A stretch of 64,000 nt of DNA, from contig NZ_JAYRTF010000016.1 of the NCBI RefSeq assembly GCF_041919735.1, positions 14,459-78,458 on the forward strand, written 5' to 3'. Source of the stretch: Acinetobacter sp. GTDB lineage: Bacteria; Pseudomonadota; Gammaproteobacteria; Pseudomonadales; Moraxellaceae. Of the stretch, positions 1 to 64,000 are shown piece after piece (within the stretch, counting starts at the first letter, position 1; every line of letters starts with the position of its first letter). The notes below the pieces were generated by a model, which ran no database searches, had not been told where the DNA came from, and saw only the letters and a list, made by a program, of their open reading frames with translations. The position numbers were made by a program, and so were the translations under genes.

Positions 1-3000
1 GCTTCCTGGAACGGTTTGCCCATATAGTGCGTTACGCCTAAGCTGAATGCGCGCTCGCGGTGTTTTTCGCCGGTACGCGATGTAATCATGATAATCGGCA
101 AGTCCTGATGAATGTCATGGTGACGCACGAGGTTCGTCACCTCAAAGCCATCCATACGCGGCATTTCAATATCCAGCAGCATCAGATCCGGTCTTACGTT
201 CTCCAGCTGCTCCATGGCATCGACACCGTCTTTTGCTGTAACCACATCAAACCCTTGGCGTTCCAGCAGGCGCGACGTAACTTTACGTACAGTCACAGAG
301 TCATCGACAATCATCACTAAGCGGCGCGCATTGCCATGACGTGAAAGATCACGCTGGTCTTTATTGTTCGAAACACGCTGCGTGGTTTGAATTTGGCGGG
401 CAATGTTCTGTCCATCCAAAATCAAGCAGACTTGGCCATCCCCCAGAATGGTTGCGCCGGCAATGGCGCCAACATTCGAGAATTGCTGGCCAATCGGTTT
501 CACCACAATCTGCGCACGCGAACCGATCAGCTGATCGACCAGCAATGCAATGGTCTGGCCGCTGTTGCCTTTAATCAGCAGCACTGGCAATGAGTGCGCG
601 ACTTGGCCCAAACGCGGTGCAGGCTGATTCGAGACAAATTCAGACAAATAGCGCAGCTTATAGTGCGTATTGTCAATTTTGAAAGTATCGGCTCTGCTGC
701 TGAAATAATCTTCCAGCGCTGAAGGCGCAATACGGACAATACGGTCAATTTGCGCCAAGGAAATCGCAAACTGCTGATCACCGGCTTTCACCATCAAGGC
801 ATCGCTGACCGCCACAGTGGTCGGCACACGGATGGTAAAGGTTGTGCCCTTGCCCAGTTCCGATTCCACCATAACATGGCCGCCCAGCGCCTTGATTTCA
901 CTTTGCACCACATCCAGACCGACACCGCGTCCAGAAATTTGCGTAACCGATTGCGCAGTACTGAAGCCCGGATGGAAAATCAGCTGCAGGATTTCCTGCT
1001 TTTCCATCACTTGATTGGCTTTGATCAAGCCTTGGCTCAAGGCCTTGGCTTTAATCTTCTCTTCGTCAATGCCTTTACCGTCATCACTGAAGGAAACCAA
1101 GACATCTGTGCCTTGACGGCTGATGTTCAAGACAATATTGCCGACAGCAGGCTTATTCTGCTCTAAACGGTCGCCGGCATCTTCCAGGCCATGGTCAATC
1201 GCATTTCGGAGCATATGCTCAAAAGGCGTCACCAAACGTTCCAGAATCGTACGGTCCAGCTCGCCTTCGGTATTCTGCACAATCAATTCTGCAGGACGGT
1301 TTAACGTAGATGAAGTTTGACGCACAATACGCTGCAAACGCGGCAGCATCCGTGAAAACGGCACCAAACGGGTACGCATCAAGCTTTCCTGAATTTCAGC
1401 CTGAATACGTGATTGCTGCAGCAGCAGGCCTTCCGTATCACGGATTTTTTCAGACAGCGTGCTCTTGAAATCGACCAAATCCGACGCAGATTCCGCAAGT
1501 GATTTGGAGAGCTGATTCAATGATGAATATTGGTCCATCTCCAGCGGGTCAAAATCAGCATAGCGTGAGTGGTCTGAGCCGTGTTTAGCAATAATCTGAG
1601 ATTCAAGTTCACCGTCCATTCGGCGCAGCTGATCCGCTAAACGCTTAATAGCCAATTCCATTTCATTCAAGGTATTGCCCAGCTGGCCCAGATCCATCTC
1701 AATACGCGAACGGTTAATGGAGTTTTCACCCGCCAAGTCAATCATTTTCTCAACAAGATCTGCCGAAATACGGATCATCTCATTGCTGTTGTCTGACTTG
1801 AGCGTATCTGTCCATTCACCCTGCATCGAAGGCGGCTCGACGCCATCCCCCTGAATGAATTCAAAGCCGCGCACTGCCGGCGTTTGCGCAGAACGGCTGA
1901 AGTTGTCCGGCAGCTGCGCTGTGACGTTGGAAAATTCAATCGAATCCAGACTGAACTTAATGCTGTCAAAATTGCTGTAATCTTTTTCAAAGATTGCCTG
2001 CTTTAACCAGCTGACGGTGGTTTGCAGCAAATTATCGTAGGCATTTGAACTGAAATGATGAACCGCAAATTGTTCAAAGGTGGTTTCCAGCTGATAAGCA
2101 ATCGCCGCAACAGGCTCATTCTCCACCATGCGCGCGCCGCCTTTAATACTGTGGGCTGCACGCTGCAATTGAAGCAAGATGCTACGGTCGCTGCGCTGTT
2201 CAAACCATTGCGTTAAAAGCGCTTCGGTATGGATTAAAACTTCTTCAGCTTCTTCCAAGAAGGTTTCTTCAACCACTGAACGCAGCGCGGCATCTTCATC
2301 AGAAAGCGCTGATGAAGCAGGCTCAGCAATCGGCTGTTCTGCTGCCGCCACCTCACCCAAAGCGTCTTCAGCAGCACCTTCAACCGCCTCAGGTTTTCGC
2401 TCTTCTGCAATTTTTGCTTCTTCTGCTGGTACAGATAGTTCTTCTTCAACCGCTTCAGCTTGCGCTGCTTCAGACACTGGCGCAGTTTCTGCAGCAGCGG
2501 CAATTGCACTGCCGCCAGCAATCGATTGAATATTTTGAACAATATCAATTACTGCATCCCCAGGATAATCGACACCCTGATCACGGATAGTTTGAATACG
2601 GTCAGAAACATCATCCTGAACTAAGCGGATAATTCGAATTAATACCGGGTTAACCGCAATTTGATTGCGGATAATGCGTTCATAGACGGATTCAAGCTCA
2701 TGCGCAATCAAACCGATATGCGATGCAGAAATCATGTTTGCGCCGCCCTTCAGGGTGTGCAAATAACGCATCAAGTTGTTCAAGGCGCCAATATTGCTTT
2801 GATCTTGCGTCCAAGTACTCAAATCAGCATCAATGCCTGCCAGCAATTCCTCAGCTTCTTCCAGGAAAATCGCCAGCAAGTCTTCATCAAAGTCCGTATT
2901 GGCCTGCTCCGCATTCTGCGTGCGTGCAGAGGCAATACGCTGGCTGAGCTGCGCATAATCCACGCCAGCCGATGCTGCTAAAATAATGGCAGCTGGCTCT

Positions 3001-4412
3001 GATTGTGCCGGCACCGCCGCCGCTTCGATATCCTGCTGTACAAATGCAGTGAGTTCATGCAGCAGCTTTTGCGCTTCCGCACCCAGCACAACACGCTGGC
3101 CTGCAGCCAATGTATCGAATAAATGAATAAATTCTTGATGCGCTTGGGCAAACAGCTCAAAAGCATAGTTCAGATTCAGCAGTTCCGGTTTTTCCACCAG
3201 CACGTCATAGCCGCACTTTAATTCTTGGGTGAAATCATGAATGCCTGCAGATGCGCGGTTGTCCGTATGCTCTAAAAGCAGCTGCGACTGTGCGCTTAAA
3301 GTACGCAGATAATCGGGGAATTCCGCTTGCGCGCGGCTGTCAAATTCAAATTCGGCATCCAGCAGCTGATCAATATTCAACTCAATCAGCTTAGACACCA
3401 AGCCTTGCGGATTTAAATCTTCGCTGATTTCTTCAGCGGCAAAGCCGTAATCATTCCAAGCGGTATTGAATGTCTCATAAATTGCATCCAGCTGATGGCT
3501 GGCGCCCTGACGCATGGTCAGCAGATAATCCCGCACAAATTCAGCATACTGAATCAGCAAAGCGGTTTCTTTAGAAGTCGAAACAATGTCTTCTTGCAGC
3601 AGCGTCTTGAACAGATTCTCAACTTTTGAGCTGGCCTCAAAAATCTGATCAATTTGCGCCATGGATGAACTGCCGCGCAAAGTATGCAGCGCGCGGATCA
3701 GGCCATTGTAATCTTGATGTTTTTCATTTTCAGTTTTCAGAAACTGATCAATGGCATGCAGATGCTCTTCTGCTTCTTCAATAAAGATCGCCACTGTTTC
3801 TTCAATATAGCTGTCATCACTTGCAGCCGGAGCCTCAGTGCCTGCCGGATCAGCAATGGCCGCTTCTGCGCCTGCCGGTTCATCAGCCAATTCCAGACCG
3901 GTTACAGCCTGTTCTGAATTCAGCGTATCCGCCAGCGCCAGCAATTCCTGCAATGCAGGTTCAGGGCTTAAGCCTTGCTGCAGCTGCTGTCCAAGCATCA
4001 CCAGCGGACGCAAATCAACATCCAGCTCTGCCACTGTTTTAAACCGCGGGTAAAGTTTATATTGATAAACATTTAAAACCGTTTGGGCAAATTTCTGGAT
4101 CACTGGCGTCAGCGTAATGCTGCCTGAAAGGACACGGTTCAGCGTGTCTTCTACAACCCATGCCGTTTCACCGGCAGATTTAGCCCCCACCATGCGGCCA
4201 GACCCTTTTAAGGTATGGAAATGACGGCGAATCGTAGTCAGCGTTTCTTGATTGTTCGGTTCTTCTAGCCAACCCGTAAATAAAGAATTTAATTCAGCAA
4301 AGATCTCTTCTATTTCTTCAACAAAAATTTCTAAAATTTCTGCATCTTGATCTAGATAGCTATCTTCCGGAAGCGTAGTCGTTTCTACTAAATTTTTTAA
4401 TATTTCTTTCAT
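1..4412 (-). CDS. chpA: ChpA, CheA-like hybrid histidine kinase/response regulator of the Pil-Chp system (3' end runs off the window start)
   Basis: Absent from the ORF track because the stop lies outside the window. Read by hand from ATG at 4412 (MKEILKNLVET). The same frame gives four Hpt motifs (HTLKG ~4216, HTLRG ~3685, HTLKG ~2758, HSIKG ~2152), the kinase motif HMLRNAIDHG (~1200) and the receiver end GVTHYMGKPFQE at the edge. Lies downstream of pilJ. Confidence 0.93.
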   Translation of the reverse strand, partial: MKEILKNLVETTTLPEDSYLDQDAEILEIFVEEIEEIFAELNSLFTGWLEEPNNQETLTTIRRHFHTLKGSGRMVGAKSAGETAWVVEDTLNRVLSGSITLTPVIQKFAQTVLNVYQYKLYPRFKTVAELDVDLRPLVMLGQQLQQGLSPEPALQELLALADTLNSEQAVTGLELADEPAGAEAAIADPAGTEAPAASDDSYIEETVAIFIEEAEEHLHAIDQFLKTENEKHQDYNGLIRALHTLRGSSSMAQIDQIFEASSKVENLFKTLLQEDIVSTSKETALLIQYAEFVRDYLLTMRQGASHQLDAIYETFNTAWNDYGFAAEEISEDLNPQGLVSKLIELNIDQLLDAEFEFDSRAQAEFPDYLRTLSAQSQLLLEHTDNRASAGIHDFTQELKCGYDVLVEKPELLNLNYAFELFAQAHQEFIHLFDTLAAGQRVVLGAEAQKLLHELTAFVQQDIEAAAVPAQSEPAAIILAASAGVDYAQLSQRIASARTQNAEQANTDFDEDLLAIFLEEAEELLAGIDADLSTWTQDQSNIGALNNLMRYLHTLKGGANMISASHIGLIAHELESVYERIIRNQIAVNPVLIRIIRLVQDDVSDRIQTIRDQGVDYPGDAVIDIVQNIQSIAGGSAIAAAAETAPVSEAAQAEAVEEELSVPAEEAKIAEERKPEAVEGAAEDALGEVAAAEQPIAEPASSALSDEDAALRSVVEETFLEEAEEVLIHTEALLTQWFEQRSDRSILLQLQRAAHSIKGGARMVENEPVAAIAYQLETTFEQFAVHHFSSNAYDNLLQTTVSWLKQAIFEKDYSNFDSIKFSLDSIEFSNVTAQLPDNFSRSAQTPAVRGFEFIQGDGVEPPSMQGEWTDTLKSDNSNEMIRISADLVEKMIDLAGENSINRSRIEMDLGQLGNTLNEMELAIKRLADQLRRMDGELESQIIAKHGSDHSRYADFDPLEMDQYSSLNQLSKSLAESASDLVDFKSTLSEKIRDTEGLLLQQSRIQAEIQESLMRTRLVPFSRMLPRLQRIVRQTSSTLNRPAELIVQNTEGELDRTILERLVTPFEHMLRNAIDHGLEDAGDRLEQNKPAVGNIVLNISRQGTDVLVSFSDDGKGIDEEKIKAKALSQGLIKANQVMEKQEILQLIFHPGFSTAQSVTQISGRGVGLDVVQSEIKALGGHVMVESELGKGTTFTIRVPTTVAVSDALMVKAGDQQFAISLAQIDRIVRIAPSALEDYFSSRADTFKIDNTHYKLRYLSEFVSNQPAPRLGQVAHSLPVLLIKGNSGQTIALLVDQLIGSRAQIVVKPIGQQFSNVGAIAGATILGDGQVCLILDGQNIARQIQTTQRVSNNKDQRDLSRHGNARRLVMIVDDSVTVRKVTSRLLERQGFDVVTAKDGVDAMEQLENVRPDLMLLDIEMPRMDGFEVTNLVRHHDIHQDLPIIMITSRTGEKHRERAFSLGVTHYMGKPFQE

Positions 4413-4532
4413 AGCTCAGGCTTCTTACGTTTTGCCACCAAGCAGGGTGCTCAAACTTAATTGTAACCATCACACGAGACCCGGCTTATTCTATGCAGAG
4501 TTCATCTTGATGAGGCATTATCTGTGTTTTGT

Positions 4533-4562
4533 GATGCGCCTTGCTCTGAAGCAAGGCGCATC
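4533..4562. other. GC-rich 12-bp stem-loop between pilJ and chpA with no U-tract
   Basis: gatgcgccttgc-tctgaa-gcaaggcgcatc is a perfect inverted repeat. Confidence 0.6.
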
Positions 4563-4578
4563 CCCCTAAGCCTTTGAC

Positions 4579-6651
4579 TTATTCTGGAAGTTTAAAGTCA
4601 GATACAGATTCACGTAATGATTCGGCCATGTTTGCCAATTCAGATACCGAACGTGCAGTATCAAAGGTTGCACTGGTGGTTTGCGAGGTAATTTCCTGTA
4701 CAACGTTCATCGTTGTCGCAATATGGCCTGCAGATGCAGACTGCAGTTTCGCGGCATCAGAAATGTTCGCAATCAGTTTCGCCAAGTTGCCCGATACGTT
4801 CTGAATTTCATCCAGCGCGACACCGGCATCCTTAGACAAGTTCGCACCGCGTACAACTTCCGAGGTGGTTTGTTCCATGGAAATAACCGCTTCGTTGGTA
4901 TCGGTCTGAATGGTTTTTACCAAGCCTTCGATCTGTTTGGTTGCAGACGCTGAACGTTCCGCAAGACGCTGTACCTCATCCGCTACCACGGCGAAACCGC
5001 GGCCTGCTTCACCCGCCATAGACGCCTGAATTGCAGCGTTCAAGGCCAAGATGTTCGTCTGGTCGGCAATATCGTTAATCAAGGCAACGATGTTACCAAT
5101 CTCTTGAGAAGATTCACCCAAACGCTTAATACGTTTCGATGTTTCCTGGATCTGTTCACGAATCGTGTCCATACCCTCAATTGAGCGGTTTACAACTTGC
5201 GCGCCGTTTGCAGCGATTTGTACTGAACGTTCCGCTACCTCTGCTGACTCTTCTGCGTTGGCAGATACTTGGTCAATTGACACCGCCATTTCGTTAATTG
5301 CGGCAGATGCGCCTGCAATTTCCTGCGCCTGATGTTCAGATGCTTCGGCTAACTGGTTGGTAATGCCCTGCGTATTTGCCGTATATTGCGCAACTTCCTG
5401 CGATGTTTCTGTAATACGCGATACAAGGTCACGCAGCTGGTCAATCGCGAAGTTGATGGAGTCGGCAATCGCACCCGTGAAGTCTTCAGATACGGTTGCA
5501 TATGAACGCAAGTCACCGTCCGCTAAGTCCGCAATCTCATCCAGCAGTCGCAAAATCGCATTTTGGTTACGGTCATATTCATCCTGCAGGCGGGTTACGC
5601 GCTGCTTATCTGATTGGCCGCGCAGTGCAAGCAAACGGAATACGCAGATCAAGAAGCCGACCAAGCACAGCAATAAGAACAGCGCTGGAATCGCAATCGC
5701 CAAGTTTGAACCGCTTGAAAGCTTGTTCAAATTGGTCAGCAGTTCATCTGACTGTGCAAAAATAGAAGCAGATGCTTGACGCACTTTAACGATTTGCGTT
5801 GAGTTTTTCAGAATGATGGCTGATGCTGATTTCAATACATCATCATATTCAGATTTGATGCCAGTCAGAGACTCGCGCAATGCCGGATCAGAAAGGCGCT
5901 CCACACCTAATTCCGCGCTGCCGTTCAGCTGCGCATTCAAGTATGAACCGAAAGTTTCAGTATCGGCACTGAAGTCATCCGCTGATTCACGTGAGCTTTC
6001 GTTGCCGGTTAAGACTGAACTGATTGAACGCAAGATACGTTCCGCAATGAACACCTGGTTCTTGGCAATCACAACCTGGTTCGACGGCATATCCTGACGC
6101 GCCATCTGGTCAACCATCAAGTTGTATTCAGCCTGAATACCTGGAATGGTTTCACCAATCGCAATGTTCGTATCATACAGTTTGTTAATGATTTTTTGCT
6201 GTGATGAAATCAAGGTAATGCTGTCAGAAACTTGCTTCCACTGCGCTTCTACAGATTTCAGCGCCTGAGTTGAAGCATGCGTATCTTTTACTACTTCTAA
6301 ATTTTCAGCAAAAGATTTTTGAGATTCTGTCAGTTTTTTAATGGACTCAGGCGTACCGGAAGCGGTTGCTTCTGTGGCTTGACGTGAAATTGTTTGCGAC
6401 AGCAGACGCAATTCACCCAAGCTTCGCGTCAATTCATTGTTGCGCGGCACACTATAGAATAGGTAAAGCAAAATGAAAATTGCGACAAATAGACAGAAGG
6501 CTGCGCCTAGAATGAGCGGCTTAGACTTTTCACTATCACCAAATACACGCGATAACTGTTCTGTTTGTGATTGAAACTTGGCTATTAAAGCATTTCCGCC
6601 TTTACGGCCAGCGCTTTCGCCTGTATTTTTCTTCTTAAGTTTAAAGCCCAT
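4579..6651 (-). CDS. pilJ: PilJ methyl-accepting chemotaxis protein
   Basis: Two TM segments, HAMP region, MCP signalling motif [30 protein letters not shown]; position in the pil-chp operon. Confidence 0.95.
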
Positions 6652-6693
6652 GCAGCTTCTCCCCGTTTCAGCCTACCTGTTTAGGTGCGACAA

Positions 6694-7230
6694 TTAATTT
6701 ATAAATTTTATTGATGCGTTCATATATTTAGGATTTTGCATCAAGCTGCTGAATAAGAAGACATGCCACTGCTGATTGTGCTGGTGGAAATAGCCTTTGC
6801 AATATTCCTGTAGATTGCTGTCTAATTCAGTGCCTGCAGAAAAGTAACTTTTCTTATTAAAATGCTGGATCCCCAAAACCTGATCGACGACTAAACCGAC
6901 ATAATGGTCATTATGACTGATGCACAAAACTTTTTGAGTCGGTGAGTAACTGCTTCTTTGCCCCGTAATGTACTGCGCCAAATCAGACACAGACAATAAG
7001 CGTCCCCGGATATTCGCCAGCCCCTGCACCCAAGACTGCGTATTCGGCACTGGGGTGCATTTAGGCGGATAAATCACTTCAGATACTTCACCCAAAGGGG
7101 CAACAAAATATTGCCCCATCATCTCAAAAGCAATGCCTGACCATCGGTTTACTTCGTTTTCAGTCGAAACGTAGTTTTTATTGCCACGTTTTGCAATTCG
7201 AAGTAATTCGATAAATCCATTCGCTGCCAT
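6694..7230 (-). CDS. pilI: PilI, CheW-like coupling protein
   Basis: CheW motif VPNTQSWVQGLANIRGRLLSVSDL; lies between pilH and pilJ. Confidence 0.92.
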   Translation of the reverse strand: MAANGFIELLRIAKRGNKNYVSTENEVNRWSGIAFEMMGQYFVAPLGEVSEVIYPPKCTPVPNTQSWVQGLANIRGRLLSVSDLAQYITGQRSSYSPTQKVLCISHNDHYVGLVVDQVLGIQHFNKKSYFSAGTELDSNLQEYCKGYFHQHNQQWHVFLFSSLMQNPKYMNASIKFIN

Positions 7231-7236
7231 AGAGCT

Positions 7237-7605
7237 TTACCCTGCATTGAGGTGGTGCTTAATCACATCAATTAATTGCTGTTCATCAACAGGCTTAGTC
7301 AGATAATCAGATGCGCCTTGGCGTTTGCCCCATACGCGGTCTGTTGCCTGATCTTTAGTGCTGACAATAACGATAGGAATGTGCTTTGTCGTCGCGCCAC
7401 GTGAAATTTGGCGGGTTGCCTGAAAACCGTTTACGCCTGGCATAACCACATCCATCAGCACTAAATCTGGCAATTCCGCTTCCGCCATAGTGACACCATC
7501 TGCACCGTTTGAAGCTTCAATCACTTCAAAGCCGTGCTTGCTCAGTATTTCTTTAAAACGGAAAGTTTCTGTCGGTGAATCGTCCACGATTAGAATACGC
7601 GCCAT
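7237..7605 (-). CDS. pilH: PilH single-domain response regulator
   Basis: MARILIVDDSPT, DLVLMDVVMPGVNGFQATR, KDQATDRVWGKRQGA. Confidence 0.95.
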   Translation of the reverse strand: MARILIVDDSPTETFRFKEILSKHGFEVIEASNGADGVTMAEAELPDLVLMDVVMPGVNGFQATRQISRGATTKHIPIVIVSTKDQATDRVWGKRQGASDYLTKPVDEQQLIDVIKHHLNAG

Positions 7606-7630
7606 TCCATTCCCCTAAAATAAATCTTAA

Positions 7631-8014
7631 TTATACAGTTACGTGATTACGGATAGCATTCAGCAATTCATCCTTGCTGAATGGTTTTGTCAAATATTCA
7701 TCTGAACCCACGACACGTCCTTTTGCCTGGTCAAACAAGCCGTCTTTACTTGAAAGCATGACGACTGGAATATTTTGATAATTTTGCGAGTTTTTAATTA
7801 ATGCGCAGGTTTGGTAACCGTCAAGGCGCGGCATCATGATGTCCACAAAAACAATATCAGGGTTTGCTTCAGCAATTTTTGACAATGCTTCAAAACCGTC
7901 TACTGCTGTGACAACTTCACACCCTTCACGCTGCAGCAACGTTTCTGCTGTACGGCGGATGGTCTTTGAATCATCAATCACCATGACTTTTAAATTTTGG
8001 AATTTTTCGTCCAT
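7631..8014 (-). CDS. pilG: PilG single-domain response regulator
   Basis: VMVIDDSKTIRRTAETLL, FVDIMMPRLDGYQTCALIK, SSKDGLFDQAKGRVVGS. Confidence 0.95.
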   Translation of the reverse strand: MDEKFQNLKVMVIDDSKTIRRTAETLLQREGCEVVTAVDGFEALSKIAEANPDIVFVDIMMPRLDGYQTCALIKNSQNYQNIPVVMLSSKDGLFDQAKGRVVGSDEYLTKPFSKDELLNAIRNHVTV

Positions 8015-8341
8015 TTTAATGACCCTACCATTTATATGTGCTTGCCAATTTTATCAGCAGCTATATTTTTACAAGTTATTAACATTTTTAACATATGTTT
8101 ACTTGCATTTTCAATGAACAATTTCTGCTCGAATGCACAGTAAGCCCCAATAACAACAACCTATTCACACTTTCAGATGACTGGAAAATTTTTTTTATCT
8201 GAGAATAGTTTTTAATTCTAGCGATTAGGACTAATATAACATTTTATTACTTTAAAATAAGTAATTTAGTCAACTTTAAACTGGGGAGTCCAATGTTGAG
8301 TCAGTTTCTGACAAAAACTTACTTTCATTGAATATAAAAGC

Positions 8342-8938
8342 ATGTCTAAAAAAATAATTTTAATCGCCTGCTTATTATCAAATGCTGTCTTTGCAGCAGC
8401 CCCGGCTCAGCAGTCTAAAGCAGCCTGGTACCGCTATTATGACAGCAGAGGCGTTGCGAACATCAGCACCAATGTCACCCCCAATCACATCCGCTACGGA
8501 TATGAAGCGCTTGATCAGAATATGCAAGTAATTAAACGTAATCAGCCTTACAATGTCGAAGCAGACATGAAGCAAGCGCCGCAGCGCGCAGCTCAAGCCC
8601 AACTTCACGATTCCGACAGCAAGCTGAAACGCGCCTACGGCACCAGCAATACCGCAATGCTGAAAAAGAAAGATGCGCTGCAGCAAATCAACAAACAGCT
8701 GGTCTTTCAGCAAGAACAGTTAAAACAGCTGCAGAATGACCGTATTTTATTTATCCGTCAGGAACGTGAGCATTTCCGCAAAGGCGAAGCTGTGCCTGCG
8801 CAATTAAAAACGACACTCTCGAATAATCAAAAAAACATTGTGGCGAAAAAAGAATCCATTCAATCTTTACAAACAAGCTATCGAAATACGGCAGCAGAAT
8901 ACGACAGAATTATTGCGCGTTTAAAAGCTATGGAATAA
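8342..8938 (+). CDS. Secreted protein with an N-terminal WYRYYD motif (DUF4124-like) and a C-terminal coiled coil
   Basis: 198-aa ORF with a Sec signal peptide (AVFA) and a Gln/Lys-rich heptad region; divergent from pilG. Confidence 0.7.
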   Translation: MSKKIILIACLLSNAVFAAAPAQQSKAAWYRYYDSRGVANISTNVTPNHIRYGYEALDQNMQVIKRNQPYNVEADMKQAPQRAAQAQLHDSDSKLKRAYGTSNTAMLKKKDALQQINKQLVFQQEQLKQLQNDRILFIRQEREHFRKGEAVPAQLKTTLSNNQKNIVAKKESIQSLQTSYRNTAAEYDRIIARLKAME

Positions 8939-8990
8939 CGCTATAGAAGATTCAAGCGCTATGGTTGACAGCTGAATACAAAGGACGATT

Positions 8991-10109
8991 ATGCAATCTC
9001 TTGCCCGATTTTACGGAAAAAACCCTGCCCAGCTTTTTAAAATCAGCCTGCTTTGCCTTAGCGCCACGCTTGCCGCATGCCAAAAAGAAAACACCGCACA
9101 GCCTGCGGAAAGCGTAAAAAAAATTGAACTCATTCAGCAAGATTTAACCTCAGTAAAGCATGGCGAATCCATCAGCAAAACAGACTTTACCGGCACGATC
9201 CGTGCAGTCAATCAAAGCAGCATTCAAGCGCAAGTGACGGCCACAGCAACATCCGTCAGCGCCCAAGTTGGCCAATCGGTCACGAAAGGCCAAGTGCTGG
9301 TACGCTTGAACAATCAGGACAATGCCGCCCGTTTAGCGCAATCGCAAGCTAATTTAGCTTCAGCGCAAGCGCAGGCCAATCAGGCCAAACTGATGATGCA
9401 GCGCAAGCAGCGCCTGCTGAATCAAGGCTTTATTTCTCAAGTTGAATTTGAACAAAGCCGAGTTGACTATCAAGCGCAGCTGGAAAATGTCAATGTGCAG
9501 CAATCCAGTGTAGATATTGCCCGTAAAGCCGATCAGGACGGTACGATTTACAGCCCGATCAGCGGCGTGATCACCAAACGCCAAGTCGAACCTGGGCAAA
9601 CCGTTGCAGCCGGCGCCACCCTGTTTGAAATTGTCGATCCAAACCATTTGGAAATTCAAGCGCAGCTGCCAAGCGATATGCAGTCGGCCTTGAAAATCGG
9701 CCAAAACATTGAATACCGCATTCAGGGCAACCCCAATACGCTGACCGCCTCACTTTCACGGATCTCCCCTATTGCCGACCCGGCCAGCCGCCAAATTGAA
9801 TTTTTTGCGCAGCCTTCTGAACGTATTAATTCTTTGAGCATCGGCGCTTTTGTTGAGGGATCTATTTTAGCTTCCAATGCCATTTCCGGTCAGATTATTC
9901 CGCTCGATACCATTCAAAACATAGACAGCAAACCGTATGTCTGGGTGGTGCGCAATCAAAAAATCCTCCGCGTGAACCTGAACATTTTAGAACAGCGCTA
10001 CAGTGACAATAGCGCTGTAGTGCAAGGACTGCAGAACAGCGACCTGATCAGCCGCGTTAAATTTACTGAAGACGATATTCAGCGCCCTGTCAGCATCAAT
10101 CGAGAATAA
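8991..10109 (+). CDS. RND efflux periplasmic adaptor (membrane fusion protein)
   Basis: Lipobox-like TLAAC, lipoyl/hairpin motifs (IYSPISGVITKRQVEPGQTV); directly upstream of the RND permease. Confidence 0.92.
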   Translation: MQSLARFYGKNPAQLFKISLLCLSATLAACQKENTAQPAESVKKIELIQQDLTSVKHGESISKTDFTGTIRAVNQSSIQAQVTATATSVSAQVGQSVTKGQVLVRLNNQDNAARLAQSQANLASAQAQANQAKLMMQRKQRLLNQGFISQVEFEQSRVDYQAQLENVNVQQSSVDIARKADQDGTIYSPISGVITKRQVEPGQTVAAGATLFEIVDPNHLEIQAQLPSDMQSALKIGQNIEYRIQGNPNTLTASLSRISPIADPASRQIEFFAQPSERINSLSIGAFVEGSILASNAISGQIIPLDTIQNIDSKPYVWVVRNQKILRVNLNILEQRYSDNSAVVQGLQNSDLISRVKFTEDDIQRPVSINRE

Positions 10110-10132
10110 ATAAAAAAAGCAGGATAGCGGTT

Positions 10133-13100
10133 ATGTGGTTTACCCGAATTAGCGTCAAGTACCCCGTTTTCACCATCATGATGATGTTCTGCCTCATGGT
10201 GCTGGGCTTGGCGTCCTGGCAGCGCATGGGGGTTGAAGAATTTCCGGACGTCGACTTTCCATTCGTGGTCATCTACACCAGCTATCCTGGCGCATCACCT
10301 GAATCGGTTGAATCTGAAATTACCAAAAAAATGGAAGATCAGATCAATACCATTTCCGGTTTAAAACAGGTCATTTCTCAGTCCAGTGAAGGGCTGTCGA
10401 CGATTATTGCTGAATTTAATCTGGATGTCCCCTCCTCGGTCGCTGCGCAGGATATCCGCGACAAGATTGCGCCCGTCAGCGCGCAATTCCGCGATGAAGT
10501 TGAAGATCCTATTGTCGAGCGCTATGATCCGACCGCCAGCCCCGTGATGTCAATTGTGTTCGAATCCCAAACCATGGATTTGCGCGATTTAAGCTCCTAT
10601 TTAGAGCAGCGCATTGTGCCGCAGCTTCGCACGGTTTCCGGTGTCGGCACGGTCAACCTGCTGGGGGATGCGCAGCGCCAGATCCGCATTCAAGTCGATC
10701 CGCAAAAACTGCAGAGCTTCGGCATCGGCATTGATCAGGTGTTAAACACCTTAAAAGCTGAAAATATTGAGGTGCCCGGCGGAACGCTGAAGCAGCCGGC
10801 ATCTGAACTGGTCGTTGAAATCAAATCGCGCGTCATTCATCCGCAAGCCTTTGGCGACTTGGTGATTGCCAATAAAAATGGTGCGCCGATTTTCTTAAAG
10901 CAAGTGGCACACATTGCAGACAGCCAAGCTGAAATGGAGTCCAGCGCTTACTTGAATGGCAAAACCGCTGTTGCCATGGACATTCTGCGCAGTTCAGACT
11001 CCAACGTGATTGAAGTCACCGACAATACCCGCAAGATGCTGGAGGAAATCAGCACCCAGCTGCCGCAAGGCACCACGGCAGAAATCGTGGTGGATTCCTC
11101 TAAAGGCATCCGCGGCAGCATTCAAGATGTTGCCCGCACCATCATTGAAGGCGCTGTGCTGGCCATTTTGATTGTCCTGCTGTTTTTAGGCTCTTTCCGT
11201 TCGACGGCCATTACTGGCATGACCTTGCCGATTGCGCTGCTGGGCACCTTGACCTTCATTTGGGCTTTCGGCTTTACCATCAATATGATGACCCTGCTGG
11301 CGCTGTCACTGAGTATTGGCCTGCTGATTGATGATGCCATCGTGGTGCGGGAAAATATCGTGCGCCATGCCGATATGGGCAAAGACCATGTGACCGCAGC
11401 TCTGGACGGCACCAAGGAAATTAGCCTTGCGGTCTTGGCGACGACCCTGACGATTGTGGCTGTCTTTTTGCCGGTGGCTTTTATGGGCGGCATTATCGGC
11501 CGTTTCTTCTATCAATTTGGCGTCACCGTCAGCGCCGCTGTGCTGATTTCCATGTTTGTCAGCTTTACCCTTGATCCGATGCTTTCCGCACATTGGGCCG
11601 AAAAGAAAAACCCGAATAAAAAGCCCGGTGCAGTCAAAAGGGTCCTGAACTGGATTTCAGACAAGCTGGATAATTTAAGCCATCACTACGAAAAACTGCT
11701 GAAGCTGGCGCTGCGCTTTCGCTTTATCACGCTTTTAATTGCGGTAGCATCCCTTTTTGGCGCATTGGGCCTATCCAAATTGATTGGCACTGAGTTTGTC
11801 CCTGTGCCGGATAAGGGTGAAATCCGCATCAAATTTGAAACCCCAGTCGATGCTACTTTGGAATACTCACAAGCCAAGCTGAGACAGGTCGATGCGATTA
11901 TCCGTCAAAACCCGCAAGTCCGAGCCACATACGGCGCGATTAACAGCGTTTCTGACCGCGGCAAAAACCATGTCAGCATCCGCATTACCGTGACGCCGCG
12001 GACTGAGCGCAAAGAAACACTGACCGATTTGAACAATGAATTTCGCCGCCGCTTGCAGTCAGTTGCCGGCATCACCATCACCTCTGTCGCGTCTGCAGAT
12101 GAAACCGTGTCCGGCGGGCAAAAACCGGTGATGATTTCCATCAAAGGACCAGACTTAAATGAACTGCAGAAAATCTCTGACCGTTTTATGGCGGAAGTAT
12201 CCAAAGTCAACGGCATTGTCGATTTGGAAAGTTCGCTTAAAGAACCGAAACCGACTCTGGGCGTCCACATCAACCGTGTGCTGGCCAGCGATTTAGGACT
12301 GTCCGTAAATCAGATTGCCAATGTGGTGCGCCCGCTGATTGCCGGTGACAACATCACCACATGGAAAGATGAACAAGGGGAAACTTACGATGTCAATTTG
12401 CGCCTGAATGAAGACCGCCGCCGGCTGCCGAGCGATGTGCAGAACATGTATATCACTTCGCAAAAAACCGATGCCAGCAGTTTGCCGATTTTAGTGCCGC
12501 TGGCGTCTGTGGCCAGCTTTCAAGAAACGCTGGGCGCTTCGCAAATCAACCGCCGCGACCTGGCCCGGGAAGTTTTGGTTGAAGCCAATACGGCGGGCCG
12601 CCCTGCGGGCGATATTGGCGCGGACATTAAAAAGATTGAAGACCATTTTGATTTGCCGCCAGGCTACCGCTTTGCCACGCAAGGCGCCAATAAAGACATG
12701 GCGGAATCTGCAGGCTATGCGCTGACGGCGATCACCCTCTCCATCGTCTTTATTTATATTGTGCTCGGCTCGCAGTTCAACAGCTTTATTCATCCCGCAG
12801 CCATTATGGCCTCTTTGCCGCTGTCACTGATTGGTGTTTTTTTGGCGCTATTCCTGTTTAATTCCACCATGAACTTATTCTCCATTATCGGGATTATCAT
12901 GCTGATGGGCTTGGTGACCAAAAATGCGATTCTATTGATTGATTTTATTAAAAAATCAATGGATAAAGGCAGCTCCCGATATGATGCGATCATCACTGCC
13001 GGCAAAACGCGGCTGCGCCCGATTCTTATGACCACCAGCGCGATGGTGATGGGCATGGTGCCGCTGGCCTTAGGCCTTGGTGAAGGCGGTGAGCAAAGCG

Positions 13101-13237
13101 CGCCCATGGCGCATGCCGTGATTGGCGGAGTGATTACCTCTACCCTGCTGACGCTGGTGGTGGTTCCGGTAATCTTCACCTATTTAGATGACTTTAAAAA
13201 TTTCATGATGCGTCAGCTAAAAAAAGTCATCTCGTGA
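10133..13237 (+). CDS. RND efflux permease, AcrB/AcrD/AcrF family
   Basis: 1034 aa; motifs GLLIDDAIVVRENI, GLVTKNAILLIDF and RLRPILMTT; two large periplasmic loops. Confidence 0.95.
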   Translation: MWFTRISVKYPVFTIMMMFCLMVLGLASWQRMGVEEFPDVDFPFVVIYTSYPGASPESVESEITKKMEDQINTISGLKQVISQSSEGLSTIIAEFNLDVPSSVAAQDIRDKIAPVSAQFRDEVEDPIVERYDPTASPVMSIVFESQTMDLRDLSSYLEQRIVPQLRTVSGVGTVNLLGDAQRQIRIQVDPQKLQSFGIGIDQVLNTLKAENIEVPGGTLKQPASELVVEIKSRVIHPQAFGDLVIANKNGAPIFLKQVAHIADSQAEMESSAYLNGKTAVAMDILRSSDSNVIEVTDNTRKMLEEISTQLPQGTTAEIVVDSSKGIRGSIQDVARTIIEGAVLAILIVLLFLGSFRSTAITGMTLPIALLGTLTFIWAFGFTINMMTLLALSLSIGLLIDDAIVVRENIVRHADMGKDHVTAALDGTKEISLAVLATTLTIVAVFLPVAFMGGIIGRFFYQFGVTVSAAVLISMFVSFTLDPMLSAHWAEKKNPNKKPGAVKRVLNWISDKLDNLSHHYEKLLKLALRFRFITLLIAVASLFGALGLSKLIGTEFVPVPDKGEIRIKFETPVDATLEYSQAKLRQVDAIIRQNPQVRATYGAINSVSDRGKNHVSIRITVTPRTERKETLTDLNNEFRRRLQSVAGITITSVASADETVSGGQKPVMISIKGPDLNELQKISDRFMAEVSKVNGIVDLESSLKEPKPTLGVHINRVLASDLGLSVNQIANVVRPLIAGDNITTWKDEQGETYDVNLRLNEDRRRLPSDVQNMYITSQKTDASSLPILVPLASVASFQETLGASQINRRDLAREVLVEANTAGRPAGDIGADIKKIEDHFDLPPGYRFATQGANKDMAESAGYALTAITLSIVFIYIVLGSQFNSFIHPAAIMASLPLSLIGVFLALFLFNSTMNLFSIIGIIMLMGLVTKNAILLIDFIKKSMDKGSSRYDAIITAGKTRLRPILMTTSAMVMGMVPLALGLGEGGEQSAPMAHAVIGGVITSTLLTLVVVPVIFTYLDDFKNFMMRQLKKVIS

Positions 13238-13363
13238 ATTTTCATGCTGAACTTTTAGCGCTCTTTTCATGGCAAAATGCCGATGAGGCGACATTCAGAA
13301 ATGCGCGCCTCATTTTTATTGTATAATCTCTGCTTTAACGCTTAATTTTTTAGGACAGTTTCC

Positions 13364-15079
13364 ATGCGCGCGAGTCGCTTTTTATTTGCAACGTTGAGAG
13401 AAACCCCAAACGATGCTGAAGTTATTTCACATCAGCTGATGCTTCGTGCTGGGATGATTCGTAAATTGGCTTCAGGTTTATACACTTGGCTGCCGATGGG
13501 CGTTCGCGTATTAAATAAAGTGGAAGCGATTGTGCGTGAAGAAATGGACCGCGCCGGCTCACTGCAAGTCTTGATGCCGGTGACTCAGCCAGCGTCTCTT
13601 TGGGAAGAATCTGGCCGCTATGTACAGTATGGCCCTGAACTTTTACGTTTCAAAGACCGCCACAGCAATGACTTTGTGCTAGGGCCTACACACGAAGAAG
13701 TGATCACTGACCTTGCGCGCAATGAATTAAAAAGCTACAAGCAATTGCCTGCAAACTTCTACCAAGTGCAAACCAAATTCCGCGATGAAATCCGTCCGCG
13801 TTTTGGCGTGATGCGTTCACGCGAATTCATCATGAAAGATGCCTATTCTTTCCATGTGGATCAAGCATCACTGCAAGAAACCTATGACAATATGTATGAA
13901 GCATATTGCAAAATTTTCACCCGTCTTGGTCTGAACTTCCGTCCAGTGCAAGCGGATACAGGCTCAATCGGCGGTTCGGGTTCGCATGAATTCCACGTTT
14001 TAGCCTCTAGCGGTGAAGACGATATTGCTTTCTCAACTGAGTCAGATTATGCAGCCAATGTCGAAATGGCTGAAGCTGTTCTTGTGGGTGAACGTACTGC
14101 TCCTGCTAAAGCTTTGGAAATTATCGATACACCAAATCAAAAAACCATTGCTGATGTTTCAGAATTTTTAAAATCAGATCCTGCTCAATCTGTTAAAGCT
14201 TTGCTGGTGCAAGGCGTAGCTGAAGAAGGCAAAGCCGCTCCAGTGGTTGCTTTATTCCTTCGCGGTGATCACGAGCTGAATGAAATTAAAGCTGAAAAGC
14301 ATCCTTTAATTGCAGCTCCGCTGGCTTTTGCGACTGAAGCGCAATTGGCTAAACTTGGCTTAACCGCTGGTTTCTGCGGTCCGCAAGGCTTAGTTGAAAA
14401 AGGCATCACAGTAATTGTTGACCGTGCTGCTTCTGTGCTGTCTGACTTTGTGGCAGGCGCAAACCAAGTCGATAAACATGCGGTTGGCGTAAACTGGGAA
14501 CGTGATGCACAATTCACTGAAGTTTATGACCTGCGCAATGTCGTTGAAGGTGATCCATCTCCAGACGGTAAAGGCACACTGCAAATCAAACGCGGTATTG
14601 AAGTTGGCCACATTTTCCAATTGGGTCAAAAATACTCTGAAGCTTTGGGCTGCAAAGTCCTCGGCAAAGACGGCAAACCGCTGGTTGTAACCATGGGCTG
14701 CTACGGTATTGGTGTGACGCGTGTGGTCGCTTCTGCAATTGAACAGAACTTTGATGATAAAGGCATCATCTGGCCGGAAGCGATTGCTCCGTTTGAAGTT
14801 GCAATTGTGCCAATGAATGCGCATAAATCTCCGCGCACTTTAGAAGCCGCCGAAGCGCTATATGCTGAATTGCAAGCTGCAGGTTATGACGTGATTTTAG
14901 ATGACCGTGATGAGCGCCCTGGGGTTAAATTCTCTGACTTAGAAATTACCGGTATTCCGCACCGCATTGTGATTGGTGAAAAAGGCCTGGACGCAGGTAC
15001 TTTTGAATATAAAGGCCGCCGCGATGCTGAATCTGTGAATATTTCTAAAGAAGAATTGCTGGCTAAAATTGCAAAATAA
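13364..15079 (+). CDS. proS: Proline--tRNA ligase
   Basis: [60 protein letters not shown]. Confidence 0.98.
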
Positions 15080-15094
15080 GTTTGAATTAAGATC

Positions 15095-15123
15095 AAAAAA
15101 TCCCGCTTAGTGCGGGATTTTTT
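15095..15123. terminator. Bidirectional intrinsic terminator between proS and the convergent four-gene cluster
   Basis: aaaaaatcccgc-ttagt-gcgggatttttt. Confidence 0.85.
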
Positions 15124-15135
15124 ATACTGATCCAT

Positions 15136-16509
15136 TTAGCAGAATTTGAGACCGCCGAAGCAATTTGGAGTGACATATTGATTATTTAAAATTTGAGAAC
15201 TTAAAGAAATTGTCGCAGGCAGAGCCGTCGTATATGTATTTAAGTCAATATTCAACACTTTAGTGACTGGTGTATTTAACAACGTACCTAATGATTCTGA
15301 TGTGCTTGTTTGTATTCTATTTTTTTCATCCAACAAAAAATCTGATACTAAGTTGGCTACTTGCGGTAAAACAGCAGAAATATCAACCTCTTCTTTTGCC
15401 TGCAAATATCCGAGTTGGATCGGATTATTAAATGACATCCACCATCCTTTCAGTGCCGTATCCTCTGCTTCGGTTCCCGCCCACTTTACAGTATCACTTT
15501 GCAGTGATAAATAACCACCAGTACCAGTCAAAGGAATATTATGCACCATACTTAACGATTGCAAGAAAGCAATCTCCATATTTAAGTTTTGAATTTTTGA
15601 ACCCTCGCCCATTTTAAAAATAGCTTTTTTTGCCAACCCTAAAATTGGATCAAAAGTCACTAAAAGCTGATCATTCGCAAATTGCGCTTTTTGCTCTGGA
15701 GTCATATTCGAGCTTCCAGCCAATGGGATAGATTCAATATTTGCAGTGATTCCGGTCACTTTTGCAACAGTCATGCGGGAACCTGAAATTGTCGTTTCCG
15801 GCATATTAAATTTTACGTTAATGCTAGGTACTGTAATCCCTTTATTATCAGAACTTGTCGAGTCACTCTTGAATTGGCGCGGAAATTCCATCCCTAAAAT
15901 TGATGCAGTTAAATTACCTTTAATTTCTTCAGTCGTACTATCACCAAAGGTACTTTTCTTGGTATTCACATCACCTTGAGTCGCTGCCATTTTCATATAT
16001 CCGGAGAATGACTGAATACCGTCGCTTGGATTGCTAGTATTCTCTGTACCTGCTGTGAGTAAACCTAAAATTTGAGCAGCGCCTAAACGAAAACCAACCA
16101 CTTCCCGTGTTGAAGCTTGACCTTCATTTTTTATTGCAAACTCGACAAATGGATTGGTAATTTTAGCACTGCTTGATGCACGGCCATCGGCACCGTAACT
16201 ATCTGGCAATCCGCTCAAAGCTAAATTTGAAATATCAATATCACATTTTTTTGCACCATTGTCTCCGCCACAACCCAACTGCAGCGTTTTAATATTGGTA
16301 TTCAACTCCATTTCAGCATCTAAGCCAAGCTTAAAGAACTCGACCTTCTGATTCTTAGTATTGGTATAGACATAATTATCTTTGGAAAAATTCAATAGTG
16401 CCTGACCGTCAATTTTTGACATTTCTTCATCATTTAAAGGTTTAAAGCTAGCGCTATGGCCTGTGATCCACAGGCTGCTTATCATGGCAACAATAACTCT
16501 CTTTTTCAT
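15136..16509 (-). CDS. Secreted beta-rich FilA/DUF6160-like protein (start moved to MKKRVIVAM)
   Basis: RBS aaggaag before ATG 16509; signal peptide; mature N-terminal motif LNDEEMSKIDGQ; Gly/Thr/Asn-rich; ends CFGGLKFC. Confidence 0.75.
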   Translation of the reverse strand: MKKRVIVAMISSLWITGHSASFKPLNDEEMSKIDGQALLNFSKDNYVYTNTKNQKVEFFKLGLDAEMELNTNIKTLQLGCGGDNGAKKCDIDISNLALSGLPDSYGADGRASSSAKITNPFVEFAIKNEGQASTREVVGFRLGAAQILGLLTAGTENTSNPSDGIQSFSGYMKMAATQGDVNTKKSTFGDSTTEEIKGNLTASILGMEFPRQFKSDSTSSDNKGITVPSINVKFNMPETTISGSRMTVAKVTGITANIESIPLAGSSNMTPEQKAQFANDQLLVTFDPILGLAKKAIFKMGEGSKIQNLNMEIAFLQSLSMVHNIPLTGTGGYLSLQSDTVKWAGTEAEDTALKGWWMSFNNPIQLGYLQAKEEVDISAVLPQVANLVSDFLLDEKNRIQTSTSESLGTLLNTPVTKVLNIDLNTYTTALPATISLSSQILNNQYVTPNCFGGLKFC

Positions 16510-16550
16510 CTTCCTTGTCCCTATTTTTATTCTTGAATGCATTTTAAGAT

Positions 16551-18821
16551 TTATCGAGGGGTAATCCCTAATGAACTGCGCATCACACCGCCTGGTATCG
16601 CTATATCGGCAATTTTCTGCATTGTCCCCACTGGTGCAATTGCCAATTCAGCGGTAAATGGTTTACCTAAACTAGCTGTAGTGCCTAAACGATTAAATTT
16701 AATTTGATTATCTAGAACCACGGTATCTTTTTGCATATGAATCCGCGATTCTAAAGCAATATCACCTTGAATCTTATTTAAATTAATACTGGATTGAGTA
16801 GATTCACCAGTTTTACTAACATCATCATTAATTAAACTAATATAGCTGCCGCGTTCATTACCTGTTAAAGGGTTAAATTGAAAATTTGCTTTTAAGGATA
16901 GGAAGTTAGTATCTGGTGTTCCATTTTCACTTTCTAAACCTGGAATTATAAAGATTTCACCTTTACCATCTAATTTGAAAGCGATTGTTGTTAAGACATC
17001 ATCTTTCTTAGAGAAATTATCAATTGGAACAACTTTTTTAGCGCACTGTGTCTGGCCGGCAGTACAGTTATATAAAGAGCCTGGCAACTGTCCAATTGCC
17101 ACTTCCGCCTGTGCAGCCATCAGCAAGCTGTCCGCCTTTACATAGATCTCATTCTCTTCAAAACCGATAACTCCTTTTGATTTAATATATGAATCAATAT
17201 TTCTTAAACCGGCATAGTAATTGACTTCTTCACCATGGCTGCCTTCCGCGCCATCAATGATAATGATGGACGTTGTGTTTGGGGTGCCTGTTTTCGTGTC
17301 GATACCGTAGCCATCGGTTGACATTGCCAAATCATAGCCAAGGCCCATTTTCGCGGTTCCGCTTTTATTTATATAATCTTTTGAATAAAGCGCCACATTC
17401 GCATTTAAATTATAAATCGGTATGCCCAAACCCCATGTTGAAGCTTGCTTAGCGCCGGCATTGATGTCTGCAATTGAGTTATCTGAAATAAAGCGCGCTT
17501 TACGTGCCAATGCCTGAAAATCCATCCCGCGGATTGCAGCTAAAACCATATTTTGCGCATTGGCAGTTGGTGATGGATTATAAATTTGCTCCGCTGTTGC
17601 TGCGCCCAATACATTTTTTATTTGTTCATTAACCACAAAACTTAGAGAGTTAGAACGTATGTTATTAAGATAAATATCACCTAAATCCAGATATGCATTT
17701 TGCAGGTTTACTGGCGCAGCAGGGTCATTGCTAGTTCGCACATTTAACCGTGTTAAGTTCGAAAACTCGATTGCATAACTGCCTGTACCGGTATGTCCAA
17801 GTTCGAATATTGTTGGATTTGAACCTGCATGCAAAAAATCTGCCGACAGGCCAAAATGCAAACCGCCTGCATTTTTAAAATCATAGCCAGTGACTGCTGT
17901 CGCCATGGTCTCGGCCGCATTTCCGCTGCCGCGATTGACTTGCGTAAATTGCGCAACGCCGGTTTGATTCGAGTTCAGGAATATTTTTGCGTTGGTTAAT
18001 TCTCCAGATGCACCCATTCGGATCAAATTACCTTGATTTGATCCCTCGGATCCATAACGGAAATCAATATTCACTCCTGGATTGGTTGCTATACCGTTAC
18101 GGCTGCCATGAACATCAGTTTTATCCTCAACCCTTCCTAAAGTGACAACGTGATCTGTTTTTCCATCTCTAGACTTGGTCGTCAAAACCATTCCTTCAGA
18201 TGAATCCACATACATATAGCCATCTGCCGCAAAATTAAAGTTAAAATCTTTAGCTGTTACTGCTTGGCCATTTTGACCATAGCCAATGCTTGCGTTTTGC
18301 AGACTAAAGCTGAAATGCGCAATATCATCACGGTTAAATAACCCATTGGTGGTTGCTAGATAAACTTTTAAAGGTGAAATCGTCGAAAGACTCAAAGAAC
18401 CTAAATTCTGATTCACCTCACCAGCAGCGCAATGGGGTTCACACATCAGCATGATCTTTGCAGCAGTTGCTGTAAATGGTGAAACGCTAGCGCTTAATTG
18501 AATACCCGCACCTTTCGCCCCTGTTTCCGTCGTGGTAGCCCCTACATCTAAATCGACTTGAGATTTAATACTGGCATTGCCTTGCGCCGCCTGAATATTT
18601 ACATCATGCAAGCCTAATTTTATGGGATTGGTTCCTACCCCGGAGTAATCAATCCAGTTAGCTTGATCAATATTTACCCGCGACACTTCATGAGTAATCG
18701 TGATTCCATCTTGCCCGGTCACTTGTTCTAAATTTTGATCATTCAGCGCTTCTAATGCATAGCTTTGATTTGCAATACAGATGCATACAGCCAACAAATT
18801 TAATTTTGTAATTTTACGCAT
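16551..18821 (-). CDS. Secreted FilA/DUF6160-like protein, 756 aa
   Basis: Signal peptide followed by LEALNDQNLEQVTGQDGITI, close to the FilA-type N-terminus as I recall it. Confidence 0.8.
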   Translation of the reverse strand: MRKITKLNLLAVCICIANQSYALEALNDQNLEQVTGQDGITITHEVSRVNIDQANWIDYSGVGTNPIKLGLHDVNIQAAQGNASIKSQVDLDVGATTTETGAKGAGIQLSASVSPFTATAAKIMLMCEPHCAAGEVNQNLGSLSLSTISPLKVYLATTNGLFNRDDIAHFSFSLQNASIGYGQNGQAVTAKDFNFNFAADGYMYVDSSEGMVLTTKSRDGKTDHVVTLGRVEDKTDVHGSRNGIATNPGVNIDFRYGSEGSNQGNLIRMGASGELTNAKIFLNSNQTGVAQFTQVNRGSGNAAETMATAVTGYDFKNAGGLHFGLSADFLHAGSNPTIFELGHTGTGSYAIEFSNLTRLNVRTSNDPAAPVNLQNAYLDLGDIYLNNIRSNSLSFVVNEQIKNVLGAATAEQIYNPSPTANAQNMVLAAIRGMDFQALARKARFISDNSIADINAGAKQASTWGLGIPIYNLNANVALYSKDYINKSGTAKMGLGYDLAMSTDGYGIDTKTGTPNTTSIIIIDGAEGSHGEEVNYYAGLRNIDSYIKSKGVIGFEENEIYVKADSLLMAAQAEVAIGQLPGSLYNCTAGQTQCAKKVVPIDNFSKKDDVLTTIAFKLDGKGEIFIIPGLESENGTPDTNFLSLKANFQFNPLTGNERGSYISLINDDVSKTGESTQSSINLNKIQGDIALESRIHMQKDTVVLDNQIKFNRLGTTASLGKPFTAELAIAPVGTMQKIADIAIPGGVMRSSLGITPR

Positions 18822-18849
18822 ATCAACATCCTTTTTGAAATTATAAAGA

Positions 18850-19554
18850 TCAACAGCGGCTGCCTGAAGCGCCAGTACAGTTATAACTGAAAATCTTTAA
18901 ATCTCCATTCATATGCAAATTGCCATGCATATTCAATCCCATAAATCCTGTTTCAGTCCCTTTATCAAAAGCTGGAACGTCTGTTAAAAATGTCGTTTTT
19001 TTACCATTAGCATCTACAGAATATGCTTTATATTGACTGTAAACACTGCTCTGCAGATAACCTTTAACATTTGAATCATCAGTTTCAACAGAAAGGTTAT
19101 CAAAGCCCAGATTTCTAATTTTTAGAGGCTTATCATCAAAAAAAGAAAGGTTCATTGCAGTCTGCGGATTACCATCCTTATTTTGAATTGTGGTACCAGC
19201 CAATGAAAATTTATCAATTTGCACTGTCCCCTGAATTTGCTTAAAAACCAGCCATTTTTGATTATCACCATCTTTATGATTATTGGGAGAAAAAGCGAAA
19301 CGGCACTGTATATCCTGCACACAGTTATACCCATAGTAAGCATTGATTACCTTACCATCCGCATTCCGCTCAGAAATATCAGTTAAACTCATATCATTGG
19401 CATAACGATGGTTTAATGACATCGTCAAGCTTAAATCCGCCCCTCCCTGGCCGCTTGTTTGCTGCATTTCTTGCTGGTTCAAACTAGAGAGTTCTGCATG
19501 GCTGATACTCGCAGTGAACAATAATGCACTTATTGATAATTTACTCATTATCAT
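18850..19554 (-). CDS. Secreted FilA/DUF6160-like protein, 234 aa
   Basis: Signal peptide (SISHA) followed by LNQQEMQQTSGQGG; C-terminal Cys pair. Confidence 0.75.
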   Translation of the reverse strand: MIMSKLSISALLFTASISHAELSSLNQQEMQQTSGQGGADLSLTMSLNHRYANDMSLTDISERNADGKVINAYYGYNCVQDIQCRFAFSPNNHKDGDNQKWLVFKQIQGTVQIDKFSLAGTTIQNKDGNPQTAMNLSFFDDKPLKIRNLGFDNLSVETDDSNVKGYLQSSVYSQYKAYSVDANGKKTTFLTDVPAFDKGTETGFMGLNMHGNLHMNGDLKIFSYNCTGASGSRC

Positions 19555-19561
19555 CTGCTCC

Positions 19562-21559
19562 TTATAGTCCTGTTGTTTTTATTTTCAAATGCTGAATCAG
19601 CACGCCATCAATGACAGCAGAACCCATATTAACTACAGAACCTGAAACATTTTTAAATACCACACCAGTTGCACTTGCATCACGATTTGCTTTGAGCATA
19701 TTTGTCGCTGGATCCAGCGTTACGCTGCCGACAGAAATACTGCTATGCGTTGCATTTGTTCCTTGATAATTTACCGATGCGCCACCTGCAGTTACCATAG
19801 ATGTATTAGAACCGCAATATGCAACATTACAAGTTGAACCTTTGAAAGAAGCTGTTGTTAAGTTTGTCCCAGTATTAAAGGTCGGATTTGGATCTGTATC
19901 TTTATACCAAGTATAAATTTTAGAATAAATTTCAGGTACATTAGGAATATGCGTTACTTCCAGAATAATATTATTGCCCTCAGAACCGATAATAAAAGGC
20001 TGATACATATTTCCCAGGACTAAATTCATATTTGCACTGTAAAGATATAAACCCTCAACAGCATTAAATAGCGGCGCATTACTGCCATCCAATGCCGGTG
20101 TAGCTGCTGTTCCATCATCTGTATCTGTTTTAGGAGCAGTACTGATACGAATACCTCTTGCATCTAAATCAGTATCAGTATCTTTAAGCGTTGCAGGATT
20201 ATCATTGGTATTCAGACGAATAATGGATGCCATACCTAGAGTCTGATTTTGCTGTGCCAAACTGGATGATTGTGTTTGAAATAATCGGACTTGTGATCCA
20301 TCAATACTTAAGCCATTCGCCACAAGCTGAGTGCGTAAACGGTATTCTTTGTCCAAACCGCTCGTTGGCGCGCCAGTAACAATATCTACTTCACTACTTG
20401 AATCCAGCGAACGTGAAAAAATATCCATCCAAAAACCGAGTTTAATTTTATCTTCCACGCTATTTCCGCCAACCTGCGCTAGGGGCGCTTCAAGTGCGAT
20501 ATAGGCAACTTTATCTTTATTAGAGCCAGTAAATTGCTGTATATCGGCTGCTGTACCTGAGCGCAATAACCATGGATTGGCTGCTGAACCCCAGTTAATT
20601 CCTTGATTACTGTATCGCTGATTCATATTGCCATTGCTTTTAGATAAGGCCAAACCATAGATAAATATATCAGCCTTGGTTCTAGATGCTTTTAACGCAG
20701 CCACATGATCTGTGGTATTCAATGCATTCGCTGCATCTGCAAGTGCTGATGCTTTCAACTCAGCTTCTTTTTCTGCATAAGATGCCTGTGCTTTCAACTT
20801 TGCGGCACGTATTGCTCGCAAATCCATTTCAGCATCTGTTTTGCTTTCCAGCAACCCATCAGTATAAGCTGTTATCTCTGCTGCTTTACTGGTTCGAATT
20901 TCAGCACGTACTGCCTCATGTGCCCATGCTTGAGTTTCCTCTTTATTCATACAAACTAAACTGCTTGTATGGAAGCACCAGTTATAGCTGTTGTATTTAT
21001 CTTGATACAAAGTATTATAGCGACTTACATAATAAGTTTGGGCTGCATATTCTTCGACTTTTTGGCTATCAAAGCTTTCTTTATAAGTTGCGCTGTAGCC
21101 ACTTTTTATATCTTTTCTGAGAGCTGCGTCATTATAGACCTTGCTGTATTCAGCATTTTTTACATCTGTATAATATTTCTGATAATAGCTGGGTACAACT
21201 GTGCTATATTTTTGAAAATAAATATTGTCATATACCGCTTGCCGGCTTTGTTCAAATAGCTTCTCATAGTTGCCGCCGCGCGGAATAATACGGATAAAGC
21301 CTGTATCTTTTTTTGAAGCTTCAAGCAGCTTCACTGGATCTGTTAAAGCACCATAGCTGGAAGCGGCCGAAACATCATTCGGCCCCTGAAACACCATCTT
21401 GAAGTTTTCAGGCAGCAACGCAACGCCTTCACCGGTCGTTGCTGAAAGCACAGAATCAGATAAATCCTGAAGTGCGTATACGGATTGCGTCAAAAGCATA
21501 GCTACAGCTACGGCCACGCAATTCTGGCGGAATGTGAAAATTTTATTAACACCAGTCAT
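19562..21559 (-). CDS. Secreted FilA/DUF6160-like protein, 665 aa, with a long helical insert
   Basis: Signal peptide (QSVYA) followed by LQDLSDSVLSATTGEG; first gene of the four-gene operon. Confidence 0.75.
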   Translation of the reverse strand: MTGVNKIFTFRQNCVAVAVAMLLTQSVYALQDLSDSVLSATTGEGVALLPENFKMVFQGPNDVSAASSYGALTDPVKLLEASKKDTGFIRIIPRGGNYEKLFEQSRQAVYDNIYFQKYSTVVPSYYQKYYTDVKNAEYSKVYNDAALRKDIKSGYSATYKESFDSQKVEEYAAQTYYVSRYNTLYQDKYNSYNWCFHTSSLVCMNKEETQAWAHEAVRAEIRTSKAAEITAYTDGLLESKTDAEMDLRAIRAAKLKAQASYAEKEAELKASALADAANALNTTDHVAALKASRTKADIFIYGLALSKSNGNMNQRYSNQGINWGSAANPWLLRSGTAADIQQFTGSNKDKVAYIALEAPLAQVGGNSVEDKIKLGFWMDIFSRSLDSSSEVDIVTGAPTSGLDKEYRLRTQLVANGLSIDGSQVRLFQTQSSSLAQQNQTLGMASIIRLNTNDNPATLKDTDTDLDARGIRISTAPKTDTDDGTAATPALDGSNAPLFNAVEGLYLYSANMNLVLGNMYQPFIIGSEGNNIILEVTHIPNVPEIYSKIYTWYKDTDPNPTFNTGTNLTTASFKGSTCNVAYCGSNTSMVTAGGASVNYQGTNATHSSISVGSVTLDPATNMLKANRDASATGVVFKNVSGSVVNMGSAVIDGVLIQHLKIKTTGL

Positions 21560-21756
21560 CTCGACCTTCCTTATTCAGATGCGCTGCATCTTTCTTATAT
21601 TTATTCCTTTTCCCGGCACTTTAATTCGTTTTATGCCATCGTATCCATGATGGGCTATGCCAAGCTGCTCTAACTTTTTATTATGCGGAATTATTGCGCA
21701 ATTGCAAAATAATCCGGCCGAAACACTCCGCTTTCCGATGAATGAATTACAAAAAA

Positions 21757-21784
21757 AATAAGCAGGATAAATATCCTGCTTATT
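21757..21784 (-). terminator. Intrinsic terminator downstream of dcd
   Basis: aataagcaggat-aaat-atcctgcttatt, preceded on the + strand by an A-run (U-tract on -). Confidence 0.8.
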
Positions 21785-21801
21785 CAAAAACTTAAAACCT
21801 A

Positions 21802-22371
21802 TTAAGCTTTCGGCAATGTTACACCTGTTTGACCTTGGTATTTGCCGCCGCGGTCTTTATAAGAGGTTTCACACACTTCATCAGATTCGAAGAACAGCAT
21901 TTGCGCAACACCCTCACCAGCATAAATACGCGCTGGCAAATTAGTGGTATTTGAAAATTCCAAAGTGACATGGCCTTCCCATTCCGGCTCCAGCGGCGTC
22001 ACATTCACAATGATGCCGCAGCGCGCATAGGTCGATTTGCCTAGGCATACCGTCAGCACATTGCGCGGAATGCGGAAATATTCGACAGTGCGCGCCAAAG
22101 CGAATGAGTTTGGCGGGATAATGCACACATCGGATTCAATATCAATAAAGCTTTTATCATCAAAGTTTTTTGGATCAACAATTGCAGAATGCACATTGGT
22201 GAAGACCTTGAATTCACGCGCGCAGCGTACATCATAGCCGTAGCTTGATACGCCATAAGAAATCAGCTTTTCGCCATTTTCATCAAAACGGACTTGGTTC
22301 TCTGCATACGGTTCAATCATGCCGTGTTTTTCGCTCATTTCGCGAATCCAACGATCAGACTTAATAGCCAT
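21802..22371 (-). CDS. dcd: dCTP deaminase
   Basis: [47 protein letters not shown]. Confidence 0.97.
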
Positions 22372-22543
22372 GTATTTCTATCCAAAAAGCGTTAATTCAA
22401 TTATTGCGTGGTACTTTAACTGAAATCGGCAGCAATGAAAATAAGCCACAGGCAATGCCTGCGGATTTGGCACTTTTCCGGTGTTTTTGATTTCTGCATA
22501 TCCCTCCAGACAGAATATTCTGCATCAGGGCACGCTGACGGTC

Positions 22544-23146
22544 TCAGAGGGTGATTGCTTTTAAAATCGCGGTATAGCTGAGCGGAATGGAAAAGCACAT
22601 TAAAACAAGAGAAGCAGTTTTCTGCAAATTGCACTGATTCAGCCAGCTGATTTTATTGGCTGATAAAATAGAGCCGATCAACGTCCATAAAAATGCGATT
22701 GGAATGATCAGCAATAAAAATACCATCATATGCGCCACGTAATATTGGCTGTCCACCCATGCAATGGCCGGGAAAATAGCTGATGCAAACAGCAACGCTT
22801 TAGGATTCAGCAGCGTTGCCGCAAACAGCTGGCCCGGGCCAATGGTCGCTTGGTTGTATTCTTCGGCAGCGCCGGCAGTTTTCCACAAACGGACGGCTAA
22901 AAACAAAATATACCCAGCGCTGAACAGTTTCAAAATAGGCGGAAGCAAAGGCATATGCACTGAAATTTTGCCAATCAGGAACCCCCAAAGCGTAATTGAG
23001 ATTAAATAGCCAAAAGCTTCTGCGGGAATAAGGCGGAAAGATTTGCGTACACCTACCTGTATGCCAGATGATGCCAGCAAGGTATTGGTCGGGCCGGGCG
23101 TCAGAAGAATAGTGACGACTAAACCAATGAAAAACCATGAAATCAT
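22544..23146 (-). CDS. LysE/RhtB family translocator
   Basis: TPGPTN motif, LLNPKA motif, about six hydrophobic segments. Confidence 0.88.
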   Translation of the reverse strand: MISWFFIGLVVTILLTPGPTNTLLASSGIQVGVRKSFRLIPAEAFGYLISITLWGFLIGKISVHMPLLPPILKLFSAGYILFLAVRLWKTAGAAEEYNQATIGPGQLFAATLLNPKALLFASAIFPAIAWVDSQYYVAHMMVFLLLIIPIAFLWTLIGSILSANKISWLNQCNLQKTASLVLMCFSIPLSYTAILKAITL

Positions 23147-23439
23147 ACGAAAAACTCACCTTTGAGTGAGCGCAGATTAAATCAGTTCAATTCTAGACGC
23201 AAAAAAATAATTGTAAGCCAATATATGAAAATTAATTATTGTTAAATAATGATATAAATTTCATATATTTGTGAATAATCCATCAAAATTTCCGCCAAGT
23301 CATTCCTGCTTATTATTTCAACATTCTGTCAAAAATATTCTGAATTTACCGTCTAAAATACCAATTTAGACTGCTATAATGCGTAAAAGCAGGCAATCCG
23401 CCTGAGCTATCAAGAATTATTTTAAATTCTGAGATTCTA

Positions 23440-23465
23440 AAAAAACCCGGAAAATCCGGGTTTTT
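23440..23465 (-). terminator. Intrinsic terminator downstream of apbC
   Basis: aaaaaacccgga-aaa-tccgggttttt. Confidence 0.8.
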
Positions 23466-23496
23466 GCAAACTGCTTATTCGGCAGCAAAAATTCGC

Positions 23497-24765
23497 TTAG
23501 AAAATTCGGCTTTGATCTTTTTCGGCTTTCGGCAGCTTTTCAGCAATCTGTTCAGCTATCGCCATATAGCCCTCGGCAGCGCTGTCTTCTGCCAATACCG
23601 ACGGTTTTCCGGCATCCGCATTTTCACGGATTTGCACATTCAGCGGCAAACGGCCCAGCAAGGGAATATCATACTGCTCAGCCAGTTTATCACCGCCGCC
23701 CGTACCGAAAATCTGCTCTTCATAGCCGCAGTTTGAGCAAATATGCGTCGACATGTTTTCAATCACGCCCATGACTGGAATCTGCACGCGGTTAAACAGT
23801 TCAATGCCTTTTGTTGCATCCATCAATGCAACGTTTTGCGGGGTTGTTACAATCACCGCGCCCGTAACTGGAATGCGCTGCGCCAAAGTCAATTGAATAT
23901 CCCCTGTGCCCGGCGGCATATCAATCATTAGCACATCCAAGTCTGGCCATAGTGTCTGATTGAACAGCTGCATCAGCGCGCCTGTCGCCTTTGGACCGCG
24001 CCACGCCACTGGCGTATTGTGATCACCGGTTAAATGGCCAATCGACAGCACCGCCAAGCCATAGGCATCTAAAGGAACAAAATGCTCTGACTCAATCATG
24101 GGCGTTCTGCCGGCATTGCCCAGCATGGTTGGAATGCTTGGGCCGTAGATATCCGCGTCTAAAACCCCGACCTTTAAGCCCAGCTTTTGCAGCGCCAAGG
24201 CCAGATTGACCGTCGTGGTTGATTTGCCGACGCCGCCTTTGCCTGAGGACACCAAAATGACATTTTGAATGCGCGGATGTTTCGGCACATCACGCTGCTG
24301 CGGCGCGGCTTTTTGAATCGGCGGGTTATTGAGGTCTATTTCTTCGGCTTTAGGCGCAGGCGCTGCTGAAGCATCGACCACCGGCGGCAAGCTGTTTTTT
24401 GGCGCCGCCTGTTCAGTTTTGGATGCGCTCGAGCAGCTTTCGCCTTCTGCATGATGATGGCCGCAGCCGCCTGCCGCATGGCCGGTTTTTTGCTGGATCA
24501 CATGCATATTCAATTCAGTAATGCCGCATTTTTCCAAAGCATCGGCCAAATCATCATGAATTTTCTGCAGATCATCCGCTTCGGATGGCAGGGTGTTAAT
24601 CGTGATTTGCAGCACCTGCCCCTGCACATTGACTTGCGTAATGCGGTCTTTCAGGGCATGGTCCGAATTTGGCAAAACATAGCTTTGCAGCACGCGCTGA
24701 ATTTCATCTTCCTTGACTTCCTGCGAGGGTGAAAAAACCGATTTAAGCGAAGAAAGCCAAGACAT
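23497..24765 (-). CDS. apbC: Mrp/ApbC iron-sulfur cluster carrier ATPase
   Basis: SGKGGVGKST, DADIYGPS, DMPPGTGD, ENMSTHICSNCG; N-terminal extension. Confidence 0.95.
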   Translation of the reverse strand: MSWLSSLKSVFSPSQEVKEDEIQRVLQSYVLPNSDHALKDRITQVNVQGQVLQITINTLPSEADDLQKIHDDLADALEKCGITELNMHVIQQKTGHAAGGCGHHHAEGESCSSASKTEQAAPKNSLPPVVDASAAPAPKAEEIDLNNPPIQKAAPQQRDVPKHPRIQNVILVSSGKGGVGKSTTTVNLALALQKLGLKVGVLDADIYGPSIPTMLGNAGRTPMIESEHFVPLDAYGLAVLSIGHLTGDHNTPVAWRGPKATGALMQLFNQTLWPDLDVLMIDMPPGTGDIQLTLAQRIPVTGAVIVTTPQNVALMDATKGIELFNRVQIPVMGVIENMSTHICSNCGYEEQIFGTGGGDKLAEQYDIPLLGRLPLNVQIRENADAGKPSVLAEDSAAEGYMAIAEQIAEKLPKAEKDQSRIF

Positions 24766-25183
24766 AAAATTACTCCAAAAAAGCGCGAATACAGCAAATT
24801 ATTGATAGTTTAACGGCAAACACCGCTGAGGTTAAGCCATCTGCCGCGGAAGTTGGCAGTTAATTTTAAAAAACCAAGTATTTTACTTGGGTTTGAGCTT
24901 TGATCAGCTACATTTTCATACAATAATTGCATGATTATTTTGCTATAAATTTCTGTATTAAGCACTTGAAGCTTTGAGCGGACAGCCATCAGCAGAACTG
25001 AACATGCTGATTTGGCAGAAGTATTGTCCTTTGTGAATCACTGCACGCAACTGCAGCTGAAATAAATTCAAGGCCTGCACAGCAGCTGAATAAAAATTGC
25101 CGCTTTTGACTGATTCAATTGCTGCAATGCTTTTTCAGCAGCGCTGTGTTTCAACTGTTATATGTTTAATTTGGGGAATAAAA

Positions 25184-25486
25184 ATGAAAAAAACAGCCAT
25201 CTTGATTTTGGCCGCAGCGGCAAGTTTCAGCTATGCTCATGCTGCCGATGTAGAACGTTTTGTGACGGCAGAACGCCAGACCATTACGCTGGGCGATACG
25301 GTAGAAGATATGCAGGCGCGCATGAAAGCATCGCCGATGAGTGTGAATTCCCATGCATTGCCTGAAGGAGGCCAAAAAGCGCAATTGGCCATTGATTACA
25401 CCTATGAGATTGAAAATATGCGCTATGTGATCACCGTGATCAATGACCGGATCAATAAAATACAGACTGAAAGCTTGAATAAATAA
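25184..25486 (+). CDS. Small secreted hypothetical protein (start moved to MKKTAIL)
   Basis: RBS gggga upstream; typical signal peptide MKKTAILILAAAASFSYAHA. Confidence 0.75.
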   Translation: MKKTAILILAAAASFSYAHAADVERFVTAERQTITLGDTVEDMQARMKASPMSVNSHALPEGGQKAQLAIDYTYEIENMRYVITVINDRINKIQTESLNK

Positions 25487-25595
25487 CCAGTTTTCCTGTT
25501 CTATTTCAGGTTTATTTTTATTGCGGCTCTGCTGCGCAAGATTCTCTGCGCGAGCGGTGTGCCGCGCATAATCGTAAAGCCAGTCTGCTGCAGAT

Positions 25596-25627
25596 AAAAA
25601 AATCCATTGCCGAAGCAATGGATTTTT
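25596..25627. terminator. Bidirectional terminator between convergent genes
   Basis: aaaaatccattgc-cgaa-gcaatggattttt. Confidence 0.8.
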
Positions 25628-25675
25628 CTTTTAGGCTATTTTCAGCCAGCACATCTGCATGGCTTGCTGATGATT

Positions 25676-26137
25676 TTAAGCCTGATCATCTTTTTTGAAT
25701 TTGCCTAAAGCATCTGAAGCTTTCTTTTTCAGCTCACTAAATTTTTCTGTGGCCTGCACTTTCAATTCATCCAGCTTCACGGAAGCGTCCTGCTTCAATT
25801 CTGCAGCTTTCAATTTTGCCTCATCAAATTTATGGCTGGCTTCATCTTTAAAATGATCCAGTTTTTCCTGCGCAGACGCTTTGGCATGTTCAGCTTTAGC
25901 TTTCAGATCATTCACTTTTTCTTCAGCCGCCGCTTGGTTTTCAGCCTGCTGTTCCGCTGAATCATGCTTCAGTTCGTCCAGTTTCTTTTCACCTTCCAGC
26001 TTGGCTTCTTTGACCGAATGCTTCAAGTCATCGACTGCTTTTTCACCTTGCAGCTGCGCCGCTTTGGCGGAATGCTTCAGGTCATCCCCCAATTCGGCTG
26101 CTTTATTTTTCAATTCATCCAGCTGAGTATTGCTCAT
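25676..26137 (-). CDS. LEA-like hydrophilic helical repeat protein
   Basis: Start MSNTQLDELK; rich in K/E/A/D; three 18-aa repeats (D/E-L-K-H) followed by roughly 11-mer repeats. Confidence 0.75.
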   Translation of the reverse strand: MSNTQLDELKNKAAELGDDLKHSAKAAQLQGEKAVDDLKHSVKEAKLEGEKKLDELKHDSAEQQAENQAAAEEKVNDLKAKAEHAKASAQEKLDHFKDEASHKFDEAKLKAAELKQDASVKLDELKVQATEKFSELKKKASDALGKFKKDDQA

Positions 26138-26281
26138 CGCACGGCCCTCATTGATCTTATGCATTGTCTGACAATAGGTATAACATCAAATTGGAGAAAA
26201 AATATTCAGCGCATCATTTCGACACACATTATGACAAACTGAAATAAAGGCTTTTATAAACGCCTAAAGTAAAAACCGCCT

Positions 26282-27082
26282 TTATTTTTTCACCGTGCTG
26301 ATAAAGCTGATCATGGCAAACAGCCAAATAAATAGGATAAAACTGCGCTCCCGCGTAAAATGTGCCACATCAGAGCCATGCACAATATTATGCCGTGTCG
26401 CAGTCACTGTTGAACTGCTGTCCATTTTCAGCGCCTGCAGCTCTAAAAAATACGGATTAATATCGCTGGCAATTTTTACCTTATGCCATAAGCTTTTCAC
26501 TTCATGGCCTTTGAGGCCCGGCACAATTTTATAGACATCGACATATTTGCTTTGATTCAGCTGCAGATAACCGCGCTCTGCCAGCGCCTCGGTCAAAATC
26601 CCTTCGATTTGACTATACAGCACCGTCACACAGCCGGCATATGCCTGCTGCTGATACATTTGCAGGCATTGCTCAATCACAGCCCGGTGTTTAGGCAAAT
26701 TCACGCCAATCTGCAAGGCATCGACAGCATTCAGCAATTCTTTTTGAAAATATTCCTGTTCAATTAAATCCAGCAGTGCAAATTGCTTAATCTCAGTTTC
26801 ATTTTCATTGGCCATTTTCCAGAAATACAGCAGATTCAAAGCATCGTTGGCCGTGGCTGCATCGCTTTCAAATTCAATCTGATCGGCCAGCATATCAAAA
26901 TAAGATTCCGTCTGCGCCAAACCACGAAGCGCCGCCACCAGCTGGCCATGCGCTGCAGAACCCATGCTTTGCAAATACTGTTCAGCAGTTTTCAGGATCT
27001 GGCTGCCCAGCTGCTTTTGACTGCCGGCATTTTGCTTAATGCGCGTCACGGGCTGTGCAAAATCATAATCATCATCGATCAT
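26282..27082 (-). CDS. Hypothetical helical protein with a C-terminal HEPN-like RxxxxH motif
   Basis: 266-aa ORF containing YSQIEGIL and TRHNIVHG. Confidence 0.7.
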   Translation of the reverse strand: MIDDDYDFAQPVTRIKQNAGSQKQLGSQILKTAEQYLQSMGSAAHGQLVAALRGLAQTESYFDMLADQIEFESDAATANDALNLLYFWKMANENETEIKQFALLDLIEQEYFQKELLNAVDALQIGVNLPKHRAVIEQCLQMYQQQAYAGCVTVLYSQIEGILTEALAERGYLQLNQSKYVDVYKIVPGLKGHEVKSLWHKVKIASDINPYFLELQALKMDSSSTVTATRHNIVHGSDVAHFTRERSFILFIWLFAMISFISTVKK

Positions 27083-27592
27083 GGGGTTATCCTTCTAAAA
27101 ACGGGCCGATTGAAAAGAAATATTATCGCTGTTCTTGGCTGCAGGAAACAACTGCATTCACTTCACATTTCAAGATCTATTCACGGAGAATACGCTCGGT
27201 ATCACCTTGGGCTTTACAAATTGCACTTTACAGATTGCTCTTTACGCTCCTATTAAGGCTGCGCCAGATCAACACTGAAAGTTCATTTTCAGCATCACTT
27301 CAAGCCCGATAACCGTACTGAAAATTTGGCTATCTTGCAGACAGGACGGCCGCCAGCTGACATGACAGATATTTAATTGATGCGGCAGAGTCCAGCTCAT
27401 GCCGCTTATATACAGCGTTTGCACAGATTTCTATCTTCTGTCCTTGCGTCCAAATGGGCCCAAGGCGGCTGTCCAAGGCGCCAGCTGATTTCACTCTTTT
27501 GCAAAGATTTCACCGATTCCCTTGTGCAAGTCGAAGCTATCTAAGGTAAAATCGTTGACCTTATATAAAATACGAATGAGAGAGTCATATCC

Positions 27593-29650
27593 GTGCGTAA
27601 TATTTTAGTCACTAACGCCCTTCCATACGCCAATGGCCCGATCCATATGGGTCACTTACTCGGTTATATCCAAGCAGATATTTGGGTTCGTGCCATGCGT
27701 GCAATGGGTCATGACGTGACTTATGTCTGCGCGGACGATGCTCACGGTACAGCCATTATGCTGCGTGCCGAAGCCAATGGCATTTCACCGGAAGCACAAA
27801 TCGCCAATGTGCAAAAAGAACACATCCGTGATTTTGACGGTTTTGGTGTGCATTTTGACCATTATGACTCAACCAACAGTGCCGAAAACAAAGCGCGCTC
27901 GGAAGAGATTTATCTTAAAAACCGCGAAGCGGGCAACATTGCTGTGCGTCCTGTCACACAGTTATTCGACCCTGAAAAAGGCATGTTCCTATCAGACCGT
28001 TTCATTAAAGGCACCTGCCCGAAATGCAAAGCGGAAGATCAGTACGGTGACTCATGTGAAGTCTGCGGTACAACGTATAACGCGACTGAATTATTAAATC
28101 CGCGTTCTACTTTGAGCGGTGCAACGCCTGTTGAAAAATCTTCAGATCACTACTTTTTCAAATTGCCAAACTTTGGTGAATACCTGCAAAAATGGACGCG
28201 TGATGAAGGCCGCCTACCAACATCAATTGCCAACAAGCTGGATGAATGGTTTGAAAATGGCTTGAACGATTGGGACATCTCACGTGATGCACCTTACTTC
28301 GGTTTTGAAATTCCAGATGCGCCGAACAAATACTTCTATGTTTGGGTAGATGCGCCGATCGGCTACATGTCGAGCTTTGAAAATTACGTCAAAACCAAAC
28401 GTCCAGATTTAAACTTTGCAGACTACTGGAAAAAAGACTCTGACAAAGAAGTGTATCACTTCATTGGTAAGGACATTGTTTACTTCCACGCGCTGTTCTG
28501 GCCTGCAATGCTGGAAGGTGCGAACTACCGTACGCCGACTGGTTTATTCGTGAATGGTTTCTTGACTGTAAATGGTCAAAAAATGTCGAAATCACGCGGC
28601 ACGTTCATTAAAGCGGAAACCTATTTAGAGCATTTAAACCCTGAATATTTACGTTACTACTTTGCGTCTAAACTTTCGGATAAAGTTGAAGATTCTGACT
28701 TGAACCTTGATGACTTCGTGCAAAAAGTGAATTCAGACCTTGTGGGTAAAGTGGTGAATATTGCCAGCCGCTGTGCAAAATTCATTAACACCAAGTTTGA
28801 CAATAAGTTAAGTGCAACTTGCGTTGAGCCTGAATTGGTTCAAAGCTTTATTGATGCTGGTGCTTCAATTGCGGCTCAATATGAAGCGCGTGAATTTTCT
28901 GCGGCGATTCGTGAAATCATGGCGCTGGCTGACCGTGCCAACCAATATATTGATGAGAAAAAACCTTGGGCGCTTGCGAAGCAAGAAGATCAAGAACAGC
29001 AAGTACATGATGTATGTTCTGTCGGCATCAACTTATTCCGTCAATTGGCAGTTTACCTAAGCCCTGTACTGCCTACTTTGGCAGCGCAAGTTCAAGACTT
29101 CTTGAAACTTGCATCTTTCGATTTTGCTTCTGCGCAAACTATCTTGGTAGATCATGAAATTGCATTGTTCCAACCGTTAATGCAGCGTGTAGACCCGAAA
29201 GCTGTTGCAGCTATGGTCGATGCGTCTAAAGACTCTTTAGCTGCGGCGGCTGAACCTGCAAAAGTTGAAAAGAAAAAAGAGAAAAAGGCAGAAAAGAAAC
29301 CTGAGCCTAAAGTCGGTGAAGCAGAAATCATCAATATTGATGACTTTATGAAAGTTGACCTGCGTGTGGCGGAAGTTTTAGATGCGGCTCACGTTGAAGG
29401 TTCTGACAAGCTTTTACAACTTACCTTAAATGTCGGTGAAGCTGAGCCACGTAACGTGTTTAGCGGTATTCGTGAGTTCTACCAACCGGAAGACTTAAAA
29501 GGCAAATTAGTGGTGATGGTAGCGAACCTTGCGCCACGTAAGATGCGTTTTGGTATTTCGAACGGCATGGTGCTTGCAGCGGGTAATGGCGACGGCGTTT
29601 GGGTAATTTCACCTGAATCTGGCGCTAAACCGGGTGATAAAGTGTCTTAA
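27593..29650 (+). CDS. metG: Methionine--tRNA ligase with C-terminal tRNA-binding domain (GTG start)
   Basis: [11 protein letters not shown] (HIGH), KMSKS, zinc-knuckle CPKC/CEVC, C-terminal [11 protein letters not shown] domain. Confidence 0.98.
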
Positions 29651-29669
29651 TATCTAAACCGAAAATACG

Positions 29670-29701
29670 AAAAAGCCTCTACTGTTGTAGGGGCTTTTTT
29701 T
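29670..29701 (+). terminator. metG terminator
   Basis: aaaaagcctcta-ctgttg-taggggcttttttt. Confidence 0.85.
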
Positions 29702-29735
29702 ATTTTACCTCTCCGTTGCGAAGCAGTGCTTCTCA

Positions 29736-29889
29736 TCTCCTAAAAGGAGAGAGAAATTCTTTTTGAACCCCAAAGCGGTATTCAATCAGATGACTTGCGA
29801 CATGGATGTCGCCCGTTCGTTAGGGGCATATGGATGTGCCCCCTAACGAACAAAGGGGTTTTGTTACTTTTGCCCCGACAAAAGTAAAG
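29736..29889 (+). repeat. 154-bp structured direct repeat, copy 1
   Basis: Aligns without gaps to 31083-31236 with 15 mismatches by hand count. Internal hairpins: tctcc/ggaga, gcgacat/atgtcgc, gttcgttag/ctaacgaac and ttacttttg/caaaagtaa. Confidence 0.92.
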
Positions 29890-29894
29890 ACTAT

Positions 29895-30941
29895 TTAATT
29901 TGAATTAATATCAATACGAGCTAATCGAGTTGGTACATCTAAATATTCATAAATAGCATCAACTTTCTTTATCAAGTTCTTATCGTTAGTGAAGAATAAA
30001 TGACAAAAAGAGGCTATCTGTGCATGCGTAAAATCACTCATCGAACGTTGTACGCCGTTAACTTGATCCAATTTAGTATCTGAATAAAATCCAATAAAAT
30101 TCATCATATTGTAGATCACATTTATTTTTTCATACGTATAAAATTTTCGTCCTTTATTTTTCTCTAAAAGATTAATACTCCAAAAATCATCAATAGTAAA
30201 ATTTTGATACCCTTCTTTGTCCTTATATAAATTCCAAATTTTTTGGACTACATGAGGCGTATTTATATTATTTAGTTGTTTAGCAGAAATTCCCATTTCA
30301 TTTCTAAAAATTTCACTCATTTTATCCTGTTCAGCATTCTGCATGATTATTGAAAGCATTCCTTGTATTGCTTGTTCATAGATTTCTTTCTGATTATATA
30401 TTTCCTCATACATAGCTTCGGCTTTATATCTAAACTGAGGATAATTTTGTAATTCATCTTTAGCTTTCCTCATTTTTTCAAGATTCTTTTCATAGGAAAG
30501 TAAAGCTTCTATTTTAATTTCATCAATATTTTTATTTTTCTGATAACTTAATAAAAATTGATTGTAGATATGTTGATCCCAAAATCCCCACTCTTTTTTA
30601 TTTTCAACATAATTATTAAACCACTGCCTTACAGATGCTTGAGAAATCACACATGAATCTAAAAATTCTAAGTTTCTGTTATAAGCGATCCTTATATGAT
30701 AGGCATGTAACCACTCTAGAATGTTTAAATATTTCTCAAGTGTATTTTCTTTATGTTCTTCTTTTGAATTAAGAAAAGCTTTATAAATTTCACCTAAAGT
30801 CATATCAGAGTATACAACCTGAAAACTTTCTTTTAAGTAAGAATATACCTCATGAGTCGATTCAAAATTTTTAGCAAGTAAATCCAAAACATTTTGATCT
30901 AAATAAGCTAAGGGTTTTCCTGAATATTTTGGTTCGCTCAT
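29895..30941 (-). CDS. AT-rich PIN-like domain protein (putative RNase)
   Basis: N-terminal AYLDQNVLD, LGEI, C-terminal SDFTHAQIASFCHLFFTNDKNL; spot GC counts are mostly 20-30%, well below the flanking genes. Confidence 0.7.
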   Translation of the reverse strand: MSEPKYSGKPLAYLDQNVLDLLAKNFESTHEVYSYLKESFQVVYSDMTLGEIYKAFLNSKEEHKENTLEKYLNILEWLHAYHIRIAYNRNLEFLDSCVISQASVRQWFNNYVENKKEWGFWDQHIYNQFLLSYQKNKNIDEIKIEALLSYEKNLEKMRKAKDELQNYPQFRYKAEAMYEEIYNQKEIYEQAIQGMLSIIMQNAEQDKMSEIFRNEMGISAKQLNNINTPHVVQKIWNLYKDKEGYQNFTIDDFWSINLLEKNKGRKFYTYEKINVIYNMMNFIGFYSDTKLDQVNGVQRSMSDFTHAQIASFCHLFFTNDKNLIKKVDAIYEYLDVPTRLARIDINSN

Positions 30942-31082
30942 ACGATGCTCTTTTTCGTTAATTATTCAATTTACAACCAATAAAAATAATTAAACAATAT
31001 ATTTCTTTAAATTTTATAAAAATATTAAAACCATTTTTTATAGGTATCTACCTAAGCTTCTTTCAACACCTCTCCCTAGCCC

Positions 31083-31236
31083 TCTCCTAAAAGGAGGGAG
31101 AAATTCTTTGTGAACTCTAAGACGGTATTCAATCAGATGGTTTGCGACATGGATGTCGCCCGTTCGTTAGGGACACATGGACGTGCTCTCTAACGAACAA
31201 AGGGGCTTTGTTACTTTTTCCCCGACAAAAGTAAAG
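31083..31236 (+). repeat. 154-bp structured direct repeat, copy 2
   Basis: About 90% identical to 29736-29889, with the same hairpins. Confidence 0.92.
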
Positions 31237-31267
31237 CAAATAACAAAATGATGGTCATCACCGCAAC

Positions 31268-31286
31268 CTTCTCCCGCAGGGAGAAG
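31268..31286. repeat. REP-like hairpin of the CTCTCCC-n3-GGGAGAG type
   Basis: cttctccc-gca-gggagaag. Confidence 0.55.
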
Positions 31287-31330
31287 AAACTTCCAAAAAA
31301 ATCTTTAAAATGCATGCATCAATCACCCAC

Positions 31331-31358
31331 AAAAAAGCCCCTATCACTAGAGGCTTTT
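31331..31358. terminator. Terminator-like hairpin whose arms are the reverse complement of the metG terminator arms
   Basis: aaaaaagccccta-tcac-tagaggctttt. Confidence 0.75.
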
Positions 31359-31372
31359 AATCTTGGCACAAC

Positions 31373-31486
31373 TCAAGCCAGTACAAATTCCCAAATCACA
31401 TAGCCAATCCCAAACCCGAGCAAGGAATATGCCGTAATAATAAAATACACAAAACTTGCTTTGTTTTTCTTTTTCCAGAAACCCAT
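31373..31486 (-). CDS. 37-aa single-TM small protein (below the ORF track cutoff)
   Basis: MGFWKKKNKASFVYFIITAYSLLGFGIGYVIWEFVLA; RBS aggtgg upstream; terminator 31331-31358 downstream. Confidence 0.6.
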   Translation of the reverse strand: MGFWKKKNKASFVYFIITAYSLLGFGIGYVIWEFVLA

Positions 31487-31749
31487 TTCACCACCTAAAC
31501 TGGACAATTTTCACCATGTTAACGCGTATTCAGCCAAAAGTGAAATAGAGCTAAGTTTTTAATTTATAAAATATTTTAAACCTAAAATCAGTTTTTTAAA
31601 TTCTATAAAGTCAATATACAGATTCAAACTATTTATCTAATACAGATGCATCAATTTGCCTGCAAAACTCTAAATGCAAACAGCTTATTCTTCATTTTAA
31701 GCACTTAACATGTTAAAAAAGAAACAACATAACTGCATGAAATACAACA

Positions 31750-32727
31750 ATGAAAAATACCGCCCTTGCCATCTCCATTTCTTTTTTCGCAATCGTTCCA
31801 ATGCTTTCAAATGCTCAAGCAGCCAAAACCCTGCCGATGATTGAACAGCAGCCTCAGGTGGCCGGTTTTTATCAGCATCAAGCAGGAAAAACACAAATCA
31901 CCGCTCTGCTGGATGGCACCAACTATATGTCTCCTGCACTTTTCAAAGGCATTTCCCAAGACAAAGTCCATGAAATATTAAAGAAATATCATGCAGATAA
32001 GGCCCAAGGCGTACAAACGTCTATAAATGCATTTTTAGTGAATAACGGCAAGTCTTTAACCTTGGTCGATAGCGGCGCTGCCAGCTGTTTTGGCGCGCAT
32101 TTGGGTTCCGTACTCAGCAACTTAAAAGCATCCGGCTATAAACCAGAACAAGTCGATACCATTTTGCTGACCCACCTGCATCCCGACCATGTGTGCGGGA
32201 TTAGCAAAAACGGCGCCGCGAACTTTCCCAATGCAACGGTATATGTCTCCAGTGATGAAGCCAACTATTGGCTGAACCCAAAACAAGCCGGCAAAATTGC
32301 GCAGGATCAGCGCGCGAACTATCTAGGCACAGTCAAACATATCAAAGCGGCGCTGGCGCCCTATCAAGCCAAGAAACAATTTAAAACCTTTAAATCAGGC
32401 GACAAAATTGGCGACTTTGAAGTGATCAGCACGGCCGGGCATACACCGGGGCATTTCAGCTACAAGCTGAAAACCTCTGGCGAAGATGTGATCTTTATCG
32501 GCGATATTGTGCATTCGCACACGGTGCAGTTTGATCAGCCGGAAACGGCCATTGAATATGATATTGACCCGAAAGCTGCGGTTCAGACGCGCTTAAAGCA
32601 GTTTGCCGATTATGCGCAGCATGGACAGACCATTGCAGCGCCGCATTTGCCATTTCCGGGCATTGGCCATATTTATTCGGCAGATGGAAAGCACTATCAA
32701 TGGATGCCTGTGCATTTTAAAGACTGA
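31750..32727 (+). CDS. Exported metallo-beta-lactamase-fold hydrolase (methyl-parathion hydrolase / lactonase-like group)
   Basis: Signal peptide; THLHPDH, GHTPGH and GDIVH metal motifs; INAFLV..LVDSG. Confidence 0.9.
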   Translation: MKNTALAISISFFAIVPMLSNAQAAKTLPMIEQQPQVAGFYQHQAGKTQITALLDGTNYMSPALFKGISQDKVHEILKKYHADKAQGVQTSINAFLVNNGKSLTLVDSGAASCFGAHLGSVLSNLKASGYKPEQVDTILLTHLHPDHVCGISKNGAANFPNATVYVSSDEANYWLNPKQAGKIAQDQRANYLGTVKHIKAALAPYQAKKQFKTFKSGDKIGDFEVISTAGHTPGHFSYKLKTSGEDVIFIGDIVHSHTVQFDQPETAIEYDIDPKAAVQTRLKQFADYAQHGQTIAAPHLPFPGIGHIYSADGKHYQWMPVHFKD

Positions 32728-32741
32728 CAGCTCGCCCTACT

Positions 32742-32760
32742 CCTCTCTCGATGGGAGAGG
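32742..32760. repeat. REP-like hairpin between convergent genes
   Basis: cctctctc-gat-gggagagg, the same type as 31268-31286. Confidence 0.55.
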
Positions 32761-32799
32761 AAAACTGAAGGCTAGCGGCAAAATCATTTCATTCTAAAA

Positions 32800-33423
32800 T
32801 CACTTCATCCCAAAGATCAGTTTCAATCCCAGCGCCGTCATCACTGCGCCGGCGGCACGGTCAAACACCGCTTTAAATTTCAAATAGACACGGCGCGGTT
32901 TCTCGGCTGACAGCGCAACCGCCACCAGTGAGCACCAGCCCGCATCAATAAAGAAACATAAGATGGGCAATACAAAATAAAAATAAGTTGGAATTTCTTT
33001 CGGCAACAGTGCGGTAAAAATACTGGCCAGCACAATCGCAATTTTAGGATTGGATAACTGCGTAATCAGGCCTGTAGTAAATGCGTGGCGCAACGACATT
33101 TGCGCAACGGCATCATCTTCGGAATGAATCGGCTCTTTGGCATGTTTAATAATTTTAAACGCCATCCAAAGCAGATATAAGCCGCCGCAAATTTTTAAAG
33201 CCAGATAAGCGGAAGGCACTGCCAATAAAAAGGCCTGCAAACCCAATACCGCCAATAAACCGAAAATCGCCGCGCCCGTTCCGGTACCTAAGGCGGTAAA
33301 CAGCCCATGCTGACGTGAAATTGCAATTGAATTTTTAGCCACATAAATTGATGTCGGCCCAGGACTCATTGCGCCCAGCATTAAAGCAAAAGCGATCGAG
33401 CCCAAAATCCAAAATGATTCCAA
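32800..33423 (-). CDS. LysE/RhtB family translocator
   Basis: MSPGP motif, GLITQLSNPK, several TM segments. Confidence 0.9.
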   Translation of the reverse strand: MESFWILGSIAFALMLGAMSPGPTSIYVAKNSIAISRQHGLFTALGTGTGAAIFGLLAVLGLQAFLLAVPSAYLALKICGGLYLLWMAFKIIKHAKEPIHSEDDAVAQMSLRHAFTTGLITQLSNPKIAIVLASIFTALLPKEIPTYFYFVLPILCFFIDAGWCSLVAVALSAEKPRRVYLKFKAVFDRAAGAVMTALGLKLIFGMK

Positions 33424-33855
33424 GAGTAACCTCTAAATTGAGAGAATTTTAACAGCTGCGATTTTACGCTAAACAGATTTATTGCGATATTCCGTTTTTA
33501 AATTATTTTTCACGTTTTTTCTTTTGACTTTCTCACGCCCTAACCATCATTTATACGTTTCAATGCTAAGTCAAAGGACTGTTTCCCCCAAAAATGCATG
33601 GTAATAAGCTGAAAACTCCGCCATTAGAGCAATTGCTCAAAAGAATATATACCCCAATCACTTAAATAATATTCATTTTTAATAAAAGGACAAATGTGTA
33701 TTAAAAATAACCATCAAGCCCTTATTTTTAATAACTAAATATCATGCATTTCTGGCTTTTCAATTCATACATTTTTCATATATAAAAACACATACTATTT
33801 TTATGGTTTTATTTAATAAACCAGATTTTTCAACTTCTGAAGAATGAGGGTAAAG

Positions 33856-35475
33856 ATGCAAAATAACAAACGCGTAGCGCTAGATGCTCAACAATCGCAT
33901 CTTTGGATCATTGGCGGAGGCATTGCCGGCATGGCGGCCGCCGCATTTGCGATCCGTGATGCAAAAGTTCCGGCAAAAAATATCCATATCTTAGAAGAGC
34001 TCGATGTTTCGGGCGGCGCAATGGACGGCGGGCACACCCCTCATGCAGCGAAAGCTTGGGTGACACGCGGCGGGCGCATGCTGACCGATGAAACCTATCT
34101 ATGCCTTTGGGACTTATTCTCCAGCATCCCCTCTTTAGAAAATCCGGATATTTCAGTGCGTGAAGAATGCCGTGAATTTAATGACAAAGTGAAAACCCAT
34201 GCCAAGGCGCGTTTGATTGATGCTGAGCATGTGATTGCGGACGCCGAAAAACTTGGCCTGAACACCCTGCACCGCGCGCAAATGCTGCGCTTATTGGCGC
34301 TGAAAGAAGAAAAAATCGGCAGCCGCCGTATTGATGAGTTTTTTGATGAGGCATTTTTTGCAACCAATTTCTGGCGCATGTGGCGCACCACTTTTGCTTT
34401 TCAAAAATGGCACAGCGCCGCTGAGTTAAGGCGCTATTTCCTGCGTTTCATTCAGGAGCTGCCGCGGATTCATACCTTGGCAGGCGTAAAACGCACCAAG
34501 TACAATCAATATGATTCAATGATCCTGCCTTTGCAGCGCTGGCTGACAGCGCAAGGCGCCGATATTCGTTTTGGGCATTATGTTACAGATGTGGACTTCA
34601 TTACGAATGCTGAAACTCAAGAGCGCCAAGCCTCGCACCTGTATGTGCAGCTTCCTGAAGGTTCTGAGCAAATCAATCTGAAACCTCATGATTTGGCCAT
34701 TTTCACCTTAGGCTCCATTACCGCAGATACGCGTTATGGCGGCAATCATGACGTGCCCGCCCTCATCCGTGACCGGCAAGACCATGGCTGGACACTGTGG
34801 GAAACGTTGGCGCAAAAAGCCCCGGACTTTGGTCGTCCAATGAGCTTTTATGGCAATGTCGATGAACATAAGTGGGAATCTTTCACGCTGACCATGCAAG
34901 ATGATGCGCTGCTGAAACGCATGATTGACTATACCGGCAATGAGCCGGGCACAGGCGCACTGATGACATGGTATGAATCGGGCTGGCATCTCTCCATTGT
35001 GGTTCCAGCACAGCCGCATTTTGCTGACTTGCCGGCAGGCAGGCATACTTTATGGGGCTATGGTTTCCAAATCGACCAGATCGGCGATTATATTAAAAAG
35101 CCAATGTCTGCAGCCACAGGCCAAGAAATTTTAACGGAACTGGTGAAGCAGTTAGGTTTTGATGACCTTTTGGATCATGTTTTAGCCACGACTGAAGTCA
35201 CCACAGCCATGATGCCTTATGCCTCGGCCCTGTTTGCCTGCCGTAAGCCCGGTGACCGCCCGCAGGTGATTCCGAAAGGTTCGCAAAACTTTGCCTTCCT
35301 TGGACAATTTGTGGAAATTGAAGACGATGTGGTCTTTACCGTCGAATATTCCGTACGCGGCGCCATGCTGGCCATTTATGAATTCTTCGGGGTCGAGCGC
35401 GAAATCCCAGATATCTACAATGGCCTGCTGGACCCGAAAGTAGGCTTGAAAGCCTTGGAAACAGTGTTTCATTAA
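33856..35475 (+). CDS. ohyA: Oleate hydratase (MCRA family, FAD-dependent fatty-acid hydratase)
   Basis: GGGIAGM FAD motif, GGAMDG, RGGRM, FWRMWRTTFAF, YNQYDSMILPL, FTVEYSVR; RBS gaggg before ATG 33856. Confidence 0.9.
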   Translation: MQNNKRVALDAQQSHLWIIGGGIAGMAAAAFAIRDAKVPAKNIHILEELDVSGGAMDGGHTPHAAKAWVTRGGRMLTDETYLCLWDLFSSIPSLENPDISVREECREFNDKVKTHAKARLIDAEHVIADAEKLGLNTLHRAQMLRLLALKEEKIGSRRIDEFFDEAFFATNFWRMWRTTFAFQKWHSAAELRRYFLRFIQELPRIHTLAGVKRTKYNQYDSMILPLQRWLTAQGADIRFGHYVTDVDFITNAETQERQASHLYVQLPEGSEQINLKPHDLAIFTLGSITADTRYGGNHDVPALIRDRQDHGWTLWETLAQKAPDFGRPMSFYGNVDEHKWESFTLTMQDDALLKRMIDYTGNEPGTGALMTWYESGWHLSIVVPAQPHFADLPAGRHTLWGYGFQIDQIGDYIKKPMSAATGQEILTELVKQLGFDDLLDHVLATTEVTTAMMPYASALFACRKPGDRPQVIPKGSQNFAFLGQFVEIEDDVVFTVEYSVRGAMLAIYEFFGVEREIPDIYNGLLDPKVGLKALETVFH

Positions 35476-35497
35476 GGTTTTAATATTTTAATATCTG

Positions 35498-35538
35498 GCG
35501 GTAAAAGCATGCTTTGGTGCTTTTACCGCTTTTTTTTT
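35498..35538 (+). terminator. Intrinsic terminator after the oleate hydratase gene
   Basis: gcggtaaaagca-tgctttgg-tgcttttaccgc followed by T9. Confidence 0.88.
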
Positions 35539-35635
35539 GCAGCATGGACAGGCTGCAAATAACAAAACTGACTTGAAGCTTTGCCTGCACAAATGCAGTA
35601 TAAGAGCTGTCTCAAACTTAAAAAAAAAGCAACCT

Positions 35636-36091
35636 ATGAAACTTGCAGAAGCGCTCCTGCTGCGCAGTGATCTACAAACCAAGCTTGCATCATTGCAGCA
35701 GCGCATCAACAGCAATATCTTAGTGCAGGAAGGCGATGCGCCGAGTGAAGATCCAAATCAGCTGATTCAGGAAGCCACAGCAGTCAATACCGAACTGCAC
35801 GATTTGATTCAGCGCATCCATGCAACCAATGCACAGGCGCAGGCCGCCAGCGGTAAAAAGCTTTTAGCGCTGATTATTGAGCGGGACGCGCTCACCAGCC
35901 AGCACCGCATTTTACAGCAGGCCATTGACAGTTCACGGCGTGAAAACGGCCGCTACAGCTCCAGTGAAATCCGCTGGGTAAAAACCGTGGCGGTGGCGGA
36001 TCTGCAAAAACAGGCGGATGACATCAGCAAGCAATTGCGTCAGAATAATTTAGAAATTCAAGCTTCAAATTGGCAGATCGATTTAATTTAA
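35636..36091 (+). CDS. DIP1984-family coiled-coil protein (151 aa; start moved to MKLAEAL)
   Basis: N-terminus MKLAEALLLRSDLQ, VQEGDAPSEDP, YSSSEIRW and C-terminal LEIQASNWQIDL match the DIP1984 family pattern as I recall it. Confidence 0.85.
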   Translation: MKLAEALLLRSDLQTKLASLQQRINSNILVQEGDAPSEDPNQLIQEATAVNTELHDLIQRIHATNAQAQAASGKKLLALIIERDALTSQHRILQQAIDSSRRENGRYSSSEIRWVKTVAVADLQKQADDISKQLRQNNLEIQASNWQIDLI

Positions 36092-36381
36092 GCATTTGGA
36101 TAGCTCTGTTATACACCTAGATTGTTATATACCTCGATGGCTATGGCACCTATCCATTCCAGTTCGGGCATATTGGGCGAGTGCAAGGCCTTTTCCGCGT
36201 TTGTAAGGCTTTAATTCAACAAACGCTTGCAGGAAGTAAGGCGTCTGCTTCAAATTTTTACACCTCTGACGCAGCACCATGCATCTCTTACTTCTTACAG
36301 ATCACGCCGCACTACCATGCACTGACAATATGCCCACCCTATTGCACATTCAGTATTCAGCCCGCCGCTAAATGATGCGGC
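36092..36381 (+). ncRNA. Candidate structured non-coding RNA directly downstream of the DIP1984 gene
   Basis: Nested perfect helices 36097-36103/36150-36156, 36166-36175/36326-36335, 36180-36185/36318-36323, 36197-36204/36219-36226, 36233-36240/36287-36294 and 36241-36245/36268-36272; no credible ORF. Confidence 0.65.
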
Positions 36382-36409
36382 TTAAGCGGTACAGCTTCAT
36401 TTCAGCCGC

Positions 36410-36601
36410 TTAGTCATGCTGAATTTGATCGGCCAACACCGCTTCATTCTTAGGCATTTTATAGTCCTGATCAGATGCAGGCATGCCGCCGATAATCATT
36501 GTGCGCACTTCTGTTTTCGGCTTGTTTAAATCTTCCTTTGCATCACAGCCTGCCACGCTCAGCAGCAGGCACGCCATTATGGCTGCGGATAAAATTTTCA
36601 T
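36410..36601 (-). CDS. Small lipoprotein
   Basis: Lipobox VAGC after a hydrophobic signal; 63 aa. Confidence 0.7.
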   Translation of the reverse strand: MKILSAAIMACLLLSVAGCDAKEDLNKPKTEVRTMIIGGMPASDQDYKMPKNEAVLADQIQHD

Positions 36602-36801
36602 CCTATCCCCTCCATGTTTATCCTTATGCCTTTCAGCATAGCACTGCTGTATAAATTTTCACCTTAAATTTCGCATTTGGATATCCATTTCACGCGCAGC
36701 AGATCCTCATAAACCTTAATGCATATTTTTCAAAATCTTAAGATCAATTTAAAATTGCTTGATGGATAAATTTACAAAAAACCACAATGCAGAATATTTA
36801 C

Positions 36802-36821
36802 AACGGACATTTTTGTCCGTT
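36802..36821. promoter_or_regulatory. Candidate TetR operator
   Basis: Perfect palindrome AACGGACA-tttt-TGTCCGTT, 34 bp upstream of the tetR start and next to a TTTACA -35-like hexamer. Confidence 0.65.
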
Positions 36822-36855
36822 AAATACTGCCTATCCCGTTTAAAACCAGAACACT

Positions 36856-37404
36856 ATGTCACTTCGCCAAGAACGCGCCGCGCAAAACCGTGAGGAACTG
36901 CTGGCCGCTGCAATCCGTATTTTCCGCAGCCATGGCATTAATGCGCCGCTGCAGCTGATTATTGATGAAGCGCAAGTTGGCCGGGCAACCTTTTACCGCA
37001 ATTTTTCAGACCGCCGCGAGCTGGTGCTGGCGCTGATGGAACAGGCCTTAGACCGCTTGGAAAACCGTGCGCGCAATCATTCGCAATATCAAGACGGCTT
37101 TATCCGCCTGATTCAAGACCATATTCACAACATTCCCTATCTGACTGCCCTGATGGAATATTGGCGGGTGATAGATCGGGATGACCCAGCCATGGTGCAG
37201 ATCTACCAGCGCCGCGATCAGATTCTGCAGCCGCTGATTGATACCGCCATTGCCAATGGCACCTGCCGCAGCGATTTCAGCCCGCGCGACTACACCATGG
37301 TGACCTCGATTTTGCGGGCCGCGCTGCAAGGCTATACCGATGCCGATCAGGAAAAACTGGCGGCGCGCGCCGTGGATTTATTACTGAACGGCATCCGCCC
37401 ATAG
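36856..37404 (+). CDS. TetR/AcrR family transcriptional regulator
   Basis: N-terminal HTH IIDEAQVGRATFYRNF. Confidence 0.93.
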   Translation: MSLRQERAAQNREELLAAAIRIFRSHGINAPLQLIIDEAQVGRATFYRNFSDRRELVLALMEQALDRLENRARNHSQYQDGFIRLIQDHIHNIPYLTALMEYWRVIDRDDPAMVQIYQRRDQILQPLIDTAIANGTCRSDFSPRDYTMVTSILRAALQGYTDADQEKLAARAVDLLLNGIRP

Positions 37405-37416
37405 CAAGGATAGACC

Positions 37417-39069
37417 ATGGCTCAACCTCCCCGCCTGCTGGAGCCTGCACCGGACTGGACTGCAGATGAAAAACCGACGCTGCCCGGTTCTCCAGCGGCC
37501 ATCTCGCATCCGGCCTACAAGCGTTTCCTTTATTTTTTTATTGGCCTGTTTGTCGCGATTTCCGGCAGCCTGAGCAACGGCTTTATCACCGCCAATTTGC
37601 CTTTAATTCAGGGGGAATACGGCTTAACACCCTCCGAAGCCGCGTGGATTCCTGCCGCCTATGTCATGGCCAATGTCAGCGCCAATTTAATTTTATTCAA
37701 AGCGCGCCAGCAGTATGGCCTCAGGCTGTTTTCAGAAATCGGCCTTATGCTGTTTATTGCAGTGATGGTGCTGCATCTGTATGTGCACACCTTTGAAATG
37801 GCGGTATTTGTCCGCATCGTCAGCGGTCTGGTGGCCGCGCCGCTCAGCTCCTTGGGCATGTATTACATCATGCAGGCCTTCAGCCGGGTCAATTTCGGAC
37901 GCGGCTTATATTTGGCGCTGGGTTTCCAGCAATTGGGCATTCCGCTGGCATGGATCATGTCGCCTTATCTGGTCGATGTAAATGACTGGGGGCTGCTGTA
38001 TACCTTTGAACTGGGGCTGGCGCTGTGCTGCCTCGCTATGGTGGTGTCCTTAAAACTGCCGCGCAGCCTGCGGATTGCTGTGTTTGAATTTCAGGACATT
38101 TTCACCTTTGCACTGCTGGCGACCGGATTTGCCTTACTCTGCATTGTGCTGACCCAAGGCCCGATTCTGTGGTGGCTGAATGCCGACTGGCTGGCCTATC
38201 TGCTGATTGGCGCGCTGATCCTGATTACGGTCGGCCTGACCTATGAACATTACCGGGTCAATCCGCTGATCATTACCCGCTGGCTGGGCGCATCTTCAAC
38301 CATACGTTTTATTTTAGGCGCTTTTGCCATCCGCTTTGTCATGTCAGAACAAAGCTATGCGGCAGTGAATTTTCTGAAAACCATGGGCATGGGGCCCGAT
38401 CAGTTTGTGCATTTTTATCTGGTGATTTTGTTCGGTATTCTCAGCGGCACCCTTTTCAGCGCGCTGACTTTTTCCCGCGAAAAAGCCGTGTGGCATCTGC
38501 TGGGCGCTGTGGCGCTGATTTTTATCGCCTGCGGTCTGGATCATCATCTGACCAGTGATGTGCGCCCGGAAAATTTCTACCCGAGCCAGTTTTTAGTCGG
38601 CTTTGCCAGCGGCATGTTTATTGGCCCGCTATTGCTGACGGGGGTTGTCAATGCCCTGCAGCGCGGCCCCAATCACATGGTGACCTTTATTGTGCTGTTC
38701 TCCGCCAGCCAGACTTTTGGCGGCTTGATGGGGTCTGCATTTTTTTCCAGCTATCAGCAAATGCGCACTCAGCATTATCAAGCGGAGATTATTGCCGACC
38801 TGCCCGCCACCAACCCGCAAGTTGCACAGCGCCTGCAAATTTATGCGCAAAGCAGCCAGCGCTATACGCTTGATCCTGCACAGGAACAGAATCAGGCGCT
38901 GCGCAGCTTAAATCAGGCTGTCGCCAAAGAGGCGCAAGTCCGCGCCTATAACGATGTGATTTTTATGAATCAGCTGTTCGCCGTAGTGCTGCTGTTCTGG
39001 GGCTTATTTGTGATCGGCATGAATCAATACCGCAGCTACAGACAGCGCCTGCTGCCCAATTCCAGCTAG
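37417..39069 (+). CDS. MFS transporter (EmrB/DHA2-like, about 14 TM)
   Basis: 550 aa, many TM segments, large loop before the last TM; paired with a HlyD-family adaptor. Confidence 0.88.
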   Translation: MAQPPRLLEPAPDWTADEKPTLPGSPAAISHPAYKRFLYFFIGLFVAISGSLSNGFITANLPLIQGEYGLTPSEAAWIPAAYVMANVSANLILFKARQQYGLRLFSEIGLMLFIAVMVLHLYVHTFEMAVFVRIVSGLVAAPLSSLGMYYIMQAFSRVNFGRGLYLALGFQQLGIPLAWIMSPYLVDVNDWGLLYTFELGLALCCLAMVVSLKLPRSLRIAVFEFQDIFTFALLATGFALLCIVLTQGPILWWLNADWLAYLLIGALILITVGLTYEHYRVNPLIITRWLGASSTIRFILGAFAIRFVMSEQSYAAVNFLKTMGMGPDQFVHFYLVILFGILSGTLFSALTFSREKAVWHLLGAVALIFIACGLDHHLTSDVRPENFYPSQFLVGFASGMFIGPLLLTGVVNALQRGPNHMVTFIVLFSASQTFGGLMGSAFFSSYQQMRTQHYQAEIIADLPATNPQVAQRLQIYAQSSQRYTLDPAQEQNQALRSLNQAVAKEAQVRAYNDVIFMNQLFAVVLLFWGLFVIGMNQYRSYRQRLLPNSS

Positions 39070-39148
39070 CATCTATAAAGCATTTTGAAATCAGCAATTT
39101 TTTATCCTTAGCGAAGCCAATATTCACTCATTATATGTAGAGACGTCC

Positions 39149-40291
39149 ATGTCAGAACAAGAAAAGCCGGCAGAAACAAATACCGTATCTTCCAATACGG
39201 CGGCCGCGCAGCCCGCAGCTGCGCCCAGTCCAGCGCCATCGAGCAAGTTGATCCCCACCGATAAGCGGGTGCTGGCACTGATGTTCTTTGTGCTGCTGAT
39301 CGGCATCAGCCTGATTCTTTGGGCATGGAAAATCGGGCCTTTTCATTCTGCGGTGGAATCGACTGAAAACAGCTATGTCAAAGGCAAGACCACCATTTTG
39401 TCTTCGCAGATCAACGGCTATGTCAAAGATGTGCTGGTGACGGATTTTGAAACCGTCAAGCAAGGCCAGCCGCTGATGCACATTGACACCACCACCTATG
39501 ACCAAAAAGTGACGCAGGCGCAGTCCGGCATCGATCAGGCGGAAAATAACCTAGCCAATCAGACTCAGGCCATTCAGCAGCGCAAAGCCGATATTGCCGC
39601 AGCGGAAGCCAAAGCCGATCAAGCGCGGGCAGCCTATGAACTGTCGGCAACCCAGCTGCAGCGTTATACGCAATTGGGCGACAGCGGCGCCGCCTCTAAA
39701 ACTGAACAGGATAAAGCGCGGGCGGATGTCAAAAACAACTTGGCTTTGCTGCATCAGGCAGAAGCCAATATTCAAGTCGCGATTGAAGCTTTAAAAACCG
39801 CGCAAGTTGCGCAAGCAGGCTTGACTGCGCAAGTCACCAGCGCCAAAGCGCAGCATGATCAGGCGGTCACCACCAAAGACTACAGCATCATCACCGCGCC
39901 GATGGACGGCCAGCTGGGCGAAGTCACACCGCGTGTGGGCCAGTATGTGGCCGCGGGAACGCAGCTGATGTATCTGATTCCGCAGCAGCGCTGGGTCACC
40001 GCCAATTTTAAAGAAACCCAAATTGCCGATATGCAGATCGGGCAAAAAGTCTGGTTTACGGTTGATGCCATGAATCACCAGCAGTTCAGCGGCAAAGTGG
40101 AGCGGATTTCGCCTGCGGCAGGTTCTGAATTCAGCGTGCTGAAACCGGACAATACTACAGGCAACTTTACCAAAGTCGTGCAGCGCATTGCCGTGCGCAT
40201 CGCCATTGATCCCAATCAAAAAGGCATGGAACGCCTGCGTCCCGGCATGTCGGTGGTGGCTTCGGTGGATACCGCATCAACACCCCAATGA
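39149..40291 (+). CDS. HlyD/EmrA-family membrane fusion protein
   Basis: N-terminal TM, coiled coil, ANFKETQI and NTTGNFTKVVQRIAVRI. Confidence 0.92.
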   Translation: MSEQEKPAETNTVSSNTAAAQPAAAPSPAPSSKLIPTDKRVLALMFFVLLIGISLILWAWKIGPFHSAVESTENSYVKGKTTILSSQINGYVKDVLVTDFETVKQGQPLMHIDTTTYDQKVTQAQSGIDQAENNLANQTQAIQQRKADIAAAEAKADQARAAYELSATQLQRYTQLGDSGAASKTEQDKARADVKNNLALLHQAEANIQVAIEALKTAQVAQAGLTAQVTSAKAQHDQAVTTKDYSIITAPMDGQLGEVTPRVGQYVAAGTQLMYLIPQQRWVTANFKETQIADMQIGQKVWFTVDAMNHQQFSGKVERISPAAGSEFSVLKPDNTTGNFTKVVQRIAVRIAIDPNQKGMERLRPGMSVVASVDTASTPQ

Positions 40292-40352
40292 TAAAGCCGC
40301 TGCACGAAGAATCCGCTACAATATAGCCGATTCTTCCGCCTGAATTGCGCCT

Positions 40353-41249
40353 ATGCCTGACTTTAATTCATTCGATGCTTTCGCCTTTAATGCGCTTGCG
40401 CATGACATTCCCTATCAAAGCCTACAGATGCACGGCGTGACGCTCTGCATCAAGCGTTTAGACTTGGTGCATCCGCGTATTTCCGGCAATAAATTTTTTA
40501 AGCTGAAATACAATCTGCTGGACGCGCAGCAAAAAGGCTTCAAGCAGGTGCTGACCTTTGGCGGCGCCTATTCCAATCATATTGCCGCCACTGCCTATGC
40601 GGCGCAGCGCTTTGGCTTTCAAAGCATTGGTATCATTCGCGGTGAAGAACTGGCGTACAAACCGCGCAATGCCACCCTGCAAACCGCACAAGATTTTGGC
40701 ATGCAGCTGCACTTTGTCAGCCGTGAGAACTACCGTAAAAAACAGTCCGAAGATTTTATTCAGCAGCTGCAGCAGGAATTTCCAAAAACTTGCATTATTC
40801 CGGAAGGCGGCACCAATGCCCTCGCCATTCAAGGCTGCACGGAAATTTTAACTGCGGATGATGTGAAGACTTTTGATCTGATCTGCTGTGCAGCGGGTAC
40901 TGGCGGCACCATTTCCGGATTGATTAAAGCCAGCTCAGATCAGCAGCAGGTGCTGGGCTTTTCTGCGCTGGAAGGTGATTTTCTTACGCAGGATGTGCAG
41001 CAATGGACAGCACGGCGCAACTGGCGCATCACCGATGAATTCTGCTTTGGCGGCTATGCCAAAACATCGCCTGAGCTGATGCAGTTTATCCAGCGTTTTG
41101 AACAAGAGCACAGCATTCCCTTAGAGCAGGTCTATACTGGCAAAATGCTGTTTGGGCTGGAACAAATGATTCTGCGCAGAGAGATCAAACCCGATCAGCG
41201 GGTTTTAGTGATCCACAGCGGCGGCTTGCAGGGAAAATCCCCATCTTAA
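40353..41249 (+). CDS. PLP-dependent ACC deaminase / D-cysteine desulfhydrase family protein
   Basis: SGNKFFKL, TFGGAYSNH, IPEGG, GTGGT, YTGK, HSGGLQG. Confidence 0.9.
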   Translation: MPDFNSFDAFAFNALAHDIPYQSLQMHGVTLCIKRLDLVHPRISGNKFFKLKYNLLDAQQKGFKQVLTFGGAYSNHIAATAYAAQRFGFQSIGIIRGEELAYKPRNATLQTAQDFGMQLHFVSRENYRKKQSEDFIQQLQQEFPKTCIIPEGGTNALAIQGCTEILTADDVKTFDLICCAAGTGGTISGLIKASSDQQQVLGFSALEGDFLTQDVQQWTARRNWRITDEFCFGGYAKTSPELMQFIQRFEQEHSIPLEQVYTGKMLFGLEQMILRREIKPDQRVLVIHSGGLQGKSPS

Positions 41250-41339
41250 TGCTGGCGAAGACCGCAAACAGCTTTCCCTGAAAATTCAGCCAAAAGGAGG
41301 TATAATCCGCGGTCTTTTCATTCTCCCGCAGGCTTGCTC

Positions 41340-42539
41340 ATGTCCAAAAATCTGTACGATGTCGTGGTAATCGGCGCTGGCGCATCGGGCTTAATGCTGG
41401 CCTACAAAGCGGCGCAGCGCGGGCGCAAAGTGCTGGTGGTGGAAAAAGCCAATAAAGTCGGCAAAAAAATTCTGATGTCCGGCGGCGGAAAATGCAATTT
41501 TACCAATCTGTATGTCGAGCCTGAAAACTATATTTCGCACAACCCGCATTTTGTGATTTCAGCCCTGTCGCGCTATACCAATTGGGATTTTATTGGCATG
41601 GTCTGCGAATACGGCATTGACTATGAAGAGCGCAAGCATGGGCAGCTGTTTACCCTCAACGGCGCCAAAGAAATTCTGTCGATGCTCTTGGCCGAATGCG
41701 ATAAAACTGGATTGGTGGAGATTAAAACCAGCTGCGAAGTGAAAGCAATCAATGCGCTGGACGGTCAAGGTTTTCAAGTGGCGAGCAATATCGGCTATTT
41801 TGAAGCGGAATCTGTGGTGATTGCTTCGGGTGGCCTGTCCATTCCAACTTTAGGCGGTTCAGCCATCGGCTATGACATTGCCAAACAGTTTGGCCACCAT
41901 ATTTATCCGACCCGTGCAGGACTGGTGCCTTTCACTTTTTCTGACGGTTTTAAAGAAGTTACCACCCGCCTCAGCGGCAATGCCGTCGAAGCGACTTTAT
42001 CCAATGAATTAAATAGCTTTACCGAAGCGCTGCTGTTTACCCACCGCGGCCTGAGCGGGCCAAGTTCACTGCAGCTGTCCAACTATTGGGATGTCGGCCA
42101 AAGCTTTAAAATCGACTTCCTGCCCAGTGTCGATTTAAACGAATTTTTAAAATCTAAAAAGCAAAGCCAGCCGAAAGTCCTGCTGCGCACCCTGCTGACT
42201 GAACATCTGCCTAAAAGCGTGGTCACTGAACTGCAAAACCTGATTTGGGCTGAACAGGCCGATACCGCCATCGGCAACATCAGTGATGAAAAGCTGGAAA
42301 ATATTGCGCAGCGCCTGTCGGCATTTGAAGTCAAGCCCTCAGGCACAGAAGGCTACCGCACAGCCGAAGTGACGCTAGGCGGTGTAGACACGGCCGAAGT
42401 GTCTTCTAAAACCATGGAAAGCAAAAAGCAGAAAGGCCTGTTCTTTGTCGGAGAAATTTTAGATGTGACCGGCCATTTGGGCGGATTCAATTTCCAATGG
42501 GCATGGGCGTCTGCGCATGCCGCATCGGAATATGTCTAA
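41340..42539 (+). CDS. HI0933/YhiN (BaiN-like) flavoprotein
   Basis: IGAGASG, GKKILMSGGGKCNFTN, LFTHRGLSGP, AEVTLGGV, GHLGGFNFQWAW. Confidence 0.93.
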   Translation: MSKNLYDVVVIGAGASGLMLAYKAAQRGRKVLVVEKANKVGKKILMSGGGKCNFTNLYVEPENYISHNPHFVISALSRYTNWDFIGMVCEYGIDYEERKHGQLFTLNGAKEILSMLLAECDKTGLVEIKTSCEVKAINALDGQGFQVASNIGYFEAESVVIASGGLSIPTLGGSAIGYDIAKQFGHHIYPTRAGLVPFTFSDGFKEVTTRLSGNAVEATLSNELNSFTEALLFTHRGLSGPSSLQLSNYWDVGQSFKIDFLPSVDLNEFLKSKKQSQPKVLLRTLLTEHLPKSVVTELQNLIWAEQADTAIGNISDEKLENIAQRLSAFEVKPSGTEGYRTAEVTLGGVDTAEVSSKTMESKKQKGLFFVGEILDVTGHLGGFNFQWAWASAHAASEYV

Positions 42540-42608
42540 ACCTATTTGGAATTGCGGCAACAGAAGAACACTTAAAATCGCGATCCAAGCAGAGTCAGGC
42601 TGAATTAA

Positions 42609-42644
42609 AAAAAGGCGGTTGATTTCATCATCAACCGCCTTTTT
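42609..42644. terminator. Bidirectional terminator
   Basis: aaaaaggcggttgat-ttcatc-atcaaccgccttttt. Confidence 0.85.
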
Positions 42645-42730
42645 CTGCAGGCTCAATTCAGTCCAAATCACGGCACGCTGATCATTTCAGCACCGATTGT
42701 CTAAACGGAGCATGCTTGCAGCAATCCGTG

Positions 42731-42880
42731 TTATTCCAAATAATCTGTCTTGAATAATGACACGCCTTTAGACGTCGCTAAACGGTTCATGGCTTGTTCC
42801 ATTTTTGCCAGCGCCTGTGTTTGATGCGTTATACGCACAGATGATTGATTGTTTAATGTTGCAATAATTTTATTCAGCAT
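42731..42880 (-). CDS. 49-aa small protein (below the ORF track cutoff)
   Basis: MLNKIIATLNNQSSVRITHQTQALAKMEQAMNRLATSKGVSLFKTDYLE; strong RBS gagggg upstream. Confidence 0.55.
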   Translation of the reverse strand: MLNKIIATLNNQSSVRITHQTQALAKMEQAMNRLATSKGVSLFKTDYLE

Positions 42881-43040
42881 GGTGATTCCCCTCATATGCC
42901 ATTCCCTGACGTTGCTGGAACTGATGATAGACCAGTTATATTTCCGTACGATTAAAACTAAATCCCTCTATTTCATTTATATTTTTATGAAATTAAATCA
43001 GTTTTATATATCTCAGAAAATACCAAATAAAGTTTAAATC

Positions 43041-43214
43041 TCAAACACTTTTTTTCTGATCTGGCGCGCCATTTTGCCGCGGCTGCTTATTTTTCTCGGC
43101 TTCGGCACGCTTTTTGGCAGCGAAAATATATTTATAGGCGCTGGCTAAAAAGCCGATGGTGATTCCTGCGATAACGACTGGGGCAAGCACTTTATTCGGC
43201 GCTTTCTTTGACAT
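43041..43214 (-). CDS. 57-aa single-TM small protein (probable true start within the 157-aa track ORF)
   Basis: RBS aagaggtg before ATG 43214; MSKKAPNKVLAPVVIAGITIGFLASAYKYIF followed by a basic tail. Confidence 0.6.
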   Translation of the reverse strand: MSKKAPNKVLAPVVIAGITIGFLASAYKYIFAAKKRAEAEKNKQPRQNGAPDQKKSV

Positions 43215-43281
43215 GTTTACACCTCTTAAAAATAAACAATCGGCCGTACTACTGTGGCCGATTGTTTTCACATTGAACAGG

Positions 43282-45021
43282 TTATTCCGGGTCATTTTTT
43301 GGCGGCGTATGCGTATCGACACCTGCTTCTTTTTCTCCTGTAGAGCCGAATGGATTATTGGCCGGCTGCTGCGCCGGATCGACATCCAGCTGATCAGGCG
43401 TAGCAGTTTCTTTTTCCACCACACCCGGCGCCTCTTGATGATGCACACTGTAGCCTGCATCCAAATGGCTGGCCTCCGCATCTGCGGCAGCCGAAGATGA
43501 TGGTGCTGCGCCAAAGCATTTCGCCCGCGCCTGATCTTTCACCGGATTCGGCTGGCAGCCTTCTTTTTTGGCTTTATCAATCAAATCCGTCAGCACCCGC
43601 TCTGCCGGCTGGCGTCCGCCCAGGCCAAAGGCCAAAGCAAAAGCCACAGCCACAGCGCCCAGCGTCAAGCCAAAGGCCAAATTGACGATTGAATCGGCAA
43701 TTCCCATCGCGCGCAGCCCCATGGCCACCACTAAGCCCATAATCAGCACACGGACGAGATTACCCAGCCAGCGCGAACTGTTGTATTCACCCCGCTGCAC
43801 AATATTAGCCACAATATTGGCCAGCCAGAAGCCGATCACCAAAATCACTGCGCCCAGTAAAATATTTGCGCCGAACTGAATAAACATGGCGATTAAGCCG
43901 CTGATTTGCTCAAAGCCCAAGCGGCTGGCGGCTTCAGAGACCGCAAACAGCATGGTAAAGAACACAATCAAATAGCCGACAACATCCGACAGTTTGGTCA
44001 CGCCTAAAAAGCGCTGTACATCCAGTTTTTCCGGCACACAGTCTACGCCTGTGCCAGCCACAACCTCTGCTGCCAATTTCGCCACAAAACGCGAAACCAC
44101 GTAGGCCAAAATTAAAATCAGCCCTGCAGCAATAATATTGGGAATGGCGAACATGATTTCATGCAGCATCGCGGTTGCCGGCTGAGAAATCGCATCAATG
44201 CCCAGCGCTTCAAAAGCCACAATCAGCGCCGTAATGATGATGACTGCAAAGACAAATGAACCCAGCAAATGCGCCAAGTTGCCATTTTTAAACAGGCCGA
44301 TTTTTTCCGCCTGCGACTGCAGATTCAAGCTGCGCACCAGCCCTTCAATGATGCCGCGGACAATTTTTGCCAGAATATAGCCGACAAAAATAATCACGCC
44401 GGCGATAAAGATATTCGGCAAGTACAATACTACTTCATTGACCATGTTCTGCACGGGATAAAGCAAGCCGTTCAAGCCTAAAATTGCCAGCACGATCGGC
44501 AGGAACAGTAGCAAAATCAGCCAGTAGGCAATGTCACTGATATTTTCACTGATTGGGCTGACACCGACTTCTGAGCTGAGCTTTTCATCCAGCTGAGTTT
44601 TATTCAGCAGCTTTTGTGAACCGGCTTTGACCAGACTGGCAATAATCCAGCCTATAAACGCGACCGCCGCGGCAGCCAGCAGCTGCGGAATAAATAAGAG
44701 GAACAGCTGAATCATATTGCTGAACGGCCCGCTCACGCTGGTTAGGTTCAGCACATTCAATGCGCCGATCACGGCAACAATGAAGATGATCCAAAACACG
44801 ATACGGGAAACAATGCTTTCAATATTGGAACGGTGCCCAGTCGCGCTGGACAGCTTTTGATTGGTGCCGAGCTTTTCCAGCAGCTTTTTAATACCACCGG
44901 CAATCAGCAGCGCAACGATCCAGCCAATAAAAAGGATGGCCACGGCGCTGAGGATCGGATGAAATTGATCCCAATAATACATGGCATCAAAGCGTCCAGC
45001 GCCTCCATGATAATCATTCAT
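43282..45021 (-). CDS. CmpX-like mechanosensitive-channel-associated multi-TM protein
   Basis: Repeated helix-pair units (IGWIVA..I, LPNIFIAG.I, IPNIIAAG.I); AFALAFGLGGR; disordered acidic C-tail. Confidence 0.85.
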   Translation of the reverse strand: MNDYHGGAGRFDAMYYWDQFHPILSAVAILFIGWIVALLIAGGIKKLLEKLGTNQKLSSATGHRSNIESIVSRIVFWIIFIVAVIGALNVLNLTSVSGPFSNMIQLFLLFIPQLLAAAAVAFIGWIIASLVKAGSQKLLNKTQLDEKLSSEVGVSPISENISDIAYWLILLLFLPIVLAILGLNGLLYPVQNMVNEVVLYLPNIFIAGVIIFVGYILAKIVRGIIEGLVRSLNLQSQAEKIGLFKNGNLAHLLGSFVFAVIIITALIVAFEALGIDAISQPATAMLHEIMFAIPNIIAAGLILILAYVVSRFVAKLAAEVVAGTGVDCVPEKLDVQRFLGVTKLSDVVGYLIVFFTMLFAVSEAASRLGFEQISGLIAMFIQFGANILLGAVILVIGFWLANIVANIVQRGEYNSSRWLGNLVRVLIMGLVVAMGLRAMGIADSIVNLAFGLTLGAVAVAFALAFGLGGRQPAERVLTDLIDKAKKEGCQPNPVKDQARAKCFGAAPSSSAAADAEASHLDAGYSVHHQEAPGVVEKETATPDQLDVDPAQQPANNPFGSTGEKEAGVDTHTPPKNDPE

Positions 45022-45270
45022 TTTTACGCCCTCATTGTTATTGCTTCATCTATTTTTTTACGCAAGTATTTCTGTAATACCGTGCTCTTCATTGACAGCA
45101 AAATGCACAGCAAAACCCTTCGAGCTTACTCATCCACATTAAGTTTTGGTCTTTTTTTAATCAATATTGAACTGCAGAACTACAACAAAAGGGCACAATC
45201 CATTGCAAACCAAAAGCCCTAGCTTTTCAGTTAGGGCTGTTCATTCAATGCAGTGAGCACCGTAAAGCGG

Positions 45271-45540
45271 CTAATAGCCAGCGGCCTTGCTGTCCTTTGT
45301 TCCCGCCTCATTTCCTGCGGCACCGGCAGCGGTATTATTTGGCGCAGCGGGCTGCGCTTGCGGATTTGGATGATTTGGCGGCGCATCACTGGCACTAGGC
45401 TTAATACCTGCTGACATATAAATAATCAGCGCAATAAAGAAAATTCCGATGAGCGCTAAAATATACACAGGTATGCGTTTTTTCTGAGTCGTTTCTTCTG
45501 CGCTTTCGGTATGGGGCGGTTTATTAAAATCATGTGTCAT
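45271..45540 (-). CDS. Small single-TM protein with a Pro/Ala-rich tail
   Basis: RBS gagggg before ATG 45540; one hydrophobic segment. Confidence 0.65.
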   Translation of the reverse strand: MTHDFNKPPHTESAEETTQKKRIPVYILALIGIFFIALIIYMSAGIKPSASDAPPNHPNPQAQPAAPNNTAAGAAGNEAGTKDSKAAGY

Positions 45541-45923
45541 AATTTTTCCCCTCAACTTATTATCCATGTGTTGTTTTTTTATACTAGCAATCCCTTATGC
45601 TTCTGTATGTGAAGAAGCTTTGCAAGATAGTGAGAAGTTGTAAATTTGCTTTATTTCAAAATTGCCTGATTATTCAAAAACACTTTTAAATCAAGCCAAT
45701 AAACACCATACAGCAGCCGCTTATCCCGCACCATAAAACCAAAGCATCTATGCCTTAGATCAGCATTTATGGCCTAAATCCAGCCAATCGCCCTGTGCAG
45801 TGCGCCTTAAAAAATGCAATGCAGATTGCGGCATGCTCCGGCACTGCCTCCCGGCGGATGCCCCGCCATGGAAAGACTGCCTTTGCCTCAATAAATGAGC
45901 TATAATCATGCACCTTATTTTTC

Positions 45924-46361
45924 ATGCATTGTTTCTATATGGCGTATCGTCAGCAAAGTGTAACGCTTGATCTTGATACTGACGTCACTCATCAATGTGC
46001 TTTGCACTACACACGTGATCAGCATCTGATTGGCATTATTGAATTTAATAAACCCAGCTATGTCCTGAAATGGGGCGATCTGGAGTTTTTCCGCCGCCGG
46101 ACAGAAGAATTTTCTGTGATGCCTTTTCCGGACTGCGTCAATGCCATGATTATTGATATCCGCAATGTGACGGCTTTTCTGGATAATGAAGTGCCGATTA
46201 TCCCTTGGCGCCTGCTGGAAGAAGACTGTCCGGTGCGTTTGGTCGTGCCGCAGGAACGCCTGGATCATTATGCCGGTTTCTTTGAGCCGACATGGCTCTC
46301 TACAGATGTAGACAGCGCGATTCAGGAAATCCGCGAATATATGGATATGTTTGTGCATTAA
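45924..46361 (+). CDS. Hypothetical protein
   Basis: 145-aa ORF with protein-like composition; preferred over the antisense ORF 45915-46364. Confidence 0.7.
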   Translation: MHCFYMAYRQQSVTLDLDTDVTHQCALHYTRDQHLIGIIEFNKPSYVLKWGDLEFFRRRTEEFSVMPFPDCVNAMIIDIRNVTAFLDNEVPIIPWRLLEEDCPVRLVVPQERLDHYAGFFEPTWLSTDVDSAIQEIREYMDMFVH

Positions 46362-46527
46362 CAAATCCTCAGCTTCAAACCATCCTCCGTTCTGGGGGAT
46401 TTTTATTTTGAATCTATTTTTATGGCTAGGCTGAATAGCACTGTACCGCAGCAGATAAAAATTCTGCCAACGCCGCTCAATTAGGATAAGGTTAAAGCTT
46501 CACCTAAACTGACGGGCAAAGCAGATC

Positions 46528-46878
46528 ATGAATATTTTTTCCGTGCTGTGTATTGCTGCAGTTGCACTTTTCACCGGCTGTGCAGTTTTGCCTCAATTTC
46601 ACCCTCAGCCCAAACGCTTAAACCAGCAGCCTGCTGTGCATCAGCTGCAATTGATCGATGCGCACGGCGCAGCATATGCACTGCACACAAAAGATAATTT
46701 TCAGCATGCGCTGCTAATCAGCCCCAGCGGCCAGCGCTATGCGCTTTATTAAACCCTTTCCGGCAGCGGCATCCGCTTAGCCAATGATCAGGGCGTGATT
46801 GTTCACTTTAAGTCGGATGCCGGCTATATTCTGCTGCACAAAGACCAGTACATTGAAATCAGCGTGCATCCTGAATAA
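46528..46878 (+). pseudogene. Lipoprotein of the MliC/ACP-like lysozyme-inhibitor type, interrupted by an in-frame TAA at 46750-46752
   Basis: Lipobox FTGC. The frame continues past the stop as TLSGSGIRLANDQGVIVHFKSDAGYILLHKDQYIEISVHPE* to 46878. Confidence 0.6.
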
Positions 46879-47249
46879 GCTCAAGGAGCAGGCTTGACCG
46901 GCGGACAATCAAACGCTATCCACAGGCTAAGCCGGAAAGCCCGATCTTTTATCAATTCCGTCTTTTCGAATAAGGCCCTCTGCCAATCAAATGATTTAAA
47001 AAATAGAATGATCTAAAAAAGACCTTGCCTGAACATAGGCGGATTGCAGGAAATCAACCCCAACAGTGCGGGCATCCCATTGAAGCTTGAGCTTTGGCTT
47101 GATTAATGGCTCTTTTTCAAAACTCTGCTTTTTAGCCTTTCAAATGAGCCAAAGCCAGAATGCAGTATTCTGGCTTTGGGGTTGAATTCATCCAGAACTG
47201 AACATGCGCCGAATATTGGCTGAGTGTTCAACTCAACACAGCACAGGAT

Positions 47250-48011
47250 TTACCAATAATTTTCGACGGCAATATTGCCTTCGCCACGCCGGTTCATGGT
47301 CAGCCCCCGGGCTTTCAGCGCATCCTTGGTGTCATCGACCATTTGCGGGTTGCCGCACAGCATCACATGGCTGCTTTCTGGGTTCAGCGCCATGCCGGCC
47401 GCTTTTTCCAAATCGCCATTGGCAATCAATACCGGCAGACGCTCATGCAGCGGCGCATTCGGGTCGCGGGTCACAATCGGAATAAATTGAAAGCCGGAAT
47501 GCCCTTCGCCAAATACAGCGGCAATCTCATTGATCCGGTCAACATAAGCCAATTCCGCTTCGGTGCGCACGCTGTAGACCAAATTGATTTTTTGATATTT
47601 TTGCCAGGTTTCAAAATCCTGCAGCATCGACAGAAACGGCGCCAGGCCAGTGCCTGTGCCCAGCAGCCATAAATCTTGCGGCAGCGGCAGCTGATAGCGC
47701 GCCAAGGTTAAAAAGCCGTAAGGGATTTTTTCCAAGTACAGCTCATCCCCCACTTGCAGATGCTGCAGATTCGAGGTGAACGCGCCATCCGGCACCACAA
47801 TGGAGAAAAACTCTAAAGTTTCATCAAAAGGCGAAGACACCACTGAATAAGCGCGCACCACCAAATCGTCTCCGACCTTTAAGCCAATGCGGGCAAATTG
47901 GCCCGCCGTGAATTTAAAATGAGCCGGCCGCGTCATGGTAAAGCTGAATAAAGTATTGGTCCAACGATGTACAGATAAGACCTTTTCTAAGCTAAATTTC
48001 TCAATTGACAT
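47250..48011 (-). CDS. fpr: Ferredoxin--NADP+ reductase
   Basis: FTAGQFARIG, RAYSVVS, LGTGTGLAPFLSM, MLCGNPQMV, terminal ENYW. Confidence 0.95.
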   Translation of the reverse strand: MSIEKFSLEKVLSVHRWTNTLFSFTMTRPAHFKFTAGQFARIGLKVGDDLVVRAYSVVSSPFDETLEFFSIVVPDGAFTSNLQHLQVGDELYLEKIPYGFLTLARYQLPLPQDLWLLGTGTGLAPFLSMLQDFETWQKYQKINLVYSVRTEAELAYVDRINEIAAVFGEGHSGFQFIPIVTRDPNAPLHERLPVLIANGDLEKAAGMALNPESSHVMLCGNPQMVDDTKDALKARGLTMNRRGEGNIAVENYW

Positions 48012-48096
48012 GATTTCAACGTGGCATGAAAGACTGTGCTCATGTTAGCATGGCCGCCTAATTTATTAATATTTTTTAAATGTTAAGGCTCTATTC

Positions 48097-48981
48097 ATGC
48101 GCATGACTTTACGCCAGTTGGCTGTTTTTGTAGCAGTCGCTCAAGAAGGTACGGTAACCAAAGCCAGTGATGCGGTAAAACTCACGCAAAGCGCCGCGAG
48201 TATGGCTTTAGCAGATTTAGAAGATGGTTTAGGCGCGCCGCTGTTTGACCGTTTAGGCAAACGCCTGCAGCTCAATGACTTAGGCCGTTTTCTGCTTCCG
48301 CAGGCTTTAGAAATTTTAGGCCGCTGTGACGCTTTTGAACAGGCGGCCAAAGGTGAACTGCAAAGCATTGACCTGCGTTTAGGCGCCACCCTGACCATCA
48401 GTGACTATCTGATGCCGGACCTGATGGCGGATTTCCTGCAGATTCAGCCGCAAGCGCATTTGCAGCTGCAAGTCGGCAATACCCGCCAAATGATTGAAGC
48501 GGTCAATCAATTCCAATTGGATTTGGCTTTGATTGAAGGTTCATGCCATTTGCCGCAGCTGCAGTGCATTCACTGGCGTGATGATGAGCTGGCGGTATGC
48601 TGCGCGCCCAATCATCCGCTGGCGCAGCTCAACCGCCCGCTGACCGTAGAAGACTTTAACAGCAATGTCGAATGGATTCTGCGCGAAGAAGGTTCAGGCA
48701 CGCGTGAAGTGTTTGATAATGCCATTTTGCAGGATTTGCCGAATGCCAAAATCCGCTTAACGCTGGGCCACAATGAAGCCATTCTGAAAATTGTTGCCGG
48801 CGGCCTAGGCATGTCCTGCATTTCCAAGCTGGCCATTGAGCCGCTGCGCGACAAAGGCCAATTGGTGATTTTGGATACGCCTTTCTGGCAGCTGACCCGC
48901 CCGCTGTTTATGCTGGTGCACCGTCAAAAATACCAAGGCCCAGGCTTAAAGGCCTTTATGAAATTCTGTGACGATAAGTAA
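48097..48981 (+). CDS. gigC: LysR-family regulator divergent from fpr (FinR/GigC-type)
   Basis: LysR HTH TLRQLAVFVAVA..LTQSAASMALADLE. The divergent arrangement with fpr next to upp/nuo matches my recall of Acinetobacter gigC and Pseudomonas finR-fpr. The symbol is less certain than the family. Confidence 0.85.
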   Translation: MRMTLRQLAVFVAVAQEGTVTKASDAVKLTQSAASMALADLEDGLGAPLFDRLGKRLQLNDLGRFLLPQALEILGRCDAFEQAAKGELQSIDLRLGATLTISDYLMPDLMADFLQIQPQAHLQLQVGNTRQMIEAVNQFQLDLALIEGSCHLPQLQCIHWRDDELAVCCAPNHPLAQLNRPLTVEDFNSNVEWILREEGSGTREVFDNAILQDLPNAKIRLTLGHNEAILKIVAGGLGMSCISKLAIEPLRDKGQLVILDTPFWQLTRPLFMLVHRQKYQGPGLKAFMKFCDDK

Positions 48982-48995
48982 ACCATCTTTACATG

Positions 48996-49018
48996 AAAGC
49001 GCCGCAAGGCGCTTTTTT
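48996..49018. terminator. Bidirectional terminator
   Basis: aaagcgcc-gcaa-ggcgctttttt. Confidence 0.85.
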
Positions 49019-49040
49019 ATCCAGGATTCCTGAAAAGCCA

Positions 49041-49763
49041 TCACCAGCGTGAATCATTTTCACAGGGCTCACCGTCATGATTGCCATCCATTTTTGTGCC
49101 CGGACAATTGCGCACAAACCAGCGCGCTTCTTCCCGTGAATTCATTTGTGAACAATGAATCCGCCCGTCACATTTAAAATTGCTGCCGCTGGCGAAGGCC
49201 TGCTGCTGCTTTTGCATTTCAATGCTGGCTTCAATTTTTTCTGCACGCGGCTGATTGGTCTGATGCACCTGCGCATCCAAATTGCGCTCGCCCTGCTCAC
49301 TCAGCACACGTTCAGGCAAATGGCCTAACTGCGCGCGCTGCCCTTCGACAATTTTTTGCTGCTGCTCAATCAGCTGCTGGGTTTTCATCTGCTGCGCGTC
49401 TTGGTACTGCCGATACCATTCATAGCCTTTAAAGCCTGCAACGGCAATCCCCAGCAAAGCAGCAACAATCAAAAGCTTGGTTAACCAAGATATCTGAGAT
49501 TGGCCATATTGCGGCGATGCTTTGGCCTGCGGCCTTTTTTTGCTTGCCGCAGCATTATTGTCTAAGCGCTCAATACAGTCTGCTTTAAACCGCCCCTGAT
49601 CCTCAACAATCATAAACTGCAGCTGTTCGCCGATTTTCGGCGGCCGGTCTTTATTTGGAAAATCTTTAATATGAAAGAAAATTTCCTGCGCCTGCCCCTT
49701 GGCTGCAATAAAGCCAAAACCGCGCTCCGCGTTATAGCTTTTGACTGTCCCCTCTAAATACAT
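49041..49763 (-). CDS. Cold-shock domain + TM + C-terminal Cys-containing excalibur-like domain protein
   Basis: GTVKSYNAERGFGFI, IFFHI; one TM; CDGRIHCSQMNS..CPGTKMDGNHDGEPCE. Confidence 0.85.
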   Translation of the reverse strand: MYLEGTVKSYNAERGFGFIAAKGQAQEIFFHIKDFPNKDRPPKIGEQLQFMIVEDQGRFKADCIERLDNNAAASKKRPQAKASPQYGQSQISWLTKLLIVAALLGIAVAGFKGYEWYRQYQDAQQMKTQQLIEQQQKIVEGQRAQLGHLPERVLSEQGERNLDAQVHQTNQPRAEKIEASIEMQKQQQAFASGSNFKCDGRIHCSQMNSREEARWFVRNCPGTKMDGNHDGEPCENDSRW

Positions 49764-49805
49764 CCCAATCTCTGAATTTTTTATAATATTTTTTTATTAT
49801 AATAA

Positions 49806-49831
49806 AAAAAGAGGCTTAAGTGCCTCTTTTT
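49806..49831 (-). terminator. Terminator after the small cold-shock-domain gene
   Basis: aaaaagaggc-ttaagt-gcctcttttt. Confidence 0.75.
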
Positions 49832-49851
49832 AATTGTCTTTATAGCAAAAA

Positions 49852-50145
49852 TCAGCGTCTGAAATTATTCAGCAGTGATGAAGTAATCGATTGATTGTGC
49901 TCCGCTACCCGCGACTTTTTAGCTTTTTTCGATTGATCTTCTACCCGTTCAATTTTTACAGCTTTATATTTATCGCCATTTTGAACCGCTGTAAATCTCA
50001 CCCGCTCGTGGCGTTTAGGTTCGCCGTCTGCAGCTGGAAAATCTGAAATATGGAAAAAAATATCGCCTTCTGCAGAGCCAATAAATCCATAGCCTTTTTC
50101 AGGATCATACTGCTTCACTTTGCCCAGATGCACTTCGTCTTTCAT
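49852..50145 (-). CDS. Cold-shock domain protein
   Basis: GKVKQYDPEKGYGFI, DIFFHISDF. Confidence 0.88.
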   Translation of the reverse strand: MKDEVHLGKVKQYDPEKGYGFIGSAEGDIFFHISDFPAADGEPKRHERVRFTAVQNGDKYKAVKIERVEDQSKKAKKSRVAEHNQSITSSLLNNFRR

Positions 50146-50186
50146 GCTGCTGCCCTATTTTAAAAATGCCTTTGGTTCATTATATA

Positions 50187-50215
50187 AAAAAGAGGCTGTG
50201 GAAGCCTCTTTTTTT
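50187..50215 (-). terminator. Terminator after upp
   Basis: aaaaagaggct-gtgga-agcctctttttt. Confidence 0.75.
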
Positions 50216-50228
50216 CTTAGTCTAAAAA

Positions 50229-50864
50229 TCAATCTTTTTGCACTGAACCGAAAATTTTGTCGCCGGCATCGCCCAGGCCTGGAACGATATAGCCGCTTGC
50301 ATTGATGCCCTGATCGACCGATGCAGTAAAAATGGTGACATCCGGATGCGCTGTTTCTACGCGCTTAATGCCTTCAGGCGCCGCAACCAAAACCATTACG
50401 CGGATATCTTTACAGCCGCTGGCTTTCAATACATCAATTGCAGCAACCAATGAAGAGCCTGTAGCCAGCATTGGGTCGATAATCATGGCAATGCGGTTTT
50501 GCACGTCCGGCACTAATTTTTTGTAGTAAGTGCGCGCTTCTAAAGTTTCTTCATCGCGCTCTAAGCCCAAAACGGAAACTTTTGCGCTTGGAATCAGATT
50601 CAGGAAGCCTTCCAGCATGCCGATGCCCGCGCGTAAAATCGGCACAACGGTAATCTTTTTGCCGGCGATGCGGTCTACGGTTACTTTGCCCGCCCAGCCG
50701 TCAATTTCATGATCGCAGACAGGCAAATCTTTAGTTGCTTCATAGGTCAGAAGCATGGTGACTTCTTGTGCAAGTTCACGGAAATTTTTAGTGCTGATGT
50801 CCGCACGGCGCAATAAACCAAGTTTATGGCGGATAAGCGGATGACGGATTTCATGGATAGCCAC
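50229..50864 (-). CDS. upp: Uracil phosphoribosyltransferase
   Basis: [32 protein letters not shown]. Confidence 0.98.
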
Positions 50865-50932
50865 GGGAGAACACCTAAAAGGTTAAGATCAAATTCTGTC
50901 TATTATAGTAAATTTTGCCGTCTGATAAAAAT

Positions 50933-50962
50933 AAAAAAGCCCTCTAAGTCGAGGGCTTTTTT
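50933..50962 (-). terminator. nuo operon terminator
   Basis: aaaaaagccctc-taagtc-gagggctttttt. Confidence 0.85.
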
Positions 50963-50988
50963 GCAATAACTGAATTAATTCACATTAA

Positions 50989-52533
50989 TCAGTTAAAACC
51001 GCTTTGTACTAAAGCCAGAATGAACTGCTGCAATTCAGGTGAAATCGCAAAGAATGCGACTCTTGAAGCTGCAATAATCGGATCTGGATAAACACCGAAC
51101 AGCAATACAAGCGCTGCAGCGCCGAGCACCATGATACCGCCGACTTTTTGACCCCAATGGTCAACAGCGTCGATACGCGGGTTCTCAGGCGGCGTCATAT
51201 ACATCACGATAATAACGCGCAGGTAGTAGTACAAGCCGATACCGGAACCAATGATGATCATTGCTGCCAAGAACCAAGACTGGCCCGCAACCGCAGTTTT
51301 AATCACTAAGAATTTACCGATAAAGCCCGCTGTTAATGGAATGCCCGCCAAAGACAGCATCATGACCGTCAATGTCGCAGTCAATACTGGACGGCGCCAG
51401 AATAAACCGCGGTACTCTGCCAAGCTTCCTGCTTCATCTGTATTGTTGTATGGGCTGGACATTAAGGTTACAACACCGAACGCGCCGATGGTGGTTAACA
51501 CATAAGTAATCACATATACGTTTACAGATTCAAAAGTTGCAAAGCCTTGCACTTGAAGGAAGTCAGTATTGCGTGCGCTGACAACAGCCACCAGCAGATA
51601 GCCGAAGTGAGCAATAGATGAATACGCAAGAATACGCTTCAAGTTCACTTGGCGAACCGCCAGCAAGTTACCTGCAAGAATAGAAAGCACTGCAATCACT
51701 GTTAAGATGATGACAAAGCTGTCTGACAGGATTAAGCCAGAAGACAGGACATAGCGTACAAACAGGCCAATCATTGCCACTTTTGCAACAGTTGCAAGGA
51801 AAGTCGCGATTGGCGCTGGCGCGCCTGCATACACGTCAGGTGTCCATTTATGGAATGGCGCAAGTGACAGCTTGAATGCTACTGCAAAGACGATCAGCGC
51901 TAAGCCCAATACCACCGCTGGCTGACTGAAAGTTGTGAACAGTTTGCCTGGTTCAGCAACAAAGTTCAGTGTGCCGGTGTACGCATAGATGTAAGCCATA
52001 CCCATCAGCAGCATTGCAGACGCAGTCGCTGAAAGAACAAGGTATTTCACACCCGCTTCAAGCGATTGAGAACGCTGATGCGTATATGCCAATAAGCCGT
52101 AAACTGGAATTGACATTAACTCAAGGCTGATGAAGAACGATGCGTAATGCGTGCTTGCCACCATCAGCAATGCGCCGGTAACGGACGCAAGCATCAGGAT
52201 GTAAAGCTCTTCGCGGTTGTCTTTATACGTTTCAATGTAGGCATGCGACAATGTGCAGCACGCAAGCGCCGCAACAATGATCACAAACTGATACAGCATC
52301 GTAAACGGATCTACGATGAATAGATTCATTACGTTTGCAGGCGCAAAATTGCCTGCGAACACGACGAATAAAATGTAAAGCGCAGCAAGGTTCAGACCGA
52401 CAACGGATACTGTTGCAGCTAAATTATGGTTACGCTTGATGGCTACCAGCAGCATCACCACCACCGCTGTTAAAGCGACGATCATGACTGGCGCGATAGG
52501 CATCAGCTCTGCAAATGACATTGTGAAGTTCAT
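50989..52533 (-). CDS. nuoN: NADH-quinone oxidoreductase subunit N
   Basis: SLEAGVKY, FKLSLAPFHKWTPDVYAGAP, SLAGIPLTAGFIGKF. Confidence 0.97.
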   Translation of the reverse strand: MNFTMSFAELMPIAPVMIVALTAVVVMLLVAIKRNHNLAATVSVVGLNLAALYILFVVFAGNFAPANVMNLFIVDPFTMLYQFVIIVAALACCTLSHAYIETYKDNREELYILMLASVTGALLMVASTHYASFFISLELMSIPVYGLLAYTHQRSQSLEAGVKYLVLSATASAMLLMGMAYIYAYTGTLNFVAEPGKLFTTFSQPAVVLGLALIVFAVAFKLSLAPFHKWTPDVYAGAPAPIATFLATVAKVAMIGLFVRYVLSSGLILSDSFVIILTVIAVLSILAGNLLAVRQVNLKRILAYSSIAHFGYLLVAVVSARNTDFLQVQGFATFESVNVYVITYVLTTIGAFGVVTLMSSPYNNTDEAGSLAEYRGLFWRRPVLTATLTVMMLSLAGIPLTAGFIGKFLVIKTAVAGQSWFLAAMIIIGSGIGLYYYLRVIIVMYMTPPENPRIDAVDHWGQKVGGIMVLGAAALVLLFGVYPDPIIAASRVAFFAISPELQQFILALVQSGFN

Positions 52534-52536
52534 GAC

Positions 52537-54147
52537 TTATTGGATCTCCACATTTTCAGCTGAAACGACAGCTTGCTGCACTGTATCAACTGCTTCTTGA
52601 ACAGGAATGTAGCTATTCGCTAACCACGCCATGCTTGAGTTAGAAACGTCAAGGAACGTTTGCGGGTACAGACCCAGCCAAACCAGGCTCAGCGCGCAAA
52701 TTGAAAGAATCACCACTTCACGCACATTCAAATCTTTTAACGGATTTGTGTAATGCGCCTGCTGTGCTTCATTCGGCGTACCGAACAGCGCTTTGTGGAT
52801 CAGGATTAAGCCGTAAAGACCTGCGAATACAAGGCTGATGGCAGCAAGAATTGTAAACACTGGGAATTTTTCATAAGAGCCCATCAAAATCAGGAACTCA
52901 CCGATGAAGTTACCTAAGCCTGGGATACCCACAAGCGCAGAAACAAAGAACATCAGGAAGAATGCAAGATATTTGAATTGGCCGCGGATGCCGCCCATCA
53001 GGCGAAGATCACGCGTATGCAGGCGTTCGTAGACTTGACCGCACATGATGAACAATGCAGCAGATGAAATGCCGTGAGCCAGCATCATGATCATTAAGCC
53101 TTGGAAAGTCAAAATGTTGCCTGCATAGATCGCAAGCAAAACAAAGCCCATATGTGAAATCGAGGTATATGCCAGCAGGCGTTTCATATCGGTTTGCTGG
53201 AAAGCACACCAGGCGCCGTAGAAAATACCGATTAAACCGAAGATGATGGCAATGTCAGCGAACTGAGCAGAAGCAGCCGGGAAGAACGGAATCACGAAAC
53301 GCAATAAACCGTAAGCCGCTGTTTTAATCAAGATACCTGCCAAATCGACAGAACCCGCTGTTGGCGCTTGCGCATGCGCGTCTGGCAGCCAGCCGTGCAA
53401 TGGGAAAACTGGAAGTTTAACCGCAAAGCCGATGAACATGCAGATCATGAAGGCATAAGCTAAAGCAGGCGCCTGCGCTTCTACAGAATGAGCAATGCCC
53501 ATCAAGTAGTTATAGTTGAAGCTGATTTGACCAGTTAATGAATAACCGACAGCCACAAGGCCCAGAATGCCGATCAGCATGATCAGGCCAGCAACTTGCG
53601 TATAGATGAAGAACTTCGTTGCTGCATAGACACGAGACTTGCCTTCCGCGCCGCGGTGACCCCAAAGCGCAATCAGGAAGTAAATCGGAACCAGCATCAT
53701 CTCCCAGAAGAAGAAGAACAGGAACATATCGATAGCAAGGAATACGCCGATCACGCCGCCCAAAGACCATAGCAGGTTCAGGTGGAAGAAACCGACATTC
53801 TTCTGAATCTCACCCCATGAGCAGCCTACTGCCAGCACACCAAGGAGCGCAGTCAAGCCCACCATAAGAAGCGATAAGCCATCCACAGCCAAGTGGATGT
53901 TGATGCCGAGGGTTTGAATCCAAGGCAAGTTGAACTGAGCCGCCCATGTAGGAACAGTGCCGCCAAGTTCGTAGTTATAAGTACCCGTTTGCCAAAGAAC
54001 GATGGTTAAAACCAGCGTCACCAGCATACCGATCAAAGCGATATAGCGCGGCAAGTGCTGGTCGAGTTTATCGACCAGCCAGCATGCGAAACCGGCAATG
54101 AAAGGAATAAGGATCAGAGCGGGTAAAATTAAATTATTAGTTTCCAT
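52537..54147 (-). CDS. nuoM: NADH-quinone oxidoreductase subunit M (start moved to METNNL)
   Basis: FFFFWEMMLVP, AVKLPVFPLHGWLPDAHAQAPTAGS. Confidence 0.97.
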   Translation of the reverse strand: METNNLILPALILIPFIAGFACWLVDKLDQHLPRYIALIGMLVTLVLTIVLWQTGTYNYELGGTVPTWAAQFNLPWIQTLGINIHLAVDGLSLLMVGLTALLGVLAVGCSWGEIQKNVGFFHLNLLWSLGGVIGVFLAIDMFLFFFFWEMMLVPIYFLIALWGHRGAEGKSRVYAATKFFIYTQVAGLIMLIGILGLVAVGYSLTGQISFNYNYLMGIAHSVEAQAPALAYAFMICMFIGFAVKLPVFPLHGWLPDAHAQAPTAGSVDLAGILIKTAAYGLLRFVIPFFPAASAQFADIAIIFGLIGIFYGAWCAFQQTDMKRLLAYTSISHMGFVLLAIYAGNILTFQGLMIMMLAHGISSAALFIMCGQVYERLHTRDLRLMGGIRGQFKYLAFFLMFFVSALVGIPGLGNFIGEFLILMGSYEKFPVFTILAAISLVFAGLYGLILIHKALFGTPNEAQQAHYTNPLKDLNVREVVILSICALSLVWLGLYPQTFLDVSNSSMAWLANSYIPVQEAVDTVQQAVVSAENVEIQ

Positions 54148-54148
54148 T

Positions 54149-56038
54149 TTATTTCCCCACAACCTGAATCACGACCAAGATCATCAACAGGACAACAGTA
54201 CCGAATGCCATGCTTGATGCGTATTCACGCAATGAGCCTGTTTGACGTGAACTTGTGAAGCTGTTGCCGCCCTTAACCAGTGCAGGCAGAACCAGCCATA
54301 AGCCGTCAATCGGATCGCGGCCTAAAATTTTCGCAATCAGCAGATAAGGTTTCACAAATACGATGTCATACAGCGCATCGAAACCCAGTGCATTGCGGCA
54401 GATATTCACAAAGCCAGCGCCCAATGATGTTTTCGCAAAAGCTTTGACAGCACCATAAGCAAAAGCAAACAGAATCACGCCAATCACCAGGCCTGCAAGC
54501 GCAATGCCTACAGCTGTGTATTCAGCGCTGTGCATGCCGTGTTCCAAAGCTTCTGGAACATTGAATGCCGGAATTTTGGCTGCGTTCAGGATATTGGTTA
54601 CTGGCGCTTTCAATACATAAGCTAAGCCAGTAGACAATACTGCAAGAATCGCCAATGGACCCCAGTATGTGATGCCTTTAATTTCATGGTAAGGCGTATT
54701 TTCTTTGCCAAAGAATACAACCCAGATTAGACGGAATGTATAAATTGAAGTTAAGAATGCGCCTGCAACACCAGTCCAGTATAAGCAGTCATAAATAGCA
54801 ACCGCTTGGCCTTTCACCCAAACCGCACCCAAAATCGCATCTTTCGAGAAGAAGCCGATGGTGATGAATGGAATTGCAGCCAATGCGCCGCCGCCAATCG
54901 CGAAACATGCAAACAGGAATTTGTTCTTGTGGAACAGGCCGCCCATTTTGAAAATGTTTTGTTCGTGATGGTAAGCCAAGATCACCGCACCAGAAGACAA
55001 GAATAATAATGCCTTGAAGAATGCGTGAGTCAGCATGTGGAACAAGCCAGCTTGATACGCTTCAGCACCCACAGCCATAAACATGTAGCCGAGCTGACTC
55101 ATGGTTGAGTAAGCCAGAATACGTTTGATGTCTGTTTGCACCAAGGCTGCAAAACCAGCAACCAGCAGCGTTACCGCACCTGTGATTGAGATGAACATCA
55201 TCACTTCAGGCGCTTGCTCTAATACAGCAAACATACGGCAGCACAGGTAAACACCCGCGGTTACCATGGTTGCTGCGTGGATCAATGCAGATACAGGTGT
55301 AGGACCCGCCATCGCATCGGCCAGCCATGTTTGCAATGGGATTTGCGCAGATTTACCTGCCGCGCCCAAGAACAGCATTAAAGCAGTCCAGATTGCAATT
55401 GAAGAGCTTTGAGCCAAAACGGCTGGCGCAGCAGCAACCACTTCCGCAATGTTCAAGGTACCGAATTGCTGATAGATCAGGAACAAAGCGATCAGCAGAA
55501 ATACGTCACCGATACGGGTTACCGTAAAGGCTTTAATCGCTGCAAAACCGTTTGCCGGGTTTTGGTAGTAATAGCCGATCAGCAAGTAAGAGCATAAGCC
55601 TACGCCTTCCCAGCCCAGGAACAATAACGCTAGGTTATCGCCCAGAACCAGCAGCAGCATGCTTGCTACGAACAGGTTGAAGTAAGAGAAGAAGCGCGCA
55701 AAGTCTTCTTCACCGCGCATGTACCATGTCGCGAAGATGTGGATCAAGAAACCCACACCTGTAACCATGCCCATCATGAGCAATGACAAGCCGTCAAGAT
55801 GAAGCGTAAAGCCTGGCGCCAAGTTGCCCGCGCTGAACCATGTCCACAAATGCTGTGTGGTTGCCACTGAACCGTTATTGACGAAGTCCAGACCGGCAAT
55901 CAAAGCGAACAATGCAGATAGGCCAACTGAGCCTGCCCCAATAATCGCTGCAACTTTTTCAGGAAGATTGTTGCGTCCCGCCGCTAAAAGGATAAAACCA
56001 ATGAGCGGAAATAATACTGTTAAATATAAATAGCTCAT
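54149..56038 (-). CDS. nuoL: NADH-quinone oxidoreductase subunit L
   Basis: [46 protein letters not shown]. Confidence 0.98.
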
Positions 56039-56343
56039 CCGCGCATCTCACTAGCAGCATCCACATCCAAATGATGGAAGCGATGATAGAACTGAAGGAC
56101 GATGGCAAGACCGATACAAGCCTCTGCCGCAGCAAGCGTTAAGATCAAGATGAACATGATTTGGCCATCCGGCTGCGCCCATGCGCTGCCTGCCAAAACG
56201 AACGCTAAAGCAGCAGCGTTCATCATGATTTCAAGGCTCATCAAAATAAAGAGTAAGTTGCGTCGAACCATTACACCGTAAAAACCCAGTGCAAAAAGAA
56301 TGGTTGCAACGATCAAACCATGTTCTAAAGGAATGTTGCCCAT
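56035..56343 (-). CDS. nuoK: NADH-quinone oxidoreductase subunit K
   Basis: [27 protein letters not shown]. Confidence 0.97.
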
Positions 56344-56864
56344 TATTCTTTTTCCTCTTCTGCACTTGGTTCACGTTTGCCAAGATGGAATGCAGCGACA
56401 ACCGCGCCCAGCAATAACATCGCAGCAACTTCGACCAATAATAAGTACTGAGTAAAGAGTGTCGTACCCACAGCTTTCGGGCCAATGACTTCAGCGCCCA
56501 TCACCAAAGATGCTTTGGTGTAGTCAGAGCCAAGCATCCAAACCAGCACAAGGCCCATCAGGAAGCTCATCAGCGCAGGATAAGCCCACGCAGATGAAGT
56601 CAGCCACTTGCTTTCCTGTTCCATCGTTTGCTGACCCAAGTTCAGCATCATCACGACGAATACAAAAAGCACCATGATCGCGCCTGCATAGACAATGATC
56701 TCCAGCGCGCCGGCAAACGGCGCGCCCACGATCATGAACATGCCGGCAACAGCAAGCAAGGAAACAATCAGGCTCAATAAAGCGTGTACGGGATTGGTGT
56801 TGGTCACAACACGAATCGTAGAGACGATGGCCACAAGCGCCATCAAATAAAACGGCCACATCAT
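56343..56864 (-). CDS. nuoJ: NADH-quinone oxidoreductase subunit J
   Basis: [26 protein letters not shown]. Confidence 0.96.
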
Positions 56865-57403
56865 GGTAATAGACTCCGTACATCAACAGGCGCACTTTCG
56901 CGTTGTGCTTGACCTTTGTCTTTACCTGCAACTGCCATACCGGTTACGCGGTAGAAGTTGTAATCAGGATATTTACCCGGACCTGAGATAAGCAAGTGTT
57001 CTTTCTCATACACAAGGTCTTGACGAACGTATTCACACAGTTCGAAATCAGGCGTCAGCTGAATAGCCGTTGTTGGACACGCTTCTTCACACATACCGCA
57101 GAAAATGCAGCGAGAGAAGTTGATACGGAAAAACTCCGGATACCAGCGTCCATCTTCGTGCTCTGCTTTTTGCAGTGAAATACAGCCCACTGGACAGGCA
57201 ACCGCACAAAGGTTGCATGCTACACAGCGTTCTTCGCCATCTGGGTCGCGCGTCAACACGATACGGCCGCGGAAACGCGGCGGCACGATTTCTTCTGCTG
57301 GCACTTCCGGATATAAAATGGTGTCACGTTTACGCGTCACGTGTGAGAAAACCATCCACAGTGAACGTACAATTGACCCAAATCCAGCTAGAAACTTAAA
57401 CAT
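56861..57403 (-). CDS. nuoI: NADH-quinone oxidoreductase subunit I
   Basis: Two ferredoxin motifs, [12 protein letters not shown] and [12 protein letters not shown]. Confidence 0.98.
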
Positions 57404-57421
57404 TTTGTTCTCCCTGCTGTC

Positions 57422-58438
57422 TTAGGCCTGATTCATCAGAATCACGGCACCAGTCACAAGTAAGTTGACCAACGCCAATGGCAAGCAAATTTTCCAGCCA
57501 AAATTCATTACTTGGTCATAGCGAGGACGCATCAAAGAGCCGCGCGCTAAGACAAACATCATTACAAAGAATGCTGTTTTGATAATGAACCAGAATGCTG
57601 CTGGAACATACGGAATTTCGAGGTTGAATGGCGCTAGCCAGCCACCGAAGAATAAAGTAACGATCAAGGCAGAGATCAGCACCACGTTGACGTATTCCGC
57701 AACGAAGAACATCCCCCATTTCATGCCGCCGTATTCTACATGGTAGCCTTCAGCCAATTCCTGTTCCGCTTCCGGCTGGTCAAATGGGTGACGGTGAGTG
57801 ACCGCTACGCCTGCAACCACGAAAACCAAGAAACCTAAGAATTGAGGAACGACAAACCAAACATCGCGCTGCGCTTCTACAATTTCACGCATGTTGAATG
57901 AGCCGGCAATTGCCACAACGCCCATCAGCGAGATGCCCAAGAACACTTCATAAGAAATGGTTTGAGCTGCAGAACGCAGGCCGCCTAATAACGCATATTT
58001 GTTATTTGATGACCAGCCGCCGAACAGTACCGCATACACTGCGATGCCTGCCATTGCCATAAAGAACAGCAAGCCGATGCTCATGTCCGATACGCCTAAA
58101 TAAGGCGATACCGGAATAACCATGAATGACAGCACCGCAGTTGCCATCGCAACTGCCGGCGCTAGACGGAAAGTCAGCTTGTCAGCAAATTTCGGTGTCC
58201 AGTCTTCTTTGAACATGATTTTCAGCATGTCGGCAACGATCTGGAACATACCGCCCGGACCGACACGGTTCGGACCGTAACGGTCTTGCCATAATGCCAG
58301 CAAGCGGCGTTCAATGAACGACATCAGCGCGGCAATTAAAACCACGGCCAGCAAAATCACAATCGCCTGCAGCACAGAATAGGCGATTGGCCAGTTCTCA
58401 GCCCACAGCGGTGTCTGACGGATTAATTCTTGACTCAT
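57422..58438 (-). CDS. nuoH: NADH-quinone oxidoreductase subunit H
   Basis: [32 protein letters not shown]. Confidence 0.98.
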
Positions 58439-58441
58439 GAA

Positions 58442-61123
58442 TTACACTCCTACCGCGACTGAAACAGGCTCTGCAAGAGATACCGTTGGCGCAAGGCCAA
58501 TTGGGTAACCGATATAACCTGTAGGTAAATAATCAATGACTTGAACTGGAAGCACGATTGAAGTCTCACCAGCTTGCACTGTAATTTTTTGACCATCCTG
58601 CACATTCAAGCGCGCAGCATCCTGCTCGCCCACGGCAAACATCGCTTCAGGAATACGCGATTCCATTGCCGGTGTTTTCACCGTAAATTCGCCGGAAGCG
58701 AAGATATGATGCATCGGCACAAGGCGGAAGCTTTCTGGATTCACAGCAACCGGTGCAGGCGCAACGTATGTGCGTACTGGACGTTTCGGCAAACGGTCGA
58801 ATAAACGGATGCCTGAATCGCCGCCTTTCAAATGGCCGCCCACTTGATCTTGGAATTTGTTCCAAGCTTGCGGTGAGTTCCAGCCCGCAGACCATGCAAA
58901 TGGCACCAGCGGAGACGGTGTTTCGCTGCCGACATAACCTTCCATAGAGAATGTTAATGCAGTATCAGTATCCACCGGCTGTTTTGGTTCATGAACAGAC
59001 AGCGGCGCGCGCATTGCTGTACGGCCAGAGTAACGGCGCGGTTCACGTGCTACTTTCAGACCGTGTACACGGAAGCCTGCGTCTGGAGCAACGTCTTGAA
59101 TCGCCTCAAGCGCAGGTACGTTTTTCGCAACTGACTCAATCACATCATCAAGCAAAGTCCAAGAAATCGCTTTGTCTTGCACGCCAGTTTCAATGGCATG
59201 CAGCCAGCGCCAAGACTCTTTGATCGCCAGTTCCGGTTTGTAGTAGCTTGGGTCATACACTTGGTAGAAACGCTGTGCACGGCCTTCTTGCGATACCACA
59301 GTACCGTCGCCTTCAGCAAATGAAGCGGCAGAAAGCACGATATCGGCTTTTTTCACGGTTTCAGTTTCAGAGTGATCAAGAACAATCACATCTTTGCCTG
59401 AAAGCGCGGCATCCACTTGAACGGCCGGCAAACGTCGGTACAAGTCATTTTCCACCACAACAACGGTGTCAAAGTCTTGCGCAAAAGCTTGTTCTAAGCT
59501 TTGACCGCCTAGAATCGCCAAGCCCATTGAGTTCACTTCAGGAACAGTCAATGTCAAGCCTGCATTTGAACCGAGGTTCTGCGCAACTTGTGCAGCCGCT
59601 TCCATGATGGCAGCATCTTGCAAGCTGGTACCAGAAACAATCAATGGTTTTTTGGCAGCTTTCAAAGTATCCGCAATAGTTTGCGCAAATACTTTCGCAT
59701 CATCCGCCAAACCAGTAATCGCTTCGCCTTTGACGCCCGCAGCGATTGCAAAGCCCAAACGCGCGATGTCGTTAGGAGAGGCAACAACCTCACCCTCAGC
59801 AACGTCAGCTAAACGGGTTTGCGTAGCCGCTAAGATGTAAATCGGAGATTTTGCATCTTGACCGATACGCTGTACAGGTTCAGCCAGCCAATCTTGCGTG
59901 CGGCGCTCTGCAGCCATTTCTTTAGCTTTGTTTTTCGCAGCTTGGCGAACAGACAGAGCCATGCGAGGCGCAGTTTGCGTTAAGTCTTCACCTAAGATCA
60001 GAACCGCATCATAGCTTTCAATTTCACGCATTGTCGGGTTGTATACACCCTCGGTTTGCATGATTGAAGCAGCCAATTCAACCAAGTTCTGCTCTTTTTG
60101 AGACATACCGGTTGAATAGTTGTCCTGACCGACAAGCTCGCGAAGCGCATAGTTCGATTCAAGTGAAGCGCGCGGCGAACCGATACCCAAAACTTTTTTG
60201 CCTTGGATTTTTGCAATCACTGTATCTAAAGCAGTATCTACAGAAACAGTTTCTACGGTTGCGCCATTGCGGAATTGCGGCTGACGAGGACGGTCTGCAC
60301 GGTTCACATAACCTGTGCCGAAACGGCCTTTGTCGCAAAGGAAGTATTGGTTCACATCACCGTTGAAACGGTTTTCTACACGGCGAAGCTCACCATAACG
60401 CTCACCCGGAGAAATGTTGCAGCCTGAAGAACAGCCTTGGCATACGCTTGGCGCATACTGCATGTCCCATTTACGGTTGTAGCGTTCTGAGTGAGTTTTA
60501 TCGGTGAATACACCTGTTGGGCAAACTTCAGTCAAGTTGCCAGAGAATTCAGATTCTAAAGTACCTGATTCTGGACGGCCGAAGTAAACGCGTGAAGCGT
60601 TTGCATACACACCGAAGTCTGTACCGCCGGCATAGTCTTTGTAGTAACGCACACAGCGGTAACAAGCGATACAGCGGTTCATTTCGTGAGAAATGAATGA
60701 ACCGAGCTCTTGGTTGTAGTGCGTACGTTTCGTGAAGCGGTAACGGCGGCGGTCATGCTGCGTCATCACAGTCATATCTTGCAAATGACAGTGGCCGCCC
60801 TCTTCACAGACTGGACAGTCGTGCGGGTGGTTGGTCATCAGGAATTCAACAACAGAAGCGCGGAAATTTTTCGCTTCATTGTCTTCAATCGAGATGTAGG
60901 TATTGTCAGATGCAGGCGTCATGCACGACATTACTAAACGGCCGCGGGTATCCTCTGGATTCGCGTACTGAGTAACGGCGCACTGACGGCAAGAACCGAC
61001 AGAACCTAAGGATGGATGCCAACAAAAGTATGGGATGTCAATGCCAAGACTCAAACATGCTTGCAGCAAGTTTTCCGAGCCGTTGACTTCATACGATTTT
61101 CCATCGACATGAATTGTAGCCAT
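58442..61123 (-). CDS. nuoG: NADH-quinone oxidoreductase subunit G
   Basis: [40 protein letters not shown]. Confidence 0.98.
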
Positions 61124-61134
61124 AGTCGAATTCC

Positions 61135-62463
61135 TTAAGCTTGTTCTGCGTTGCCAACTTGAGCAGCAGCATTCACTACTTTTGCTTCAAATTCGCCACG
61201 GAAATGTTTGAGTGCGCCCATTAACGGTTCCATCGCACCTGGAGCGTGGGCACAGAAAGTTTTACCAATCCAAAGCTTACGAGTTAACTCTTGTAAGTGG
61301 TCGATGTCTTCTTTCTTGCCGGTACCGTCTTCCAGCGCTTTCAGCGCTTTGACCGCCCAAGGCAAACCGTCACGGCAAGGTGTACACCAGCCGCATGACT
61401 CACGCGCAAAGAATTCTTCCAGATTACGTGTAGCTGAAACCATGCATTGAGTTTCATCTACAACCATCAGCAAGCAAGTACCCAAACGAGAACCGGCTTT
61501 CATGATGCTTTCAGCATCCATTGGAAGATCAATATGCTCAGCTGCCAAGAAGTCAGTTGATGCGCCGCCTGGAAGCCAAGCTTTCAGTTTCAGGCCATCA
61601 CGCATGCCGCCAGCATGCTCTTCAATCACTTCACGTGCAGTTGTGCCGAAAGGCAATTCCCAAAGGCCTGGGTATTTCACCTTGCCTGAAGCGCCATAAA
61701 TCTTGGTGCCTGGATCTTTCGATTTGCCTGCTGACAAGCCGATATACCATTCTGGACCGCGAAGCATGATTGCCGGCAAGTTGTTATAGGTTTCAACGTT
61801 GTTGACAATCGTAGGACGGCCCCATGCACCAGCAACTTGCGGGAATGGCGGTTTCGTACGCGGATTCGCGCGGCGGCCTTCCAGCGAGTTGATCAATGCA
61901 GTTTCTTCACCGCAGATATAACGGCCTGCGCCTGTATGCACGTGCAGCTCAAAGTTCCAGCCAGTACCCAGGATGTTTTCACCCAAGTAGCCTTTCGCGC
62001 GGATTTGCTCTAATGCTTCGTTCAAGTACTGCGCCGCTTCGATGTATTCGCCGCGGATGAAGATATAGCCTTGAGTCGCTTCAAGGGTATAGCCTGCAAT
62101 CAGCATACCTTCGATCAATTGGTGAGGAAGTTTTTCCATCAGCAAACGGTCTTTGAAAGTACCTGGTTCCATTTCATCGGCATTGCAGATCAGGTAACGA
62201 GGGCCGCCGTCATTTGGCGCCATCAAAGACCATTTAATCCCTGCTGGGAAACCTGCACCGCCGCGGCCTTTTACCGTCGCCGCTTTAATCACTTCAAGCA
62301 CTTCTTTCGGCTGCATGCCTAAAGCTTTTTTAAAGCCTGCATAGCCTTCAAGTGTCTCGTAGTCATCTGCAGCGCGAACGTGCTCTTGCTTGCTCAAGCG
62401 CCAAGTCAGCGGATGAGTTTCTGGATTACCGTCGCCATAAATTGGTTTTGGTTCAGTATTCAT
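61135..62463 (-). CDS. nuoF: NADH-quinone oxidoreductase subunit F
   Basis: [44 protein letters not shown]. Confidence 0.98.
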
Positions 62464-62969
62464 ACATACTTCTCCAATAACTGTTTAATTGATGTCACTT
62501 CAACCAGACCGTGAGTGTCTTCATCAATCATCAACGTTGGGCCTTTGTCGCAGTTCCCTAAGCAGCAGATCGGAAGCAAAGTGAAACGGCCATCTGCAGT
62601 CGTTTGACCGAACTGGATGCCGAGTTCACGCTGGAATGCTTCAGCTAAAGTTTCTGCGCCCATCAGGAAGCAGGCAATTGAGTCACACAATAAAATTACG
62701 TGACGGCCCACAGGTTGACGGTAAATACGGTTGTAGAATGTTGCCACACCTTCAAGGTCGGCAAGGCTCATGCTCAGCAATTGAGCAATCGCATTCATTT
62801 GCGCATCATCGACCCAGCCGTTGCGGCGCTGAACGCATTTCAATGCATCCAAACATGCTGCGCGCGGGTACGGATAATGCTCGATGTGGTGTTGAATATC
62901 ATGGATTTCTTCCGCAGTTAAAATCCCTTCAACATTCACACGCGGTTTTTTGTCAGTCAAAATCATCAT
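62460..62969 (-). CDS. nuoE: NADH-quinone oxidoreductase subunit E
   Basis: CDSIAC and [10 protein letters not shown] 2Fe-2S motifs. Confidence 0.97.
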
Positions 62970-62983
62970 AATGCGTTTACCCC

Positions 62984-64000
62984 TTAGCGATCCACGTCAG
63001 CCATTACGACGTCAATGGTCGCTAAATAAATGATTAAGTCAGACATTAAGCTGCCGTTAATCACAGAAGGCATCTGCTGCAAGTGCGTGAAGGTTGGTGT
63101 ACGGATACGGGTACGGTAACTCATCGTTGACTTGTCTGAAGTCAAGTAGTAGTTCGATGCACCTTTTACCACTTCAGCCATAACAGAAGCTTCGCCTGCC
63201 GGCATTACAGGACCCCATGACACGCTCAAGAAGTGCGTAATCAAGGTTTCGATGTCTTGCAAAGTCTTATCTTTAGGCGGTGGAACAGCCAGCGGATGGT
63301 CTGCTTTGTACGCGCCAGACGGCATGTTGTCTAAACATTGCTTGATGATTTTCAGCGATTGTTCGATTTCACGGAAGTGAACCAGAACACGCGCATACGC
63401 ATCGCCTTCATACTCTAAAGGCACTTCGAAGTCGTAGTTTTCATAACCGCTGTAAGGACGGTATTTACGCACGTCAAAGTCGATACCTGTAGCGCGAAGG
63501 CCTGTACCTGTTACGCCCCACGCCAATGCAGATTTCGCATCGTATTGCGCAACGTTGCGGGTACGGCCAACAAACACTGAGTTTTTCAGTGCTGCGGTAT
63601 AGTACTCTTTCAGGCGGCTCGGCATCCAATCCAGAATTTCACGGATCAGCTTGTCCCAGCCATTTGGCAAGTCATGCGCAGTACCGCCGATACGGAACCA
63701 TGCTGGATGCATGCGGTAACCGGTGATCGCTTCAACAGCATCATAGATTTTCTGACGGTCGGCGAACATATAGAAGACTGGCGTCATACCGCCGGCATCC
63801 TGAATTGCAGTCCCGATATACAATAAATGGTTATTGATGCGGAACAATTCAGACAGCATCACACGGATGCATTGCGCGCGGTCAGGAACAGTAATGCCCG
63901 CCATTTGCTCTACGCCTAAAACGTAAGGCATGTTTTGCGCACAGCCGCCCAAGTAGTCGACACGGTCGGTATACGGAATGAATGAATGCCAAGTTTGACG
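62984..64000 (-). CDS. nuoC: NADH-quinone oxidoreductase subunit C/D (5' part outside the window)
   Basis: The frame stays open to the window edge ([19 protein letters not shown]) and ends [11 protein letters not shown] fused NuoCD is typical of gammaproteobacteria, but the fusion itself cannot be seen here. Confidence 0.93.

What the first reader, a model, noticed from the sequence alone, without database searches (positions are those of the whole stretch)
29707..31236. Single foreign gene bracketed by two 154-bp structured direct repeats at the 3' end of metG (cassette-like module)
Seen in sequence: 29736-29889 and 31083-31236 align without gaps with 15 mismatches in 154 (about 90%). Both are preceded by ACCTCTCC (29707 and 31068). 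Between them is one very AT-rich ORF whose stop lies 5 bp from the end of copy 1. No integrase or transposase is visible in the window. Inference: this repeat-gene-repeat layout resembles gene-cassette capture, in which the repeat acts as a recombination site or as a REP/MITE-like element mobilised in trans. Recombination between the copies would excise the gene as a circle and leave one repeat, making this a variable slot for accessory or defence genes.
Basis: partly seen in the sequence, partly recalled or inferred. Interest (0 to 1): 0.72.

Follow-up and report, generated by a model that had tools for sequence, protein, structure and literature searches.

The report
Structured Acinetobacter repeat flanking PIN-like gene
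The two repeats are real, but they are copies of a genus-wide, about 100-base structured intergenic element that comes and goes on its own, sitting in a hypervariable accessory and defence gene slot downstream of metG, and they are not the ends of a captured gene cassette.

Summary
Window 29736-29889 and 31083-31236 match at 90% over 154 nt. They are the only two copies in the window and they bracket one 27.6%-GC ORF.

The repeats belong to a conserved Acinetobacter family that I call E, with a core of about 100 nt. The core has two hairpins whose loops read CA-N-GGA-YG, followed by a 3' domain. Covariation across 62 distinct copies is massive, and no Rfam family matches.

Most E copies lie at core loci: ruvA-E-ruvB-E, a CoA-transferase/thiolase operon, and next to Ham1, NadB/Tmk and IlvD. 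Some form inverted pairs. E is present, absent or inverted between A. baumannii strains.

The metG-downstream region is a truly variable slot, holding at least nine different AT-rich genes across strains. One of them is the PADLOC defence candidate PDC-S64.

The window's gene is a PIN-like protein. Its homologues, down to 28% identity, occupy the same slot in other species with zero, one or an inverted E. E therefore does not deliver the gene.

No integrase or transposase lies within the 4.5-48 kb stretch I scanned.

The "variable slot" reading is supported. The "cassette recombination site" reading is not. The "scattered REP/MITE-like structured repeat" reading is partly supported. The best functional lead, which is inferred only, is a CsrA-binding RNA module.

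The parts
27593..29650 (+). metG (methionyl-tRNA synthetase), the core gene on the left of the slot
   Evidence: ORF. Orthologues are 91-94% identical in aa. Pfam tRNA-synt_1g appears on orthologues.
29669..29700 (+). metG rho-independent terminator
   Evidence: Terminator scan. It is conserved in A. pecorum, L108 and L135.
29707..29795 (+). 5' extension of copy 1. It holds ACCTCTCC, a 22-nt segment GTTGCGAAGCAGTGCTTCTCAT (29715-29736) that copy 2 lacks, a small hairpin CTCTCC-TAAAA-GGAGAG, and about 40 nt leading to hairpin 1
   Evidence: Sequence. Alignment with c2, A. amyesii, A. pecorum and L108.
29796..29889 (+). E core, copy 1. Hairpin 1 is 29797-29812 (loop UGGA). Hairpin 2 is 29815-29851 (loop AUGGAU). 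The X stem pairs 29855-29858 with 29873-29876. The Y stem pairs 29864-29872 with 29879-29887. The core ends at ...AAAAGTAAAG
   Evidence: CM score 105.9 bits. Structure and covariation. Fold z-score -5.6. It is 95% identical to the single E of A. amyesii at the same position.
29895..30941 (-). Cargo: an AT-rich 348-aa PIN-like protein, convergent with metG
   Evidence: No Pfam or PADLOC hit. D15, E51, D303 and D320 are invariant in 38 homologues. AF2 pLDDT is 88, and the top Foldseek hits are all PIN or VapC but weak. One source names a homologue as a PIN-like domain protein.
30942..31067 (-). AT-rich 5' region of the cargo (presumed promoter)
   Evidence: Sequence. A 90-nt remnant of this junction is present in L064.
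31068..31142 (+). 5' extension of copy 2. It holds ACCTCTCC-CTAGCC-CTCTCC and the hairpin TCTCCTAAAAGGAGGGAGA, which is terminator-like
   Evidence: It resembles the c1-position allele of L108.
31143..31236 (+). E core, copy 2. Hairpin 1 is 31144-31159, hairpin 2 is 31162-31198, and the Y stem is 31211-31234
   Evidence: CM score 98.6 bits. Compensatory G-C to A-U and G-U changes in hairpin 2 relative to copy 1.
31268..31286 (+). Small hairpin CTTCTCCCGCAGGGAGAAG, related to the hairpins in the 5' extensions. The junction with E is conserved in L087
31331..31358 (.). Bidirectional terminator-like hairpin that closes the variable part of the slot
   Evidence: The homologous sequence is in A. 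pecorum.
31750..32727 (+). MBL-fold hydrolase, the conserved right flank of the slot in many strains
   Evidence: Pfam Lactamase_B. Synteny.
32800..33423 (-). LysE-family exporter, a conserved right flank. It lies directly next to the cargo in A. amyesii, R933-2 and ANC 3832

Best explanation
The two repeats are two copies of a conserved Acinetobacter intergenic element, E. E is a core of about 95-100 nt with three parts. The first is a short hairpin, GCGACA-UGGA-UGUCGC. The second is a long, sequence-variable but always paired hairpin with a CA-N-GGA-YG loop and a conserved bulged U. The third is a 3' domain with two mutually exclusive stems, ending in ...AAAAGUAARG. E is a low-copy element found in many intergenic regions. 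These include positions inside core operons and between convergent gene ends. It occurs in either orientation, often as inverted pairs, and it is gained, lost or replaced between closely related strains. The stretch between metG and the MBL/LysE genes is a hypervariable one-gene slot for AT-rich accessory or defence-type genes. In the window's lineage the slot holds an old, fast-evolving resident, a PIN-like predicted nuclease. Copy 1 is the orthologue of the single E of A. amyesii. Copy 2 is an extra copy of the same long unit (5' extension plus core) on the other side of the gene. The bracket therefore arose from turnover and duplication of E in a recombination-prone hot spot, not from capture of the gene as a cassette. 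How E most likely works is inferred, not shown. When transcribed, its two hairpin loops match the high-affinity CsrA/RsmA site. E would then act as a portable CsrA-binding RNA module, either as a small sponge RNA or as a UTR or intercistronic element. At the DNA level, two copies 90% alike with a 31-nt identical run could allow rare RecA-dependent loss of the gene.
For: Family and structure. The element was found in Acinetobacter nosocomialis, pecorum, lactucae, calcoaceticus and sp. ANC 5054, in A. baumannii and at 95 metagenome loci. In 62 distinct copies, 93.7% of cells are paired against 77% in shuffles. The covariation score is 0.43 against 0.12 (0 of 500 shuffles reach it), and slid controls give about 0.07. 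Hairpin 2 has compensatory changes at 14 of 14 pairs. GGA occurs in the hairpin-2 loop in 55 of 62 copies, which the search pattern did not force. Copies found only by the model keep CA(A/G/U)GGAUG in hairpin 1 while the stem covaries. This equals the RUACARGGAUGU and CANGGAYG consensus quoted in PMC13643297.

Core-locus copies. E occurs as ruvA-E-ruvB-E, between CoA-transferase and thiolase, and next to Ham1, NadB/Tmk and IlvD.

Turnover. An A. baumannii RNA-seq strain lacks E at three of three loci examined, with clean joints. Two strains whose flanks are 98-99% identical carry different E alleles in opposite orientation at one site.

Slot variability. Nine cargo families occur at the metG slot.

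Same gene with a varying number of E. Homologues of the gene sit in the slot with zero, one, two or an inverted E.

No recombinase. None was found.
Against: No direct evidence that E is a discrete transcript. No sigma-70 consensus promoter lies before either copy. RNA-seq reads from paralogous copies fall on both mate orientations. G-U (36 cells) is no more common than A-C (29 cells) in the stems. That pattern fits a DNA-level or two-strand constraint as well as an RNA constraint. Only 2-3 GGA sites occur per element, far fewer than in CsrB. The only Rfam similarity is a sub-threshold rsmX hit (24.5 bits, E = 0.28). E abuts the 3' end of AT-rich genes within 5-26 nt in about a quarter of the loci. 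In one A. baumannii locus, E plus an AT-rich gene are present or absent as one 1536-bp unit. Simple independent turnover does not explain either of these two facts.
Confidence: 0.6

Rival explanations
1. Cassette-like module. E is a recombination site. A gene plus one E is excised as a circle and inserted next to a resident E by a recombinase acting in trans, which makes the metG 3' end an integron-like slot.
For: Variable DNA starts exactly at the borders of the E core. The stops of six unrelated convergent AT-rich genes lie 5-17 nt after ...AAAAGTAARG. The stops of eight co-directional AT-rich genes lie 11-26 nt before hairpin 1. Convergent-cargo copies lack the 3' extension that most other copies carry. 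E plus a 439-aa gene form one 1536-bp indel in A. baumannii. Cargo is exchanged at the slot. Hairpin 2 is variable in sequence, conserved in structure and has a conserved bulged base, which loosely recalls attC.
Against: The same gene family sits in the same slot with no E in at least four species, and with E in either orientation in others. E brackets ruvB and lies in core operons. GTT...AAC is in the reverse order of the attC core sites. No integrase or transposase was found between 4.5 and 48 kb. No c1 x c2 joint was seen in four metagenome runs. Each slot keeps its own E subfamily, so E does not visibly travel with genes between loci.
Confidence: 0.15
2. E is a selfish DNA repeat of the REP/REPIN, ERIC or MITE type. 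An unidentified enzyme, for example a Y1/HUH transposase that reads hairpins in single-stranded DNA, mobilises it in trans. The GGA loops would then be protein-recognition motifs on DNA, with no RNA function.
For: E shows presence/absence and orientation polymorphism at orthologous sites between strains. Head-to-head and tail-to-tail doublets and a triplet occur. E is located between convergent genes and within operons. The stems are 94% Watson-Crick, with G-U roughly equal to A-C. Hairpin 2 has a conserved extrahelical T. One copy lies on a genuine 135-kb plasmid.
Against: No terminal inverted repeats, and no target-site duplication in the filled-versus-empty comparison. Copy number is low: 2 in 64 kb, and 3-6 blastn places per A. 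baumannii chromosome. Paralogues differ completely in hairpin-2 sequence, so there is no recent copy-and-paste burst. The ruvA-ruvB copy is retained across species with compensatory changes. No transposase was found. The loops match the CsrA RNA consensus at two sites 31 nt apart.
Confidence: 0.25

Closest known systems
Integron gene cassettes and attC sites
   Same: A repeat-gene-repeat layout. The repeat is variable in sequence but conserved in fold, with a bulged base. The slot holds different single genes in different strains.
   Different: The core-site order is reversed (GTT...AAC at the base of the stem instead of RYYYAAC...GTTRRRY). There is no IntI or attI. The cargo has its own upstream region and is convergent with E. 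The same gene occurs without any E. E is mostly at core loci.
REP/BIME/REPIN and ERIC (IRU) intergenic repeats of enterobacteria and pseudomonads (own knowledge)
   Same: Structured extragenic repeats found after gene ends and inside operons, in either orientation, in inverted doublets or clusters, and variable between strains.
   Different: E is about 100 nt with three or four separate hairpins rather than one palindrome. It has no GTAG head or TIR, a copy number of only a few per genome, deeply diverged paralogues, and GGA hairpin loops.
Csr/Rsm sponge sRNAs (CsrB, CsrC, RsmX, RsmY, RsmZ)
   Same: GGA in hairpin loops with flanks matching ACA-N-GGA-UGU. Several paralogues per genome. One subfamily ends in a rho-independent terminator and gives a weak rsmX hit. 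Acinetobacter has CsrA and a CsrA-binding 'CsrB' (PMC13643297), and rsmX/Y/Z were predicted in ADP1 (PMC1488887).
   Different: Only 2-3 GGA sites per element. No GacA-type upstream site or consensus promoter was seen. Many copies are embedded in operons or lie antisense to neighbouring genes. All scores are below every Rfam threshold.
A. baumannii 'Group 3 / group III' homologous sRNAs (PMC5320573, PMC6182133)
   Same: They are described as four homologous transcripts with a short hairpin of conserved loop sequence plus an extended hairpin. They are expressed and were validated by Northern blot as a family.
   Different: Identity could not be checked, because no sequences or usable coordinates are held. 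This is a lead only.
Defence and accessory gene hot spots between conserved core genes
   Same: Fixed core flanks (metG and MBL/LysE). One AT-rich gene is swapped among strains. The set includes Mrr_cat, AAA_21/AAA_15, DUF3644, DUF2971, PDC-S64 and PIN-like genes.
   Different: The slot is only one gene wide, and it nearly always contains an E element at the 3' end of the variable gene.

Membership tests
Integron cassette / attC | Inverted core sites in the order RYYYAAC ... GTTRRRY, forming the R box of a folded attC | tested here: not met
   Hairpin 2 starts with a nearly invariant GTT and ends with AAC(A), which is the reverse order. The rest of the stem is free to vary.
Integron cassette / attC | IntI integrase with attI and Pc next to the array | tested here: not met
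   No Phage_integrase or any recombinase appeared in Pfam scans of 31 ORFs between 4.5 and 48 kb. The outer 4.5 kb and 16 kb of the window were not scanned.
Integron cassette / attC | The gene is mobile only together with its attC, and empty or alternative cassettes are bounded by the same site | tested here: not met
   Homologous genes sit in the same slot with 0, 1, 2 or an inverted E.
REP/BIME/REPIN | A 20-40 nt palindrome with a conserved GTAG head, in hundreds of copies | tested here: not met
   E is about 100 nt with several hairpins. There are 2 copies in 64 kb, 3-6 places per A. baumannii chromosome, and one strict-pattern copy per 1-2.4 Mb contig.
REP/BIME/REPIN | Inverted doublets or clusters in intergenic regions | tested here: met
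   Head-to-head pairs (L029 type), tail-to-tail pairs (L041/L077 type) and a triplet (L042).
REP/BIME/REPIN | A cognate RAYT / Y1 transposase in the genome | not testable with these tools
   The source genome is not available beyond the window. None was seen among the ORFs scanned.
MITE | Terminal inverted repeats and a target-site duplication | tested here: not met
   All inverted repeats are internal hairpins. The filled-versus-empty comparison at the CoA-transferase/thiolase locus shows no duplication. This rests on one locus only.
Csr/Rsm sponge sRNA | Several GGA motifs presented in hairpin loops (A-N-GGA, CANGGAYG) | tested here: met
   The hairpin-1 loop is UGGA in 62 of 62 copies. The pattern forced this, but model-found copies keep CA(A/G/U)GGAUG with covarying stems. 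The hairpin-2 loop has GGA in 55 of 62 copies, which was not forced.
Csr/Rsm sponge sRNA | An independent gene with its own promoter and a rho-independent terminator | tested here: inconclusive
   No consensus promoter lies before c1 or c2. A -10-like TATCGT lies 5 nt before hairpin 1 in some subfamilies. A terminator is present only in the L063/L117 subfamily. Many copies lie inside operons.
Csr/Rsm sponge sRNA | Reaches the gathering score of an Rfam Csr/Rsm model | tested here: not met
   No gathering-level hit. The best hit is rsmX at 24.5 bits against a threshold of 56.
Csr/Rsm sponge sRNA | Binds CsrA and titrates it | not testable with these tools
   This needs RIP/CLIP or EMSA.
PIN-domain nuclease (the cargo) | PIN fold with four conserved acidic residues | tested here: inconclusive
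   D15, E51, D303 and D320 are invariant. All top Foldseek PDB hits are PIN or VapC (probability up to 0.99), but with E = 0.35-2 and TM about 0.4 on the target. No Pfam PIN hit.

The most novel reading that the evidence does not exclude
E is a portable CsrA-binding RNA module that also behaves as a mobile DNA unit. It inserts at gene 3' ends and inside operons, in either orientation, and so places new genes under Csr control. These include toxic single-gene defence nucleases in hot spots such as the metG slot. Its sharply defined 3' border may also serve as the preferred joining point for incoming AT-rich genes.
Probability: 0.15. Interest if true: 0.8.

Novelty: new variant of a known kind. 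Interest (0 to 1): 0.5.

Why it matters
Three points make this worth following up.

- **A new element family.** It defines a genus-wide, structurally conserved element in Acinetobacter that is absent from Rfam. Its two hairpin loops match the CsrA consensus. CsrA is conditionally essential in A. baumannii, and its RNA partners are poorly mapped. A family of small CsrA-site modules scattered in operons and next to accessory genes would therefore be directly testable and relevant.
- **A compact defence-gene hot spot.** The metG-downstream slot is a one-gene hot spot useful for mining new defence candidates. These include the PIN-like family here, a PDC-S64 homologue, and Mrr-like, AbiEii-like ATPase, DUF3644 and DUF2971 genes.
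- **A caution on layout.** A repeat-gene-repeat layout alone is not evidence of cassette capture.

Tried and rejected
- **Exact-protein look-up of MetG** found nothing.
- **Full-text search for the element's sequence motifs** found nothing relevant.
- **Matching E to published A. baumannii sRNAs failed.** No supplement is held for PMC6182133. The PMC5320573 supplement lists only locus tags. PMC11980544 is not held. SrvS is an integron-borne sRNA and is unrelated. Group 1 / C4-like sRNAs were rejected because their loop motifs differ and there is no Rfam C4 hit.
- **Strand-specific expression could not be settled.** The only raw-read runs come from an A. baumannii strain that lacks E at all three loci I could lay reads on. 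Reads from paralogues map ambiguously.
- **An earlier inference was withdrawn.** I had concluded that G-U pairs mark the + strand as the folded strand. Counting showed G-U roughly equal to A-C.
- **A conserved small ORF inside E was rejected.** Indels in hairpin 2 shift the reading frame between copies.
- **RNAalifold did not recover the 3'-extension hairpin**. Manual pairing shows only a 3-bp covarying outer stem.
- **A phage origin found no support.** The viral-contig scan gave no hit.
- **pdif/Xer modules were rejected by eye.** No XerC/XerD half-sites are present.
Full report
**Observation**

The repeat is real. Window 29736-29889 and 31083-31236 align without gaps over 154 nt at 90% identity. 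blastn within the window gives E = 4e-57, and there is no third copy. ACCTCTCC precedes both copies, at 29707 and 31068. A single 348-aa ORF on the minus strand (29895-30941) lies between them, with its stop 5 nt from copy 1. Its GC is 27.6%, against 46.4% for the window. metG ends at 29650, and its terminator is at 29669-29700.

**What the repeat is**

Scans of public collections recovered the element widely.
- A scan with the 3' hairpin found single matches in Acinetobacter nosocomialis, pecorum, lactucae, calcoaceticus and sp. ANC 5054.
- blastn found it in A. baumannii chromosomes and on one 135-kb plasmid.
- A two-anchor pattern found 95 metagenome loci.

The 62 distinct copies align cleanly and define a core of about 100 nt, which I call E. 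It has four features.
- Hairpin 1 is GCGACA-UGGA-UGUCGC.
- Hairpin 2 is a stem of about 14 bp whose sequence differs completely between subfamilies. It always pairs, carries a conserved bulged U, and has the loop CA-N-GGA-(U/C)G.
- A linker, ACAAAG, follows.
- The 3' domain has two stems. The 3' arm of stem X is the loop of stem Y, so the two cannot form together.

The named structure is well supported. 93.7% of cells are paired, against 77% in shuffles. The covariation score is 0.43 against 0.12, and 0 of 500 shuffles reach it. Slid controls give about 0.07. All 14 pairs of hairpin 2 and 4 of 6 pairs of stem X show changes on both sides.

A covariance model built on this alignment finds only the two copies in the 64-kb window, at 105.9 and 98.6 bits. 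It also finds extra, more divergent copies next to many of the metagenome copies. These extra copies keep CA(A/G/U)GGAUG in hairpin 1 while the stem covaries, for example GCCAGCA-GGGA-UGCUGGC and GUGGCA-AGGA-UGCCAC. GGA is in the hairpin-2 loop in 55 of 62 copies, although the search pattern did not force it.

No Rfam family reaches threshold. The only suggestive hit is rsmX at 24.5 bits (E = 0.28), on a subfamily that ends in a terminator. No viral contig carries the element.

**Where E lives**

Most copies have flanks of normal GC.
- E lies between ruvA and ruvB in at least nine loci. In L101 it also lies after ruvB, so two direct copies bracket a housekeeping gene.
- E lies between a CoA-transferase B subunit and a thiolase, as a convergent pair.
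- E lies after a Ham1-family gene, between NadB-like and Tmk genes, and between two IlvD-type genes.
- Head-to-head pairs, tail-to-tail pairs and one triplet occur.
- About two thirds of copies carry a further 3' extension, RRYAUYGCCUAYRCAA ... RGGCWGUG.

About a quarter of copies abut a low-GC ORF.
- In six cargo families the ORF is convergent, with its stop 5-17 nt after ...AAAAGTAARG. In these cases E lacks the 3' extension.
- In eight cases the ORF is co-directional, with its stop 11-26 nt before hairpin 1.

**E turns over between strains**

Stranded raw RNA-seq reads from one A. baumannii strain were laid on three E-bearing loci.
- At the PfpI-like/gatB locus, the reads join across a 1536-bp gap that removes E together with a 439-aa AT-rich gene.
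- At the CoA-transferase/thiolase locus, they join across 415 bp that removes both E copies. This leaves an intergenic spacer of about 25 nt.
- At the Ham1 locus, they diverge right after the upstream gene.

At that same Ham1 locus, two other A. baumannii genomes have flanks 98-99% identical. They carry different E alleles in opposite orientations.

Reads from paralogous E copies are present, so E is transcribed. They fall on both mate orientations, however, so the strand is unresolved.

**The metG slot**

Homologous loci share metG on one side and MBL and/or LysE on the other. Between these flanks they carry different AT-rich genes.

| Cargo | Locus |
|---|---|
| PIN-like, 348 aa | window |
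| Zinc-finger protein, 323 aa; matches PADLOC PDC-S64 at 7e-53 | A. pecorum (L005) |
| 42%-identical relatives of that protein, 307 and 309 aa | L031, L109 |
| Mrr_cat nuclease | L108 |
| AAA_21/AAA_15 ATPase | L087 |
| DUF2971 | L113 |
| DUF3644 | L107 |
| 177-aa ORF | L067 |
| 146-aa ORF | L064 |
| Remnant of the PIN-like gene | L103 |

Each of these loci has an E next to the 3' end of the variable gene, in either orientation. The "variable slot" reading is therefore correct.

**The cargo**

The protein has no Pfam or PADLOC hit. It has 71 homologues, with D15, E51, D303 and D320 invariant. The AlphaFold model is confident (pLDDT 88). Its best PDB matches are all PIN or VapC domains, though weak.

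Every homologue I looked up sits in the same slot, convergent with metG, while MetG itself stays 91-94% identical.

| Species | Cargo identity to window | E in the slot |
|---|---|---|
| A. amyesii | 89% | One E at the copy-1 position, 95% identical to copy 1; none at the copy-2 position |
| sp. R933-2 | 67% | None |
| sp. ANC 3832 | 61% | None |
| A. soli (three genomes) | 28% | None |
| A. indicus | 32% | None |
| sp. SwsAc6 | 29% | One full-length E, co-directional with the gene, so inverted relative to the window |

The gene is thus an old, fast-diverging resident of the slot. E was added at least twice, in both orientations. Copy 2 shares the 5' extension of the metG-side allele of L108 and lacks a 22-nt segment present in copy 1 and in A. 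amyesii. Copy 2 is therefore a second copy of the same long unit, not an unrelated paralogue.

**Mechanism**

What is shown:
- E is a discrete, structurally constrained unit with sharp borders.
- It is not needed for the gene to be in the slot.
- It is itself polymorphic.
- No integrase or transposase lies between 4.5 and 48 kb.
- No c1 x c2 joint appears in four metagenome or metatranscriptome runs that hold the locus, although contigs drop rare variants.

What is inferred:
- The two loops match the CsrA/RsmA consensus (RUACARGGAUGU, CANGGAYG; PMC13643297), and they are 31 nt apart. This is my own estimate of a spacing that would suit one CsrA dimer.
- I therefore favour a CsrA-binding RNA module that acts either as a small RNA or as part of the neighbouring mRNA.

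Evidence against that reading:
- No consensus promoter lies before either copy.
- The stems are 94% Watson-Crick, with G-U (36 cells) no commoner than A-C (29 cells). This fits a DNA-level constraint equally well.

A REP/ERIC-like selfish DNA element therefore remains a serious rival. The two readings are not mutually exclusive.

**Comparison and verdict**

- It is not an integron cassette. The core-site order is reversed, there is no IntI, and the gene occurs without the site.
- It is not a classical REP or MITE in size, copy number or ends.
- It is not a member of any Rfam Csr/Rsm family.
- It may be the "Group 3 / group III" sRNA family described for A. baumannii (PMC5320573, PMC6182133), but I could not check this.

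Noticed in passing
window 15136-21559 (minus strand): Four consecutive ORFs (468, 756, 234 and 665 aa) have GC of 0.37-0.41, against 0.46 for the window. Two of them carry DUF6160. This may be a second acquired block.
   Followed up: partly
window 29707-29756, 31068-31103 and 31268-31286; also L064, L103, L107, L108, L118 and L135:5205-5245: A second small repeat family lies next to E and next to the metG terminator. It has the form CCTCTCC(CTARCC)CTCTCC-TAAAA-GGAGAGGG and is hairpin- and terminator-like.
   Followed up: partly
window 29715-29736; L022:4733-4864, L037:729-862, L101:2039-2200, L062:7043-7159: A 22-nt segment, GTTGCGAAGCAGTGCTTCTCAT, is present in copy 1 and in A. amyesii but is replaced by CTAGCC in copy 2 and L108. 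Related TTGCG...AAGCAGTGCTT...CTCA inserts of 30-60 nt interrupt hairpin 2 or the 3' domain of other E copies. This may be a tiny insertion element.
   Followed up: no
E core, alignment A1 columns 66-101 (window 29853-29887): Stems X and Y both covary but cannot form together, because the 3' arm of X is the loop of Y. This could be a structural switch. One subfamily has lost X altogether (GGUUACUUUUUUAAAAAAGUGAC).
   Followed up: partly
window 31750-32727; orthologues in L131-L134: Orthologues of the MBL-fold gene on the right flank carry precomputed Pfam Anti-Pycsar_Apyc1 hits. This would be a cyclic-nucleotide-degrading fold next to a defence-gene slot.
   Followed up: no
window 31373-31507 (minus strand); L005 about 4390-4500: A 44-aa hydrophobic ORF with its own terminator is conserved between the window and A. 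pecorum, at the right edge of the variable region.
   Followed up: no
L005:4130-4330: In A. pecorum the slot holds a decayed duplicate of the N-terminal part of the MBL gene. This is a trace of past rearrangement.
   Followed up: no
window 26282-27082 (minus strand): A 266-aa ORF upstream of metG has no Pfam hit and only a weak PADLOC hit, to PDC-M12A (E = 0.005).
   Followed up: no
L011 (record titled Candidatus Kurthia equi MAG): This contig is near-identical to the A. pecorum metG locus. It is probably Acinetobacter contamination of that MAG.
   Followed up: no

Follow-up and report, generated by a model that had tools for sequence, protein, structure and literature searches.

The locus examined here consists of a gene of the DIP1984/DUF6847 family and, after its stop codon on the same strand, a structured RNA. 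The window (that is, the whole 64-kb stretch of Acinetobacter DNA that was analysed) contains the following features at and around this pair:

35497-35538, + strand: intrinsic terminator of the upstream oleate hydratase gene (14-bp stem at 35497-35530, then a T run)
35636-36091, + strand: DIP1984/DUF6847 family gene, encoding a four-helix protein of 151 aa (profile matches, homology to 3KDQ, AF2 model)
36097-36156, + strand: hairpin after the stop codon, with a perfect stem (36097-36103/36150-36156)
36161-36341, + strand: structured RNA, conserved core of about 180 nt (match to covariance model R1)
36364-36381, no strand assigned: hairpin GCCGC-N8-GCGGC between the RNA and a lipoprotein gene, outside the conserved element

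The gene at 35636-36091 scores 165 bits against PF20935 (cut-off 27) and 174.9 bits against NF038048 (cut-off 70); because both curated cut-offs are exceeded, it is a member of the DIP1984/DUF6847 family, as the first-pass annotation had proposed. Its product is homologous over residues 1-150 to the founding structure of the family, C. diphtheriae DIP1984 (PDB 3KDQ; profile E 1.5e-29), which is also the sole significant Foldseek match, and the AF2 model (pLDDT 84) consists of four helices. The protein is near-neutral to acidic (pI 5.4-6.8). No recognisable RNA-binding domain was found in it, nor any Pfam nuclease domain even at E <= 10, and the PADLOC defence models gave no match. A HEPN-like RNase built around R83-x6-H90 was considered and rejected: R83 is invariant, but position 90 varies (H, Q, Y or R) across phyla, and neither Pfam nor Foldseek lends such an assignment support. 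Literature searches with 'DIP1984' returned plasmid annotation only, and those with 'septicolysin' together with RtcB, or with DUF6847, returned nothing. Papers on A. baumannii plasmids name DIP1984 a 'septicolysin' virulence factor, from annotation alone.

The upstream ORF (33844-35475) encodes oleate hydratase, and its terminator, already recognised in the first-pass annotation, forms the 5' boundary of the DIP1984-RNA unit. A scan for terminator-like sites found none between the DIP1984 stop codon and the element, again as had been claimed, nor anywhere in 36092-36409; likewise, the stretch from the stop codon to the element shows no evident promoter of its own. Downstream of the RNA lies a convergent lipoprotein gene (36410-36601, - strand), so that the window has no co-oriented downstream gene; the remaining neighbours are a TetR regulator and a long ORF (37417-39069), which we take from its hydrophobic sequence to be a transporter. 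No rtc or tRNA genes occur within the window.

The two hairpins flanking the core had been counted as parts of an RNA of about 290 nt, an estimate that must be reduced to the conserved core of about 180 nt. The first of them, described earlier as a 5' domain, does have a perfect stem, but its loop is a lineage-specific 46-nt insertion (36104-36149) that contains two 16-nt direct repeats and that occurs only once within the window; most relatives have at this position a short hairpin of other sequence (e.g. TGGATAGCCATCCA, GAACTTCGGTTC), and the A. johnsonii group has none. The second, at 36364-36381, is present as described but lies outside the conserved element, and the sequence past 36343 is not alignable in relatives. 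A repeat search across 35400-36700 found only short families of two to three copies and no tandem array of longer units.

When covariance model R1 is run against the 64-kb window, its only match is 36161-36341 (152.2 bits, E 1e-41). Within this core, on the + strand, the following parts can be distinguished:

36166-36175 with 36326-36335: closing stem P1, GGGCATATTG/CAATATGCCC (covariation)
36176-36179 opposite 36324-36325: asymmetric internal loop GGCG/GA (near-invariant alignment columns)
36180-36185 with 36318-36323: stem P2, AGTGCA/TGCACT (covariation)
36187-36192 with 36205-36210: P3 of pseudoknot 1, GGCCTT/AAGGCT (4/6 pairs compensatory)
36197-36204 with 36219-36226: P4 of pseudoknot 1, GCGTTTGT/ACAAACGC (duplex and covariation)
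36211-36218: linker of pseudoknot 1, A-rich (GAAAATAAT) in most relatives
36233-36238 with 36246-36251: hairpin Pa of pseudoknot 2, GAAGTA/TGCTTC (covariation)
36241-36245 with 36268-36272: P5 of pseudoknot 2, GCGTC/GACGC (5/5 pairs covarying or conserved in the short class)
36273-36317: 3' half, probably single-stranded, with 7-nt NNNNNAC repeats (AC periodicity)

The six perfect Watson-Crick helices of the first-pass annotation are all found exactly where it had placed them, and four of them (P1, P2, P4 and P5) covary; the pairing GAAGTAAG/CTTACTTC (36233-36240/36287-36294), on the other hand, is not conserved in relatives and is replaced, according to the covariation, by the local hairpin Pa, which takes forms such as GAAGCA/TGCTTC, GAGATA/TATCTC and AAGC/GCTT among relatives. 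P3 is additional to that earlier list and forms a pseudoknot with P4, whose duplex is present in 47/47 distinct strand pairs (z < -1 in 98%). A second pseudoknot arises at P5, the 5' strand of which is supplied by the loop of Pa. Seven of the ten P1 pairs show compensatory changes in Moraxellaceae, where 99.7% of cells are paired, as do four of the six P2 pairs (98.1% paired); across phyla these values rise to 10/10 and 6/6.

The internal loop between P1 and P2 reads RGCG opposite GA in other phyla, the latter strand being GG in the E. faecium copy and AA in one further locus (L102). A standard kink-turn was considered for this loop and rejected: the covarying register pairs A20 with U and G21 with C, which would leave no tandem G-A pairs for a canonical k-turn. 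The 3' half, in which no conserved pairing is found, runs AGCAC and then GCAGCAC CATGCAT CTCTTAC TTCTTAC AGATCAC GCCGCAC, and ends, directly before the 3' strand of P2, in an invariant ACC. Successive AC dinucleotides lie 7 nt apart in 30.7% of cases, versus 6.5 +/- 1.0% in shuffles, and the same periodicity is seen in the copies from other phyla.

The folding energy of the window sequence is not significant on either strand (MFE z-scores of -1.65 for + and -1.48 for -), and a perfect stem of at least 10 bp arises in 7/200 shuffles; single-sequence folding therefore cannot carry the claim of a structured RNA, for which comparison is decisive. The comparison of downstream regions that the first-pass annotation had suggested reveals conserved, covarying structure: among 87 distinct Moraxellaceae sequences, compensatory changes affect 24/33 base pairs, the share of paired cells is 93.6%, versus 27-40% with slid partners, and 0/500 shuffles reach the observed values. 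By blastn the element is 72-94% identical to its counterparts in 24 Acinetobacter species. G-U pairs occur at four positions (in 31, 74, 29 and 22 sequences) and on the - strand become A-C mismatches; a - strand reading was rejected, inasmuch as these pairs fit the + strand only and stranded reads place the RNA there. A small protein-coding gene was rejected as well: the ORFs at 36181-36375 (+) and 36125-36280 (-) are not preserved among relatives, and alignments of the element contain indels of 1-2 nt and substitutions in paired columns. Nor does an intrinsic terminator or a simple 3' hairpin describe what is a multi-helix fold with long-range pairs.

Outside the Moraxellaceae, a larger form of the RNA follows DIP1984 genes in Alphaproteobacteria, Firmicutes, Cyanobacteria, Actinobacteria and metagenomes. 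Its additions are an outer stem, a tRNA-like D-loop motif, a T-arm and a G-rich box: among 71 metagenomic loci the G-box occurs in 65 (versus none on the opposite strand), a 5' loop motif in 59 (versus 3 on the opposite strand), the T-arm motif in 55 and the D-loop-like motif in 47. The tRNA-like domain (T-arm and D-arm) is absent from the window and from the other Moraxellaceae copies, and ARAGORN calls no tRNA or tmRNA among copies of the element, the larger form included. The larger form also has equivalents of Pa and P5; these are 88% and 95% paired and show compensatory changes. When 30 diverse members were aligned with MAFFT alone, blind to structure, 95.5% of cells are paired, 23/29 pairs are compensatory and both pseudoknots are supported, including both P3 and P4. 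The window copy is a reduced, stand-alone form of this larger, widespread RNA, without the outer stem, T-arm and G-box.

The association of the RNA with the gene is equally consistent. In 80/80 Moraxellaceae genomes fetched, the element stands directly after the DIP1984 stop codon on the same strand; at 8/8 distant plasmid loci (from Paracoccus, Enterococcus, Picosynechococcus, a Psychrobacter plasmid, mycobacteria and Streptomyces-like actinobacteria) the best model match lies 15-65 nt past the stop codon on the same strand; and 22/23 model matches among 55 metagenomic loci are placed likewise. With 65/71 metagenomic loci added, these counts bear out the earlier proposal that gene and RNA form one unit acting as a pair. 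Plasmid records with the RNA number 348 and those with the protein 373 (344 Acinetobacter, 1 Aeromonas, the rest other genera); eleven copies occur in viral contigs. A blastn search of plasmids with the window spacer gave no match because the plasmid copies are too diverged, and both the model and a plasmid-type query did find copies. Rfam 15, searched at permissive E-values with the window region and 25 related loci, contains no family for the element, and the gene and RNA look like an undescribed protein-RNA pair present in at least four phyla.

The neighbours of the pair change from locus to locus. Most Acinetobacter have the order rtcB-DUF7684-DIP1984-RNA-rtcA, with a divergent rtcR in A. 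baumannii; tRNA arrays enclose 17/80 metagenomic loci; on 8.7-kb plasmids of A. baumannii and on an A. lwoffii plasmid the pair stands alone. Through the rtc operon, the tRNA arrays, the small plasmids and the stand-alone copy of the window, the pair is kept together, and the constant neighbour of the RNA in all loci is DIP1984. Some species have two tandem copies of the RNA.

For transcription, the read-level evidence consists of two stranded runs, both from a related species, plus assembler contigs. The stranded reads lie on the + strand, and their depth climbs from about 30 at the gene's 3' end to 80-92 across the element before falling to about 7 downstream; metatranscriptome contigs matching the window have a depth of 62-141 over the element versus 9-17 in the flanks. 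The element is transcribed together with the gene and accumulates 3-10-fold above the flanks or coding region. In plasmid-bearing strains gene and RNA share one transcript-sized assembler contig, although such contigs are uninformative on ends. Judging from read coverage, the ends of the RNA seem to lie within P2 and the heptad region and not at P1, and 3'-end piles occur at two positions (L040:3653 and L040:3681), each directly after 'AC'. Circularisation by RtcB was considered and rejected, there being no back-joined reads or joints at a depth of about 90. The text of the A. baumannii primary-transcriptome paper makes no mention of rtc.

That gene and RNA constitute one self-contained unit acting as a pair, as the first-pass annotation had it, is strongly supported on genetic grounds, that is, by the constancy of the pair across changing neighbours, together with co-transcription and an excess of the RNA. 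An unlikely, though the least unlikely, competing explanation is that the element acts in cis within the 3' UTR or intergenic region, as a stabiliser, terminator, attenuator or processing site that sets the DIP1984:rtcA ratio, or possibly as a site of DIP1984 autoregulation. Consistent with this, the element is always transcribed with the gene and has no evident promoter of its own, read depth drops by a factor of about 10 at its 3' end, immediately ahead of rtcA, and a strong terminator follows it in E. faecium; a terminator or processing site acting in cis would likewise produce the sharp drop in coverage past the element. A length of 180-250 nt with two covarying pseudoknots, invariant loops and tRNA-like modules, however, far exceeds what a stabiliser or terminator needs; moreover, the element is conserved where no co-oriented gene follows (in the window and on plasmids), is duplicated in tandem in some species and is 3-10 times more abundant than the coding region.

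Among known systems, the bacterial Y RNAs (YrlA/YrlB, RF02553; rsr-yrlA-yrlB-rtcB-rtcA operons) offer several parallels. There, too, the RNA adjoins its presumed protein partner on the same strand and lies inside or beside an RtcR-controlled rtcBA RNA-repair operon; the 5' and 3' ends pair as a closing stem; and most DIP1984-linked RNAs outside the Moraxellaceae have a tRNA-like module (T-arm GGTTCRA, D-loop-like AGYYGGTA). The GGCG/GA loop resembles the Y RNA motif GNCGAA(N)G (PMC4201824), the 5'-proximal sequence being GGCGAG or GGCGAAUG here versus GNCGAA(N)G in YrlA: when tested against GNCGAA(N0-1)G, the window sequence GGCGAGUG agrees at 5/6 fixed positions, the Psychrobacter and Moraxella sequence GGCGAAUG is an exact match, and other phyla have RGCGAR. 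Unlike Y RNAs, which measure 80-130 nt, the DIP1984-linked RNA measures 180-250 nt, and the neighbouring gene encodes a four-helix DUF6847 protein of 150 aa rather than a TROVE/vWA Ro60 ring; two pseudoknots, AC heptads and (in the larger form) a G-box are features that have not been described for Y RNAs. The YrlA model RF02553, in a scan that did recover a true YrlA (L062:35-156), matches neither the window element (E <= 10) nor the element in 25 related loci (E <= 5-10). Because an A. bereziniae operon holds both a true YrlA and the DIP1984-linked RNA, the two are distinct. A same-strand Ro60/Rsr gene within about 4 kb serves as a criterion for Y RNAs (PMC4201824), and the neighbours of the pair in the window include no such gene.

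It seems fairly probable that the pair consists of a new Y-RNA-like RNA and DIP1984, putatively bound to one another, as the genetics would suggest, and acting when RNA or tRNA is damaged. Regulation of the rtc operon by damaged tRNAs is described in PMC7790460. Since rtc and tRNA genes are absent from the window, a role in repair or in tRNA biology is assigned to its copy by association in relatives. Further points against this reading are the near-neutral to acidic pI of DIP1984, its lack of a recognisable RNA-binding domain and its resemblance to no solved structure but 3KDQ.

The tRNA-array association recalls another group. GOLLD and ROOL are large structured RNAs linked to tRNA arrays. 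The DIP1984-linked RNA shares with RNAs of this type the arrays (at 17/80 metagenomic loci) and T-loop- and D-loop-like elements; it differs in that it is much smaller, is tied strictly to one protein family and has no Rfam match, and in that the tRNA-like parts have been lost from the window copy. Small RNAs derived from 3' UTRs in Gram-negative bacteria are similarly co-transcribed with an upstream gene and form a separate species in excess; here, in contrast, conservation is structural and spans phyla, and the link is to a protein family, not to a regulon.

Less probable than a cis-acting element is a type III-like toxin-antitoxin or abortive-infection system, in which DIP1984 would be a toxin neutralised by an abundant repeat RNA, an arrangement that would explain carriage by small plasmids. 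Like ToxI/ToxN, the pair is a compact, often plasmid-borne module of a protein and a structured RNA, and the RNA has pseudoknots and repeats and outnumbers the mRNA; this two-part, self-contained and mobile module is found on more than 340 Acinetobacter plasmids, besides the eleven copies in viral contigs. Against this, the gene order is reversed, the RNA following the protein gene instead of preceding it, and no terminator separates the two; the repeats are 7-nt AC motifs within one large fold instead of processed tandem units of about 36 nt; DIP1984 has neither a ToxN-like nuclease signature (R-x6-H is not conserved) nor a PADLOC match; and many chromosomes carry the pair inside an RtcR-controlled repair operon and tRNA arrays. 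The RNA-repair operon and tRNA-array context, together with the Y-RNA-like features, favours a ribonucleoprotein over a toxin-antitoxin pair.

Equally improbable is that the RNA serves as a sensor or sacrificial substrate and not as a lasting part of an RNP, with ribotoxins or a nuclease of the operon cutting its AC repeats or tRNA-like part to yield 2',3'-cyclic-phosphate fragments that feed RtcR/RtcB signalling or repair. Hughes and colleagues (2020) reportedly found that RtcR of Salmonella is switched on by tRNA fragments bearing a terminal cyclic phosphate. The rtcR-controlled operons, an adjoining RNase Z-like gene and the location of both 3'-end piles directly after 'AC' agree with such a role; yet these are just two end positions in two runs, no joints or back-splice reads occur, the pair is kept in genomes and plasmids that lack rtc genes, and the strict linkage to DIP1984 would go unexplained unless the protein were a nuclease or a protector. 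Finally, an ordinary trans-acting, base-pairing small RNA released from the 3' UTR and functionally unrelated to DIP1984 is highly improbable: small RNAs encoded at gene 3' ends have been reported in A. baumannii (PMC6182133) and the element is co-transcribed and accumulates, but it is linked to one protein family across at least four phyla, its structure rather than a seed sequence is conserved, and its size and pseudoknots are atypical.

Under the preferred reading, that of a Y-RNA-like RNA paired with DIP1984, the structured RNA at 36161-36341 (+), probably together with the preceding hairpin, would be a dedicated partner of DIP1984, freed as a stable species from the transcript of that gene. 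It may bind DIP1984 through the GGCG/GA loop, through the AC heptads (one protomer per heptad) or through both. The resulting ribonucleoprotein would be analogous to Ro60-Y RNA and would act in the RNA or tRNA damage response, either as a scaffold or adaptor for repair of the RtcB/RtcA type or as a tRNA-like decoy or ribotoxin sensor.

The pair adds to bacterial RNA biology a large and well-supported RNA family with more than 170 instances (the number fetched here) and two pseudoknots, which is missing from Rfam 15 and is unannotated in hundreds of clinical plasmid records. For DIP1984/DUF6847, an orphan family despite a crystal structure available since 2009 (3KDQ), an RNA partner provides the first concrete functional lead, and for structural biology the heptad AC repeats and the tRNA-like T-arm and G-box of the larger form are of interest in their own right. 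Through RtcR-controlled rtcB/rtcA operons and tRNA arrays, the RNA is tied to the question of what bacterial RNA repair targets, and it also bears on what accessory ribonucleoproteins such as Ro60-Y RNA contribute to that repair. More tentatively, and with somewhat less confidence than would make it probable, DIP1984/DUF6847 and its RNA may represent a hitherto undescribed, phylum-spanning class of ribonucleoprotein--a second, Ro60-independent 'Y-RNA-like' system--in which a tRNA-mimicking, double-pseudoknot RNA uses its AC repeats to load an oligomeric helical protein or to act as ribotoxin decoys and which, together with RtcB/RtcA and tRNA arrays, would protect or repair tRNAs against anticodon nucleases.

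The non-coding DNA immediately 3' of the DIP1984 gene specifies a conserved, covarying, + strand RNA that is strictly coupled to the DIP1984 (DUF6847) protein family across Moraxellaceae, at eight plasmid loci spanning four phyla, and in metagenomes. The first-pass annotation had proposed, from helices seen after the stop codon, that gene and RNA act as a pair; both this strict coupling to one protein family and the co-transcription described below support that proposal. Within the window the gene-RNA pair alone is retained, with neither rtc (RNA-repair) nor tRNA genes, and the locus is arranged as follows.

35497-35530: stem of a strong terminator, followed by a T run, at the end of the upstream oleate hydratase gene
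35636-36091, + strand: DIP1984/DUF6847 ORF (PF20935, 165 bits; NF038048, 174.9 bits; PDB 3KDQ, E 1.5e-29)
36161-36341, + strand: the RNA (single covariance model match, 152 bits)
36364-36381: hairpin beyond the conserved part of the RNA
36410-36601, opposite strand: Acinetobacter lipoprotein gene, 3' of the DIP1984-RNA unit

The strong terminator upstream of the DIP1984 gene had been noted at first pass and is confirmed, and the 318-nt spacer between the DIP1984 and lipoprotein genes contains all of the helices proposed then. Taken alone, the spacer sequence is unremarkable: its MFE z-score is -1.65 for the + strand and -1.48 for the - strand, a perfect stem of at least 10 bp arises in 3.5% of shuffles, and Rfam 15 yields no match to it even at E <= 10. 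A hairpin directly after the stop codon (36097-36156) lies where most, though not all, relatives have a short, sequence-variable hairpin; its loop holds a lineage-specific 46-nt insertion (36104-36149), single copy within the window and missing in the closest relatives, that contains two 16-nt direct repeats, TGTTATACACCTAGAT and TGTTATATACCTCGAT. At the other end, a second hairpin (AAGCGG-N16-CCGCTT, 36384-36410) overlaps the convergent lipoprotein gene at its stop codon. This hairpin and the one at 36364-36381 may jointly terminate both convergent transcripts, though neither has a T run.

A DIP1984 protein profile retrieved 80 genome loci from Acinetobacter, Alkanindiges, Psychrobacter and Moraxella. 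Anchored inspection finds the same element in all 80, and blastn finds window positions 36152-36343 at 72-94% identity in 24 species, immediately 3' of the stop codon. A covariance model of the Moraxellaceae RNA (R1) matches once per locus (113-179 bits), each time on the + strand and just 3' of the gene, except in the A. bereziniae/guillouiae group, where seven loci have a tandem second copy. In these loci (L038, L041, L047, L052, L058, L061 and L062; about 3503-3705 and 3725-3950 in locus coordinates) both copies follow one DIP1984 gene and belong to different structural subtypes. Among 87 distinct Moraxellaceae sequences, 93.6% of alignment cells are paired, versus 27-40% with slid partners, and compensatory changes occur at 24 of the 33 pairs; none of 500 shuffles reaches the observed values. 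G-U pairs are frequent at four positions (31, 74, 29 and 22 sequences) and, because each would turn into an A-C mismatch if the opposite strand were the RNA, the functional RNA is that of the + strand. The revised fold, in window coordinates, is as follows.

36166-36175 with 36326-36335: helix P1
36176-36179 (GGCG) versus 36324-36325 (GA): near-invariant internal loop
36180-36185 with 36318-36323: helix P2
36187-36192 with 36205-36210 (P3) and 36197-36204 with 36219-36226 (P4): pseudoknot 1
36233-36238 with 36246-36251 (Pa hairpin) and 36241-36245 with 36268-36272 (P5): pseudoknot 2
36273-36317: 3' half, AGCAC followed by 7-nt NNNNNAC units, with an invariant ACC just 5' of the P2 3' strand

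The 3' strand of P3 lies, linker-free, inside the P4 loop, and the Pa loop provides the 5' strand of P5. Each of the 47 distinct strand pairs forms P4, and a conserved A-A mismatch or a bulged A is often present at its centre. The 3' half has no conserved pairing; there, successive AC dinucleotides are spaced by 7 nt in 30.7% of cases, versus 6.5 +/- 1.0% in shuffles. The helices first reported are all perfect where they were placed, and the observation is borne out overall; nevertheless, GAAGTAAG/CTTACTTC is not retained in relatives, so that one helix is exchanged, and the element's boundaries are narrowed.

The element is also expressed. The window sequence is represented in a wastewater metatranscriptome, with contig depths of 62-141 over 36146-36333 versus 9-17 in the flanks and with contigs ending near the element's boundaries. 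In two stranded RNA-seq runs from an A. pittii-like organism, mapped to locus L040, first mates fall on the - strand and the RNA is therefore + strand; coverage runs without a break from DIP1984 into the element, where it reaches a depth of 80-92, compared with about 30 at the gene end and about 7 in rtcA. The RNA is therefore made with the gene and accumulates above the level of the mRNA, presumably as a more stable species. Fragment 3' ends pile up at two positions inside the element, L040:3653 (...GUCAC^G) and L040:3681 (...CUGAC^A), each right after an 'AC' of the heptad region, which hints at cleavage or protection in step with the repeats; these runs contain no back-joined reads.

Beyond Moraxellaceae the RNA takes a larger form. 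At all eight plasmid loci (Paracoccus, Enterococcus faecium, Picosynechococcus, Psychrobacter, two mycobacteria and two Streptomyces-like actinobacteria) the best R1 match lies on the gene's strand, 15-65 nt 3' of the stop (E 1.8e-29 to 0.19), and among 55 metagenomic loci 22 of 23 matches at E <= 0.3 share that placement. From 5' to 3' the larger form begins with P0, an outer stem, followed by a D-loop-like AGYYGGTA, P1, RGCG, P2 and pseudoknot 1; next come Pa/P5, whose P5 loop holds a T-arm (GGGTTCGAnTCCC), then CCCAGCA with AC heptads, and ACC; P2', GA, P1', the invariant G-box GAGGGYGGGNNNGGGG and finally P0' complete it. In 71 loci with sufficient downstream sequence, the G-box occurs in 65 (opposite strand, 0), the 5' loop motif in 59 (opposite strand, 3) and the T-arm motif in 55 (opposite strand, 6); the 5' loop motif and G-box co-occur in 55 loci, in the correct order and spaced by 127-206 nt. 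When 30 members, no two of them sharing 80% or more identity, are aligned by MAFFT without structural input, 95.5% of cells are paired versus 26-40% when slid, 23 of 29 pairs carry compensatory changes, and the alignment supports both pseudoknots. Rfam matches to the non-Moraxellaceae loci are flanking tRNA genes only. The G-box, which closes the RNA of these members (e.g., L130:1371-1390, L089:3659-3675 and L087:3665-3682), may form a G-quadruplex or serve as a protein-binding site; the window copy lacks it, and the short-class relatives of that copy carry CCCACCC after P1 instead.

In most Acinetobacter the gene order is rtcB, DUF7684, DIP1984, RNA, rtcA; A. baumannii has, ahead of the rtcB-rtcA set, a divergent rtcR and an RNase Z-like gene. 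Locus L082 (NZ_CP098797.1) reads rtcR (divergent), RNase Z-like, rtcB, hypothetical, DIP1984, RNA, rtcA and then housekeeping genes; though labelled a plasmid, its content looks chromosomal. Elsewhere, 17 of 80 metagenomic loci lie within tRNA arrays, typically Thr-Asn-Lys-Ile-Ile-Gln (including L109, L115, L119, L122, L128, L138, L152, L155 and L159), and tRNAs also flank the module in the viral-contig loci L098 and L102. Plasmids of 8.7 kb from A. baumannii, and an A. lwoffii plasmid, carry the pair by itself. Within the plasmid collection the protein occurs in 373 records (344 Acinetobacter, 1 Aeromonas, the remainder other genera) and the RNA in 348, with no RNA annotation among the matches listed. 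'Septicolysin', a cited virulence factor of A. baumannii small plasmids, belongs to the DIP1984 family (L085, NC_022565.1, and 347 other records), and the 200-nt RNA adjoins its gene. This unit of about 0.9 kb, presumably one of the dif modules of Acinetobacter plasmids, is well covered by RNA-seq contigs (depth up to 3180, one run).

The protein (pI 5.4-6.8) has no nuclease, RNA-binding or defence-system signatures. Residues R10, Q31, G33, N65, R83, E111, R135, Q142, N145 and W146 are invariant across phyla. The AlphaFold2 model (35636-36088) is a compact four-helix bundle (pLDDT 84) whose only Foldseek match is 3KDQ, the C. diphtheriae DIP1984 crystal structure (TM 0.49, rmsd 17 A); this modelled comparison suggests that the crystal holds a different conformation or oligomer, extended or domain-swapped.

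The strict coupling and co-transcription point to the RNA as a dedicated partner of DIP1984, with which it would form a putative ribonucleoprotein. That the RNA is a cis-regulatory element, a sacrificial sensor or a free small RNA, or that the pair is a toxin-antitoxin module, is less probable. The putative DIP1984-RNA ribonucleoprotein has its nearest analogue in Ro60-Y RNA: both are located in rtcBA operons, the closing stem of the RNA bears a motif resembling the GNCGA-type motif of Y RNAs (PMC4201824), and most members of the DIP1984-associated family, like Y RNA, carry tRNA-like elements. Unlike Y RNA, however, the family has no model match and no Ro60 neighbour, differs in size, and has extra pseudoknots, heptads and G-box; on these four counts it falls outside Y RNA, and it therefore constitutes a new RNA family. 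Nor is it YrlA, because A. bereziniae has a true YrlA in addition: upstream of rtcB (L062:35-156, + strand) RF02553 matches at 56.8 bits (E 2.7e-10), below its gathering score of 69, in an operon with two copies of the DIP1984-associated RNA and, probably, an rsr gene just outside the flank retrieved. The RNA appears to be undescribed in Rfam 15 and the searchable literature; by analogy, this family may work like Y RNA, and the feature is of high interest.

What the first reader, a model, noticed from the sequence alone, without database searches (positions are those of the whole stretch)
36107..36360. Periodic short motifs inside the candidate RNA suggest multiple protein-binding sites
TGTTATACACCT (36107-36118) and TGTTATATACCT (36123-36134) form a near-perfect direct repeat 16 nt apart. 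A third xCACCT ends at 36151, 17 nt further on, and TACACCT recurs at 36259-36265 in a predicted loop. ACCATGCA occurs twice (36276-36283 and 36314-36321) and ATTCAG twice (36348-36360). Several copies fall in predicted unpaired segments. Inference: iterated motifs would suit a symmetric oligomer such as DIP1984 binding one RNA at several sites. The 12-bp repeats could instead be DNA operator half-sites.
Basis: partly seen in the sequence, partly recalled or inferred. Interest (0 to 1): 0.6.

Follow-up and report, generated by a model that had tools for sequence, protein, structure and literature searches.

The report
Heptad-repeat RNA beside DIP1984 gene
The flagged stretch belongs to a real, folded RNA of about 170 bases that follows a small gene of unknown function in many bacterial phyla. 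Its true periodic feature is a row of 7-base units, while the eye-catching 12-base repeat is a recent local duplication that no relative shares.

Summary
All listed motifs exist at the stated coordinates, but only the 12-mer pair exceeds chance. That pair is a 16-nt tandem duplication (36107-36138) inside a ~46-nt insertion between the DIP1984 stop codon and the RNA. None of 27 aligned relatives has it.

The rest of the interval lies in a conserved structured RNA (core 36166-36335, + strand). It has a closing stem P1, helix P2 and two H-type pseudoknots (P3/P4 and P5/P6). Over 54 sequences from many phyla, 95.5% of cells pair and 24 of 27 pairs show compensatory changes.

A model built from one Acinetobacter clade finds this RNA directly 3' of the DUF6847/DIP1984 gene in 30 of 30 further genus loci and about 75 of 80 loci from other phyla. 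No Rfam family matches and no paper was found.

The real periodicity is a row of 7-nt units (NNNN-Y-A-C, 36257-36312), conserved across phyla and unpaired in the consensus.

RtcB or RtcA RNA-repair genes flank the pair in 19 and 15 of 80 loci, but this genome has neither.

The likeliest reading is a DIP1984 oligomer binding the heptad row. Binding is inferred, not shown. This scan has already noted the same gene-RNA pair on other DNA.

The parts
35636..36091 (+). DIP1984 / DUF6847 gene (151 aa), often mis-annotated 'septicolysin'
   Evidence: Pfam PF20935, E 1.3e-48. NCBIfam NF038048, E 1.1e-51. PDB 3KDQ, E 3e-23. AF2 model with pLDDT 95.5 and four long helices.
36092..36165 (+). Spacer between stop codon and P1. 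It is 74 nt here, against a median of about 12 nt (range -1 to 46) in other lineages, and holds a ~46-nt lineage-specific insertion.
   Evidence: Alignment of 28 loci. Spacer lengths. Unique in the genome.
36107..36138 (+). A degenerate third copy follows, to about 36155.
   Evidence: TRF period 16, 2.0 copies, 87% matches. Direct-repeat family D2. Absent from 27 relatives.
36166..36335 (+). Core of the conserved structured RNA, from P1 5' strand to P1 3' strand
   Evidence: Conserved at 71-94% identity in 28 species by BLAST. CM R1 scores 222 bits here and finds one copy in the genome. Covariation.
36166..36175 (+). P1 5' strand, pairs with 36326-36335
   Evidence: All 10 pairs show compensatory changes across phyla and 95.7% of cells pair.
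36180..36185 (+). P2 5' strand, pairs with 36318-36323. The conserved internal loop 36176-36179 / 36324-36325 separates P1 from P2.
   Evidence: 97.5% of cells pair and 5 of 6 pairs are compensatory.
36187..36226 (+). Pseudoknot 1. P3 is 36187-36192 with 36205-36210. Hairpin P4 is 36197-36204 with 36219-36226. The P3 3' strand lies in the P4 loop, followed by a conserved A-rich loop segment.
   Evidence: P3 was not in the CM and still pairs in 92% of cells across phyla. P4 has at least 7 pairs in 40 of 54 sequences.
36233..36272 (+). Pseudoknot 2. Hairpin P5 is 36233-36238 with 36246-36251. P6 is 36241-36245 (in the P5 loop) with 36268-36272.
   Evidence: P6 pairs in 96.9% of cells and all 5 pairs are compensatory. 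P5 has at least 4 contiguous pairs in 48 of 54 sequences.
36257..36312 (+). Heptad row: eight consecutive 7-nt units, NNNN-Y-A-C. The six units at 36271-36312 are the part conserved across phyla. The first of these overlaps the end of P6 by 2 nt.
   Evidence: Phase analysis: position 6 is A in 80% and carries 0.97 bits, while other phases average 0.6-1.8 of 6 units. 28 of 54 sequences have A in all six units. 0 of 20000 shuffles of the 70 nt from 36256 reach the observed count. No consensus pairing is predicted there.
36310..36326 (+). Most conserved block of the family: the CAC-YACC segment running into the P2 3' strand and the GA of the internal loop.
   Evidence: Invariant and near-invariant columns in A6.
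36348..36360 (+). ATTCAG x2, 7 nt apart, lying 3' of P1 and outside the conserved RNA
   Evidence: Sequence. Not conserved in relatives.
36410..36601 (-). Convergent 63-aa Acinetobacter lipoprotein gene, which bounds the intergenic region
   Evidence: NCBIfam NF038215, E 1.1e-25.

Best explanation
The interval is the tail of the DIP1984 (DUF6847) transcription unit, and it encodes an undescribed structured RNA of about 170 nt.

Shown:
- The RNA folds into a closing stem (P1), a second helix (P2) and two H-type pseudoknots.
- Together these enclose a consensus-unpaired row of six to eight 7-nt units with an almost invariant A at position 6.
- Gene and RNA are inherited together across at least seven phyla and on Acinetobacter plasmids.
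- In a quarter of the loci from other lineages the pair sits between or beside rtcB and rtcA RNA-repair genes.

Inferred:
- The RNA is made as the 3' part of the DIP1984 transcript.
- DIP1984, a four-helix protein modelled as a symmetric dimer, binds the heptad units one protomer per unit, so three or four dimers would sit on one RNA.
- The pseudoknot scaffold holds the row and protects the RNA ends.
- The particle acts in an RNA-damage or RNA-quality response. That role would be functionally analogous to Ro60 with Y RNA, but without homology.

TACACCT and the two ACCATGCA copies are pieces of the heptad row and of P2.
For: RNA fold:
- 28 close sequences pair in 97.9% of cells, with 10 compensatory pairs.
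- 54 sequences from many phyla, aligned by plain MAFFT, pair in 95.5% of cells. 24 of 27 pairs are compensatory, 0 of 500 shuffles reach this, and slid controls reach at most 45%.
- RNAalifold recovers P1, P2, P3 and P6 on its own and predicts nothing in the heptad row.
- G-U pairs fit only the + strand.

Linkage to the gene:
- The CM matches sit at the DUF6847 stop codon, same strand, in 30 of 30 genus loci and about 75 of 80 loci of other lineages at E < 0.01.
- It also matches the unannotated gap after the gene on A. baumannii plasmid pMRSN56-4.
- There is one copy in this genome.

Heptads.

Spacer repeat absent from relatives.

Repair context: RtcB is adjacent in 19 of 80 loci and RtcA in 15 of 80.

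Protein:
- The AF2 model has pLDDT 95.5.
- The homodimer model scores 0.64, with the best of 3 controls at 0.00. That mark was reached by 20 of 30 proteins solved as pairs of one chain and by 1 of 23 solved as single chains.
- The three runs agree in at least 97% of contacts, and partner pLDDT is at least 88.
- A like structure (3KDQ, four chains) exists, so this pass may come from memory.

No Rfam family matches. No paper holds 'DUF6847'.
Against: - No tool here tested protein-RNA binding. The one-protomer-per-heptad idea rests only on periodicity plus a modelled dimer.
- This genome has no RtcB, RtcA or TROVE gene (99.6% complete), so a repair role cannot depend on them here.
- The conserved residues of DIP1984 include several acidic ones. 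These could mark an enzyme active site rather than an RNA-binding face.
- Transcription, RNA ends and abundance are not established. Only contigs of RNA libraries were available.
- In the window P1 is not followed by the U-run seen in many relatives.
Confidence: 0.55

Rival explanations
1. The RNA is a purely cis-acting 3' UTR element of the DIP1984 mRNA. It would act as a stabiliser against 3' exonucleases, as part of a terminator, or as a site where the protein feeds back on its own message. It would not be a stable partner RNA.
For: P1 starts a median of about 12 nt after the stop codon, sometimes overlapping it. Many relatives have a U-run right after P1. The Enterococcus variant is followed by a canonical terminator.
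Against: Two pseudoknots, invariant junction nucleotides and a phase-conserved heptad row across phyla are far more than end protection needs. Some loci carry two RNA copies in tandem after one gene.
Confidence: 0.2
2. Protein toxin with RNA antitoxin (type III-like). DIP1984 would be harmful alone, and the adjacent RNA would neutralise it by binding several protomers.
For: The pair is a compact two-part module. It occurs on hundreds of Acinetobacter plasmids (344 of 373 plasmid records), beside other addiction genes in some loci (a Phd/YefM antitoxin in Comamonas), and in phage records.
Against: The RNA lies downstream, not upstream, and is single-copy rather than 34-36-nt tandem repeats. The protein is an all-helical bundle, not a ToxN/AbiQ-type fold. 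There is no PADLOC match. The link to rtcB/rtcA points to repair.
Confidence: 0.1
3. The heptad units are not protein sites but RNA-level mimics or decoys. They could be repeated stand-ins for a 7-nt loop attacked by ribotoxins, or substrates handled by RtcB/RtcA. DIP1984 would act only as a chaperone or enzyme on them.
For: Neighbourhood with rtcB and rtcA. The unit length of 7 nt equals that of a tRNA anticodon loop (general knowledge). The row is unpaired in the consensus.
Against: The unit consensus does not resemble the anticodon-loop consensus, which has U at loop position 2 and a purine at position 6 (my own comparison, from general knowledge). This genome lacks the Rtc enzymes.
Confidence: 0.08
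4. One reading: the two 12-bp repeats are DNA operator half-sites for a transcription factor.
For: They form an exact near-repeat beyond chance. A TetR-family gene lies 700 bp away at 36856-37404.
Against: The repeats are absent from all 27 aligned relatives, although those with enough downstream sequence in the locus keep the same flanking genes. They are direct repeats with a 16-bp period, not palindromic. They sit between two convergent gene ends, not at a promoter. No further exact copy exists in the genome, and one-mismatch copies are fewer than the reversed-pattern control.
Confidence: 0.03

Closest known systems
Ro60 (Rsr) with bacterial Y RNAs (YrlA/Yrn1) in rsr-yrlBA-rtcBA operons (PMC4201824, PMC7790460)
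   Same: A small-protein gene lies next to a structured noncoding RNA whose 5' and 3' ends form a long closing stem. The pair recurs beside rtcB and rtcA.
   Different: This genome has no TROVE/Ro60 gene. No Rfam family of any kind, so no Y RNA model either, matches. The partner is a 151-aa four-helix protein. The RNA has two pseudoknots and a heptad row instead of a tRNA-like domain.
Proteins that read evenly spaced short repeats on one RNA: TRAP on the trp leader (GAG/UAG repeats), CsrA on CsrB (GGA repeats) (general knowledge)
   Same: One RNA carries a row of short, evenly spaced, single-stranded units suited to a symmetric oligomer.
   Different: The period is 7 nt and the key base is an A followed by C. 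The row is enclosed in a folded scaffold. The protein family is unrelated, and binding is not shown.
Type III toxin-antitoxin pairs (ToxIN, CptIN, TenpIN) (general knowledge)
   Same: Protein gene plus adjacent pseudoknotted RNA form a mobile two-part module found on plasmids and phages.
   Different: The RNA is downstream and single-copy. Its repeats are 7 nt, not 34-36 nt. The protein fold is different.
DIP1984 family / Pfam DUF6847 (structure 3KDQ, Corynebacterium diphtheriae)
   Same: The window's protein is a clear member.
   Different: No function is recorded for the family. The name 'septicolysin' in plasmid papers is an annotation label that those papers do not test. No RNA partner is annotated in the plasmid record examined.

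Membership tests
DUF6847-associated structured RNA (undescribed; noted earlier by this scan on other DNA) | Lies directly 3' of a DUF6847 gene on the same strand | tested here: met
   Window: stop codon at 36091, P1 at 36166. 30 of 30 genus loci and about 75 of 80 loci of other lineages.
DUF6847-associated structured RNA (undescribed; noted earlier by this scan on other DNA) | Closing stem and internal helices kept by compensatory changes | tested here: met
DUF6847-associated structured RNA (undescribed; noted earlier by this scan on other DNA) | Row of evenly spaced 7-nt units | tested here: met
   36257-36312. The phase is conserved in 54 sequences.
Bacterial Y RNA | A Ro60/TROVE partner gene in the genome, usually adjacent | tested here: not met
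   PF05731 has no match in the 99.6% complete genome.
Bacterial Y RNA | Match to an Rfam Y RNA model | tested here: not met
   No Rfam family of any kind at E up to 10 in the window, or at E up to 0.1 on the RNA in 20 diverse loci.
Type III antitoxin RNA (ToxI-like) | Tandem repeats of about 34-36 nt upstream of a ToxN/AbiQ-type endoribonuclease gene | tested here: not met
   The RNA is single-copy and downstream. The only tandem repeat has a 16-nt period, lies outside the RNA and is not conserved. The protein is DUF6847.
Transcription-factor operator (DNA) | Site conserved with the regulated genes and placed at a promoter | tested here: not met
   The repeats are absent from all 27 aligned relatives and lie between convergent gene ends.
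DIP1984 family protein (PF20935 / NF038048) | Full-length match above the curated cut-offs | tested here: met
   165 bits against a cut-off of 27. 174.9 bits against a cut-off of 70.
Known anti-phage defence systems (PADLOC) | Match to a PADLOC protein model | tested here: not met
   No match at E up to 0.01.

The most novel reading that the evidence does not exclude
DIP1984 dimers assemble on the six to eight heptad units of this double-pseudoknot RNA. Together they form a defined ribonucleoprotein particle, a new class of RNP unrelated to Ro60/Y RNA. It is widespread in bacteria, plasmids and phages and works in the response to RNA damage.
Probability: 0.4. Interest if true: 0.9.

Novelty: categorically new. 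Interest (0 to 1): 0.75.

Why it matters
A protein family with a solved structure but no known function (3KDQ, deposited 2009) would gain a partner. That partner is a phase-conserved, pseudoknotted RNA that no catalogue holds, found from Planctomycetota to clinical Acinetobacter baumannii plasmids, where the gene is still labelled 'septicolysin'.

The link to rtcB and rtcA offers a second protein-RNA module for bacterial RNA repair besides Ro60/Y RNA. The function of that repair system is a long-standing open question. The heptad row gives a direct, mutable handle for binding experiments.

For annotation, the intergenic gap after every DIP1984 gene should be treated as an RNA gene.

Tried and rejected
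Searches and tools that gave nothing:
- Rfam found nothing on the RNA. A sub-threshold mir-341 hit in L096 lies 3' of the RNA.
- PADLOC gave no match.
- Foldseek against PDB found only 3KDQ; the rest are weak coiled-coil look-alikes.
- Longer DUF6847 proteins show no informative fusions.
- The search for related loci with the 51-row alignment failed for lack of a conserved stretch and worked with a 10-row alignment.
- Burroughs and Aravind 2016, on RNA-repair systems, is not held, so I could not check whether it mentions this protein.

RNA libraries:
- Contigs from four studies cover parts of 35400-36715.
- Contig depth cannot rank parts of a locus and DNA may be present in these libraries, so this shows neither transcription nor RNA ends.

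Structural ideas I dropped:
- A helix between the two CAUG cores of the ACCATGCA copies, because there is no covariation.
- A P7 helix set inside the heptad row: inconsistent between lineages and not predicted.
- A standard kink-turn at the P1/P2 internal loop, because it would break the covarying register of P2.
- The window's minimum-energy pairing 36228-36240 with 36287-36299, which is not kept in relatives.
- Coding potential of the mechanical ORFs at 36125-36280 (-) and 36181-36375 (+). They have no Pfam match, and relatives have indels that are not multiples of three.

Full report
**Setting.** The interval 36107-36360 lies in the 318-nt gap between two genes. One is a 151-aa gene at 35636-36091 (+). 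It is a clear DIP1984/DUF6847 member: Pfam E 1.3e-48, NCBIfam E 1.1e-51, PDB 3KDQ E 3e-23. The other is a convergent 63-aa Acinetobacter lipoprotein gene at 36410-36601 (-). The closest named proteins come from Acinetobacter pragensis, at 91% identity. An intrinsic terminator at 35497-35530 separates the DIP1984 gene from the oleate-hydratase gene upstream.

**The observation.**
- Only the 12-mer pair is beyond chance: 0.16 matches expected, and 0 of 100 shuffles reach the observed number.
- Tandem Repeats Finder shows it is a 16-nt unit repeated twice at 36107-36138.
- CACCT and ACCATGCA occur in the window at chance frequency.

**Homologous loci.**
- BLAST of the gap against 247 species of the genus found a sharply bounded core of about 190 nt (window about 36152-36343) in 28 species at 71-94% identity. 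A truncated remnant (L004) lies beside the lipoprotein gene with no DIP1984 gene.
- In every complete case the core lies right behind a DIP1984 gene.
- The spacer from stop codon to first helix is 74 nt here, against a median of about 12 nt (range -1 to 46) in other lineages.
- The inserted segment is unique in the genome. The 12-mer has no other exact copy, and one-mismatch copies are fewer than for the reversed control pattern.
- I read this as recent slipped-strand duplication in an unconstrained spacer. The DNA-operator alternative has nothing in its favour beyond the repeat itself.

**The RNA fold.**
- The core shows obvious compensatory changes. On 28 close sequences, six helices pair in 97.9% of cells, with 10 pairs changed on both sides.
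- Window coordinates of the helices:

| Helix | 5' strand | 3' strand |
|---|---|---|
| P1 | 36166-36175 | 36326-36335 |
| P2 | 36180-36185 | 36318-36323 |
| P3 | 36187-36192 | 36205-36210 |
| P4 | 36197-36204 | 36219-36226 |
| P5 | 36233-36238 | 36246-36251 |
| P6 | 36241-36245 | 36268-36272 |

- P3 pairs into the loop of P4, and the loop of P5 pairs downstream as P6. The fold therefore holds two H-type pseudoknots.
- G-U pairs fit the + strand only, the strand of the gene.
- A covariance model built from this one clade, with nested helices only, finds one copy in the genome.
- It finds a match right after the DUF6847 gene in all 30 further genus loci, at 46-222 bits.
- DUF6847 occurs in 128 of 247 species of the genus. 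In a sample of 400 genomes of the class, only this genome had a true match.
- I fetched 80 DUF6847 loci from other lineages. They include Planctomycetota, Myxococcota, Comamonas, Undibacterium, Verrucomicrobiota, Bacteroidota, Hydrogenedentota and other Acinetobacter.
- About 75 of these have a match at E < 0.01, always on the gene's strand and nearly always starting at its stop codon.
- On a plain MAFFT alignment of 54 such sequences, P1, P2, P3 and P6 pair in 95.5% of cells. 24 of 27 pairs are compensatory, 0 of 500 shuffles reach this, and slid controls reach 33-45%.
- P3 and P6 were not in the model, so they are an independent check.
- RNAalifold recovers the same four helices. P4 and P5 are found sequence by sequence.
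- No Rfam family matches the RNA, either in the window or in 20 diverse loci.
- No paper in the library contains 'DUF6847'. 'DIP1984' occurs once, in an unrelated epidemiology paper.

**The true periodicity.**
- Earlier notes of this scan on other genomes mention 7-base units in RNAs beside DIP1984-like genes. I tested that here.
- Read in steps of seven, 36257-36312 gives eight units, each with A at position 6 and C or T at position 7.
- Two further units follow at 36313-36326, and the last of them fits the pattern again.
- No shuffle in 20000 of the 70 nt from 36256 reaches the observed best-phase count of 8 units in 10.
- In the 54-sequence set, anchored on the conserved YACC block, the six units upstream have A at position 6 in 80% of cases (0.97 bits) and C at position 7 in 58%.
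- 28 sequences have A in all six units. The other six phases average 0.6-1.8 of 6.
- Lineages with fewer in-phase units mostly carry a hairpin inserted within one unit.
- The six units at 36271-36312 are the conserved part. The two upstream units are in phase in the window's clade only.
The first ACCATGCA spans a unit boundary. The second lies in the most conserved block of the family and runs into P2.
- Their exact spellings are not conserved.

**The protein.**
- AlphaFold gives a confident four-helix bundle, pLDDT 95.5. Its only structural relative in the PDB is 3KDQ.
- The complex model supports a symmetric homodimer. It scores 0.64, with the best of 3 controls at 0.00.
- That mark was reached by 20 of 30 proteins solved as pairs of one chain and by 1 of 23 solved as single chains.
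- The runs agree in at least 97% of contacts, and partner pLDDT is at least 88.
- Because 3KDQ holds four chains, this pass may reflect memory of that entry.

**Context.**
- Clustering the neighbours of the 80 loci gave two recurrent families. Pfam names them RtcB (19 loci) and RtcA (15 loci), in orders such as RtcB, DUF6847, RNA, RtcA.
- This is the place that Ro60 and Y RNAs hold in the Salmonella rsr-yrlBA-rtcBA operon (PMC7790460, PMC4201824).
- The window's own genome has no RtcB, RtcA or TROVE gene.
- In Acinetobacter the gene is also on 344 plasmid records. On pMRSN56-4 the RNA fills the unannotated gap after the gene, next to znuD2.
- Four phage-collection records carry the gene. An Enterococcus record has a weak but correctly placed match (13 bits), followed by a canonical terminator.

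**Expression.** Contigs of RNA libraries from four studies cover parts of the locus. Contigs show neither ends nor levels, and DNA may be present in such libraries. I count this as no more than presence.

**Conclusion.**
- Shown: the region is a new, widely conserved structured RNA tied to DIP1984, and it carries a conserved 7-nt periodicity.
- Inferred: the RNA is the 3' part of the gene's transcript.
- Inferred: DIP1984 oligomers bind the heptads.
- Inferred: the particle serves RNA repair or quality control.
- The same gene-RNA pair has been noted by this scan before on other DNA. What this window adds:
  - the Acinetobacter clade;
  - cross-phylum covariation for both pseudoknots;
  - the phase statistics of the heptads;
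  - the counts of RtcB and RtcA neighbours.

Noticed in passing
L053:1970-2432; L123, L124, L125, L126, L129, L131 (about 1997-2460): Several Acinetobacter loci carry two copies of the RNA in tandem after one DUF6847 gene. One genome (G159) has a second DUF6847 paralogue just downstream. In L128 and L130 (Hydrogenedentota) the RNA lies upstream of the matched gene, behind another ORF that ends 14 nt before it.
   Followed up: partly
L161:1650-1860 (Enterococcus phage-collection record OR846626.1): A distant DUF6847 gene (33% identity) is followed by a weak but correctly placed match to the RNA model (13 bits) and then a canonical intrinsic terminator. This suggests the family reaches Firmicutes in diverged form and sits in the 3' UTR.
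   Followed up: partly
A6 alignment, P4 region (e.g. L092, L085, L096, L079): In the G+C-rich lineages hairpin P4 keeps a central G-G mismatch in otherwise perfect 9-10-bp stems. The Acinetobacter version has a perfect 8-bp stem.
   Followed up: no
window 36101-36160, in RNA-library contigs of runs X5 and X7: One contig has three extra bases after 36107, inside the tandem repeat. Another skips 36081-36160 with 26 other letters, like relatives that lack the insertion. The spacer therefore varies between strains or species in wastewater.
   Followed up: no
L140:3192-3308 (-): An ALIL pseudoknot (IS3-family frameshift element, 81.9 bits) lies about 1 kb from the DUF6847-RNA pair in an A. lwoffii contig, which fits a mobile context.
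   Followed up: no
L113:2209-2502 and the seven other loci in its ORF cluster, all Comamonas among those printed: A Phd/YefM-type antitoxin gene follows the RNA in Comamonas, where IMP dehydrogenase lies upstream. The neighbours of the pair differ widely between lineages.
   Followed up: no
window 36348-36360: The two ATTCAG copies are themselves 7 nt apart but lie 3' of the closing stem and are not conserved. This is probably coincidence.
   Followed up: partly
window 35497-35530: A strong intrinsic terminator (14-bp stem plus T-run) follows the oleate-hydratase gene. The DIP1984 gene and its RNA are therefore likely a transcription unit of their own.
   Followed up: no
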